IMG/VR virus record: IMGVR_UViG_3300025584_000013
DNA from: a virus
Reading direction: 5' to 3' (one strand)
Length of the DNA stretch: 30,276 nucleotides
The notes beneath the pieces are model-generated. The model did not search any database. It worked only from the letters and a program-made list of their open reading frames with translations, and was not told where the DNA came from. The position numbers and the translations under genes are program-made. Below are positions 1-30,276 of the stretch, one piece after another (within the stretch, counting starts at the first letter, position 1; every line of letters begins with the position of its first letter).

Positions 1-1
1 A

Positions 2-766
2 AAAAAATTAATAAACGAAAGTACACCTGGATTCACAAAAAGAAAATTTGGTGATCCACTTCCAACACTTGAAGATGTAATGAAACAACATCAAGAAAGT
101 AAATTACAAGAAGATTGGTGGGATGATATGGATGCATCAGCACAGGCACAATATATAAAAGCCCATCCAGGTTCAAAACAAGCACAACAAGCTGATGATG
201 ATGATGGTGGTGAAGAACCGAGTGGTGAAGGACCAAGTGGTGAAGAAAAATTAGACCCACAAAAAATTAAAGATGATTATGCTACTGCTGGAGAAAACCT
301 TACTTTTTCAAAGGGGGAGTTGGACGATGCAAAAGCAATGGGCGATGAAGAAGAAATATCAAGGATTCAATCAATTGTTGATGGTGATAGAAAAGAATTC
401 GTTGCATCTCGTAAAACATATTATACTGCTAATCAGGAAAAAATTGAAGATGATTATGATACCGCCGAAGAAAACCTTACTTTTTCAAAGGGGGAGTTGG
501 ACGATGCAAAAGAAACGGGTGATGAAGAAGAAATATCAAGGATTCAATCAATTGTTGATGATGATAGAGAAGAATTTAGAAAAAGTAGGAGAGAACTCGG
601 ACGCATGGAGAAGGTAGTTGGTGCCAAATCCCCCAGAACTGGTAATGAATTAAACCAAGAAACACTTATGATTGATGGAAAACAGTTTCGTAGAATTAGT
701 GAAGTGGAAAAAGAACCAAAATCAAAATATGAATTTTCAGAGTTTTACAAAAGATTTAAGAGATAG
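2..766 (+). CDS. Acidic phage protein with two 59-aa-period internal repeats (5'-partial; frame open from the window start)
   Basis: Frame 2 is open from nt 2 (KKLINESTPGFTKRKFGDPLPTLEDVMKQ...) to TAG 764-766, so the track start at 80 is probably internal. Confidence 0.75.
   Translation, partial: KKLINESTPGFTKRKFGDPLPTLEDVMKQHQESKLQEDWWDDMDASAQAQYIKAHPGSKQAQQADDDDGGEEPSGEGPSGEEKLDPQKIKDDYATAGENLTFSKGELDDAKAMGDEEEISRIQSIVDGDRKEFVASRKTYYTANQEKIEDDYDTAEENLTFSKGELDDAKETGDEEEISRIQSIVDDDREEFRKSRRELGRMEKVVGAKSPRTGNELNQETLMIDGKQFRRISEVEKEPKSKYEFSEFYKRFKR
263..577 (+). repeat. Intragenic direct repeat, ~138 nt x2 (263-400 and 440-577), period 177 nt
   Basis: KIKDDYATAGENLTFSKGELDDAKAMGDEEEISRIQSIVDGDRKEF versus KIEDDYDTAEENLTFSKGELDDAKETGDEEEISRIQSIVDDDREEF. 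Confidence 0.95.
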
Positions 767-775
767 GAGATTAAA

Positions 776-1096
776 ATGACAAAAAAACATATATTACAAG
801 AAAATTATGAACGATTTTTTGGTAAACAATATCAAAGGGAAATGTAAAGATTGATCAATCCGGATCTGCTCAATTTAATCATGACCGGCAAGAAATCAGA
901 TGCAGATTTTATTGACCCAAGTGGTAGTGAAGGAAAGTTCATTAAACAAATGGATAAAAAATATAGAGAACAGTTTAGGGCATATGCTGGTGTAACATTT
1001 GGAGCAGCATCATTTTTAAACTTATTGATTAGTGATGATTACGTTGAAAATAAAAATGGATTTTGGAAACCAACCAGTAAACTTAAAAAGTATTAA
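776..1096 (+). pseudogene. Interrupted small phage gene: MTKKHILQENYERFFG..., in-frame TAA at 845-847, then ...EGKFIKQMDKKY...
   Basis: ATG 776 has a GGAG SD and is in the same frame as track ORF 851-1096. The stop lies inside a 102-bp segment bounded by TGGTA repeats. Confidence 0.5.
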
Positions 1097-1109
1097 ATAA
1101 ATGAAAACG

Positions 1110-1135
1110 GGGAACTCTAATAAGTTCCCTTTTTT
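1110..1135 (+). terminator. Intrinsic terminator
   Basis: GGGAACT-ctaata-AGTTCCC followed by T6. Confidence 0.8.
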
Positions 1136-1357
1136 ATTGCCTATAACCTATATATTACAATGAAGGAATACACACAAGAAAAAACGCATCACAATGACCA
1201 CGCGTGACACCAACAAAAAAACAACAACCGATGAGAATACGCGTGACACCGTGAATAGAGAGAACCTTAAAAATCAAAAGATTTTCAAGGATTCAGCCTC
1301 TAACTCTCACACTCACGTTACATTCCAGGCTTGGAAGATTTGAATGGGTTCAGCTTC

Positions 1358-1417
1358 TACACACGTTATATTCACAGCAAGGCCTCTTACACACGTTATA
1401 TTCACAGCAAGGCCTCT
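1358..1417 (+). repeat. 30-bp perfect tandem repeat x2
   Basis: TACACACGTTATATTCACAGCAAGGCCTCT at 1358-1387 and 1388-1417. Confidence 0.95.
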
Positions 1418-1468
1418 AACTCTCGTAATATATTCATAGTAATAGAAAATGGCAAGGGAAAATGGCAA

Positions 1469-1663
1469 GTGAAAAAACTTGATTTACATAATAGACGACA
1501 CGATGAAGTAGAGAGACTCACCGAAAATTTCATACTTTTAAACGATGGTCCACTTTTAATAATTACAGGGTATTCCGACAAGATGATAGAAATAGTTACA
1601 AGTGTATGTAAAACACATCAAATAAAATACGAAATAAAGGTGGGCTCGGTAGTCATATTTTAA
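1469..1663 (+). CDS. Small Smr (MutS-related)-like domain protein
   Basis: GTG start in the frame of track ORF 1331-1663. KKLDLHNRRHDEV...LLIITGYS resembles the Smr LDLHG...IITG pattern. Confidence 0.55.
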   Translation: MKKLDLHNRRHDEVERLTENFILLNDGPLLIITGYSDKMIEIVTSVCKTHQIKYEIKVGSVVIF

Positions 1664-1702
1664 TCACGAGTATATTTATGTATATATGAGTGGAAAGTGT
1701 AG

Positions 1703-1764
1703 TGATATTTCGAAGTGGGTAATATTTCAAAATGTGGTGATATTTCAAAATGTGGTGATATTTC
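1703..1764 (+). repeat. ~18-bp tandem repeat x3.5
   Basis: Unit TGATATTTCAAAATGTGG with a degenerate first copy. Confidence 0.9.
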
Positions 1765-1769
1765 TATTC

Positions 1770-1817
1770 ACGAAATAACAGCAAGACGAAATAACAGCAA
1801 GACGAAATAACAGCGAG
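1770..1817 (+). repeat. 16-bp tandem repeat x3
   Basis: ACGAAATAACAGCAAG at 1770 and 1786, and at 1802 with one mismatch. Confidence 0.95.
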
Positions 1818-1827
1818 AGAGAGGAAG

Positions 1828-2028
1828 ATGGAAAATATAAAGGGTATAATAAAATTTACATTACAAGTATTCATATCTATATTTATAGCACTTGAAATAG
1901 CAATACCACCAAATCCATATAAGACACATTTAATAGTATTATTATTTGCGTATATTACACTTAAACACGGTGTAGTAGAGAAGATTGAGAAACTAATAAA
2001 GAGAATAATAGAGTGGACCAAAGTATAA
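1828..2028 (+). CDS. Small putative membrane protein
   Basis: GAGGAAG SD before ATG; two hydrophobic segments. Confidence 0.6.
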   Translation: MENIKGIIKFTLQVFISIFIALEIAIPPNPYKTHLIVLLFAYITLKHGVVEKIEKLIKRIIEWTKV

Positions 2029-2697
2029 CCGATCTATATGAAATGATTAAGGCGTTTATATTAGTTGTTATATTATTAGTATTATTGACAAGACCACGAA
2101 GTTCTGATAAATTCTGAAATCTCTTATGAGTAAAGACCGTGTCTTTGGTTATTTCACTAAATAATACCGAATTTAGATTAACCTTTATAATGATTGAACG
2201 TGCCTTGGGATCGTCCCAATGTGCTCGTTGGTGGGCTGACAGAGTTTGTTCAAGGATTTCCTCTAATTGAGTGAGGTGCTTTGATGAAAGTATGATATAT
2301 AAGACTTTCCTTATTGAATAAATACTATTATGATAGAAACTATTTTACACTGGTTACTTGACAATATCTTACACATATACCTATTTTTTATATTCATACT
2401 TGGGTGTAGAATTAGGTGGAAAAATACTTGACACAACTAAATATCTGAATCTCCCACTCTTACCCACAACTACCCACTTTAAAATATCACAATAATCATA
2501 ATATAAATAATGTATTACTTGTTCCTATCGAGGTTGTCAAGCTATTTCCCAAGAATAAATTCCCCTATAATCCCATATCAAATAGCCCCAACCCCCTCAT
2601 CCCACTCGTATCAGCTTGGATTAGCTACTCAAACCAATTATACTATTATATTATGTAAATTATTTTATACTCGTCTATAACTATTTCTGGAAATAGC

Positions 2698-2726
2698 TTG
2701 ACTTTCTCAGTTATTTGTTGTAAATT
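2698..2726 (+). promoter_or_regulatory. sigma70-like promoter
   Basis: TTGACT-N17-TAAATT; near-duplicate of the 2824 promoter. Confidence 0.75.
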
Positions 2727-2823
2727 ATGGGGGGTTTATTATTTTTTTTTGGATATGCTACTCGGATGATACACTCACGTAGCTATTACACTACTCATAT
2801 ATTCTGAATACTTAGGGAATAGC

Positions 2824-2852
2824 TTGACTTTCTCAGTTATTTGTTGTATATT
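2824..2852 (+). promoter_or_regulatory. sigma70-like promoter
   Basis: TTGACT-N17-TATATT. Confidence 0.8.
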
Positions 2853-3062
2853 AGGTAACGTCAAACTGTATGCTATAATGAGTGTCTCATATACCTATGA
2901 ATGTAGTCTATTATAATCTATGTATATCGTCGTTATTTGATGGTTGGGTGTTATTTGAGGTGTATTTAATTTAGCTAATATGACCACTGGAGGGTACTGG
3001 AACTACTTTCATAGCGTGGGAGATAGAATTATTTTTATTAGGATTACTGGCTACGAAAAGGC

Positions 3063-3091
3063 TTGACTTTGTCATATAATGGTTGTATGTT
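3063..3091 (+). promoter_or_regulatory. sigma70-like promoter
   Basis: TTGACT-N17-TATGTT upstream of ORF 3120. Confidence 0.8.
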
Positions 3092-3119
3092 ATAGGGTAA
3101 CAAAAACAAAACAAAGGAA

Positions 3120-3503
3120 ATGAATATGTTAGATAGAAATACAGTAAAACTAATTAGTAGTGATATTGAGAAAGCACTTGATGATGTGGCTACTAAATAT
3201 GGTGTAGTGATTACACGAGGTAGAGCTTCATATACTTCAGATAATATGACGTTGAAATTAAACGTTAGTACTATTGATAATGATGGGAGTGTTATGACTA
3301 GAGAAGCTACTGACTTTAATACATATGCTTCTGTACATGGTATTACTAAATCACTCGGTGATGTTATTACTCACATGGGTCATAATTATAAGATAATAGG
3401 ATTTAAACCGCGGTCTACGAAGTATCCAGTTATAATGGAAAAGATTACTGATGGTAAGAAATATAAATTTCCTGTTAATATGATTAATTCACCGTTAGGA
3501 TAG
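3120..3503 (+). CDS. Hypothetical early phage protein
   Basis: Own promoter and AAGGA SD; 127-aa ORF. Confidence 0.8.
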   Translation: MNMLDRNTVKLISSDIEKALDDVATKYGVVITRGRASYTSDNMTLKLNVSTIDNDGSVMTREATDFNTYASVHGITKSLGDVITHMGHNYKIIGFKPRSTKYPVIMEKITDGKKYKFPVNMINSPLG

Positions 3504-3513
3504 TAGGTTAAAA

Positions 3514-3559
3514 TGTGGGGTGGTGAAAATCCGACTAGCCGATAAGAAACCACTCCACA
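3514..3559 (+). other. GC-rich hairpin (11-bp stem, 24-nt loop) between a gene end and the next promoter
   Basis: TGTGGGGTGGT / ACCACTCCACA. Confidence 0.75.
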
Positions 3560-3578
3560 AATTAGTTACAAATAACTC

Positions 3579-3607
3579 TTGACTTTCTCATTAAGTAGTC
3601 GTATATT
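3579..3607 (+). promoter_or_regulatory. sigma70-like promoter
   Basis: TTGACT-N17-TATATT. Confidence 0.85.
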
Positions 3608-3633
3608 CAAGTAACGAAAAAAGGAAAAAAACA

Positions 3634-3909
3634 ATGAAGTATAAACACGGACAAGTAATTAAAGTAAATGGTGAAGTTCCACTTATGAATCCAGAAGATT
3701 GGTTCAATGATATGATTGAAGGTGGAATACCCTTAGAACAGGCATTAGACCATGTTATAACTGATTGTATTGTGATGTCAAAGGTAAATGATATGTTGGG
3801 TGAACAAGATGAATTATTCGGAAATAATCAAGGTTTAATTGGAGATTCAACCACATGGAAACAAGGTGGTGGAATGTTTGAAGTCCGAATAGAAGATGAA
3901 AACGTTTAA
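3634..3909 (+). CDS. Hypothetical early protein
   Basis: Promoter plus AAAGGAAAAAAACA-ATG RBS cassette. Confidence 0.8.
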   Translation: MKYKHGQVIKVNGEVPLMNPEDWFNDMIEGGIPLEQALDHVITDCIVMSKVNDMLGEQDELFGNNQGLIGDSTTWKQGGGMFEVRIEDENV

Positions 3910-3918
3910 AAATAACTC

Positions 3919-3947
3919 TTGACTTTACCATTTATTCGTAGTACATT
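3919..3947 (+). promoter_or_regulatory. sigma70-like promoter
   Basis: TTGACT-N17-TACATT. Confidence 0.85.
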
Positions 3948-3975
3948 ACAACGTAATGAAAAAGGAAACTAAACA

Positions 3976-4341
3976 ATGATGAAACATGAAACAAGTGTTA
4001 CACGAGATGATGTGTATAGAGAATATAAGAACTACACTGATACGACAATTGATGCATTAGATTCTACTGTATATCCATTGGGTGTATTAGATGATACTCC
4101 ATCAGACTATAATTTAGATGCTGTATTGGATGTTGAGTATGATATGAAAGTTTTACTAAACTTATTAAATGGACTACCGTCGAGAGAATCACGTATTCTA
4201 AAAATGTATTTTGGAATTGGAATAGCTAATAGTCTGTCATTGTCTGATATAAGTGAAGAATTTGATTTGACGAGAGCACGGATTAGAATGATTAGGGACT
4301 CGGGACTAAAACGGTTAAGACATAGAGCGTCATTTATTTAA
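3976..4341 (+). CDS. Sigma70 region 4 domain-only protein
   Basis: C-terminus LPSRESRILKMYFGI...SLSDISEEFDLTRARIRMIRDSGLKRLRH aligns by eye to RpoD region 4 (LTPREAKVLRMRFGI...[29 protein letters not shown]). At 121 aa it has no room for region 2. Confidence 0.85.
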   Translation: MMKHETSVTRDDVYREYKNYTDTTIDALDSTVYPLGVLDDTPSDYNLDAVLDVEYDMKVLLNLLNGLPSRESRILKMYFGIGIANSLSLSDISEEFDLTRARIRMIRDSGLKRLRHRASFI

Positions 4342-4349
4342 AATAACAC

Positions 4350-4378
4350 TTGACTTTCTCATTAAGTAGTCGTATATT
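4350..4378 (+). promoter_or_regulatory. sigma70-like promoter
   Basis: TTGACT-N17-TATATT; spacer identical to the 3579 promoter. Confidence 0.85.
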
Positions 4379-4403
4379 AAGGTAACAAGAAAAGGAAAAA
4401 ACA

Positions 4404-4583
4404 ATGAAATACTCTAAATTAAAAACTCTATCTCGTGAAGGTATCCGAAAGGCATTAAAGAATAAAACAAGTAGGGAAGTATATGAAATGTATAACGGAT
4501 TAAAATACAGTGAAAAAAACTCATATAAGGGATTGGTAATTTGGTCGATGATTATTAAATTAAGCGGGAGTTATTCAAAATGA
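4404..4583 (+). CDS. Hypothetical basic protein, 59 aa (not in the ORF track)
   Basis: MKYSKLKTLSREGIRK...GSYSK*; promoter/RBS cassette upstream; ATGA overlap with the next gene. Confidence 0.75.
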   Translation: MKYSKLKTLSREGIRKALKNKTSREVYEMYNGLKYSEKNSYKGLVIWSMIIKLSGSYSK

Positions 4584-4840
4584 AAGCACTCTCAGTATCA
4601 ATACACGATAACGAATTAGAAGTAATACCGTCAAGTGTTACCACACTCGACTTCACGAATGATGAGGAATTTGAATACTTTGATGACGCTAACAATCAAG
4701 AGTTGTTGGTTCATTGGAATATCAAATTGGGTGATGTAATAATCACAGAAGTAAATGGTATGAGTGGTGATGAGTTTTACCACGACTTCACAGATACGGC
4801 TGATGATATTATTGCTTATATAAATAACGAGTTTATTTAA
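4580..4840 (+). CDS. Hypothetical acidic protein
   Basis: ATGA-coupled to the upstream ORF. Confidence 0.75.
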   Translation: MKALSVSIHDNELEVIPSSVTTLDFTNDEEFEYFDDANNQELLVHWNIKLGDVIITEVNGMSGDEFYHDFTDTADDIIAYINNEFI

Positions 4841-4848
4841 AATAAGAC

Positions 4849-4877
4849 TTGACAGTAACAAATATTAGTAGTATATT
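4849..4877 (+). promoter_or_regulatory. sigma70-like promoter
   Basis: TTGACA-N17-TATATT. Confidence 0.85.
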
Positions 4878-4885
4878 TAGGTGAA

Positions 4886-5122
4886 ATGAAAAAGGAAACT
4901 AAGATGAAACGAATTAATAAAGGTCTATGGAATTTAATGTTAATGGGGTTAAGGTCAACTGGTGGATATACTGATTCATTAATGTATATCTATGAATATC
5001 TTACACCAGTTGAAGCTACTACACTCGAAGAGTTCTATACGTGGATTGAAGCTGGGAGATATCGTAATATCGGACGTGGTAATTACAACGAGCGATATAC
5101 TGAATATTTAAACTCAAAATAA
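4886..5122 (+). CDS. Hypothetical early protein (start may be ATG 4904)
   Basis: AAAGGA SD precedes the second Met. Confidence 0.75.
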   Translation: MKKETKMKRINKGLWNLMLMGLRSTGGYTDSLMYIYEYLTPVEATTLEEFYTWIEAGRYRNIGRGNYNERYTEYLNSK

Positions 5123-5135
5123 ATTAAGAAAGTAC

Positions 5136-5164
5136 TTGACTTTCTCATATATCCGTAGTATATT
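5136..5164 (+). promoter_or_regulatory. sigma70-like promoter
   Basis: TTGACT-N17-TATATT. Confidence 0.85.
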
Positions 5165-5195
5165 ACATCGTAACAAAAACAAAGGAAATTAACAA

Positions 5196-5606
5196 ATGGC
5201 TTATTACTCACAAGAAAGAAAGAAATCTGTCGCTCCACTCGTGAGAGACTTACTTAAAGAATATGGATTTAAAGGTTCACTATCCGTAGATAATCACTCC
5301 AGTGTTATACTGACTATTAAAGAAGGTAACATGGATGTGATTGGAAATTATAACGAAGTGATGAAAGATAGACCCCGTAATCATATCTTTGAGCAAGCTC
5401 ATTCCAGAGATAGAGAATTAGATGTGAATGTGTATTGGTATAAAGAAGACTTCAGTGGTAGAGTATTAGAATTTCTCACTAAAGTAATACGAGTACTGAA
5501 TGTCGGAAATCACAATAGGTCTGAACCTATGGTTGATTATTTTGATGTCGGTTGGTATGTACATGTAAGATTTGGAAGATGGAATACTCCATACGTAATT
5601 AATTAA
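5196..5606 (+). CDS. Conserved phage hypothetical protein (MAYxSQE...DYFDVGWY...G.W..PY type)
   Basis: Sequence pattern recognised from other large phages; AAGGA SD. Confidence 0.8.
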   Translation: MAYYSQERKKSVAPLVRDLLKEYGFKGSLSVDNHSSVILTIKEGNMDVIGNYNEVMKDRPRNHIFEQAHSRDRELDVNVYWYKEDFSGRVLEFLTKVIRVLNVGNHNRSEPMVDYFDVGWYVHVRFGRWNTPYVIN

Positions 5607-5618
5607 AGGAAAATAAAA

Positions 5619-5927
5619 ATGAATATAAAATGGTTTGAAATTGAAGAACGTCATGAGAATATAGACTCGTATGATACAGAGGTAACAGTCATTGGCGTTG
5701 ATGAAAATGGTGTTGAATATACTACTGGGGCTATGGAGTCATGTGGTGAAATAGTAAGTATTGATAAAGACTATATCGAAAAGACTGGCGAAGTATATGA
5801 TATTAATGGTACATTCGGAGTGTGGAATAATGTATTAGACGAAACGGAAACTGGACCATTACCAGTATATGTACCAACTCGACGTGAAGTATCATGGGAT
5901 GAGTGGTACGGTAATTTAAAATTCTAA
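5619..5927 (+). CDS. Hypothetical acidic protein
   Basis: AAAGGA SD; 102-aa ORF. Confidence 0.75.
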   Translation: MNIKWFEIEERHENIDSYDTEVTVIGVDENGVEYTTGAMESCGEIVSIDKDYIEKTGEVYDINGTFGVWNNVLDETETGPLPVYVPTRREVSWDEWYGNLKF

Positions 5928-5944
5928 ACAAAGGAAACAATAAA

Positions 5945-6145
5945 ATGAAACTAGTATATGATAACAAAATAAAAGAAATCGAAGACGAACGATTTCGTGT
6001 AGATTTACAAGAGGAAGATTATGCAGTTTTTAAAGATACAGTTGATGTAGATAAAATATTCGTTGAATTTAAAAAAATATTCGATAATGTTGAACATAGA
6101 CATTCAGAGTATTATGGTGATTATATTACAATATCTATCTTATAA
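5945..6145 (+). CDS. Hypothetical protein
   Basis: AAAGGA SD; 66-aa ORF. Confidence 0.75.
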   Translation: MKLVYDNKIKEIEDERFRVDLQEEDYAVFKDTVDVDKIFVEFKKIFDNVEHRHSEYYGDYITISIL

Positions 6146-6240
6146 CCGTGGTTTTGTCTTTTTTACGGGTATTTGAAAAGACGGTGGGTTTGAGAGTGAC
6201 TACCTATTTGGAACTCTCAAAGAATTAAGTTAGACACGGT
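6145..6240 (+). ncRNA. Candidate structured RNA (three-way junction)
   Basis: P1 ACCGTG/CACGGT; P2 GTCTTTT/AAAAGAC; P3 TTTGAGAGT/ACTCTCAAA. Confidence 0.45.
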
Positions 6241-6325
6241 ATTGGTACTTACAATAATTGAATGGTGAGTAATTAACATACTGAAGGTTATTCAATCAAT
6301 ATCGTGCAAAGGTTTAAAATAGTAC

Positions 6326-6354
6326 TTGACTTTATCAATTATTAGTATTATATT
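6326..6354 (+). promoter_or_regulatory. sigma70-like promoter
   Basis: TTGACT-N17-TATATT. Confidence 0.85.
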
Positions 6355-6380
6355 TAAGTAACGAAAAAAGGAAAAAAACA

Positions 6381-6575
6381 ATGAAGTTCGACATGCGACA
6401 AGTAAGAGATTTAAAAACAAAAGAAATTCCAATAAAAGATTGTGAAATGGGAGGGTGGTCTGATGTATATGCACGATCGGGTAATTATGAAGAACCAGAT
6501 GGGTCTATAAGAAAGCTAACTTCGAAAGAAATCTCAAAAATCAATAGAGAAGATTTATTATCAACTCTCTTTTAA
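6381..6575 (+). CDS. Hypothetical early protein
   Basis: Promoter/RBS cassette nearly identical to the one before ORF 3634. Confidence 0.8.
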   Translation: MKFDMRQVRDLKTKEIPIKDCEMGGWSDVYARSGNYEEPDGSIRKLTSKEISKINREDLLSTLF

Positions 6576-6599
6576 TCATAAAATAAATTAAAATAACAC

Positions 6600-6628
6600 T
6601 TGACTTTACCATTTATTGGTGGTAACTT
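6600..6628 (+). promoter_or_regulatory. sigma70-like promoter
   Basis: TTGACT-N17-TAACTT. Confidence 0.75.
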
Positions 6629-6653
6629 CATGTGTAAGGAAAAAGGAAAAAGA

Positions 6654-6839
6654 ATGAAACTGACAAAATTAGAATCGATTAGAGATGATTTGAATCGAGC
6701 ACTATATGAACTAGATAAATCAGATAAGAAATATATGGATGTGGATGAAATTGTACTCCATATAGAATTAGCTAAAAGAGATTTAGAATCATTAACAAAT
6801 AAAGGAAAAAACAATGAAACTGACAAAATTAGAAACTAA
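6654..6839 (+). CDS. Hypothetical coiled-coil protein (MKLTKLES...)
   Basis: AAGGA SD before ATG 6654; the track's TTG start at 6600 lies inside the promoter. Confidence 0.75.
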   Translation: MKLTKLESIRDDLNRALYELDKSDKKYMDVDEIVLHIELAKRDLESLTNKGKNNETDKIRN

Positions 6840-7098
6840 GTTCGTTGAACAAATTATGGAAAGTGAGTATGCAGATTGGGTAGATACTCCAGAACCAGGT
6901 TACATAGGTGATTGGGTCGTTGGACCAGATTACGATATGAAAGTTGTAAGGGCTCTAATCACTTCATTAGATAAAAAGAAAGTGATTGATATTGGAGAAC
7001 ACATGAATTCATTTGAAGGTAAAGACATGGTTTGGATATCTATTAAACCCGAACTTTTAGATTTTGAGAATTATACATTAATAACAGAAAGGAATTAA
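6814..7098 (+). CDS. Hypothetical protein (MKLTKLET...)
   Basis: RBS and first 7 codons shared with the upstream gene. Confidence 0.75.
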   Translation: MKLTKLETKFVEQIMESEYADWVDTPEPGYIGDWVVGPDYDMKVVRALITSLDKKKVIDIGEHMNSFEGKDMVWISIKPELLDFENYTLITERN

Positions 7099-7102
7099 CA
7101 TA

Positions 7103-7414
7103 ATGAAATCAACAATGTCAATGGATATGGATACTTTAATTGAAGAACTAAATCGTTCAGCAAAAGAAGCATATAAAGGTAGAATGTTACCTCCAGGATA
7201 TTCAGTTAATACTAATGGTAGAAAGTATTTTAAGATAATCCAAGACGGTGGTGGTGTAGTATGTTTCGTAGAAAAAGAAACAGGGAACATATACAAACCC
7301 GCTGGTTGGAAGGCTCCATACACTAAAGGGGTAAACGCAGTAAGAGCAAACATTCATGAGTATAGTACATTCATGAATAGAACTGACCCATACGGTAGTT
7401 GGTTATATATTTAA
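7103..7414 (+). CDS. Conserved phage hypothetical protein (GRKYxKI...TGxIYKPAxWKAP type)
   Basis: Motif recognised from aquatic phage proteins; GAAAGGAAT SD. Confidence 0.8.
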   Translation: MKSTMSMDMDTLIEELNRSAKEAYKGRMLPPGYSVNTNGRKYFKIIQDGGGVVCFVEKETGNIYKPAGWKAPYTKGVNAVRANIHEYSTFMNRTDPYGSWLYI

Positions 7415-7427
7415 TAGGAAATAACAC

Positions 7428-7456
7428 TTGACTTTATCATAAATCCTTCGTAAATT
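7428..7456 (+). promoter_or_regulatory. sigma70-like promoter
   Basis: TTGACT-N17-TAAATT; directly precedes the structured element at 7492. Confidence 0.8.
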
Positions 7457-7491
7457 AGATGGGACTATATATAAAAAAAAATAAAGATTTC

Positions 7492-7556
7492 GGGGTGGCA
7501 CCGTAATTACGTAATTGAGACGGTTGGGGTTTATTCCTTTCTCCCCCTGCCACCCC
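7492..7556 (+). ncRNA. Candidate small structured RNA with an anti-SD loop
   Basis: P1 GGGGTGGCA/TGCCACCCC encloses CCGT-AATTACGTAATT-GAG-ACGG and GGGG-TTTATTCCTTTCT-CCCC hairpins. Confidence 0.55.
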
Positions 7557-7737
7557 ACATTTACTAAAGGAATGGGTATAGGTTGGACGAGGTGGACGTT
7601 TCATAACACACCTTAACTATGGATACTACCCAGAAAAAAATAGACAGGTTGAGGGGTTACTAACTGACAACGAAGGTTTCCGTAACCCCAAAACTAATCG
7701 TGGTAAGCTAAATAATATTTTACTAAAAGGATATTAA

Positions 7738-7917
7738 ATGAAAACATATAAAGTAACAATGACGAAAATAGAAAAACAAACATTAAAAGATGCTATTGAT
7801 TATATAAAGTACTGTACTAATCAGATAGATAACGCTTCAGATGAAAAACTTGATACACTTGTACGTGATGTGAAAATCAACGGTGGTAAGCTAAATAATA
7901 TTTTATTAAGTAAGTGA
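7738..7917 (+). CDS. Hypothetical protein, 59 aa (not in track)
   Basis: AAAGGA SD; MKTYKVTMTK...GKLNNILLSK*. Confidence 0.7.
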   Translation: MKTYKVTMTKIEKQTLKDAIDYIKYCTNQIDNASDEKLDTLVRDVKINGGKLNNILLSK

Positions 7918-7935
7918 GTTAGGGTGATAGAATAA

Positions 7936-8154
7936 ATGAATACAGACAAAATAACAGAAGCAATAACAATATCATTAATGGGTATAGGATTAGTATTAAT
8001 GATAGGATTACTATATGCATATCCAGTAATGTGGCTATGGAACTGGTTAATTACAGATATATTTACACTACGTAGTATATCAGTAACAGAAGCATTAGGG
8101 CTTGTAGTATTGAGTGGCCTACTATTGAAAAGCTCAAGTTCTTCAAGTAAGTAA
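7936..8154 (+). CDS. Small membrane protein
   Basis: Two to three hydrophobic segments. Confidence 0.7.
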   Translation: MNTDKITEAITISLMGIGLVLMIGLLYAYPVMWLWNWLITDIFTLRSISVTEALGLVVLSGLLLKSSSSSSK

Positions 8155-8172
8155 GTTACACAGATAAAATAA

Positions 8173-8343
8173 ATGAATACAGACAATTTGACAGACTTCC
8201 CTGTTACAGAAAATAGAGCTACAAAAACTCTCAAATTTCTCGTCGAGAGGGGGGGGGTAGTTTGTCGTGAATGGCGGAACTATGACATAATGACAGACTC
8301 GTCAAGGTGGTTTTCATATCGAGGTCAATTTTTGGTTGTATAG
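8173..8343 (+). CDS. Hypothetical protein, 56 aa (not in track; spans a G9 tract)
   Basis: Shares 18 nt around the start codon with ORF 7936. Confidence 0.45.
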   Translation: MNTDNLTDFPVTENRATKTLKFLVERGGVVCREWRNYDIMTDSSRWFSYRGQFLVV

Positions 8344-8580
8344 AAACATGACACTATTACTCTATCTCTAACGAGATAAATAATAATATACGAGTGTAGG
8401 GGAAAGGAAATAGGTATAATGATTATATGAACTCTTATGAACGACATAAAACTCCCTATATTCGGTTGAATATTATGTGCGAAGTTTTTGTTGTTTTTGA
8501 GAATTTAGGTATATAGTTATTATCCAAGATGAATGTTGACCATCAACATTCTAAGTTATAAACCAAATAAGGAGCTCATC

Positions 8581-8658
8581 ATGAGTAAACCAAAAGAAGC
8601 ATCATTTCTTACCTACGAAGAGGCAGCTAAAGTTATCGGAATCGATCCAAAGTCAATA
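8581..8658 (+). pseudogene. N-terminal half of an excisionase/MerR-like HTH protein
   Basis: AAGGAG SD; MSKPKEASFLTYEEAAKVIGIDPKSI, with sequence unrelated to the HTH thereafter. Confidence 0.75.
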
Positions 8659-8659
8659 A

Positions 8660-8926
8660 CCACGACCTTTTATGTTTGATAAGGGATTGATAAGTCAGGT
8701 TGGTAATTTTGATTATATTGATGTTGTTTCAAAAATATACATTGATTTAATTGAAGGTGATGCTCAAGGAATTTATAATGTGGGAACTGACTTGAAAACT
8801 ATGTATGATTTAGCAAAACAAACACGAGATGATGTTGTTCCAACTAATGTAAAGTTTTTCGATACAATGCCATTAGATGTGAGTATGGATTTAACTAAAT
8901 TGGGTGAGTTTTATGATAAAAAATAA
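8660..8926 (+). pseudogene. C-terminal fragment of an RmlD-like (dTDP-sugar reductase/epimerase) gene
   Basis: PRPFMFDK...QVGNFDYIDV...GIYNVGT...MYDLA...DVSMD. No N-terminal Rossmann GxxGxxG; in-frame TAA at 8657-8659 immediately upstream. Confidence 0.7.
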
Positions 8927-10607
8927 AAAAGTGGCATTTGTTTGTGCGTTACACCAAAGTGAAACACATAGGCCGAATGGATTTGAGTTGTTTAATGATT
9001 ATTTAACATCAATATATACTTCATGTAAGTATCCATTTAAATTATTTGCTTTTGATAATGCATCTGATGATGAATTTGAGATAGAAAATTGTCCTGATAA
9101 TTTGAGTATAATTAGAATAGAGGATCAATATGTTGGTGGGTGTACATATGCATGGAATGAAGGAATTAAAATGTCAATAAAAGATGACTATGATGTTGTT
9201 ATCATAACTTCTGATGACCAGATATATGACGAGTCTGTAAATAATTTTGTTGATACAATTTTAACACATGAACTCAAAGATAATGCTATATTTGGTCCAT
9301 TGAGTAATGAACCTGGTCCTGGTCATTCCAACCAAAAATCAGATGAACCAAGTGGTAGAATTTTTGAAATTCCTGGTGATGGAACACCGGAGGGAAATTT
9401 AAATGGGTTTTGTTTGGCGATGACGAAGGAATCTATTCAAAATAACTATTTTGATTCTGATGGTAATTTCTTTAATACTGGTCAAGAATATATTTGGGGT
9501 AAACAGGATGTAGAAGTTCAGACGAGAGTTGGACATTCAATAGTTGTTGGAACTTGTTATGTTTATCATAAAAAACAGGGTGGGTGGCGTGAAATAAGAG
9601 AAGGTTTAAGAAGAAATCCCAGTAAAAATAAATTAATACCAGTTAGATATTCTAAAAAGGAAATAAATATAAATCTTTTTGAAGAATTTTTTAAAGAATG
9701 TGGAAAATATACTGGAAAAGAAAAAACGGATCTTGAAGTATCAGGAATATGGGAGAGAGTAATTTCGCGTCATACAACATCTGTTGTTAATGTGTTTGAC
9801 CATATGGAGAAAGAAAATTTAATTAAACTGAAAGAAATTTATGAAAATTATTATGCCCAAGGAGTTTCCGAAGGAGCGAGTTCTGGTAAAGCCTTATCTA
9901 ATTATCAGTATAAATTTAATAAAGCTAAAAGAAATATTGGTAGAGTTAATGATCTTCGTAAACATTTAAATTTAACGGAATCTGAACCACACGATGTCTA
10001 TAAATTATTATTTAAAAAATATAATATTCCCGATGTCATTAATGTTGGACAAACTTGGGGTTGGCAATATGGAGATAATTTTGTTCATTTTGAATTGGCA
10101 GATTATCTTTATTTTTTAGACATAATAATTAGAATTTTAGATGAATATAATTTAGATAAAACAATGTTCATAGGAGATGGTTCAGGATTATTAAGTACAT
10201 TAGTGTATAATAATTATAATATTAAGTCATCTCACCAAGTAGACCTTGGTCATTTTTTATTGAAACAATATTTAACAAACTATGGTGGTGAAGTGAAAGT
10301 GGGTTATCATTATGCTGAAAACTTTCAAGTAGATTTCATTCACGATTCACAAATATTAATTAATCAAGATTCTTTTCCTGAGATGACAACGGAATCTGTA
10401 GAAAAATATGTAGAAAATGCCATACTGAATAATGTTTCTTATATATTGTCATATAATAAGGAAGTAAAATTTGAAGGTGGTTATAAACACAGTGATTTTC
10501 GTGCATCAATTATTAAGCATGGTTATATTTCAAAGCATAGATATAATTCTGTAATCAGAGAGGGTTACGCGATTGAATTATTTGGATTAGAGAAAATAAA
10601 GGTTTAA
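8904..10607 (+). CDS. Fusion of an N-terminal GT-A/GT2-like glycosyltransferase domain and a C-terminal putative sugar O-methyltransferase (SAM-dependent)
   Basis: AFDNASDD, AWNEGI and IITSDDQ (GT2-like); FIGDGSGLL and INQDSFPEM (methyltransferase-like). ATG 8913 is an alternative start. Confidence 0.65.
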   Translation: MSFMIKNKKVAFVCALHQSETHRPNGFELFNDYLTSIYTSCKYPFKLFAFDNASDDEFEIENCPDNLSIIRIEDQYVGGCTYAWNEGIKMSIKDDYDVVIITSDDQIYDESVNNFVDTILTHELKDNAIFGPLSNEPGPGHSNQKSDEPSGRIFEIPGDGTPEGNLNGFCLAMTKESIQNNYFDSDGNFFNTGQEYIWGKQDVEVQTRVGHSIVVGTCYVYHKKQGGWREIREGLRRNPSKNKLIPVRYSKKEININLFEEFFKECGKYTGKEKTDLEVSGIWERVISRHTTSVVNVFDHMEKENLIKLKEIYENYYAQGVSEGASSGKALSNYQYKFNKAKRNIGRVNDLRKHLNLTESEPHDVYKLLFKKYNIPDVINVGQTWGWQYGDNFVHFELADYLYFLDIIIRILDEYNLDKTMFIGDGSGLLSTLVYNNYNIKSSHQVDLGHFLLKQYLTNYGGEVKVGYHYAENFQVDFIHDSQILINQDSFPEMTTESVEKYVENAILNNVSYILSYNKEVKFEGGYKHSDFRASIIKHGYISKHRYNSVIREGYAIELFGLEKIKV

Positions 10608-10608
10608 A

Positions 10609-10745
10609 ATGAAAAAAGTTTTTTTAGATTTGGGAGCGAATACCGGTCAATCGGTAGATTATTTTAGACAGACATATGAAGGCGCTTATCGATTGGATAA
10701 ATCTGTAATAGGTAGGTCAGAGACTAATGAATTTGAAATTCATTT
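10609..10745 (+). pseudogene. N-terminal fragment of a FkbM-family methyltransferase
   Basis: MKKVFLDLGANTGQSV motif I, then ...NEFEIH where the family pattern breaks off. The frame closes at TAG 10786-10788. Confidence 0.7.
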
Positions 10746-10892
10746 TCAGGATTTGCTAAGAAGCACAATATATCTCGTGGTTCTTTAGTTATTGGTGGTA
10801 GAAATCGCCGAGTTGTATCGGAAAGTGATTTCATGTCAATAGTAGAGATGAAGAACTACAATCGTGAGAATGATACTGTAGTCTGGGACTAA
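10746..10892 (+). pseudogene. C-terminal half of the HTH protein begun at 8581
   Basis: SGFAKKHNISRGSLVIGGRNRRVVSESDF...VVWD* lacks a start or SD for this segment and completes an excisionase-like fold when joined to 8581-8658. Confidence 0.7.
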
Positions 10893-10904
10893 AACCCAAC
10901 GGGA

Positions 10905-10944
10905 GTGTTGAGTGGGGTTTATCCCCACTTGACACCACTTTTTT
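10905..10944 (+). terminator. Intrinsic terminator
   Basis: 13-bp stem GTGTTGAGTGGGG/CCCCACTTGACAC followed by a T-run. Confidence 0.8.
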
Positions 10945-11021
10945 GTGTCGTTTCATAAAAAACGTTATACTTATATAAAAGAGAAAGGTTATATTAGGCC
11001 GTTAGGCCTTTCACCCACACT

Positions 11022-11240
11022 ATGAAAAAACCATTAATGACAATCGGAATAGAAGAAATTTCAGAAGAACAATATAATCACTTCTTCTATAAGTGGTTAT
11101 ACACTTATGGAGGAACATCGGATGTAAAGACTTTGCAGGAATTTATCAATGAGTATGATTCAGATGTATATGGAGATGTAGATATTTATTCTACTTCTGT
11201 ATGTCCTTGTGTTATGTGTATAGGAGAAGATATAGTATGA
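11022..11240 (+). CDS. Hypothetical protein
   Basis: 72-aa ORF with ATGA overlap to the next gene. Confidence 0.65.
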   Translation: MKKPLMTIGIEEISEEQYNHFFYKWLYTYGGTSDVKTLQEFINEYDSDVYGDVDIYSTSVCPCVMCIGEDIV

Positions 11241-11466
11241 AGTCACGAATAGAAGTTATTAAAGAGCTTGTTAAGAAGTATCCTAATGACATCAGTTAGG
11301 TAGTGCAGTTAGACGATTTTTAACAGAAGATTATTGGAATGATAGCAGTAATACTTTAAGAGTTCTTGAATATCGAGAGCTTGGAGAATTTAAAACTCTT
11401 ACATCGTATGGTCAGGATCATAAAGAGGCAGAACAAGAATGGTTAAAGAGGTTAAATAAAATATAA
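11237..11466 (+). pseudogene. Frameshifted hypothetical gene (1-nt loss near 11291)
   Basis: MKSRIEV...KYPND continues plausibly as QLGSAVRRFL...RLNKI* in the -1 frame. Confidence 0.6.
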
Positions 11467-11633
11467 TGGATACATTAGTAAAAAGGTTATCATCTATTTT
11501 AACGGCCTTGGAAGATGTAGGAAGTATAGTAATTCCACCAGAAGTTCTACTTGAGTTAAAATCTCTTATACAAGATGTAACCGTGAGTAAATGTAGTAAT
11601 GGTGTTTTTTGTCAAATGGAGAAGAAGTGGTAG
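11466..11633 (+). CDS. Hypothetical protein, 55 aa (not in track)
   Basis: TAATG coupling to the upstream frame. Confidence 0.6.
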   Translation: MDTLVKRLSSILTALEDVGSIVIPPEVLLELKSLIQDVTVSKCSNGVFCQMEKKW

Positions 11634-11684
11634 TACGTCTCGTCGCAGACGGGACGCGTATAACCGACCATAGGGATTTTTAAA

Positions 11685-12077
11685 ATGGGTAAGAAACCAG
11701 ATAATGTTGCTGACACTCCAGGTATATTACCTTATGGTAGTAATATTGGAGCACCTGCTATTACACCAACAGATATTAATAGTTGGAAAGATTTAAGAAT
11801 AGGTTCGGCTAATAAGTATTTTGAAACTCGATATGATGAGATAAAACAAGAATACATTAAGTTGATGCAGGAGTATGAATGGAATAAACTTGTCTATAAT
11901 GCCAAGTATAGTTTTCAACCTGTTGTAGGGAATACTTACTATTTATACCAACACGACAGGGGACATTTATGGTTAAGTCTTGTAGAGCCTAACCGATGGG
12001 AACAGATATTTATAGGTGCATTTAAATTGACTTCTAATGATAAGTGGGAAAGGGTAGAATGGGATACAATAAAATAA
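11685..12077 (+). CDS. DUF2452-like protein
   Basis: VYNAKYSFQPVVGNTYYLY...LSLVEP..W...GAF pattern. Confidence 0.7.
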   Translation: MGKKPDNVADTPGILPYGSNIGAPAITPTDINSWKDLRIGSANKYFETRYDEIKQEYIKLMQEYEWNKLVYNAKYSFQPVVGNTYYLYQHDRGHLWLSLVEPNRWEQIFIGAFKLTSNDKWERVEWDTIK

Positions 12078-12080
12078 CAC

Positions 12081-12109
12081 TTGACACTCTCATATATTCT
12101 TCGTAAGAT
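12081..12109 (+). promoter_or_regulatory. sigma70-like promoter (TAAGATCAA subclass)
   Basis: TTGACA-N17-TAAGAT. Confidence 0.75.
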
Positions 12110-12169
12110 CAAGGTATGAATAAAAAACCACACATCTATAATTGGATACAGGATAAGGAGAAATGATAA

Positions 12170-12694
12170 ATGATTAATTACACCGACAAGCAATATGATA
12201 TGGTTGAAGCACTATTCGATATGGTAAAAACTGTTTCGTTAAAGAATAAGAGTTCAGACTCACGATATGAATATGCTTGGAAAAGACAAATATCTAATTT
12301 GATATTTGATATTAAAGGTAATGGGTATTCTACTGGACTTGTTTCTAAGTCCGCATTAAAAACAAATAAACCTTACTATGTTAGTGACCATGTATACTCT
12401 CGTGGTACTGTAGCTGAGTATCTTATTAGTAAGTTTAAGAATAAACCATTTACATTAGAGTGGTTACAAAATAATTTTCCTAAGTTAGCTACAACTATTT
12501 TTGTTACTCAAAAAGAAAATGGTAGACTTTCATTTATAACTAGAAATATGACCTTAACACAATTAATGAAAATGGAACACTATATAGAAGCTGGTATTAA
12601 ATTAATTCATGTTCCATCTAAGAGAGTTAAGAAGTTTCCACAGTTAGTTACGGAGCAAATGGAAACACTTGTAGATAGTCATTCAATTAAATGA
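12170..12694 (+). CDS. Hypothetical protein
   Basis: AAGGAG SD; 174-aa ORF. Confidence 0.8.
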   Translation: MINYTDKQYDMVEALFDMVKTVSLKNKSSDSRYEYAWKRQISNLIFDIKGNGYSTGLVSKSALKTNKPYYVSDHVYSRGTVAEYLISKFKNKPFTLEWLQNNFPKLATTIFVTQKENGRLSFITRNMTLTQLMKMEHYIEAGIKLIHVPSKRVKKFPQLVTEQMETLVDSHSIK

Positions 12695-12891
12695 ATACAG
12701 TAGTATTAAAACGACCAATTTTAGATATGGGATTGTTATTAGAATTTGTAAACGCTGGCAATAAAGTTGTAGGCGATAAAAAACGATTTGAATTAGATGA
12801 TGAGTTTTTTGATATGATTGTTACTGAATTACAATACATGGATGAACTTGAAAAACTATTACCTGTTCCATTCCAATTGGCACAGTCATGA
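12691..12891 (+). CDS. Hypothetical protein
   Basis: ATGA overlaps on both sides. Confidence 0.7.
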   Translation: MNTVVLKRPILDMGLLLEFVNAGNKVVGDKKRFELDDEFFDMIVTELQYMDELEKLLPVPFQLAQS

Positions 12892-13394
12892 TATACTTTA
12901 CAGCGGATACCCATTTTAATCACATAAATATTATAAAGTTTTGTGATAGACCGTATGAACTAATAGATGAAATGAATGAAGCTCTAATAGAAAATTGGAA
13001 TAGTGTAGTTGGTAAGGATGATGAGATATATCATTTAGGTGATTTTGGTTGGGGTGATAATGTAGATAATTTAGATATACTTCGTAGGTTAAATGGAACT
13101 AAATATCTTGTTAAGGGAAACCACGATTGGAAACTCTTAAAGGATAAAGCAATACGTAGTGAATTTGAATGGATTAAAGATTATAACGAATTAGAATTGG
13201 ATGATAATTTTTTTGTTATGTGTCATTATCCATTTAGAACTTGGAATCGAGATCACTATGGAGCAATAAATCTATTTGGTCATTCTCATGGTAACACGGA
13301 TCCAATAGGTAATCAATTAGACGTTGGTGTGGACTTACATGAGTATAGACCGATATCGATAAACGAAGTGGTGGAGAGATTTGATGAAAAATAA
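12888..13394 (+). CDS. Calcineurin-like metallophosphoesterase
   Basis: DTH, GD, GNHD, HYP and GHSH motifs in the canonical order. Confidence 0.9.
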   Translation: MIYFTADTHFNHINIIKFCDRPYELIDEMNEALIENWNSVVGKDDEIYHLGDFGWGDNVDNLDILRRLNGTKYLVKGNHDWKLLKDKAIRSEFEWIKDYNELELDDNFFVMCHYPFRTWNRDHYGAINLFGHSHGNTDPIGNQLDVGVDLHEYRPISINEVVERFDEK

Positions 13395-13839
13395 ATTTAA
13401 AGAATACTACCAGAACAATCCAGACATTGGAATGAAGCACGATAAGATAGCTCGTGATGTATGTAAAAATAATGCCGGTAAGATAAATTCTAACATTAAA
13501 GAAATTTCAGATCATCCAGATAAATATGACATTGATTTAATAGCTACATTACAGAATGGAGATATACAGTATATAGAAGCAGAATACTCTCTATCTTGGA
13601 AGTCACACAAGTTTCCGTATGGAATGTTTAATGTACCATCCAGAAAAGAGAAGTTCTTTGTTAAGTATCCTAATTCATTATATGTTATGGTTAATTATAA
13701 TAGAACAATGATAGCTATAGTAGAAGGTGATGTTATATTACAACAACCATTAGTGGAGTTCCCCAATAGGTTTAATAAGAGTGGAGAATATTTTTATAGG
13801 ATGATACTTGATAACGTGAGATTTGAGGAACTGATATAG
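13381..13839 (+). CDS. Putative PD-(D/E)XK-fold nuclease-like protein
   Basis: YDIDLIA...YIEAE resembles a D-x(n)-E-x-E/K catalytic pattern. Confidence 0.45.
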   Translation: MMKNKFKEYYQNNPDIGMKHDKIARDVCKNNAGKINSNIKEISDHPDKYDIDLIATLQNGDIQYIEAEYSLSWKSHKFPYGMFNVPSRKEKFFVKYPNSLYVMVNYNRTMIAIVEGDVILQQPLVEFPNRFNKSGEYFYRMILDNVRFEELI

Positions 13840-13969
13840 TAAGTGTTATTAACGAGAACGAGATAGACGCGTATTAACGATTATATACGTTTTTTTAATG
13901 GTGTTTATTTTTTAAAAATAAAAGAACGTTTTCCAAAACTTCATGATATATATTACAGTAATGAGAAAT

Positions 13970-14077
13970 ATGAATAACATATCAAAACGATTTTCACCGG
14001 TACTCACCACTGAGATTCCTCGGGCATATAATTGCACAACGGAACATCAGGTTGATGCCGATTATTGGAGAACGTAG
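13970..14077 (+). CDS. Putative 35-aa peptide inside a long RNA stem
   Basis: MNNISKRFSPVLTTEIPRAYNCTTEHQVDADYWRT*; flanked by a 19-bp interrupted inverted repeat. Confidence 0.45.
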   Translation: MNNISKRFSPVLTTEIPRAYNCTTEHQVDADYWRT

Positions 14078-14120
14078 TCTCATTACTTTTAATATATAAA
14101 ATTACAATAGCATATAAAGA

Positions 14121-14159
14121 AAAGGGTGAGACTCAAAAGGTTTCACCCTTTTTGTTTTT
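14121..14159 (+). terminator. Intrinsic terminator
   Basis: AAAGGGTGAGAC/GTTTCACCCTTT followed by T-runs. Confidence 0.85.
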
Positions 14160-14174
14160 ATGAAAGAAAAAGAC

Positions 14175-14203
14175 TTGACTTTATGAATTATTGTTTGTAT
14201 TAT
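14175..14203 (+). promoter_or_regulatory. sigma70-like promoter of the tRNA array
   Basis: TTGACT-N17-TATTAT, 10 nt before tRNA-Asn. Confidence 0.85.
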
Positions 14204-14213
14204 TAAAGCATAT

Positions 14214-14284
14214 TCACCCATGATGAAATGGTATCATGTCTGATTGTTAATCAGATCTTCCTGGTTCGAATCCAGGTGGGTGAG
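14214..14284 (+). tRNA. trnN: tRNA-Asn(GTT)
   Basis: Acceptor TCACCCA/TGGGTGA; loop TTGTTAA; T-loop TTCGAAT; G73. Confidence 0.95.
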
Positions 14285-14289
14285 CAAAT

Positions 14290-14361
14290 ATCTCTATGGT
14301 GTAATTGGTAGCATTACGGATTCCAAATCCGTTAGTCTGAGTTCGAGTCTTAGTGGAGATG
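14290..14361 (+). tRNA. trnW: tRNA-Trp(CCA)
   Basis: Acceptor ATCTCTA/TGGAGAT; loop TTCCAAA; G73. Confidence 0.95.
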
Positions 14362-14369
14362 CAATATAT

Positions 14370-14440
14370 GGGCTTGTGGTGAAATGGTATCACATGAGAT
14401 TTTGAATCTCATATTATCGGTTCAACTCCGATCAGGCCTT
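14370..14440 (+). tRNA. trnQ: tRNA-Gln(TTG)
   Basis: Acceptor GGGCTTG/CAGGCCT; loop TTTTGAA; atypical U73. Confidence 0.9.
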
Positions 14441-14463
14441 CTAAAAGTTTTTTAAAATAACAC

Positions 14464-14492
14464 TTGACTTTATGAATTATTGTTTGTATATT
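14464..14492 (+). promoter_or_regulatory. sigma70-like promoter (duplicate of 14175)
   Basis: TTGACT-N17-TATATT with an identical spacer. Confidence 0.85.
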
Positions 14493-14523
14493 TAGGTGTT
14501 AATTGAAATGATGAGATAAGAAA

Positions 14524-14631
14524 ATGAAAGATAAGAGAACTAATAAAAATTACAGCCTAACTAAAGAGTTTAACAAAGCAATTAACTCCAGTTGGTATAA
14601 GAAAATAATGAAACGACTAAAGTTCGTTTGA
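14524..14631 (+). CDS. Small basic peptide, 35 aa
   Basis: MKDKRTNK...KRLKFV* directly after the promoter; weak SD. Confidence 0.4.
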   Translation: MKDKRTNKNYSLTKEFNKAINSSWYKKIMKRLKFV

Positions 14632-14665
14632 TTAAAAGTTTTTTGACAATTTGTTTACCATAAAT

Positions 14666-14737
14666 GGCCCGGTCGTCTAATGGATAGGACACTGGACTTT
14701 CACTCCAGGAACCGGAGGTCAGTACTCCGTCGGGCTA
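14666..14737 (+). tRNA. trnE: tRNA-Glu(TTC) with a non-canonical T-loop
   Basis: Acceptor GGCCCGG/TCGGGCT; loop CTTTCAC; T-arm CGGAG-GTCAGTA-CTCCG. Confidence 0.85.
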
Positions 14738-14824
14738 CAATAAAATATTATGGAGAGTAAAATACTTGAACGAAAAACTCGTTCTCCTTATATTTATTAT
14801 AGAAGATAATATAGGAGAATTGAT

Positions 14825-15400
14825 GTGTATAAATGTAAAGTAAAAAACTGTGGATATGAAACTGAAAGTCATCCACAAATAGCTAATCATTCTAAATGGG
14901 TTCATAAGAAAGATGAGCAATATACGGTATGTTCGTATTGTGATAAAAAATACCAAAAGGCAAATTTGGGGCCACATGAAAAACGATGTATGTATAATCC
15001 AGAAAATTATACTGAATGTAAAGAATGTGATACTCACATAGAAAAACACCTTACATTCTGTAATTCAAGTTGTTCAGCGAAGTATAATAACAGAGTTGGT
15101 AAGACTGGATATAGAAGGATGATAAATGATAATAATGGTATTCATCCTAATAAGATTGGAGTAAACCCACATTATAGGGAAATGTGTTTTGAGAACTATG
15201 AACCTGAATGTGTAATATGTGGATGGGATATTTCGGTTGAAGTTCACCATGTAGATAATAATCATGATAATGATGAACCAAAAAACTTAATACCACTGTG
15301 TTCTAATCATCACATAATGACACGAATGAATAAGCATAAAGAATTGATAAATGAAAAAATTAATGAAATAGTAAAAGAAAAATATGGGGCTATGGTATAA
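14825..15400 (+). CDS. HNH endonuclease with N-terminal zinc-finger motifs
   Basis: CxxC...HxxxxH fingers; CVICGW...VEVHHVDNNHDNDEPKNLIPLCSNHH HNH core. Confidence 0.85.
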   Translation: MYKCKVKNCGYETESHPQIANHSKWVHKKDEQYTVCSYCDKKYQKANLGPHEKRCMYNPENYTECKECDTHIEKHLTFCNSSCSAKYNNRVGKTGYRRMINDNNGIHPNKIGVNPHYREMCFENYEPECVICGWDISVEVHHVDNNHDNDEPKNLIPLCSNHHIMTRMNKHKELINEKINEIVKEKYGAMV

Positions 15401-15456
15401 AGCGATTACACCGCATTTGCACTGCGGAAATTAGGGTTGGATTCCCTATAGCTCCA
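15386..15456 (+). tRNA. trnA: tRNA-Ala(TGC)
   Basis: GGGGCTA/TAGCTCC with G3:U70; loop TTTGCAC; overlaps the end of the HNH ORF. Confidence 0.92.
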
Positions 15457-15464
15457 CACCATAT

Positions 15465-15538
15465 GTACAGGTGGCAGAGTGGTTTAATGCGGTGGATTGC
15501 AAATCCATTATTCATCGGTTCGAATCCGATCCTGTACT
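15465..15538 (+). tRNA. trnC: tRNA-Cys(GCA)
   Basis: GTACAGG/CCTGTAC; loop TTGCAAA; U73. Confidence 0.95.
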
Positions 15539-15543
15539 CAACA

Positions 15544-15614
15544 GGGGAATTAGTTCATCGGTAGAATGATTGGCTTACATCCAATAGAGAATGGTTCGAT
15601 TCCATTATTCCCTA
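15544..15614 (+). tRNA. trnV: tRNA-Val(TAC)
   Basis: GGGGAAT/ATTCCCT; loop CTTACAT; A73. Confidence 0.95.
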
Positions 15615-15622
15615 CACAAAAT

Positions 15623-15694
15623 GCTCTCATAGCTTATCAGGTAAAGCAACTGGTTTGTAACCAGAAGAGCGGGGTTCGATTCCTCGTGAGAGCT
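15623..15694 (+). tRNA. trnT: tRNA-Thr(TGT)
   Basis: GCTCTCA/TGAGAGC; loop TTTGTAA. Confidence 0.95.
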
Positions 15695-15704
15695 CAAACA
15701 ATAT

Positions 15705-15776
15705 ACTCTCGTGGTGAAACGGATATCATATTTGGCTACGAACCAAAAGTTGGGGGCTCGATTCCTCCCGAGAGTA
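15705..15776 (+). tRNA. trnR: tRNA-Arg(ACG)
   Basis: ACTCTCG/CGAGAGT; loop CTACGAA; T-loop CTCGATT. Confidence 0.92.
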
Positions 15777-15779
15777 CAG

Positions 15780-15859
15780 TATAAATAGAAACGGTAGAAG
15801 TCCGTTATAAAGACTTTGAGTTAATTCCTCAGACGAAAGATTGACGCTCTCTATTTATA
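15780..15859 (+). ncRNA. Candidate 80-nt structured RNA inside the tRNA array (not a tRNA)
   Basis: 10-bp outer stem TATAAATAGA/TCTATTTATA; inner AACGG/CCGTT and TTTGAG/CTCAGA hairpins; no T-loop motif. Confidence 0.5.
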
Positions 15860-15868
15860 TCATTTTTT

Positions 15869-15940
15869 ACTCCCGTAGTGTAAAGGAGAACACAGTAGTT
15901 TCCTAAACTACAAATGATGGCTCGATTCCATCCGGGAGTA
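15869..15940 (+). tRNA. trnR: tRNA-Arg(CCT)
   Basis: ACTCCCG/CGGGAGT; loop TTCCTAA. Confidence 0.92.
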
Positions 15941-15945
15941 CAATT

Positions 15946-16017
15946 GGACCCATAGGTTAACTGGTAAACCAGATGGCTTTTAACCATCTGTTCCCGATTC
16001 GAGTTCGGGTGGGTCCA
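15946..16017 (+). tRNA. trnK: tRNA-Lys(TTT)
   Basis: GGACCCA/TGGGTCC; loop CTTTTAA. Confidence 0.95.
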
Positions 16018-16018
16018 C

Positions 16019-16162
16019 ATGAGTATAAAATATGAACCGACCTTTGGTGAGTATGTAGTAATACGGATGAAGGAAGAAAATATATCTTGGAAAGATTTAG
16101 ATGAAGATACTATTGACTTTTTTCATACTCAATGGTTGATTGACAGAAAGAGGGTCCCGTAG
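16019..16162 (+). CDS. Hypothetical protein, 47 aa, ending inside tRNA-Leu (not in track)
   Basis: MSIKYEPTFGEYVV...DRKRVP*; stop TAG 16160-16162. Confidence 0.5.
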   Translation: MSIKYEPTFGEYVVIRMKEENISWKDLDEDTIDFFHTQWLIDRKRVP

Positions 16163-16227
16163 CCCAATTGGTAGAGGCAATAGACTTAAAATCTATACAG
16201 GTGTTGGTTCGATTCCAACTACCCGGT
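16153..16227 (+). pseudogene. tRNA-Leu(TAA) with non-complementary acceptor strands (chimeric or pseudo-tRNA)
   Basis: D, anticodon (CTTAAAA) and T arms are intact, but 5' GGTCCCG cannot pair with 3' TACCCGG. Confidence 0.8.
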
Positions 16228-16263
16228 CAATAGTTATATTATATCTGTAATAGATAACTAAAC

Positions 16264-16638
16264 ATGATATTTATTACGGATAGAATGGAGTTAGAAATGG
16301 AAATTCATGATAAAAGTTGGGGATATGAAAAGTGGATAGTAAATAAGAAAGAATACTGTGGGAAACTTCTATTCTTTAAAAAGGGAAAACATTGTTCCTT
16401 TCATTACCATAAAATAAAAGATGAGGTATTTTATTTACAGTCTGGTTCGATAATAGTTAGATATTCAAATGAAGATAACTTAGAAGAATCTAAAAAAATG
16501 ATTATGGAACCTGGTGATACATTTCACGTTTCTATTGGATTACGTCATCAAATGCTTGCAATAGAAGATAGTGAATTATTTGAATTTTCAACACAACACT
16601 TTGAAGATGATAGCTATAGGATAATTAAAGGTGATTAA
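16264..16638 (+). CDS. Cupin-fold protein (sugar-isomerase-like); start possibly at a later Met
   Basis: KSWGYE..., CSFHYHKIKDEVFYLQSG, RHQM: the two-His cupin motifs. Confidence 0.8.
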   Translation: MIFITDRMELEMEIHDKSWGYEKWIVNKKEYCGKLLFFKKGKHCSFHYHKIKDEVFYLQSGSIIVRYSNEDNLEESKKMIMEPGDTFHVSIGLRHQMLAIEDSELFEFSTQHFEDDSYRIIKGD

Positions 16639-17020
16639 AGTTTGGACTAATGGTTGCTTTGATGTTTTACATCGAGGACATATAGAGTTGTTTAAATATG
16701 CTAAATCACTTGGAGATATTCTTATAGTTGGTATAGATACTGATGCAAAGATTAGAACAGATAAGGGTAAAGGTAGACCAATACACACATTGGAAGATAG
16801 AATAGAAATGTTAAATTCTATAAAGTATATTGACGAAGTTTTACAGTTCAATACAACTAACGAATTACGAAATTTAGTTAGAGTTACATTACCAGATATA
16901 ATGGTAGTTGGTTCGGATTGGAAAAACGGTCAAGTGATTGGTAGAGAATTTACAAAGGAATTAAAATTTTTTGATAGGGTGGGTGATTATTCAACCACTA
17001 AAATAATGGAAGCGTGGTAG
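16631..17020 (+). CDS. Nucleotidyltransferase (RfaE domain II/TagD-like cytidylyl/adenylyltransferase)
   Basis: TNGCFDVLHRGH (HxGH), IVGIDTD, KGKGRPI and YSTTKI motifs. Confidence 0.9.
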   Translation: MIKVWTNGCFDVLHRGHIELFKYAKSLGDILIVGIDTDAKIRTDKGKGRPIHTLEDRIEMLNSIKYIDEVLQFNTTNELRNLVRVTLPDIMVVGSDWKNGQVIGREFTKELKFFDRVGDYSTTKIMEAW

Positions 17021-17094
17021 AGTGGTTGATTGTACATCCCCGCTAAGGATGCTTACCTTAATAGGTAACGGAGGTTCGAATCCAACATCTTCCG
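17008..17094 (+). pseudogene. tRNA-Ser(GCT) with mispaired T-stem and acceptor (chimeric or pseudo-tRNA)
   Basis: Long variable arm; T-stem GGAGG/CCAAC has 2 mismatches; acceptor GGAAGCG/ATCTTCC has 2 mismatches; C33. Confidence 0.8.
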
Positions 17095-17102
17095 CAATAT
17101 AT

Positions 17103-17188
17103 GGAGAGATCCACTGAATGGTCGGCAACTGGGTTTGAACCCCAGGGTGAATGAAAGTTTGGGGGTTCGATTCCTCATCTCTCCTCCA
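17103..17188 (+). tRNA. trnS: tRNA-Ser(TGA) with an 8/4 acceptor/T-stem configuration
   Basis: GGAGAGAT/ATCTCTCC 8 bp; GGGG/CCTC 4-bp T-stem; loop TTTGAAC; U73 plus encoded CCA. Confidence 0.75.
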
Positions 17189-17191
17189 ATT

Positions 17192-17267
17192 GCTCTCGTG
17201 GTGAAACAGGATATCACAAATCGTTTCTACCGATTTATTGAGGGTTCGAGTCCTTCCGAGAGTACCA
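17192..17267 (+). tRNA. trnR: tRNA-Arg(TCT)
   Basis: GCTCTCG/CGAGAGT; loop TTTCTAC; encoded CCA. Confidence 0.95.
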
Positions 17268-17354
17268 ATTATTACCACTTATTAGTGGTTATTAGTATGA
17301 TAAACTACATCTTTTTTAGGTTCGATTATACTTATTAGTATAGGAGAATATAAA

Positions 17355-18092
17355 ATGAAATGTGAATATTGTAATAAAGAACATAATGGGAGTTTTGCAA
17401 CTGGTAGATTTTGTAATAGGAGTTGTTCTAATGGATTTTCTACTAAAGCAAAACGAAAAGAAATAAATGAGAAAGTTAGTAAAACTTTAACACAACATAA
17501 ACAGATTGAAAGAAATTGTTTGGTATGTAATAAAAAGTTCATTACCACTGATTATAACGGTCCAACTCAAACACAACAAAAACTATGTTCAAGAGAATGT
17601 GGAAGCCAGTATTGGCCTGATAGTCGTAGGAAATCACAATCATTGGCTATGGTTAAACGAATATTAAATGGACATGCACCATCATTGAAGTCTATTAGAT
17701 GTGAATATTTATATAAAGATAAATTAATAAAGTGTGATTCTAAAGTAGAATATAGTTGTTTAGATTATTTTGAAAATGAATTTAATGTGATGGATATTGA
17801 TAGATGTAATTTTAGTTTACCATTTGAATTTGAGAATAGAGAACGGAGATATATTCCAGATTTTAAAATAAAAACTACTAATGGTGAAATTTATATTGTA
17901 GAATGTAAAACTATTATTTCCAACAATGACTTGCAGAGAAAATGGAAATATTATTACGATACTATAGATATTAAACGAGAAACTTTAATAAATTACTGTG
18001 ATAAGAATGGATACACACCATTTTTTTATAATAAAGAACTCAATAGAAAATTTTACGATAACTGCAATCCCACCGGTATACCCTCGGTCTGA
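17355..18092 (+). CDS. Putative homing-type endonuclease: Cys-rich N-terminal motifs plus a TnsA/PD-(D/E)XK-like C-terminal domain
   Basis: CEYC...FCNRSC and CLVC...CSREC; catalytic-like YIPDFKI...IVECK. Confidence 0.7.
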   Translation: MKCEYCNKEHNGSFATGRFCNRSCSNGFSTKAKRKEINEKVSKTLTQHKQIERNCLVCNKKFITTDYNGPTQTQQKLCSRECGSQYWPDSRRKSQSLAMVKRILNGHAPSLKSIRCEYLYKDKLIKCDSKVEYSCLDYFENEFNVMDIDRCNFSLPFEFENRERRYIPDFKIKTTNGEIYIVECKTIISNNDLQRKWKYYYDTIDIKRETLINYCDKNGYTPFFYNKELNRKFYDNCNPTGIPSV

Positions 18093-18146
18093 TAAACCGT
18101 TGAAAGGTTAATTGGTTACACGTTGGTTCGACTCCAACCCGGTGGA
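18070..18146 (+). ncRNA. D-armless tRNA-like RNA with an Ile-like (GAT) anticodon loop
   Basis: CCACCGG/CCGGTGG acceptor, A73, GTTGG-TTCGACT-CCAAC T-arm and CGGT-CTGATAA-ACCG arm; only 8 nt between the acceptor and anticodon arms. Confidence 0.65.
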
Positions 18147-18178
18147 CAAATATGTGGGAATGTAAAGTGTGCAGAAAT

Positions 18179-18203
18179 AGTGGTTCAATTCCACTTGGGG
18201 CTA
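18179..18203 (+). pseudogene. Orphan 3' tRNA fragment (T-arm plus acceptor 3' strand)
   Basis: AGTGG-TTCAATT-CCACT-TGGGGCT-A with no matching 5' half upstream. Confidence 0.6.
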
Positions 18204-18222
18204 CAATATAGGAGAATGTAAA

Positions 18223-18693
18223 ATGTGGAAACGATTTACAGGTGAACAAGTAACAGATATAGAAACAACACTACTTACTGATATAGCAAGTATTCAAGAT
18301 GAGCATAATTTATCTTTTTACATTGGTGGTGATAGCATGAAACGATGTGACACTACAACTTACACAGTAGTATTGGTAATGTTGATGGAAGGTAAAGGTG
18401 GTCGTGGTTATTATAAGAATATAAAAATTAAAGATGTTAATATATCTATGCAACAACGATTATTCAAAGAAACATATGAAGCAGTTGAAACTGCTCTGTT
18501 TATAAATCCTATATTAGAAAGTATTGGTTATAATATTAAAGAAATACATACAGATATAAATCCGAAATCGAAATATGCCAGTAGTGAAATGGTTAAGCAA
18601 GTAATTGGGTATTGTATGGGAATGGGATTTGAAGGTGTATTGAAACCAAATAGTTGGGCTGCTATGGAATGTGCTGATAAATTTTCAAAGTAA
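18223..18693 (+). CDS. RNase H-like YkuK (DUF458) family protein
   Basis: YIGGDS, GKGG, RLFKE..., EIHTDIN and KPNSWAA..CAD patterns. Confidence 0.85.
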   Translation: MWKRFTGEQVTDIETTLLTDIASIQDEHNLSFYIGGDSMKRCDTTTYTVVLVMLMEGKGGRGYYKNIKIKDVNISMQQRLFKETYEAVETALFINPILESIGYNIKEIHTDINPKSKYASSEMVKQVIGYCMGMGFEGVLKPNSWAAMECADKFSK

Positions 18694-18736
18694 TATCTCA
18701 TATATATTCTATTTATTATAGAAGTAAATAAAGGTT

Positions 18737-19612
18737 ATGACTAAACATTTTCCTTTAACCAACCAGGAGATATTCACTATGAGTAAATCTAAAGCAGTAA
18801 AAAAAGTTGTTACTACTACACAAGTTAAAGTAAATCAAGAATGTAAAAATAAACGACAAGTCCTGTCACAATTAAAACGGATTAAATGGGATATAGAGTT
18901 CCAAACTGAAAATCAAGAAATATTCTATAACACTATAGATAAGAATGATATTTCATTTTGTGCAGGTCCTGCTGGATGTGGTAAGACTTATATCGCAGTA
19001 TATTATGCATTACAACAACTTGCTACTTCTAAAAAATATGATGGAATTATTATTACAAAACCATTAGTAGAAGTTGAGGGTGAGAAGCTTGGATACTTAC
19101 CAGGTAACGTAGAAGAAAAGACAGAACCATTTATGATGTCTATCTACTACAATATGGAACAGATTATAGGTAGAGATAGATTGAAGATGTTAAGAGATAC
19201 GGGTGTGATTACAGTAGTTCCATTAGCTTATATGCGTGGACTTACTTTAACTAATAGAATGGTATTATTAGATGAAGCACAGAACTCAACTCCTTTACAG
19301 ATTAAAACATTTCTAACTCGCATTGGTAAAGGTAGTAAATTTATCATTAGTGGAGATTTACAACAATCAGATGTTAAACATAAAAATGGTAATGGGTTAG
19401 AAGATGCAATTAGAAGATTAACTGGGTTACCACATTTAGGATTTTCACAATTTACATTAGCAGACATAGTGAGACATCCGGTAGTTGCTGGAATATTAGA
19501 ACGATATAATAAAGAATATGATATTGCGGATTTACCTGCAGAAGCCACATTATCAGCTTGGTTAGAACATCCAAAATATGATTACTCACGAATAACAAAC
19601 AGATGGGGTTAA
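18737..19612 (+). CDS. phoH: PhoH-family ATPase
   Basis: GPAGCGKT, YMRGLT, LLDEAQN, SGDLQQSD and DIVRHP motifs; start may be Met 15. Confidence 0.95.
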   Translation: MTKHFPLTNQEIFTMSKSKAVKKVVTTTQVKVNQECKNKRQVLSQLKRIKWDIEFQTENQEIFYNTIDKNDISFCAGPAGCGKTYIAVYYALQQLATSKKYDGIIITKPLVEVEGEKLGYLPGNVEEKTEPFMMSIYYNMEQIIGRDRLKMLRDTGVITVVPLAYMRGLTLTNRMVLLDEAQNSTPLQIKTFLTRIGKGSKFIISGDLQQSDVKHKNGNGLEDAIRRLTGLPHLGFSQFTLADIVRHPVVAGILERYNKEYDIADLPAEATLSAWLEHPKYDYSRITNRWG

Positions 19613-19613
19613 A

Positions 19614-19838
19614 ATGATAGAAATACAAAAGAACCAGAAAGAAGTATTTAGAATAGAAGAAAAAGAATTTTCTGGATACAAATTTGTGGACATTAGGATT
19701 TGGTTTATGGCAGATGATGGTGAGTATAAACCATCTAAAAAGGGTATATCCCTTTCACCAGATAAAGTACATGAAGTAGTTGAGGCAATACTCCAAACAA
19801 TGGAAGATTCTAATTGGAAATCATTTGATACTAAATAA
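19614..19838 (+). CDS. PC4/YdbC-like ssDNA-binding protein
   Basis: FVDIRIWF...GEYKPSKKGISL signature. Confidence 0.85.
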   Translation: MIEIQKNQKEVFRIEEKEFSGYKFVDIRIWFMADDGEYKPSKKGISLSPDKVHEVVEAILQTMEDSNWKSFDTK

Positions 19839-19873
19839 TTGTATGTTTTCTAAAAAACTTTATATTTATTTTC

Positions 19874-20239
19874 ATGAACATTGATGCAAGAGATTTATTA
19901 GATAATGAAACTCCAGATATAAATCTGGATGATATCACTATGACCCCATCCGCTATAGGCAGATTAACTACACTTGGATATACAGATGTAGAATTTTCCG
20001 TTGAGGGTGGTGGTTGTAGTGGTATGAATTATACATTAAAATCTCTTGACAGAAAAATAATAAATAACGATAAAATATATCATTACGACGATATGAAATT
20101 AATAGTTCCATTCAGTAGTTTCGTATACTTAATAGGAACAGAAATAGATTTTAGTGATGATTTATTAAACGGAGGTTTTAAGTTTACCAATCCACAATCA
20201 AATAGAACTTGTGGGTGTGGTACATCTTTCTCCGTATAG
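19874..20239 (+). CDS. A-type Fe-S carrier (IscA/SufA/HesB family)
   Basis: VEGGGCSGMNY and C-terminal TCGCGTSF. Confidence 0.92.
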   Translation: MNIDARDLLDNETPDINLDDITMTPSAIGRLTTLGYTDVEFSVEGGGCSGMNYTLKSLDRKIINNDKIYHYDDMKLIVPFSSFVYLIGTEIDFSDDLLNGGFKFTNPQSNRTCGCGTSFSV

Positions 20240-20259
20240 AAAACACATAGGAGTATAAT

Positions 20260-20844
20260 ATGCCAGGAGAAAAGGGTCAGGGAATAAATCCATATTTAGG
20301 AAAACCCATACCAAAAGAAAAGATAGTTAGAGCTATACAAGAAAGTGAAAGTATGATTAAGGCTGCAGCATCACTTCACACTTCATACAATACGTTTAAG
20401 AAGTACGCTAAATTATATGATGTATTTAAACCACACCCAAATTCAAGGGGAATTTCCAGAGCACGTAAAGTAACCTGGAGTGGATTAAAACCATTAGACG
20501 TAGAATTGACTTTACAGAAAAAGTTAATTAGAAAATTCATATTACCACAGAGATGTAGTCAATGTGGGGAGTCGAGATTCCGAAAAACTGATATGCTTTC
20601 ACCACTTATATTACATTTCATTGATGGAGATATTCACAATAAAGTTCCAGATAATATGAGGTTCTTTTGTTATAACTGTTATTTCCTTGAGAAGGATCAT
20701 AATCACAAACGAGTAAATGTAAAAATTGGTAGAACATTTGAAGATCAAAACGGGATAGAACAAAATATACAAGATGATATAACCGGTGATGAATTAGCCA
20801 AGGAGTTGGGTGCATCACTTGCAGATTTATTTGGTAAAACTTAG
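20260..20844 (+). CDS. HNH-like protein with an N-terminal helical DNA-binding region
   Basis: CSQC...LILHFIDGDIHNKVPDNMRFFCYNC. Confidence 0.7.
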   Translation: MPGEKGQGINPYLGKPIPKEKIVRAIQESESMIKAAASLHTSYNTFKKYAKLYDVFKPHPNSRGISRARKVTWSGLKPLDVELTLQKKLIRKFILPQRCSQCGESRFRKTDMLSPLILHFIDGDIHNKVPDNMRFFCYNCYFLEKDHNHKRVNVKIGRTFEDQNGIEQNIQDDITGDELAKELGASLADLFGKT

Positions 20845-21185
20845 TGAATAAATTATTTGTAGCGTTATCATTTAGTGTAATAGGAAATCTAATTGCATGG
20901 TTTCACATGAATGCACAGTTCAGATGGGAATGGGCAAGAACTCATTGGTGGATTGCATTGGGTGGATTACCGGTAGGATATTTATTTTATTATTCAACTC
21001 GAATGTTTTATGAATATTTTGGAGAGTATTGGACTGTTAGACCAATTGGATTTGGAATTGCAACAATGACATTTACATTAATGACTGCATTAGTGTTACA
21101 TGAAGTTCCAAGTCAACGGATTATAGTATCCTTAATATTAGCCTGTGTTATATTATACATTAATTTATCGGTACATATAAAATGA
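20844..21185 (+). CDS. Four-TM membrane protein (SMR/DMT-like size)
   Basis: Four hydrophobic helices in 113 aa. Confidence 0.65.
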   Translation: MNKLFVALSFSVIGNLIAWFHMNAQFRWEWARTHWWIALGGLPVGYLFYYSTRMFYEYFGEYWTVRPIGFGIATMTFTLMTALVLHEVPSQRIIVSLILACVILYINLSVHIK

Positions 21186-21424
21186 CAAACAGCATATCAA
21201 AGAAATTAAAAGATGGTAAGTTAGAACCACGTTCAGACTTGCCTGAAGATTTGAAGATTGCAATAAAAACGTTCATTGCACAGGCAGCGATAGTTGAAGA
21301 ATATGAAGTTGATCACATACCTTCAGAGTATATCGTAAATCTAATTGATACATTTTCCAAATATCCAGAATATTCTTTGATCACATCTGAATTGATGGAA
21401 TCTCTATTAAAGGGTCAACGGTAA
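21182..21424 (+). CDS. Hypothetical protein
   Basis: Translationally coupled ORF. Confidence 0.75.
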   Translation: MTNSISKKLKDGKLEPRSDLPEDLKIAIKTFIAQAAIVEEYEVDHIPSEYIVNLIDTFSKYPEYSLITSELMESLLKGQR

Positions 21425-21714
21425 TGGCAACCAAAGAAATAAGAAAATTAATATTAGAAAGATTCCCACCTGGTGATTCATGGAAGGACCCAGAAGATCC
21501 ATCATCAGGAATATTCCCATCACTCACGGAGGGATTAGAATACGCCTTTCATAAATCAGATGGAACTATTAAAGAGTTTCACCTATCTTCATTTGAGGGA
21601 AAGATTTATTCCGTTGAGTATGAAGAAGAACCGGATACACCACCACCTAAACCACGATATTCTATGTATGGAGAAGAAACAGATATTCAACCTGATTTAT
21701 GGACGAATAAATGA
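21424..21714 (+). CDS. Hypothetical protein
   Basis: TAATG coupling. Confidence 0.75.
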   Translation: MATKEIRKLILERFPPGDSWKDPEDPSSGIFPSLTEGLEYAFHKSDGTIKEFHLSSFEGKIYSVEYEEEPDTPPPKPRYSMYGEETDIQPDLWTNK

Positions 21715-21938
21715 AAGACAATGTAGTATATAATGATCCAGATAATACAGTTATGGTGAGAACTAACGGTGAATACATTTATATTATATACCATAAAGAA
21801 GATCAAATGACCAATATAGTAACCAGATTTACTACGGATAGTTGTTATTTAGATGGTTATGAAGTTTGTGATGATATGAAATGGATACTCACATTTAAAG
21901 TTATAAATGACTTTGAAATAAAACCGGAGTTAAACTAA
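21711..21938 (+). CDS. Hypothetical protein
   Basis: ATGA coupling. Confidence 0.7.
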   Translation: MKDNVVYNDPDNTVMVRTNGEYIYIIYHKEDQMTNIVTRFTTDSCYLDGYEVCDDMKWILTFKVINDFEIKPELN

Positions 21939-22099
21939 TGAAAATATCAAAAGACTATCAATGATACTATAGATGAAAGACGGTTGGGTTAGTTATATAT
22001 TAACCCCTTCTCACTTTGTTTGGTAACTATTATCAAGAATACTCTTTTATAATAGATATAAAGAAATAAAAAAAATCATCAAGATAAGTGAAAAAAGAC

Positions 22100-22128
22100 T
22101 TGACTTTCTCATTATTAAGTTATAAGAT
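22100..22128 (+). promoter_or_regulatory. sigma70-like promoter (TAAGATCAA subclass)
   Basis: TTGACT-N17-TAAGAT. Confidence 0.8.
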
Positions 22129-22136
22129 CAACTATA

Positions 22137-22592
22137 ATGAGAAATAAACAATACATAGAAAAAAATAGAACCGAATTCAACCACAGAATAAAACAATTAA
22201 AACACATTTTAGATGATGTAAATTACTTACACCAAGATTCTACATATAGAGAATTCATTGGTAGTATGTATCACGCAATAAATACTGGTAGAAAAATCAC
22301 ATCATTAATGGAATCATCAATTACTAAAATAGTTAAGTCATATAAAACATGGCTCAATACAATAAACGACACATCCTATTTAGAAAATAAAACAATATTA
22401 TTAAATAAGATTACTATGGTTCGTACCATGTTAGAACGAGCACCATATACAAGTAATTTCAAATATGAAAAAGAAATATTCATAGATTCACTTTACAACC
22501 AAGCTCGTAATAGAGGTTCATTATCACCCAAACAAAAATCAGCATTAAACAAAATGTATAAACAATATAAAAAGAAAGTTGAAAATATTTGA
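22137..22592 (+). CDS. Hypothetical basic helical protein
   Basis: 151-aa ORF starting 9 nt after the -10 box; no SD. Confidence 0.75.
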   Translation: MRNKQYIEKNRTEFNHRIKQLKHILDDVNYLHQDSTYREFIGSMYHAINTGRKITSLMESSITKIVKSYKTWLNTINDTSYLENKTILLNKITMVRTMLERAPYTSNFKYEKEIFIDSLYNQARNRGSLSPKQKSALNKMYKQYKKKVENI

Positions 22593-22601
22593 AGAAAGTA
22601 C

Positions 22602-22630
22602 TTGACTTTCTCATTATTTTGTCGTAAGAT
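22602..22630 (+). promoter_or_regulatory. sigma70-like promoter (TAAGATCAA subclass)
   Basis: TTGACT-N17-TAAGAT. Confidence 0.8.
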
Positions 22631-22638
22631 CAAGAGTA

Positions 22639-24873
22639 ATGAGAGAGAAAACCCAAATGAAAAAAATGAAATTATTTAATCCAATGGCACTTCGTGAGAA
22701 GTATTCCAGTAAAAATCTAAACAAGACTAACAATTTTAGTTCATTTTGGTTGGATGAAAATTGGGGTGAAACTCATGATGAAGAAAAGAAAAGTGGAACT
22801 GATTTAATAGCTCTCGCTTCATATAGACGAGCTATTGGAAACTTCGTAAATATTGTAACTGGAAAAGATATTCCCGTTACATTTACAGCACAAGGTGATT
22901 CCTTTACTGATGGTAAGAAAGTTACTATTTCGTCAAAGTTGGATGATAAACTTTTTGATTCAACTGTTGGGTTAGCACTTCACGAAGGTTCTCATATACT
23001 ATTAAGTGATTTTGACTTCCTAAAACAACTTGAAGTTAATATACCAAAAGAATATTTAGATAGAGCTTTCACTAAAGGTTATAGTGAAATGGATTCTAAA
23101 ATTCATATTAAGAATTTATTAAACTTTGTAGAAGATAGACGAATTGATTATCATATATTCAGTAACTCACCTGGATATAAAGGTTACTATCATTCAATGT
23201 ACGAAAAGTATTTTAGAGCAAAAGTAATTGATAAAGCTTTATTGTCTGATGAAATGACCGATGAAAATTGGGATTCATATATTTTTAGAGTTATCAATTT
23301 TACTAATTCAAATACTCGTTTAGATTCATTAAATGGATTAAGAGAGATTTGGAATATACTTGATTTGAAAAATATTTCAAGATTGAAATCAAGTGAAGAT
23401 TCATTCAATGTGGCACTTGAAATGTATCACGTAATTTTAAATAACATTCTTGATGGAATTGAAAAAACTGATGATGAAACTGGTGAAGTTTCTTATGAGA
23501 AAGCAGATGGTAGTGGTTCTACTGATGGTAATAGTGAAAGTGGTGAAAGTGAATCCCGTGAAATGTCTGATGATGAATTTGAAGATTTGTTATCAGCCGT
23601 TGAAAATGGTGATGTAGAATTTAGTGAAGAAAAATCCGGAAATTCTGTATCTGTTCCTATGGATAGTGGTGAAGAATCGGATGAAGATGGGGAAAGTTCT
23701 TCTACTGAAAGTAGTGATGAAAGTGGTGAAGAAGATTCTTCTAATAAAAGTGGTGAAGAAATTGAAACTAAAAAAAGTGAAGTAACACTTTCAGATTCAC
23801 AAAAGAAATCACTTGAAAACGCAATCAAGAAACAAAAGAAATTTATGGATGGAGATATCCAGAAAAAGAAAGTTTCCAAAAAAGATAAAGCTTCCATTGA
23901 CGCTGTTGAAAATAGTGGTATGAGTTATAAAGAAGTTGGTGTAGATTTAACTGATAGGTGGACTGGTAAAAAACTTGGTAAAAAAACCAAATGTATTGTA
24001 GTTAAGAAATTAACCAAAGAACTTATTGAAAGTGGAACTATCAATATGTTAGGTAGAAGTTATCACAATGATACTAACGAAGAATCTATTACAGAAGGTT
24101 TAAGACTTGGAACTATCCTTGGTAGAAAACTTCAAGTTAGAACTGAATCCCGTGAAACAAAATATACCAGAAAAAATACCGGTCGTATTGATAAAAGATT
24201 AATAGCCGAACTTGGATTTGGAAATGATGGTGTATTTAGTCAAACATTTATTGATTCTTTCCCAGACGCTTTCCTTCATATTTCCATTGACGCAAGTGGA
24301 AGTATGTCTGGAGATAAATGGAGAAAAACCATGAAGTCAGTTACTTCTATGGTAAAGGCAATTGATATGATTGAAGGTGTTGATGTGGTTGTTTCTTTTC
24401 GTTCTACTCAGCATAGTTATGGTAGAAGTACTGAAGATTATCCAATTATATTAATCGCTTATGATTCACGTGTAGATAGTTTAGTTAAAGTTAAAACACT
24501 TTGGAAATCCATAAATGTAGCTGGAACTACTCCAGAAGGATTATGTTATGAAGCTGTTATGGATGAAATGGTCGCTGGTGGAACTGATAAAGAATCTTAT
24601 TTCTTAAACTTTTCCGATGGGATGCCAATGTTTAGTAATGGTGTCGTTGATTATTATCATGATACCGCAATCAACCATACTAAATTGATGGTAAAGAAAA
24701 TTAGAGAACGTGGAATAAAAGTTCTTTCATATTACATTGGAGATAGTTATGATGGAAATAGATATATGGGAGATTTCAAAAGAATGTATGGTAAAGATTC
24801 TCAGTTTGTTGATGTAACTTCTGTAACAGCCGTATCAAGAACTATGAACAAAAAATTCTTGGAGAAGAACTAA
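22639..24873 (+). CDS. CobT-like vWA protein: N-terminal HExxH metallopeptidase-like domain, acidic linker, C-terminal vWA
   Basis: ALHEGSHI and NFVEDRRID; S/E/D-rich linker; MIDAS SIDASGSM; GTTPE; NFSDGMP. Confidence 0.88.
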   Translation: MREKTQMKKMKLFNPMALREKYSSKNLNKTNNFSSFWLDENWGETHDEEKKSGTDLIALASYRRAIGNFVNIVTGKDIPVTFTAQGDSFTDGKKVTISSKLDDKLFDSTVGLALHEGSHILLSDFDFLKQLEVNIPKEYLDRAFTKGYSEMDSKIHIKNLLNFVEDRRIDYHIFSNSPGYKGYYHSMYEKYFRAKVIDKALLSDEMTDENWDSYIFRVINFTNSNTRLDSLNGLREIWNILDLKNISRLKSSEDSFNVALEMYHVILNNILDGIEKTDDETGEVSYEKADGSGSTDGNSESGESESREMSDDEFEDLLSAVENGDVEFSEEKSGNSVSVPMDSGEESDEDGESSSTESSDESGEEDSSNKSGEEIETKKSEVTLSDSQKKSLENAIKKQKKFMDGDIQKKKVSKKDKASIDAVENSGMSYKEVGVDLTDRWTGKKLGKKTKCIVVKKLTKELIESGTINMLGRSYHNDTNEESITEGLRLGTILGRKLQVRTESRETKYTRKNTGRIDKRLIAELGFGNDGVFSQTFIDSFPDAFLHISIDASGSMSGDKWRKTMKSVTSMVKAIDMIEGVDVVVSFRSTQHSYGRSTEDYPIILIAYDSRVDSLVKVKTLWKSINVAGTTPEGLCYEAVMDEMVAGGTDKESYFLNFSDGMPMFSNGVVDYYHDTAINHTKLMVKKIRERGIKVLSYYIGDSYDGNRYMGDFKRMYGKDSQFVDVTSVTAVSRTMNKKFLEKN

Positions 24874-24977
24874 TGGAAAAAGTAAAAAATATGTTAATGG
24901 GATTAGTATTAGTAGCTATGATGTATATGTTATTAGTTATAGCATTTATACTTGATGGAGCACCGTTTCATCCCTAA
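24873..24977 (+). CDS. Small single-TM peptide, 34 aa (not in track)
   Basis: MEKVKNMLMGLVLVAMMYMLLVIAFILDGAPFHP*; TAATG-coupled on both sides. Confidence 0.55.
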   Translation: MEKVKNMLMGLVLVAMMYMLLVIAFILDGAPFHP

Positions 24978-25162
24978 TGATTAAGTGGATTTTATCCAAG
25001 TGGTATAAACATTCACCAGATTGTATGTGTGGATATAAGATGAAGCCAACAGATAGAAGAAGAACTGAATCAGAAGATAGTTGGAAATGTATATGGAAAA
25101 AATGTGGTTGGGAAACCTATCAAACTGATAATGGTAAATTCCATTGGACTAAATCAAAATGA
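24977..25162 (+). CDS. Small Cys-rich (Zn-ribbon-like) protein
   Basis: CMCG...CIWKKCGW. Confidence 0.6.
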   Translation: MIKWILSKWYKHSPDCMCGYKMKPTDRRRTESEDSWKCIWKKCGWETYQTDNGKFHWTKSK

Positions 25163-25191
25163 AAAAAAGTGAAAAAAACTTAAAAAAAGCC

Positions 25192-25220
25192 TTGACTTTA
25201 TCAAATATTATTCGTAAGAT
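25192..25220 (+). promoter_or_regulatory. sigma70-like promoter (TAAGATCAA subclass)
   Basis: TTGACT-N17-TAAGAT. Confidence 0.8.
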
Positions 25221-25229
25221 CAAGTAACA

Positions 25230-26432
25230 ATGAGAGATAATGTAACTAACTTAAAAGGAGTCATTCAAATGACAAATACAGTTGTAAAAATAGAAATGTC
25301 GGGTAACCGATTTAACGCTTGGGATATCGATGGTAATAAACTTACCTCGGAAATCTCAACTTCCACTCGTAGAGGAGCGTTTGAAGCCGGAATGGCATTA
25401 GAGAAACGTGAAGGTAAAGGTGGGAGAACTTATTGGTGGAAAGTTCCAATGAGTAAATTTGACGAAGCTTCTGTTCCAGTAATGGATATGAGTTCTGTTG
25501 ATATTCCAAAAGAACATTCAGAAATGTTGAACTTCATTCATAGTTCTTTTAAACTTAAACCTAATGGTTTGGTGATGAAAGAATTGAAGTGGAAATATCT
25601 TGTCCGTTCCGCAGTCCGTGGAAAAAACATTTTAATGACTGGTCCGTCCGGATGTGGTAAAACTATGGCAGCTAAATCGTTGGTAAACGCTTTAGACCGT
25701 CCTGACTTTTACTTTAATCTTGGAGCGACACAGGATCCTCGTTCAACTTTGATTGGTAATACCCACTTTGATAAAAAGAAGGGAACTTACTTTTCAGAAT
25801 CACATTTCGTTTCCGCGATAAAAACTCCAAACGCAGTTATTCTGTTGGATGAATTATCAAGAGCTCACCCCGACGCTTGGAATATTTTAATGACAGTTCT
25901 TGATGAAGGTCAAAGATATCTTCGGTTGGATGAAGCCGATGGAACTGAAACAGTTTCAGTCGCAGAAGGAGTTACATTCGTCGCGACCGCTAACATTGGT
26001 AATGAATACACTTCTACTCGTGTTATGGATAAAGCCTTAATGGACAGATTCACCATCGTAGAAATGGATGTATTGAATAATGAAGAAGAATTGGGATTAC
26101 TATCCTATATGTTTCCTCATGTAGATAATGGATTACTGAAATCAGTTTCGGAAATTGCACATTCAACTCGTGTTGAATCACGAAATGAAACCGGTAGAGT
26201 TTCAAGTGGAATTTCAACCAGAACTTCTGTTGAAATGGCTGGATTACTCTATGATGGATTTGGATTAGATGAAGCAGCTGAAGTTACTGTCTATCCACAA
26301 TACTCTAATGATGGTGGTATGGAATCAGAACGAACTTACGTGAAACAGTTAATACAGAAGTTTGTTACTGATGGTAGTTCTGATGACTTGTTTAATGAAA
26401 GTGAAATCGAAAACTCAGGAGATATTAGTTAG
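25230..26432 (+). CDS. MoxR/CbbQ/CobS-type AAA+ ATPase (start likely ATG 25269)
   Basis: Walker A GPSGCGKT, Walker B ILLDE, ATANIG and arginine finger ALMDRF; AAGGAG SD before 25269. Confidence 0.92.
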   Translation: MRDNVTNLKGVIQMTNTVVKIEMSGNRFNAWDIDGNKLTSEISTSTRRGAFEAGMALEKREGKGGRTYWWKVPMSKFDEASVPVMDMSSVDIPKEHSEMLNFIHSSFKLKPNGLVMKELKWKYLVRSAVRGKNILMTGPSGCGKTMAAKSLVNALDRPDFYFNLGATQDPRSTLIGNTHFDKKKGTYFSESHFVSAIKTPNAVILLDELSRAHPDAWNILMTVLDEGQRYLRLDEADGTETVSVAEGVTFVATANIGNEYTSTRVMDKALMDRFTIVEMDVLNNEEELGLLSYMFPHVDNGLLKSVSEIAHSTRVESRNETGRVSSGISTRTSVEMAGLLYDGFGLDEAAEVTVYPQYSNDGGMESERTYVKQLIQKFVTDGSSDDLFNESEIENSGDIS

Positions 26433-26471
26433 AAAATTTCTTTCTAATTAGAAGAAACTAAAAACGAAGTG

Positions 26472-26503
26472 GTGAAGCTATCAAAATATTTTGATAGTTT
26501 CAC
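26472..26503. other. Perfect 20-bp palindrome within a longer hairpin (terminator or operator)
   Basis: CTATCAAAATATTTTGATAG (26478-26497) flanked by GTGAAG/TTTCAC. Confidence 0.7.
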
Positions 26504-26540
26504 TTTCTCGTATAATATTTAATAATAGGAAATAAAAAAT

Positions 26541-26747
26541 ATGAATAATAAATTAAAACGTTCAATGAAACGATTAACAGAAATGGATGCGTATATGGAT
26601 GACAATATAAGAAATGTTTATATTGATAATATCGTATCTAATTTAAAACGTGGTATTTACCCAAAGGGATCCCTTGAAAGAATCCAGAAACTCATAGAGA
26701 GGCATCAAATTATACTAAAGGCAAAGGAAAAATTAGTTAGGGGTTAA
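26541..26747 (+). CDS. Hypothetical protein
   Basis: AGGA SD. Confidence 0.7.
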   Translation: MNNKLKRSMKRLTEMDAYMDDNIRNVYIDNIVSNLKRGIYPKGSLERIQKLIERHQIILKAKEKLVRG

Positions 26748-26757
26748 TCCCACTAAC

Positions 26758-26797
26758 GTGGGGTGGGTATTTTAAATTCCTTTTTATCTCACCCCAC
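26758..26797 (+). other. Hairpin with an anti-SD loop, related to the 7492 element
   Basis: GTGGGGTGGG/CTCACCCCAC; loop contains ATTCCTTT. Confidence 0.65.
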
Positions 26798-26816
26798 ACT
26801 TTAATAGGAAAATATA

Positions 26817-27113
26817 ATGGATGATTTTTTAATTGACATGAAAAAAAGTTACGATTACCATGAGAGTGCTGGTAATCTGTATAAGGTAAAAAAACTAAGC
26901 ACTCAAATTTTTGAATTTATAAAAATTTCTAAAACTGGTTGGTCAAGTGAAAGTAGAAGTGATTTTGCATTTGTAACAAAATTACAAGAACAATTAATGG
27001 CCGAGGCTAAAATTGGTGGTGGGTTTAAATTAACAAAAAATGAAAAATTAATGTGTAATATTATTTATAAGCGATATAACAACAAGGACCAATACAATGA
27101 AACAAATAATTAA
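26817..27113 (+). CDS. Hypothetical protein
   Basis: AGGA SD. Confidence 0.7.
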   Translation: MDDFLIDMKKSYDYHESAGNLYKVKKLSTQIFEFIKISKTGWSSESRSDFAFVTKLQEQLMAEAKIGGGFKLTKNEKLMCNIIYKRYNNKDQYNETNN

Positions 27114-27774
27114 AGATGTGTTAGATGATATGTCGAGTGGTCAGATTAATTTGGCATCATCAGCGGCAAGAGAACTTGTAGCAACTACAATATCTATAAC
27201 ACTAAAAGAATATGGTAGTTATACTAAATATAGAATAGACACCGCAGGTAACCCAGTAAAACCAATTAATTCATATCTCACTACTGATATGCACAAGTAT
27301 GATTTAGAATCGGATATACAATCTGAAAAAGATAAGTGGGTGTGTAATATATGTGGAGAAAATACACACGATGTAAATTCAGATTATCTTGGAACTGAGT
27401 TTAATCACCTTGAGTGTGAATTAAAATTAGAAGATTGGGTATGTGATTACTGTGATGAATCTACTCACGATAGAGACTTAGATCCCGTTGTATCGAGAAC
27501 ACGACATCTAAAATGTCAGTTAGAATACGAACGTGAAAATGGGGAACGGTATACTGAAGAAACTAATAGACCTGCGGATGAGATAATTGATAATTCACTT
27601 TCTAATGATGGTAAATATATTTACGAATCACCAGATAGTGGCAAGACAGTTTTTCGTAGACCATTTGGTGATTATACACTAGAACATAAAGAAGAAATAG
27701 ATTGGGAAACCAAAGAACCAACTGGTAGATTGTTTACTGATTACAATAATGGAGGGTGGAATGATGAAAGATAA
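27097..27774 (+). CDS. Hypothetical protein with two tandem CxxC...HLxC zinc-binding repeats
   Basis: WVCNICGENTHD...HLEC and WVCDYCDESTHD...HLKC. Confidence 0.75.
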   Translation: MKQIIKDVLDDMSSGQINLASSAARELVATTISITLKEYGSYTKYRIDTAGNPVKPINSYLTTDMHKYDLESDIQSEKDKWVCNICGENTHDVNSDYLGTEFNHLECELKLEDWVCDYCDESTHDRDLDPVVSRTRHLKCQLEYERENGERYTEETNRPADEIIDNSLSNDGKYIYESPDSGKTVFRRPFGDYTLEHKEEIDWETKEPTGRLFTDYNNGGWNDER

Positions 27775-27931
27775 ATGTGTTAGTTGTGATTGTGAAACTT
27801 TATATGATAAAGATACTCATATAGATAACCGATTAGGATATGTAGAAGGAGCAGGTCAACTTTGTTTGGATTGCTATGATAAAATTTACAGAACAAAACA
27901 GAATAAGGATAGTAAAAATGAAAATGAATAG
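27749..27931 (+). CDS. Small CxxC...CxxC phage protein (start likely the second or third Met)
   Basis: CVSC...GYVEGAGQLCLDC. Confidence 0.75.
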   Translation: MEGGMMKDKCVSCDCETLYDKDTHIDNRLGYVEGAGQLCLDCYDKIYRTKQNKDSKNENE

Positions 27932-28229
27932 ATGGTCAGGTTATACTAAGTATATTGTAATGGTGGATGGTGTAGTTGAAGCAATAGCAACTTATCCCGC
28001 ATATATGGATTTTAAAAGAGTAAAGCTTGCTCTAACCCAAATATCGAAAGATGATAGTGGTGTATATTTATATGAAGGAGATAGGTATAAACAACCTATC
28101 ACTCAATCACGAGCTTTACAAATCTTAATGAAGATAGAAGAATGTAAATGGGACGATGGTATTAGAACTGTCGCAAAACAAATAAAGGCCAGTAATATGT
28201 TATCACCTCTTAAACGCGGGAGAAATTAG
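27876..28229 (+). CDS. Hypothetical protein (true start probably a later Met)
   Basis: Abuts the next gene. Confidence 0.65.
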   Translation: MIKFTEQNRIRIVKMKMNRWSGYTKYIVMVDGVVEAIATYPAYMDFKRVKLALTQISKDDSGVYLYEGDRYKQPITQSRALQILMKIEECKWDDGIRTVAKQIKASNMLSPLKRGRN

Positions 28230-28616
28230 ATGGGTAAACAAGTAAAAAAATATGGTTATTCATGTGAACTTATAAGAGTTGTGGACGGAGATACATGCGA
28301 CGCTTACATTTCATTAGGATTTGATGTAAGGGTCAAAAAGAGAATAAGATTTTACGGTGTTGATGCTTGGGAAAGTAGAACACGAGATTTAGAAGAAAAG
28401 AAATTGGGTTTAGCCGCGAAGGCATTTGTCAAAGACCTTTTAGAAAATTCTGATGATGGTAAGTTTTCAATTATATCACATGGAACTGGTAAGTATGGTA
28501 GAGTTCTCGGAGAGTTGTTTGTTAAAGGACACGATACTTCAGTAAATGAATTATTAAAAGAACATGGACACGCATACGAATATCATGGTGAAAAGAAAAA
28601 AGTATTTGGAAGTTAA
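28230..28616 (+). CDS. Thermonuclease/SNase-like nuclease
   Basis: RVVDGDT, IRFYGVDAWE and GKYGRVL motifs. Confidence 0.9.
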   Translation: MGKQVKKYGYSCELIRVVDGDTCDAYISLGFDVRVKKRIRFYGVDAWESRTRDLEEKKLGLAAKAFVKDLLENSDDGKFSIISHGTGKYGRVLGELFVKGHDTSVNELLKEHGHAYEYHGEKKKVFGS

Positions 28617-29789
28617 ATGAAAAAATATAAAGACATATCAGAAATAGAAGAAGGTTGGGGTGACTTTAAAGATGCTGTAAGTGGTGGTCAGACTCAAGCA
28701 GATTGGGTAGATCCAAATGGTAAATTGTATAAAGTTAAAGACACTCATATGGAGTTTGTAGCGAGACACCCAAAGTTATTTAAAACTGAAATTGGAACTT
28801 TAAAACGAATCTTTGATAAACATAGTGAGGTATTTCCGAAACAAGAGAATAAAGCTCGCATAGAAATCCTAACCAAGATAGTAAAAAGAGGTTGGATACG
28901 AACCCGATACAGACCAAGAGAAGGTGCGTGGACATTGGAAACTTACAAGTGGGGAACTCGTGAAATTAAAGCAGCTCGTAAGTGGGCAAAGGTAAAGTCC
29001 GGTGGTAATACCCAATTTAGAATAAACTTTGTATCAACATCTAAACAAAAATTGATAGGACATTCATTTAGTATAGATTTGATAAAGAGTAAAGGTAATG
29101 ATGTATTTGAAGCATGGATGAAAGAAATAATGGAAATCACAGAAAACGTTAATTTACAAGAAAGTTCTTTAAGTAGAATTTGGAAGCACGCCCAACTTCA
29201 CCAAACTGGAACCATAACTGCATTTAGATATGCTCGTGATTGTGGTGAAGGTACGGTGTATACGAAAGGTGAAAATAAAGCAAGAAATAAAAAGTTGGAA
29301 TCAAAATTATTAAGTAAGGGGTATGGTATTACTAAAATACAGGGAATTTATATTGAGAATTATAAATCTAATAATGAGATTGAAGTTAAAGAAGAATCAT
29401 TTTTTGTGGTGGATTTAAAAGATAATAAAAAACTATTATTGAATTTAAAAAAATTAGGTAGAGAATTTGATCAAGATAGTATTTGCTTTGGATTACATGG
29501 TGGCAAAAGATATACTGTATTTGGAACTAATGATTGTCCAAATGCATATCCTGGAAAAGGTAAAAATATAAAACTAGGAGATGCTATTTTTGGAAACAGT
29601 GGTAAATTTATGTCGAAAGTAAACGGTAGACCGTTTATATTTAATGGATCAGTTAAAACTAAATTACCAGAAATGATAACCTATGAATCATTATCTATAC
29701 AGTCAAAAGAAGTAGTAGATAAAATATCAAATACTACTTGGGAAAGTTTTTATGTATCCAATAAGGATATTTTAGAAAATGAAAAATAA
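28617..29789 (+). CDS. Conserved large-phage hypothetical protein (ESSLSR...ITAFR...EESFFV...FDQDS C-terminal domain)
   Basis: 390-aa ORF; C-terminal pattern reminiscent of DUF3293-like families (unverified). Confidence 0.7.
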   Translation: MKKYKDISEIEEGWGDFKDAVSGGQTQADWVDPNGKLYKVKDTHMEFVARHPKLFKTEIGTLKRIFDKHSEVFPKQENKARIEILTKIVKRGWIRTRYRPREGAWTLETYKWGTREIKAARKWAKVKSGGNTQFRINFVSTSKQKLIGHSFSIDLIKSKGNDVFEAWMKEIMEITENVNLQESSLSRIWKHAQLHQTGTITAFRYARDCGEGTVYTKGENKARNKKLESKLLSKGYGITKIQGIYIENYKSNNEIEVKEESFFVVDLKDNKKLLLNLKKLGREFDQDSICFGLHGGKRYTVFGTNDCPNAYPGKGKNIKLGDAIFGNSGKFMSKVNGRPFIFNGSVKTKLPEMITYESLSIQSKEVVDKISNTTWESFYVSNKDILENEK

Positions 29790-30036
29790 AAAGAAATCAA
29801 TAACAAGTAAAATTAAAAAGTATTCATTAGTTAATATAATTGAGAATGATTATAAACAAAATAAACTGAACAAGAGGAAAACTGGTATTAGTTAGTACAA
29901 ATCTCTGGGGAAAGAGAACAAGACATAGAAAAGAACAAGACCGTGACTTGGTAGAGGCACAAAATTTGGTTGTAATAAACATTCAAAAAAACGTTATAAA
30001 AAAGATATAGAGGTCAAAGTAAATGAGACAGCGTGA
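29779..30036 (+). pseudogene. Frameshifted hypothetical gene (extra A in the run near 29877-29881)
   Basis: MKNKKK...KLNKRK continues as LVLVSTNLWGKRTR...NETA* after removing one A. Confidence 0.55.
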
Positions 30037-30175
30037 TTGGTATGGTAATGTTAAATCTATTAAACCTAAGACGGATAAAGAAATAGATTCAGAAACAAAA
30101 TGGATTATTATAAAGTGTGGATTAGCTTTAATAGTTGCCGGATTATATATGTATTTTATAATCTCGGGAGGATAA
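30023..30175 (+). CDS. Small protein with a C-terminal TM helix, 50 aa (not in track)
   Basis: MRQRDWYG...CGLALIVAGLYMYFIISGG*. Confidence 0.6.
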   Translation: MRQRDWYGNVKSIKPKTDKEIDSETKWIIIKCGLALIVAGLYMYFIISGG

Positions 30176-30180
30176 TATAA

Positions 30181-30276
30181 ATGAATAAGTATAAGGTTAT
30201 AAAAGATTACCCAACATCTAATGGTATTCTATATAAGAATGAGTTAGTTAAAGAAGATGGTAATTCTACTTTGAAA
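30181..30276 (+). CDS. 3'-partial hypothetical protein
   Basis: GGAGG SD; MNKYKVIKDYPT... runs off the window. Confidence 0.65.
   Translation, partial: MNKYKVIKDYPTSNGILYKNELVKEDGNSTLK

Follow-up and report, generated by a model that had tools for sequence, protein, structure and literature searches.

Anti-Shine-Dalgarno (anti-SD) loops on stable hairpins are the means by which several bacterial small RNAs silence translation. The c4 RNA of P1 and P7 lies on the same transcript as its target; it has two loops for two target sites, the loops pair with a downstream site covering the ribosome-binding site (RBS), and the RNA is cut out by RNase P. Cuckoo RNAs, the alpha-r14 / CcsR family of alphaproteobacteria, have variable stems and carry the same anti-SD-like motif in each of their loops of 9 to 27 nt (PMC4615179). 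In Staphylococcus, UCCC or C-rich loops on stable hairpins of RNAIII and the Rsa RNAs, including a terminator hairpin, pair with SD sequences (PMC9266662, PMC4615179). For genes e, soc, 49, and I-TevI of phage T4, the RBS is paired with upstream RNA on long read-through transcripts, and transcripts that start from nearer promoters escape (PMC3014915). PeSL cassettes of T4-type phages consist of a repeated early promoter with an SD sequence and an associated stem-loop, and they are found in variable regions, at indel boundaries between related phages (PMC2839356, PMC4122927). Anti-SD loops are mentioned neither in the PeSL papers (PMC2839356, PMC4122927) nor in a review of posttranscriptional control in T4 (PMC3014915).

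The locus described here is a 65-nt element at positions 7492 to 7556 of a phage contig of 30,276 nt (IMG/VR record IMGVR_UViG_3300025584_000013), which was analyzed over its whole length and is called the window below. In architecture, cuckoo RNAs come closest to the hairpin class characterized in this study, both combining variable stems with an anti-SD-like loop. However, cuckoo RNAs are bacterial small RNAs with two to four adjacent hairpins and the loop motif CCUCCUCCC (PMC4615179), whereas the present case is that of one anti-SD hairpin, with the loop UUUA(C/U)UCCUUUC, in phages and mostly between cistrons. The likeness to c4 is that of a small structured RNA on the transcript of its own target, with one loop in the present case. 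The staphylococcal UCCC-loop RNAs, likewise similar in architecture, differ in being trans-acting RNAs of the host with defined ends, a shorter motif, and a different context. In T4 RBS sequestering, the SD sequence is part of a nested helix, whereas here the anti-SD sequence lies in a loop and loop-to-strand pairing is proposed; in the window copy, furthermore, the promoter is upstream of the anti-SD sequence. The PeSL stem-loop is located just upstream of the early promoter, with the SD sequence and start codon coming next (PMC4122927), and its stem is conserved, whereas the hairpin of the present element follows 36 nt downstream of the -10 box. We tentatively propose, with a probability of roughly 45%, that the element belongs to a phage-wide class of hairpins and that, within a rearranged promoter cassette, it masks SD sequences in cis or near-cis.

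Structure of the element and complementarity of its loop

The window is A+T rich (32% G+C), and its plus strand carries nearly all of the genes. Thirteen tRNA genes were detected using ARAGORN, and other genes encode a PhoH-like protein and a CobS/CbbQ-type AAA ATPase. The relatives of the window derive from marine metagenomes; the best cultured match of its AAA ATPase is that of Microcystis phage Mel-JY01 (56% identity), a phage in which the hairpin model found no match. The parts of the element are as follows.

7492 to 7556, plus strand: 65-nt element composed of outer stem (8 bp), side arm, and inner hairpin bearing the anti-SD loop, defined by sequence and fold
7500 to 7524, plus strand: side arm with an ACCGT/ACGGT stem (arms at 7500 to 7504 and 7520 to 7524)
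7526 to 7547, plus strand: inner hairpin, GGGG / 13-nt loop TTTATTCCTTTCT / CCCC(C) (inner stem at 7526 to 7529 and 7543 to 7546)

The outer stem, formed by 7492 to 7499 and 7549 to 7556, contains 7 G-C pairs among its 8 bp. The three-way junction with an exposed loop, as proposed in a preliminary description made from the sequence, was recovered with a minimum free energy of -26 kcal/mol (z = -2.6), and 3 of 200 shuffled sequences were equally stable. This fold was retained when the whole intergenic stretch was folded. The partition function of the whole leader likewise supported exposure of the loop, with a predicted unpaired probability of 0.94 and a pairing probability of about 1 for the outer stem. 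Perfect stems of at least 7 bp with at least 6 G/C occur only twice in the window, namely, the outer stem and a tRNA-like element at 18070. A tRNA or tRNA-like gene at the 65-nt element itself was rejected, as neither ARAGORN nor the Rfam tRNA model detected a cloverleaf. Throughout 7492 to 7556, the stems are perfect, the loop is intact, and signs of decay are absent.

The 13-nt loop TTTATTCCTTTCT (7530 to 7542) contains ATTCCTTTC at 7533 to 7541. As previously noted, the latter is the exact reverse complement of GAAAGGAAT at 7087 to 7095, the RBS of ORF 7103, and we found that the match spans 10 nt rather than 9, with AGAAAGGAAT (7086 to 7095) opposite ATTCCTTTCT (7533 to 7542). The second reported complementarity, 8 nt between ATTCCTTT and AAAGGAAT at 7566 to 7573, was also verified. 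The heptamer TTCCTTT is present in only five copies on the plus strand of the window; two of them are located in the loops of GGGGTGG-type hairpins (7534 and 26777), and the remaining three lie within ORFs by their coordinates. Such loops make up about 33 of the 30,276 bases, giving a chance expectation of about 0.005 for TTCCTTT in them.

The side arm looks like an insertion into a plain hairpin. When it is set aside, GGGGTGGC-TGGGG and CCCCCTGCCACCCC pair as a 13-bp stem, in which one T.T mismatch occurs, and enclose the 13-nt loop. The arm itself holds a perfect 12-nt palindrome, AATTACGTAATT (7505 to 7516). This palindrome recurs in the related contig L009 at 3705 to 3717, where it forms part of a short tandem repeat that follows the DUF7717 gene (BLAST E value of 2.6); the recurrence could represent a protein-binding site or may be due to chance.

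Promoter, leader, and neighboring ribosome-binding sites

The surroundings of the element comprise the following features.

7417 to 7460, plus strand: early promoter cassette, recognized by membership in direct-repeat family D3 and also by a consensus scan
7428 to 7433, plus strand: -35 box TTGACT, with a 17-nt spacer to the -10 box
7451 to 7456, plus strand: -10 box TAAATT, identical to that of the promoter copy at 2689
7086 to 7095, plus strand: RBS of ORF 7103 (DUF7717 protein), a 10-nt perfect complement of the loop with a predicted duplex of -11.8 kcal/mol
7566 to 7573, plus strand: RBS-like AAAGGAAT, 10 nt past the element, complementary to the loop with a predicted duplex of -9.6 kcal/mol
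7653 to 7689, plus strand: second GC-rich leader hairpin, GGGGTTAC/GTAACCCC, with a 21-nt loop and no anti-SD motif; absent from the related contig L010
7725 to 7731, plus strand: SD sequence AAAAGGA preceding ORF 7738
7725 to 7917, plus strand, including the SD sequence: ORF 7738 to 7917 (59 amino acids), the first gene that the 7428 promoter could serve

The stretch from 7417 to 7480 aligns with a promoter family that has 12 or more repeated copies in the window, and the 7428 promoter has the extended -35 sequence CACTTGACTTTATCA and the 17-nt spacer that are common to this family. Other promoter copies of the window are covered by the direct-repeat families D1 to D5. The dedicated promoter postulated for the element is thus, by likeness, a true member of the repeated early-promoter family of the window, and in this sense the element has a putative promoter of its own. 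The transcription start would be expected at about 7462 to 7465.

The element begins 77 nt past the stop codon of ORF 7103, with the promoter in between; the RBS-like site after it has no gene. Nothing credible as an ORF was found between 7415 and 7737, in agreement with the earlier statement that the element contains none. The RBS-like AAAGGAAT at 7566 abuts an ATG without spacing and opens a frame of just 14 codons; it probably represents what is left of the RBS in a promoter-RBS cassette. A tblastn search with the stop-free frame at 7582 to 7734, considered as a decayed leader gene, returned no convincing match in any related locus, and ORF 7738 has no relatives in IMG/VR.

A terminator scan of the plus strand from 6500 to 8600 returned no terminator-like site, and neither of the two GC-rich leader hairpins is followed by a T run on this strand. 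On the minus strand, a T run begins 6 nt past the stem and was not called by the scan. An intrinsic terminator at the element was rejected because the T run is absent from the plus strand. Since no plus-strand terminator or other 3' end signal precedes ORF 7738, the element is placed within a leader of about 275 nt, and the claim of a discrete small RNA could not be upheld. In the transcript from 7428, the hairpin should be situated about 30 nt behind the 5' end, and transcription should proceed into ORF 7738; the element is probably not a free-standing small RNA. Membership in the cuckoo family was rejected as well: there is one anti-SD loop with another motif, the hairpin at 7653 to 7689 lacks such a loop, and no Rfam match was obtained.

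The RBS core AAAGGAA occurs in 17 copies on the plus strand of the window. Its recurrence among early RBSs, which the preliminary description had emphasized, was borne out: among the 17 genes called between 2600 and 8600, 10 have it in their RBS, as opposed to none of the 42 others. This distribution, together with the early-family promoter and a loop displayed by a highly stable stem, as is usual for antisense regulators, speaks for a trans-acting small RNA. Such an RNA would start from 7428, be processed or end near 7560, and bind AAAGGAA RBSs through its loop, either turning early translation down or acting as a decoy. GC-clamped hairpins are, in addition, likely to outlive the rest of the mRNA. 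The lack of a terminator or other 3' end signal argues against this explanation, as does the predicted energy of the duplex with common early RBSs, -6.7 to -7.2 kcal/mol, which is about the same as for the assumed 16S-tail motif. Moreover, 41 of 300 shuffled loops paired equally well on average. A global block of early RBSs in trans, as originally suggested, is not supported by a duplex of about -7 kcal/mol that is no better than the 16S-tail motif. We therefore consider the trans-acting small RNA improbable.

Relatives of the locus and possible signs of cassette shuffling

Searches for the 65-nt element by blastn against 50,697 phage records and with exact 32-nt and 21-nt patterns in IMG/VR gave no match, and blastn and nhmmer searches of 74 related loci recovered nothing beyond the promoter and a 19-nt junction motif. 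The three-way junction as a whole was accordingly not found to be conserved in any of these three collections. DUF7717, for its part, has no relatives in the bacterial genome collection. The absence of the element from L010 and the failure to find an ortholog also weigh against a trans-acting small RNA.

L010 is the closest informative relative, its DUF7717 protein being 67% identical to that of the window. It has no counterpart of window positions 7407 to 7577, which include the promoter, the hairpin, and AAAGGAAT, while the flanks of this segment align between the two contigs (TAGGTT..AGGTGGAC on one side and the 19-nt junction motif GTAAGCTAAATAATATTTT on the other). The segment is thus located at an indel boundary, as PeSL elements are. 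The ends of neighboring ORFs are duplicated (direct repeats D15 and D19). Both the indel and the duplicated gene ends fit cassette shuffling of the kind described for PeSL elements of T4-type phages (PMC2839356; PMC4122927).

The same observations could be read as the trace of a functionless scar. In this reading, illegitimate or cassette recombination would have brought a class hairpin, together with its inserted arm, between the promoter and a leftover RBS, and the complementarity would reflect no more than the mutual likeness of RBSs. The indel relative to L010, the vestigial RBS without a gene, a 52-codon start-less open frame that ends like the next ORF, the duplicated ORF ends (D15 and D19), and the want of an ortholog for the 65-nt form all favor this explanation. 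It does not account for perfect stems and an intact loop showing no decay, nor for matches of 10 nt and 8 nt that exceed the 7 nt common to other early RBSs. It is further at odds with selection on the hairpin class as a whole, described below, and we regard a mere scar as distinctly unlikely.

The junction sequence GGTAAGCTAAATAATATTTTA (window positions 7690 to 7726 and 7873 to 7909) ends both the start-less open frame and ORF 7738 (..GKLNNILL). It recurs after the DUF7717 gene of L010 at 2123 to 2141, where it is identical over 19 nt. It may be a recombination joint or a separate signal.

A class of anti-SD-loop hairpins in related contigs

A covariance model built from the 65-nt element alone was applied to the window and related loci. 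The search for copies, which had been suggested at the outset, returned other G+C-rich hairpins with quite different stems and a nearly identical loop, both in the window and in related loci. We defined the class by a G+C-rich stem of at least 8 bp that varies with compensation by a sense-strand loop of about 12 to 15 nt, TTTA(C/T)TCCTTTC(T), and by an intergenic location closely behind a sense-strand stop codon, often with the next RBS or a T run not far downstream. Conserved stems with a changing loop had been named as a pattern that would refute the preliminary interpretation; the reverse was observed, the loop sequence being kept and the stems varying with compensation across relatives and many other phages.

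In the 65-nt element, an 8-bp outer stem is combined with a 4-bp inner stem, or 13 bp with one mismatch without the side arm, and the class loop occupies 7530 to 7542. This loop, TTTATTCCTTTCT, is identical at 12 of 13 positions to the loops of L045 and L063. The arm-less form resembles the class members L120, L081, and L102, with which it has the 3' strand CCTG(C/A)CCCC in common. The three-way junction is best seen as a class hairpin into which a 25-nt side arm appears to have been inserted.

Two further hairpins of the window are relevant in this context.

26758 to 26797, plus strand: second anti-SD-loop hairpin, 10-bp stem GTGGGGTGGG/CTCACCCCAC, with ATTCCTTT inside a 20-nt loop
3514 to 3559, plus strand: hairpin of the same stem type, TGTGGGGTGGT/ACCACTCCACA, with a different 24-nt loop; the -35 hexamer of the 3579 promoter follows 19 nt downstream

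The hairpin at 26758 to 26797 begins 10 nt past the stop codon of a 68-amino-acid ORF and ends 19 nt before ORF 26817, so that it lies between the stop codon and the RBS of ORF 26817, the position typical of the class. It is placed among the genes that follow the AAA ATPase gene, where hairpins are also found in L034, L045, L063, L102, and L117. Hairpins flank the AAA ATPase gene on both sides in L034, L045, and L063 and follow it in L102 and L117.

To describe the class independently of the loop sequence, we used 61 non-redundant contigs around DUF7717 homologs that were not chosen by loop. Of 46 sense-strand occurrences of TCCTTT, 12 fell within the loop of a GC-rich hairpin, compared with 0 of 197 on the opposite strand. 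In A+T-rich contigs, nearly all GC-rich long-loop hairpins have loops such as TTTAACTCCTTTT, TTTCTACTCCTTTC, or TTTACTCCTTTCT. A T run follows 8 of the 12 hairpins in the DUF7717-neighbor contigs, and class hairpins with T runs probably also terminate transcription.

T runs after these 8 of 12 hairpins, and after about 10 of 45 distinct hairpins from IMG/VR (see below), give part of the class the look of intrinsic terminators. The element might be a structural mRNA signal, that is, a terminator, a stabilizer, a processing site, or a PeSL-type recombination stem-loop, with the loop bound by a protein such as S1 or a phage RNA-binding protein. The L009 hairpin at 2867 to 2903, which directly precedes the early promoter of the DUF7717 gene, and the 3514 hairpin of the window both have the PeSL layout, being placed just upstream of early promoters, and the segment that is an indel relative to L010 is in keeping with this explanation. 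However, the window copy has no plus-strand T run, and a fixed 13-nt loop sequence is not necessary for termination or stabilization. Nor would protein binding call for a loop that is antisense to an RBS and its spacer over 10 to 12 nt, and the PeSL papers report conserved stems, not loops (PMC4122927). On balance, a structural signal of this type appears unlikely to us.

Distribution in phages and covariation

The breadth of the class was evaluated with the pattern GGGG N0-8 TTTAYTCCTTTC N0-8 CCCC. In IMG/VR, this pattern matched 75 stretches, 45 of them distinct, whereas two control loops of the same composition in scrambled order matched 1 and 0 stretches. The matching contigs range from 30% to 66% G+C, and the stems reach beyond the imposed GGGG/CCCC, mostly forming 8 to 15 perfect bp. 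Where the coding strand was clear, the anti-SD reading was on the sense strand in about 22 cases versus 5. The sites are intergenic and often lie 7 to 28 nt past a sense stop codon; in roughly a third, the next start codon is 19 to 34 nt downstream. Of the 45 distinct hairpins, about 10 precede a T run. Flanking genes are diverse and include those for SSB and UvsX, AAA ATPase, methyltransferase and small terminase, primase, and tail chaperone. In a bacterial genome collection estimated to be several times larger, the same pattern matched 63 stretches, mostly with stems of 4 to 6 bp; these short-stem matches look like chance occurrences, and the few with long stems look like prophages or phage contigs. 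Copies of the class are sparse, with one or two per 35 to 50 kb where checked.

Covariation was assessed on an alignment of 58 hits (33 distinct) that had been fitted to the model. In this model-fitted alignment of 33 distinct sequences, 97.3% of cells were paired, compared with 68.6% in shuffles; the search pattern itself required the outer GGGG/CCCC (up to four pairs) of the IMG/VR sequences. Both sides had changed in 10 of 10 pairs, and the signal of the fitted alignment collapsed when the partner strand was slid. To judge from its sequences, the class as a whole is under selection, and the 65-nt element, by its loop and stem, is one copy of this phage-wide class. Conservation of the loop across phages would also suit a trans-acting small RNA, but the copies in other phages are found inside operons between genes and not behind promoters of their own.

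None of the Rfam models covers these hairpins. At gathering thresholds, Rfam models detected only tRNAs in the window. At E values up to 10, the region from 7300 to 7850 yielded chance-level hits only, including RsaOG on the minus strand (E value of 3.1), and c4 was rejected since its Rfam model (C4) had no match in this search. Rfam searches over the hairpins of twelve related loci returned nothing, and the loop sequence was encountered in the literature only in unrelated primers. The anti-SD-loop hairpin class is apparently undescribed in Rfam and in the literature searched.

Proposed role in masking of Shine-Dalgarno sequences

Since the loop is antisense to an RBS and its spacer, pairing with SD sequences is the obvious hypothesis. 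In the proposed mechanism, a variable G+C-rich stem would clamp open a loop of about 13 nt, UUUA(C/U)UCCUUUC(U), which copies a sequence of the ribosome's anti-SD type, i.e., the antisense of the standard phage RBS and spacer. The exposed loop could then pair with SD sequences on the same RNA. One candidate target is the RBS-like AAAGGAAU 10 nt downstream, with which a pseudoknot would form; another is the RBS of the DUF7717 gene 7103, which would be reached over a long range on read-through transcripts. Such pairing would lower or time ribosome loading at neighboring cistrons, and the stable stem may protect or mark a processing end.

The loop matches of 10 nt and 8 nt at the two nearest RBS-like sites are longer than the 7 nt at other early RBSs, and the predicted duplexes at these two sites (-11.8 and -9.6 kcal/mol) are much more stable than those at common early RBSs (-6.7 to -7.2 kcal/mol). 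Because pairing is stronger at the nearby sites, a cis or near-cis role is favored. In its logic, this role would resemble RBS sequestering in T4 (PMC3014915); it would also resemble the action of the c4 RNA. A cis switch or pseudoknot with the nearby AAAGGAAT, the alternative offered in the preliminary description, would fit better than a global block in trans, and the most likely effect of the element would be to damp the translation of nearby genes. The sequence, the fold with its exposed loop, the likeness to the promoter family, the conserved loop on covarying stems, and the enrichment in phages are direct results of the analysis; we infer transcription, SD pairing, and the effect on translation from sequence.

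Several points argue against masking in cis. The site at 7566 has no usable start codon, so the target of masking is not obvious. The RBS of ORF 7103 is 440 nt upstream, behind the promoter, and it shares an RNA with the element only in read-through transcripts from upstream promoters. The 65-nt form has no known ortholog and could be a non-functional by-product of cassette shuffling. In addition, in several contigs the loop variant (UUCC or CUCC) is not matched to the SD sequence of the next gene, an observation that favors a structural signal, and the conserved loop could bind a protein instead. At the contig level, the association of loop type with RBS type (UUCC with GGAA, CUCC with GGAG) derived from the window alone, with p = 0.5 when the window was omitted.

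A broader version of SD masking would be that of a portable module carried by many unrelated phages, in which a GC-clamped anti-SD hairpin competes with ribosomes for SD sites and sets the output of neighboring cistrons, and in which nuclease-resistant fragments, accumulating in the course of infection, could also turn down whole classes of RBS such as AAAGGAA; we rate this extended form as rather unlikely. If true, phages would possess a level of translational control that is general and has not been described so far. The repetition of the same design in phage operons suggests a compact, movable RNA part that tunes protein output per gene. Masking of this type, if it holds, would improve the annotation of phage intergenic regions, where the hairpins are otherwise probably read as terminators, and would offer a natural part for setting expression ratios. 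Should the loop bind a protein instead, the class would still mark an unknown recognition signal.

Arrangement of class hairpins in related contigs

Upstream of the AAA ATPase gene, a conserved composite region is found in L034 (2870 to 3000), L043 (1540 to 1650), L045 (2470 to 2600), L041 (1900 to 2030), and L024 (1600 to 1738). Its parts follow in the order of an AAATAGGTTATAT-like motif, a variable hairpin, an anti-SD-loop terminator, a doubled TGTTACA motif, and a promoter. Between L034 and L043, the flanks are nearly identical and the stem differs by compensating changes. In L048 (1205 to 1530), too, an ORF-less stretch follows the DUF7717 gene; it measures about 290 nt and contains several small hairpins, one of them with a TTCG loop. 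An anti-SD-loop terminator comes after this ORF-less stretch, and its stem, GGGGTG...CACCCC, resembles that of the window.

In the window itself, a smaller hairpin at 26737 to 26757 directly precedes the second anti-SD-loop hairpin, and the stretch from 26433 to 26830 folds unusually well (z of -3.6). An anti-SD-loop hairpin is located directly before a tRNA gene in L032 (3104 to 3264) and in L205 (385 to 450), one of which is a 689-nt contig that was binned as Marinobacter and is phage-like in appearance.

Follow-up and report, generated by a model that had tools for sequence, protein, structure and literature searches.

Capture of a sugar-operon fragment by a winged helix-turn-helix gene of a large marine phage, probably through recent illegitimate recombination

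The morons of lambdoid phages are extra genes located between other genes and possessing their own promoter and terminator. Mosaicism among phages is reportedly accounted for, in the model of Hendrix, by illegitimate recombination. The textbook account of phage mosaicism is gene capture through such recombination (PMC2993671), T4-related phages are expected to gain genes through illegitimate "genetic additions" (Petrov et al. 2010, PMC2993671), and the free-standing endonuclease genes of the seg/mob type in T4-type phages are referred to there as cases of intronless homing (Belle et al. 2002; Liu et al. 2003, cited in PMC2993671). Random illegitimate joins followed by selection form the standard explanation of phage mosaic genomes; fresh before-and-after pairs whose joints are exact to the base are uncommon, above all among uncultured marine phages. 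The locus described here provides one, its flanks being 99.7% identical and each allele present on dozens of contigs. It lies in the window, that is, the whole stretch of 30,276 nucleotides that was analysed (IMG/VR virus record IMGVR_UViG_3300025584_000013), in which a 2,087-bp piece of a sugar operon has, with a probability of roughly 0.85, entered a winged helix-turn-helix (HTH) gene of a large AT-rich marine phage by recent illegitimate recombination. The features of the locus are as follows:

8569..8574, + strand, Shine-Dalgarno sequence AAGGAG, 6 nt ahead of the HTH gene ATG, read from the sequence
8581..8657, + strand, 5' portion of the HTH gene, 25 full codons and the first two bases of codon 26
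8658..10744, + strand, inserted block of 2,087 bp, a contiguous piece of a sugar-modification operon
8660..8926, + strand, 3' fragment of an RmlD-type NDP-sugar reductase/epimerase gene (RmlD'), 88 codons and stop, by homologue alignment
8913..10607, + strand, intact 564-aa ORF (ATG at 8913), GT2-like domain and class I SAM-methyltransferase fold
10609..10744, + strand, 5' fragment of an FkbM-family methyltransferase gene (FkbM'), 45 codons, by homologue alignment
10745..10892, + strand, 3' portion of the HTH gene, from the last base of codon 26 through codon 74 and the stop
10905..10945, + strand, intrinsic-terminator-like hairpin, 13 pairs (7 G-C) followed by a T run, stem at 10905-10935

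The HTH gene starts with the ATG at 8581 and its stop codon, at 10890-10892, lies beyond the insert; in the interrupted allele translation of the 5' part would continue into the insert and end after 32 aa, and the 3' part has no start codon of its own. Excising 8658-10744 from the window restored the 74-aa ORF, in line with the first-pass annotation, which had described a gene split in two by a block of about 2.09 kb. The join proposed there, 8658 to 10746, yielded the correct 74-aa protein but was off by 1 nt. The insert was placed at 8658-10744 because the empty-site DNA reads ...AAGTCAAT up to the joint and TTCAGG... after it; a single T is ambiguous, so that the insert, 2,087 bp in length, may equally be given as 8657-10743. 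At the insertion site the HTH target lost no base and gained none. The cut falls in the predicted second helix of the helix-turn-helix, and a full-length HTH protein cannot come from the interrupted gene, which bears out the annotated inactivation of the regulator. The Shine-Dalgarno sequence and the terminator annotated on either side of the gene were both located, the latter as the 13-pair stem with its T run, a predicted terminator that would close the transcription unit.

The insert comprises the C-terminal end of an RmlD-like protein, an intact glycosyltransferase-methyltransferase gene and the N-terminal end of an FkbM protein, the same composition as had been read in the first pass and now backed by homologue alignments and a model of the C domain. 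Pfam and PHROGs searched directly with the end fragments and the 567-aa ORF gave no match, and the gene identities were obtained only via full-length relatives and the structure model. RmlD', which has neither a start codon nor a Shine-Dalgarno sequence of its own at the break, aligned to the C-terminal ~88 of ~232 residues of PF04321/PF01370 proteins (209-236 aa) at up to 92% identity; these relatives read ...ATHK-PRPFMFDKG... through the left break point, placing the left end of the insert after ...ATHK. The 564-aa ORF has two domains, a GT2-like glycosyltransferase domain at residues ~1-234 and a SAM-methyltransferase fold at residues ~240-564. The N domain shared 72% identity with the stand-alone protein P0015 and 60% with stand-alone genes of two phage contigs (L030 and L031), which match PF00535 weakly, and the window protein itself matched TIGR01556 at an E value of 0.0028. 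The structure model of the C domain had a pLDDT of 91.7, its best PDB matches were all SAM-dependent methyltransferases, and a motif FIGDGSG was conserved; 561-aa variants of the protein were 92% identical. FkbM' matched the first 45 residues of the 188-aa P0014 cluster (PF05050; TIGR01444, E value 4e-19) at 82% to 84% identity. Full-length FkbM proteins continue ...FEIH-CFEANP through the right break, the insert ending after ...FEIH; from there FkbM' now runs out of frame into the 3' half of the HTH gene, giving a 59-aa chimeric ORF at 10609-10788. The stop codon of RmlD' overlaps the start of the 564-aa ORF and the ATG of fkbM' lies 1 nt past the stop of that ORF, so that the native gene overlaps of a donor operon appear to be kept in the insert. 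Its G+C content was slightly below that of the flanks in the G+C profile.

At the level of fold, the broken gene is predicted to encode a winged helix-turn-helix protein of the MerR/BldC/Xis type. HTH_17 (PF12728) was matched by 12 of 12 intact relatives at E ≤ 1 (best 1.3e-5), and the precomputed Pfam annotation placed PF12728 on P0010; the window allele (P0001) scored 15.8 bits, below the Pfam cut-off of 27. The AlphaFold model of P0197, the intact protein (mean pLDDT 71.5), had the elements E9-11, H12-19, H23-32, E49-51 and H52-62, i.e. a predicted layout of a short strand, a helix-turn-helix, a beta wing and a C-terminal helix. This strand-helix-helix-wing-helix order is common to BldC and the Xis/MerR-type winged-HTH proteins, and the top Foldseek matches of the model were BldC (TM 0.75 on target), RacA and MerR-family DNA-binding domains, all weak at E values of ~0.01. 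The gene had been called excisionase-like, a term that fits the fold but not the probable role. Excisionases pair with an integrase, and none was present among the large ORFs scanned in the 30-kb window, where the matches were PhoH, an AAA ATPase, a methyltransferase-like protein and a phosphoesterase; for this reason a role as excisionase appears unlikely and a small DNA-binding regulator likelier.

The rejoined 74-aa protein was 100% identical to P0197, found on 42 contigs, and to the final 74 residues of P0196. The exact intact HTH protein thus occurs uninterrupted on at least 43 metagenome contigs (42 + 1), which also answers a test fixed beforehand in the first-pass annotation, namely whether the two halves ever occur as one protein. 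The 5' part of the split gene is identical to the N-terminus of P0197/P0196, and KSISGF runs across the joint in 12 of 12 HTH relatives (73% to 99% identity). Eleven empty-site loci (L019-L029) carried an uninterrupted HTH gene between the same flanks, the identity of the window to these contigs ending at 8657. One of them, L021, aligned with the rejoined window in one piece from end to end (99.70% over 1,664 alignment columns, in bp) and was 99.3% to 99.6% identical to the window on either side of the insert. For the interrupted allele, exact protein look-up was made in three independent assembly collections (JGI, Logan and ENA), and all three contained exact copies of the FkbM'/HTH' 59-aa chimeric ORF (48 contigs), the RmlD' ORF (46 contigs) and the 564-aa ORF (39 contigs); the left chimeric ORF of 48 aa was found on 11 contigs, from JGI only. 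Junction-bearing ORFs are therefore present on dozens of independently assembled contigs, so that the junctions, whose possible chimerism was the other test set in advance, are genuine. The interrupted allele is real and not an assembly error, and both alleles circulate widely in ocean metagenomes. In IMG/VR neither the intact HTH allele nor an exact match to the left junction was found. The GenBank phage collection contained no DNA match to 7700-11700 and, in a tblastn search, no match to the intact HTH protein; the nearest isolate relatives of the neighbouring AAA ATPase were only 52% to 56% identical, and therefore no cultured relative exists. Loci L001-L017, located via the gene at 11685-12077, had only that gene in common with the window and lacked the HTH gene, of which no second copy was found within the window.

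No donor cluster was found; the three insert pieces had nearest relatives of 84% to 92% identity (by piece, up to 92% for RmlD-like proteins, 92% for the 561-aa fused forms and 82% to 84% for FkbM). In the phage contigs L030 and L031, DegT is followed by a full-length RmlD-like gene and then by a GT gene, the last two sharing 60% to 66% identity with their counterparts in the insert, and in the phage contig L018 the methyltransferase domain is a separate gene. No relative of the fused ORF closer than that of L018 was found in IMG/VR, and none of the 567-aa ORF in GTDB genome contigs; the FkbM relatives in IMG/VR were at most 41% identical and none adjoined other insert genes. The donor looks like the glycan operon of another phage.

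The insert begins with AACCACG and ends with TTCATT. At the left joint, its first 10 bases matched the next 10 of the target at 1 of 10 positions; at the right joint there was an exact overlap of 1 nt within an imperfect match of 7 of 10 (insert GAAATTCATT, target CAAAGTCAAT), no shared exact k-mer at the joints exceeding 1 nt. A match of 7 of 10 occurs at 0.7% of window positions, and 19 positions within the insert match the target 10-mer equally well, so that the one at the right joint is weak and post hoc. No terminal inverted or direct repeats were found at 8658/10744. The inverted pair at 8650-8665 and 10775-10790 (I25), complementary at 13 of 16 positions, was treated as chance because it ranked only 25th of 126 such pairs in AT-rich DNA. 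The insert ORFs gave no Pfam or PHROG match to a transposase or nuclease, none carried a GIY-YIG, HNH or LAGLIDADG endonuclease domain, and comparison with the empty site revealed neither a target-site duplication nor a deletion. The absence of transposase, inverted repeats and target duplication noted in the first pass was thus upheld by Pfam/PHROG, repeat and empty-site comparisons alike, and on these grounds a transposon or insertion sequence was ruled out. Group II introns have the ends GUGYG...AY and group I introns end in G, and the insert ends fit neither; an Rfam search (E ≤ 1) detected no intron family in the insert, only a single chance snoRNA match. Having no structured intron RNA and no canonical boundaries, the insert was ruled out as a group I or group II intron. 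A free-standing homing endonuclease cassette of the seg/mob type was also rejected, the sole intact ORF being a GT-like domain plus a methyltransferase fold.

Four other readings were weighed against illegitimate capture. Because the window comes from an uncultured source, the insert might have been joined into the gene by the metagenome assembler, but this reading is close to refuted: exact junction-spanning ORFs were found on 48, 46 and 11 contigs, the first two from JGI, Logan and ENA, an assembler would have to make two false joins and come back exactly to the adjoining base of the HTH gene, and the longest exact k-mer common to the joints is 1 nt. Another candidate is a mobile cassette whose ends are defined, with a site-specific nuclease or recombinase acting in trans to insert it and perhaps to excise it precisely (an intronless homing or cassette system). 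Such an element would account for a presence/absence that is nucleotide-precise between ~99.5%-identical phages with an undamaged target, for both alleles being common, and for a loose (T)CA(A/T)T-like word at both insert ends and in the target, the left end being partly derived from the THK codons of relatives. It is nevertheless highly improbable: both ends lie inside truncated genes, as expected of a random cut of an operon rather than of element termini, and the insert has no nuclease or recombinase gene, terminal repeats, target duplication or structured RNA. In addition, all chimeric FkbM' ORFs in the 90%-identity cluster carry an HTH-derived tail, so only this one insertion site is seen, and L021 is a separate lineage rather than an excision product, since its flanks bear point changes relative to the window. 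Nothing was found to support the reversible excision that had been mentioned as an alternative in the first pass. A still wider proposal makes the block the cargo of an unrecognised route of precise insertion in large marine phages, for example a trans-acting nuclease acting at a loose TCAAT-like word with templated repair pasting in operon pieces and leaving the target unaltered; the frequent interrupted allele would then reflect selection for the glycan enzyme over the regulator, and the HAD'-HTH' fusion described below would be a product of the same route. We regard this proposal as very doubtful.

It is also conceivable, although improbable, that a different phage acquired the insertion in a single illegitimate recombination event and that the allele arrived here later via homologous recombination through the HTH flanks, the event being older than 99.7% identity suggests. 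In its favour, a variant of the right chimeric ORF on one contig (P0174) has the A-to-G mark of the other common HTH allele (NVS versus NIS), as fits an exchange of flanks near the joint, although the change could equally be a recurrent transition. The window and L021 diverge at a shared promoter cassette at ~12112, showing active homologous shuffling here, and the donor-like relatives are only 84% to 92% identical. Against this, the RmlD' ORF is a single sequence on 46 of 46 contigs and the fragments show no stop codons or decay, and the allele is near-clonal and young; moreover, the proposal differs from the main explanation in timing only.

Illegitimate capture of a DNA block, as originally annotated, is thus favoured by the empty-site alleles in near-identical flanks, by insert ends at arbitrary points inside donor genes, both of which are truncated, and by the lack of mobile-element features. 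In this capture, non-homologous or microhomology-assisted recombination would have copied or ligated an internal piece of an rmlD-like, GT-methyltransferase and fkbM cluster into the HTH gene, the short imperfect match perhaps guiding the right joint. A single-step repair or replication accident is envisaged, because an intact target would rarely result from two independent crossovers. Possibly the HTH gene suffered a break that was mended with DNA from a co-infecting phage, either copied or ligated in, or replication switched to another template and back. A point against this reading is that the most frequent result of illegitimate recombination is something other than an unchanged target. 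The best explanation also takes the HTH gene to be small and dispensable. Transcripts reading through from upstream would cover the 564-aa gene, and its own Shine-Dalgarno sequence would serve its translation. The annotated placement of the glycan gene under the HTH promoter is compatible with the finding of no strong terminator before 10905, but no convincing promoter was found upstream. The lineage would gain an extra glycan-modifying enzyme and lose the HTH protein, and the allele may now spread both by vertical inheritance and by homologous recombination of the ordinary kind in its flanks.

A second rearrangement of the HTH gene was observed on 10 contigs, where P0013 and P0206 combine a HAD-type N-terminus with the C-terminus of the HTH protein, the two meeting at SGRN/GGRN; P0207, a HAD protein without the fusion, has the sequence ...FSGRNDR.... 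This fusion indicates that the HTH gene tolerates disruption and sits in a recombination-prone region. No HAD gene was found within the window. The HAD gene loci (L116-L188) have no HTH gene, and in those phages the fusion is therefore not explained by a simple deletion between adjacent genes.

The locus offers a test case of how a piece of a foreign operon gets into a phage gene with the target undamaged, of how fast gene stumps decay, and of whether an added glycosyltransferase-methyltransferase offsets the loss of a small DNA-binding protein. Compared with the known systems, it shares with morons one extra functional gene (here predicted), a slightly different G+C content and an otherwise near-identical genome; morons, however, lie between genes, whereas this block sits within one, carries two gene stumps along and has no promoter or terminator of its own that could be seen. 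As in intronless homing, presence/absence is clean between close relatives and the insert could spread by repair through homologous flanks, but the insert lacks an endonuclease gene and its ends are truncated genes. It resembles phage mosaicism in that foreign DNA is joined where there is no homology to speak of, gene boundaries are not respected by the cuts, a dispensable gene is hit, which lets the product survive, and the donor looks like another phage. Mosaicism is usually inferred from old, eroded joints of diverged genomes, whereas here both alleles are at hand, with flanks of ~99.7% identity, base-exact joints and an unchanged target. The locus is a fresh instance of a known process, and involves no new kind of element or mechanism.

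The small winged helix-turn-helix (HTH) gene at 8581-10892 was split into two pieces by a 2,087-bp insert, and the features of the locus were as follows:

8569-8574, + strand: good Shine-Dalgarno sequence (AAGGAG) ahead of the ORF at 8581
8658-10744: insert, 2,087 bp, delimited by empty-site comparison, with a 1-nt T ambiguity
8660-8926, + strand: truncated RmlD-type reductase gene (RmlD'), 88 codons, aligning to the C-terminal third of proteins of about 232 aa
8913-10607, + strand: intact ORF of 564 aa, its ATG overlapping the RmlD' stop
10609-10743, + strand: truncated FkbM methyltransferase gene (FkbM'), 45 codons, with 82-84% identity to the N-terminus of FkbM-family methyltransferases of 188 aa
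10745/10746 to stop codon at 10890-10892, + strand: 3' part of the HTH gene in a separate frame, 48 codons
10905-10935, + strand: strong terminator-like hairpin downstream of the HTH 3' part

The ORF from 8581 extended for 26 codons and then ran on to a stop. Rejoining of the two pieces, which the first-pass annotation had predicted to restore one gene, gave a protein of 74 aa, and a search with it retrieved 12 small proteins (73-99% identity, 97-100% coverage), all 12 reading ...PKSISGFAK... across the joint. In an exact look-up, the joined protein was 100% identical to the metagenome protein P0197 (74 aa; 42 contigs of up to 48,748 bp) and to the C-terminal 74 residues of P0196. The join is thus real, and the gene occurs uninterrupted elsewhere; no second copy was found in the window.

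A scan of JGI metagenomes revealed 11 loci with an uninterrupted HTH gene in the same flanks, the closest being L021, whose identity was 99.3% to one flank and 99.6% to the other. The empty-site DNA read ...CCAAAGTCAAT|TTCAGGATTT..., whereas the window had ...GTCAAT (8657) followed by AACCACG... at the left joint and ...GAAATTCATT (10744) followed by TTCAGG... at the right joint. No target bases were lost or gained, and the window without 8658-10744 aligned to L021:1-1662 in one piece (99.70% identity, 3 mismatches, 2 gap columns). The earlier join point gave the right protein but was displaced by 1 nt, which made no difference since either codon, ATA or ATT, specifies Ile.

An assembly artefact was considered and rejected, since ORFs that depend on the joints or truncations recurred letter for letter on many contigs. 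Exact look-ups in JGI, Logan and ENA found the 59-aa FkbM'/HTH' chimera on 48 contigs (the longest 48,700 bp), the 84-aa RmlD' ORF on 46, and the 564-aa ORF on 39; the 48-aa left chimera was found on 11 contigs, all from JGI. An artefact would also require two false joins, without k-mers in common, with the HTH gene resuming at precisely the following base, which is implausible. The left chimera (P0165; 8533-8676) fell into a 90%-identity cluster with a 402-aa "2-octaprenyl-6-methoxyphenol hydroxylase", a grouping that looks like a clustering artefact of a very short sequence with no true relationship.

The earlier description of the insert, as the end of an RmlD-type gene, an intact glycosyltransferase-methyltransferase gene and the start of an FkbM gene, was borne out by relatives and by a structure model. 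Relatives of RmlD' (identity up to 92%) possessed PF04321 (RmlD substrate-binding) and PF01370 domains and read ...IIRATHK-PRPFMFDKG... where the fragment starts, while full FkbM relatives (PF05050, TIGR01444) continued ...NEFEIH-CFEANP. One FkbM relative, P0208, is encoded on a contig of 233,852 bp whose sole label is "bacterium". In the 564-aa ORF, residues 1 to about 234 matched stand-alone proteins of 229-234 aa (P0015, 72%; L030 and L031, 60%), and residues about 240-564 matched stand-alone proteins of 317-342 aa (P0016, 58%; L018, 61%). The GT2 match of the L031 protein and the rhamnosyltransferase match of the 564-aa protein were weak. The C-domain model (pLDDT 91.7) had PDB matches that were all class I SAM-dependent methyltransferases, including the sugar O-methyltransferase EvdMO1, and the FIGDGSG motif was kept. 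The ORF is therefore predicted to be a fusion of a GT2-like domain with a SAM-methyltransferase-fold domain. None of the 150 best representative proteins covered both halves; 561-aa fused forms, 92% identical to the 564-aa protein, do exist, and the fusion is therefore not confined to the insertion allele. On viral contigs the two domains were encoded by separate genes (L030:7006-7710, L031:7033-7722, L018:5986-6939), and L030 and L031 had the order DegT, full-length RmlD-like gene, GT. The three insert pieces kept operon-like tight spacing, with G+C a little lower than in the flanks.

As for the interrupted protein, all 12 intact relatives matched HTH_17 (PF12728; best E 1.3e-5), with the window allele below the curated cut-off. 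The AlphaFold model of the intact protein (mean pLDDT 71.5) had a strand followed by helices at residues 12-19 and 23-32, then a wing and one more helix, and its nearest solved structures, with weak E-values, were BldC (TM 0.75 on target), RacA and MerR-family DNA-binding domains. The insertion point, between residues 26 and 27, was predicted to lie within the second helix of the helix-turn-helix, and hence the interrupted allele could not make the protein. No integrase was present among the large window ORFs scanned, so the product is read as a small DNA-binding regulator; of the former label "excisionase-like HTH", the MerR/Xis fold was retained and the excisionase role was not. An intact allele, P0192 (90 contigs), is listed by NCBI as hypothetical protein MBT7558726.1 from Candidatus Woesearchaeota archaeon; the archaeal MAG behind this entry probably contains a misbinned phage contig. 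The window itself, AT-rich (about 30% G+C), with nearly all long ORFs on the + strand and PhoH, phosphoesterase and AAA ATPase among its large-ORF products, looks like a piece of a large uncultured phage; GenBank phage DNA gave no match to the split-gene region.

Contig counts showed that interrupted and uninterrupted alleles were both common. The RmlD' ORF had one sequence in 46 of 46 contigs and the gene stumps were free of stop codons, so the insertion allele appears near-clonal and the event young. P0174, a variant of the right chimeric ORF on one contig, combined the insertion with an A-to-G change that characterizes the other HTH allele, which may reflect flank exchange or a recurrent transition. 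In P0013 and P0206 (10 contigs), a HAD-phosphatase-like N-terminus (73 aa) was joined in frame to the last 33 HTH residues (about 10785-10889 in the window), exactly at the (S/G)GRN common to both parents. The unfused HAD protein (P0207) is encoded by a gene common in marine viral contigs (L116-L188), none of which had the HTH gene nearby. This fusion is a second, independent rearrangement of the HTH gene, which is evidently dispensable and situated in a recombination-prone stretch.

Some 1.2 kb further downstream, window and L021 (99.6% identity up to this point) showed no differences across a repeated promoter cassette, AAAATAACACTTGAC...TCGTAAGATCAA (window 12040-12125; L021:1590-1675), and diverged just after, at about 12112; past the -10 region divergence was complete and different genes followed. 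Further copies were located at 4332-4408, 6576-6659, 22582-22671 and 25173-25237. This switch appears to reflect homologous shuffling between copies of an early-promoter cassette, an ordinary route seen beside an illegitimate one at the same locus. A 130-aa gene with no assigned function (11685-12077) had homologues of 41-82% identity on 17 marine viral contigs that otherwise had no gene order in common with the window, and it is a widely travelling single gene.

Within the insert ORFs, Pfam, PHROG and domain searches detected no transposase, recombinase or homing-endonuclease domain; the insert ends had no terminal inverted or direct repeats, comparison with empty-site DNA revealed no target duplication, and no intron or other Rfam family matched. 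These results agree with the first-pass annotation, and together with the empty site and the truncated end genes they support its reading of an illegitimate capture of a DNA block. At the right joint, the final 10-mer of the insert agreed at 7/10 positions with the target 10-mer preceding the break, a level reached at 0.7% of window positions and at 19 places within the insert; this hints at a microhomology-guided joint, but weakly. At the left joint, protein alignments of relatives suggest a donor sequence ...ACN CAY A|AA CCA..., which would share with the target no more than a CA in a displaced position. No donor cluster was recovered, the nearest relatives reaching 92% (RmlD-like, 561-aa forms) and 82-84% (FkbM). 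No clear promoter was recognized for the HTH transcription unit, from which the 564-aa gene may be expressed, as no strong terminator precedes 10905.

The undamaged target favours a single event over two independent crossovers. The HTH gene may have suffered a double-strand break that was repaired by copying from the operon of a co-infecting phage, a stray fragment may have been end-joined into such a break, or replication may have switched template, out and back; all three one-event routes would fit the insertion. Illegitimate "genetic additions" arising from the invasion of phage DNA pools have been proposed by Petrov et al. (PMC2993671) for T4-related phages; the locus is a well-documented fresh instance of an already known process.

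Follow-up and report, generated by a model that had tools for sequence, protein, structure and literature searches.

Probable recombination scars in two tRNA genes bordering a cupin and nucleotidyltransferase cassette in a phage tRNA array

The tRNA array and its protein-coding genes

The DNA analysed here, called the window throughout, is the whole 30,276-nucleotide stretch of IMG/VR virus record IMGVR_UViG_3300025584_000013. It is AT-rich, is densely filled with small ORFs on the + strand (the strand of every feature described below), and encodes PhoH and a CobS/MoxR-type AAA ATPase. For its large proteins the only matches are in uncultured phages and in a Microcystis myophage, and the relatives of a nucleotidyltransferase that it encodes (below) adjoin genes for T4-type DNA polymerase, sliding clamp and clamp loader, both in marine viral contigs and in T4-like phages of Synechococcus and Prochlorococcus; we read the window as part of a marine T4-like myophage. 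A megablast search of the region against GenBank phages gave no match.

The tRNA array lies at positions 14214–17267. ARAGORN finds 13 tRNAs in the window, and none of these is at 16153–16227, the site of the first of two damaged elements that are the subject of this report. The part of the array discussed here opens with an intact tRNA-Lys(UUU) (15946–16018; called by ARAGORN, RF00005 score 65.3 bits) and continues with a 47-aa ORF, the damaged tRNA-Leu(UAA) element, a two-gene cassette, a damaged tRNA-Ser(GCT), and finally tRNA-Ser(UGA) and tRNA-Arg(UCU) (together 17103–17267). As the first-pass annotation had remarked, the other tRNAs of the array pair well: each of the remaining 13 has at most one non-pair in its acceptor and T stems, so the defects of the Leu and Ser(GCT) elements are not background noise.

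A trailer and leader segment (16228–16296) follows the Leu element and is shared with the relative L001 described below (88.9% identity over 16228–16263). After it come the two genes of the cassette, a 113-aa cupin gene (16297–16638; Pfam Cupin_2; PHROG 7851, E = 4.5e-53) and a gene for a 129-aa HldC/TagD-type nucleotidyltransferase (16631–17020; Pfam CTP_transf_like (PF01467), E = 1.6e-19; PHROG 7878, E = 2.4e-49) whose last four codons and stop codon lie inside the 5' end of tRNA-Ser(GCT). Longer cupin frames open at 16264 and 16285, and a difference in the upstream frame of L001 favours the start at 16297. The pair is widespread in marine T4-like phages. The two families are adjacent in cyanophages S-SM2, P-TIM68, Bellamy and SynMITS9220M01, as in the window, and are annotated there as "cysteine dioxygenase" (the cupin) and as nucleotidyltransferase or heptose-1-phosphate adenylyltransferase; however, the cyanophage pair stands among kinase and epimerase genes or beside the DNA polymerase gene, whereas the window pair stands in the tRNA array. 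A metagenome scan with the nucleotidyltransferase returned relatives of ≤71% identity and one short fragment, none of them in a tRNA array. No tRNA lies within the flanks of 15 of the 17 scanned metagenome loci found through the nucleotidyltransferase, nor within those of two further IMG/VR loci (L002 and L003), and among the loci found the pair sits in a tRNA array only in the lineage of the window and L001.

Two ORFs have nuclease-like sequences. The first, of 191 aa (14825–15400), sits between tRNA-Glu and tRNA-Ala, carries an HNH endonuclease domain (PHROG HNH endonuclease families, best E = 2.8e-9) and is a candidate free-standing homing endonuclease; it is absent from L001, where the Glu and Ala genes are 8 nt apart. 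The second, of 245 aa (ORF245, 17355–18092), has a zinc-finger-like N-terminal region and a PD-(D/E)xK-like nuclease region at its C-terminus, and its matches are weak but concordant (TnsA-like, restriction endonuclease, Holliday-junction resolvase). Homologues of ORF245 join the same N-terminal region to Vsr-like/DUF559, endonuclease I, endonuclease VII or HNH domains, and a relative was found in the tRNA array of another phage. A GTDB genome scan for ORF245 found no match. It too is absent from L001, which has a canonical tRNA-Ile(GAU) at that place, and we regard it as a candidate mobile nuclease. None of the window ORFs of ≥180 aa matched an integrase family, and over that size range the earlier statement that the window has no integrase gene is borne out.

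Two damaged tRNA genes at the cassette borders

The left element (16153–16227) had been described as a tRNA-Leu(UAA) with perfect inner arms and unmatched acceptor strands, and we agree. ARAGORN does not call it even at a relaxed threshold, and Infernal gives only a local RF00005 match of 38.7 bits over model positions 8–63. The D, anticodon and T arms are good, with the anticodon TAA at 16187–16189, and there is no acceptor stem: when GGTCCCG (16153–16159) is set against TACCCGG (16220–16226), six of the seven positions are non-pairs and one is a wobble. The fold z-score of the element is −0.12, compared with −2.40 for the tRNA-Leu of cyanophage P-RSM6 used as a control.

The core of this element is homologous over its full length to the annotated 73–74-nt tRNA-Leu (codon UUA) of cyanophages P-RSM6 and P-SSM7, including the D arm, the anticodon arm and loop, the variable loop and the T arm (82.8% identity over 64 nt with the P-RSM6 gene), and also to the short tRNA-Leu of many other phages; it differs from the two cyanophage genes in lacking an acceptor stem and in having T rather than A at position 73. 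Its 5' strand and D arm (26 nt) are identical at 25 of 26 positions to the tRNA-Leu of Mycobacterium phage Finemlucis, an intact short tRNA of the GGTCCCG...CGGGACC type that ends in CGGGACC-A and is thus one of the two parental types the first-pass annotation had predicted. This identity indicates that the 5' strand is native and that the 3' strand, TACCCGG plus T73, is foreign, and 16153–16227 is accordingly listed here as a hybrid tRNA scar with a Leu(UAA) core. No left donor was found: an intact tRNA ending in ...CCAAC-TACCCGG was absent from IMG/VR, GTDB genomes and the fetched loci, the Leu core has no exact match in IMG/VR, and the left junction gave none in the GTDB genome scan. The variable loop has one extra G relative to its relatives, and the switch point, which lies at or before position 66, could be in the variable loop or right after the T stem. 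A class II tRNA-Leu fused to another tRNA in the variable region was considered and rejected, since short-arm Leu(UAA) is a normal phage type; because that type is common in phages, the short variable loop is taken as native and not as the fusion point. A search with the predicted repaired Leu 3' end led only to tRNA-Arg(UCU) genes of CPR bacteria, which are unrelated and uninformative on parentage.

The 5' strand of the Leu element also contains the last codons and stop codon of the 47-aa ORF (16019–16162). This ORF is a 3'-truncated member of a family of 67–71-aa proteins, its homology to five longer relatives stopping near residue 40; L001 lacks it, and none of its relatives in IMG/VR stands beside relevant tRNAs. 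As aligned, the truncated ORF is an apparent third scar, of a further rearrangement within the same few hundred bases.

The right element, tRNA-Ser(GCT) (17008–17095), has non-pairs at 6–67, 7–66, 50–64 and 51–63, and scores 18.5 bits against RF00005, under the gathering score of 29, while the Ser(GCT) at the equivalent place in L001 is intact and scores 56.2 bits; the corresponding fold z-scores are −0.38 and −3.69. A canonical tRNA matches RF00005 over its full length, reaches at least the gathering score and has a paired acceptor stem; both this tRNA and the Leu element fall short of that. The first-pass annotation held that Ser(GCT) switches identity at the T loop, and the clustered non-pairs and the relatives of its two parts uphold this. 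The 5' part through to the T loop (17008–17081) is of a GGAAGCG/GGAGG type that calls for a CCTCC-CGCTTCC 3' end, a combination that exists in intact tRNAs, among them a Ser tRNA (L097) that matches the window tRNA at 17 of the first 18 nt and across the 15 bases that run into the T loop. The actual 3' part, CCAAC-ATCTTCC-G (17082–17094), comes from a Ser(GCT) of the GGAAGAT/GTTGG type. The 21-mer from the T loop to the acceptor end (17073–17093) has exact matches in 66 IMG/VR contigs, of which 59 have it in an intact Ser(GCT), the second of the predicted parental types, with the 5' strand GGAAGAT and the T stem GTTGG/CCAAC; in all 59 the acceptor and T stems are fully paired. Measured against the needs of its own 3' end, the window tRNA is wrong at exactly four 5'-side positions (CG for AT and GA for TT). 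The DNA 3' of the GGAAGAT-type Ser(GCT) in the 59 contigs is not close to the Ser(UGA) block of the window.

At the level of sequence, these matches show that tRNA-Ser(GCT) has its first ~74 nt from one Ser lineage and its last 13 nt from a different lineage, of Ser(GCT), with the switch point, so placed, inside an 11-nt T-loop motif (17073–17083) that is common to both parent types. Seen from the 3' side, all four discordant positions fall inside five adjacent bases, so that one replacement patch explains them all. The earlier view that both tRNAs are chimeric is thus supported, in that their segments match different intact lineages, save that the 3' donor of the Leu element was not found.

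Could two redundant tRNA genes have simply decayed by point mutation, with no recombination? The window array is smaller than that of L001, which suggests erosion. However, four changes would have had to fall within five adjacent bases of Ser(GCT) and reproduce exactly the 3' end that a different natural Ser(GCT) family has, and six of the seven Leu acceptor pairs would have had to be lost while every inner arm stayed perfect; we consider this the least probable of all the explanations weighed here. Very improbable too is the idea that the elements are working non-canonical RNAs, with the Leu core diverting a host anticodon nuclease as a decoy, say, or with Ser(GCT) as a mispaired tRNA that is tolerated. 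Odd tRNA-like species are known from phage arrays, the Leu element has flawless inner arms, and this genome recurs in many samples (below), all of which would suit such a role; but neither element folds better than shuffled sequence, and intact inner arms are equally expected of a recent scar. It is probable that the two hybrid tRNAs are dead or at least badly impaired. A split or trans-paired tRNA was looked for as well and rejected: the sequences complementary to the orphan strands, namely CGGGACC, CCGGGTA, GGAAGAT (as a tRNA 5' end) and CGCTTCC, occur nowhere else in the window as tRNA parts. For annotation this means that the gene-finder call of a tRNA-Ser(GCT) here probably names a dead gene and that the Leu element should be treated as a pseudogene.

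A collinear relative and the age of the cassette

L001 is an IMG/VR contig that is collinear with the window at 76–87% identity (~85% overall). A search with the conserved spacer pattern matched the L001 contig only, and IMG/VR therefore holds one close relative. It has the same cassette in the same slot, bordered by an intact tRNA-Gly(UCC) on the left and an intact tRNA-Ser(GCT) on the right. Homology between the two phages begins with the base that directly follows the left tRNA and ends at the first base of Ser(GCT), and across it the cassette is 87–89% identical (cupin 86.9%, nucleotidyltransferase 87.0%), with the backbone at 83–87%. The tRNAs that border the cassette are only 53–58% identical between the window and L001, and Ser(UGA) is unrelated to the L001 copy (52%); tRNA-Arg(UCU) is 80% and the next spacer 100% identical. 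To the left of the cassette the two arrays also differ in content. L001 has, in order from Lys to the cassette, Leu(UAA), Tyr, an RNase P-like element, Leu(UAG), His, Ile(UAU), an ORF, Asp and Gly, and the window has only the 47-aa ORF and the Leu element; seven tRNAs and the ORF that lie between Leu(UAA) and the cassette in L001, along with the RNase P-like element, are absent from the window, although at ~15% divergence L001 is not its direct parent.

Since the cassette is as diverged as the backbone and occupies the same slot in L001, it predates the split of the two lineages, and since in L001 it stands between intact tRNAs, its entry into the array required no broken tRNAs. The cassette looks like a long-standing resident of one array slot rather than a fresh import. 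Between the two phages it is the tRNAs and the small nuclease-like ORFs, and not the cassette, that vary as far as the alignment tells. The proposal of the first-pass annotation that the cassette was imported by crossovers within these two tRNAs, sacrificing both, is not supported by this comparison: the L001 cassette lies between intact tRNAs at backbone-level identity (87%). Its description of the tRNA array as a series of landing pads keeps a looser sense, the array being a hot spot for the gain and loss of small ORFs and nuclease genes.

Spelled out, the proposal is that a co-infecting relative exchanged DNA with the recipient in a single double crossover, one crossover point lying in the T arm of Leu(UAA) and the other in that of Ser(GCT). 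The recipient's DNA between these points would have given way to a donor block that began with the 3' end of some tRNA X, continued with the cassette and closed with the 5' part of the donor Ser; import of the cassette and breakage of both tRNAs would then be one event. In its favour, the cassette-facing half of each scar is odd relative to the outer half, other phage arrays (L035) have a short Leu(UAA) near a GGAAGAT-type Ser(GCT) with no cassette between them, and the Leu T arm differs from the donor-type Ser T arm by only one loop base. On the other hand, L001 has the cassette in the same slot with intact tRNAs, identical gene–tRNA junctions and backbone-level identity, and the donor would need to be a close relative because the cassette is ancestral to the lineage. 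The left T stem is moreover fully paired, so that a T-loop crossover needs an X with the same T stem, and with ~15% divergence and many other differences between the arrays two separate events are at least as likely. We therefore think a single double crossover unlikely. More doubtful again is the fuller scheme in which, in marine T4-like phages, array-resident nucleases would cut the conserved T-loop motif and tRNA genes would act as portable homology arms, the cassette block having been moved in by one double crossover in the two T arms with both scars as its signature.

Origin of the scars and comparison with known systems

The source is uncultured, and the 21-mer at the Ser 3' end is common to many phages, so reads of different strains might have been joined at tRNA genes during metagenome assembly. 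The parents of the Ser chimera, however, share only an 11-nt motif at the switch, which is too short for a k-mer mis-join. In addition, the two proteins whose coding sequences run into the 5' strands of the scars are found as exact copies elsewhere (the 47-aa protein on 13 contigs and the nucleotidyltransferase on 187), and so is the downstream ORF245 (on 169), in contigs drawn from NCBI, JGI, ENA and Logan; ORFs that span the scars were absent from the protein collection. An assembly chimera is accordingly very hard to credit.

A natural parallel supports the idea that such hybrids form in phage genomes. The run Leu(UAG)-Leu(UAA)-Ser-Ser(GCT) is intact in L035; four contigs that are 98.7% identical to it have lost ~290 nt at a shared stretch of 8 nt, and in them the D arm of Leu is fused to the T arm of Ser(GCT). 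There are thus other viral contigs in which a separate pair of parent and deletion derivative can be compared, in addition to the window scar for which both parental tRNA lineages have been identified.

The scars most likely arose when tRNA genes underwent internal crossovers or deletions, for which nucleases encoded in the array may have given the start. We put at roughly 65% the likelihood of the reading as a whole, in which the tRNA array is a fine-scale recombination mosaic, both damaged tRNAs are hybrid scars, the cassette is a long resident, and the origin of the scars was nuclease-triggered, this last part by inference. On the left, a short-arm Leu(UAA) appears to have kept its 5' strand and inner arms and to have exchanged the expected CGGGACC-A for foreign sequence, and an in-register deletion or crossover may have joined it to the 3' end of a tRNA that once preceded the cassette. 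Double-strand breaks made by the putative array nucleases (the HNH ORF and ORF245) may have started or favoured these events, and the breaks would have been repaired from co-infecting relatives. Because L001 is ~15% diverged and no direct parents were recovered, the order and number of events are those we infer. This reading connects, in a way open to testing, free-standing nucleases with the gain and loss of tRNAs and auxiliary genes in marine phages that are abundant.

The closest known nuclease system is SegB, a free-standing endonuclease of phage T4 that is encoded in the tRNA cluster, drives preferential inheritance of the tRNA region and causes co-conversion of flanking tRNA genes (PMC2330249). 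It recognises the T-loop motif GGTTCRANTCC in tRNA genes (PMC2330249), and its recognition site therefore includes the place where the window's Ser chimera switches. Like a SegB-type element, the HNH ORF and ORF245 are presumptive mobile nuclease genes at an array and are absent from a close relative. They differ in family, SegB being a GIY-YIG enzyme and the window candidates HNH and PD-(D/E)xK-like, with activity and targets that are predicted only.

Integrase islands at tRNA genes share two features with the window, namely a cassette beside tRNAs and a T-loop repeat at both borders. The 14-mer GGTTCGA(T/A)TCCAAC that the first-pass annotation had reported at the borders is indeed present at 16206–16219 and 17073–17086, but the universal T-loop motif accounts for 11 of the 14 bases and only AAC is specific. 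The window differs from such islands in that no integrase was found among ORFs of ≥180 aa and neither border tRNA is restored; a 14-nt repeat with one mismatch, between two border tRNAs that are both broken, is not what integrase-type att insertion leaves.

Another close likeness is to the hybrid tRNA genes that McClain and Foss are said to have described in 1984 (Cell 38:225–231) as products of recombination within the tRNA cluster of phage T4. Those hybrids arose between stretches common to different tRNA genes, with loss of the intervening genes and with mismatched stems. The window scars are like them in their mismatched stems, in segments that match different intact lineages (both segments of Ser and the 5' part of Leu) and, for Ser, in a switch that falls in a stretch common to the parents. 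The T4 hybrids were laboratory deletion mutants that joined neighbours in one genome, whereas the window scars are natural and the Ser scar joins two alleles of one isoacceptor from different phage lineages. The window thus shows, in a clean natural case, the tRNA array of a phage reshaped by recombination within its tRNA genes, an event of a kind already known from T4 and one that reveals no new mechanism.

Cupin start codon and the nuclease-like reading frame

The stretch upstream of the cupin gene (window 16264-16300) differs in length by 1 nt from its counterpart in L001 (L001:5634-5670), the IMG/VR contig that is the closest relative of this virus, and in L001 this single nucleotide shifts the start codons that would give a longer cupin out of frame. 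Because of this, the true start is probably, as judged from the two sequences, the ATG at 16297, which gives a protein of 113 aa. Farther along, the 245-aa nuclease-like reading frame (window 17355-18092, + strand) sits where L001 carries a canonical tRNA-Ile(GAU) (L001:6675-6747), and instead of that tRNA, an atypical Ile(GAU)-like element lies at 18070-18146 in the window.

Atypical and fused tRNAs

Two tRNAs in the window were called as follows: tRNA-Glu(UUC) (14666-14738) was found by Infernal (45.6 bits) and by ARAGORN at a relaxed threshold, with no ARAGORN call at default settings, and tRNA-Ser(UGA) (17103-17188), which folds with an acceptor stem of 8 bp and a T stem of 4 bp, matches only the tRNA-Sec model (30.9 bits). 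The L001 counterpart of the latter does likewise, scoring 37.3 bits with the tRNA-Sec model.

A parent and its derivatives were found in unrelated viral contigs: relative to L035, contigs L032, L052, L073 and L082 have a deletion of ~290 nt at a shared 8-base stretch. Its fusion product joins a short tRNA-Leu(UAG) D arm to a tRNA-Ser(GCT) T arm, and Leu(UAA) and one further Ser tRNA are lost.

Unusual RNAs in the L001 array

Within the L001 tRNA array, ~200 nt (L001:4640-4841) match the bacterial RNase P class A model from end to end with 44 bits (E 3.7e-11; gathering score 100, and thus below threshold), and may represent a strongly reduced RNase P-like RNA carried by a phage tRNA array; no RNase P class A match occurs in the window. 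The same contig has a tRNA-Asn(GUU) (L001:2888-2974) and a tRNA-Thr(UGU) (L001:3853-3939), each 87 nt long with a long variable arm (class II shape) and scoring ~55 bits. This shape is unusual for these two anticodons; the annotated tRNA-Asn of cyanophage P-SSM7 is likewise long, at 85 nt.
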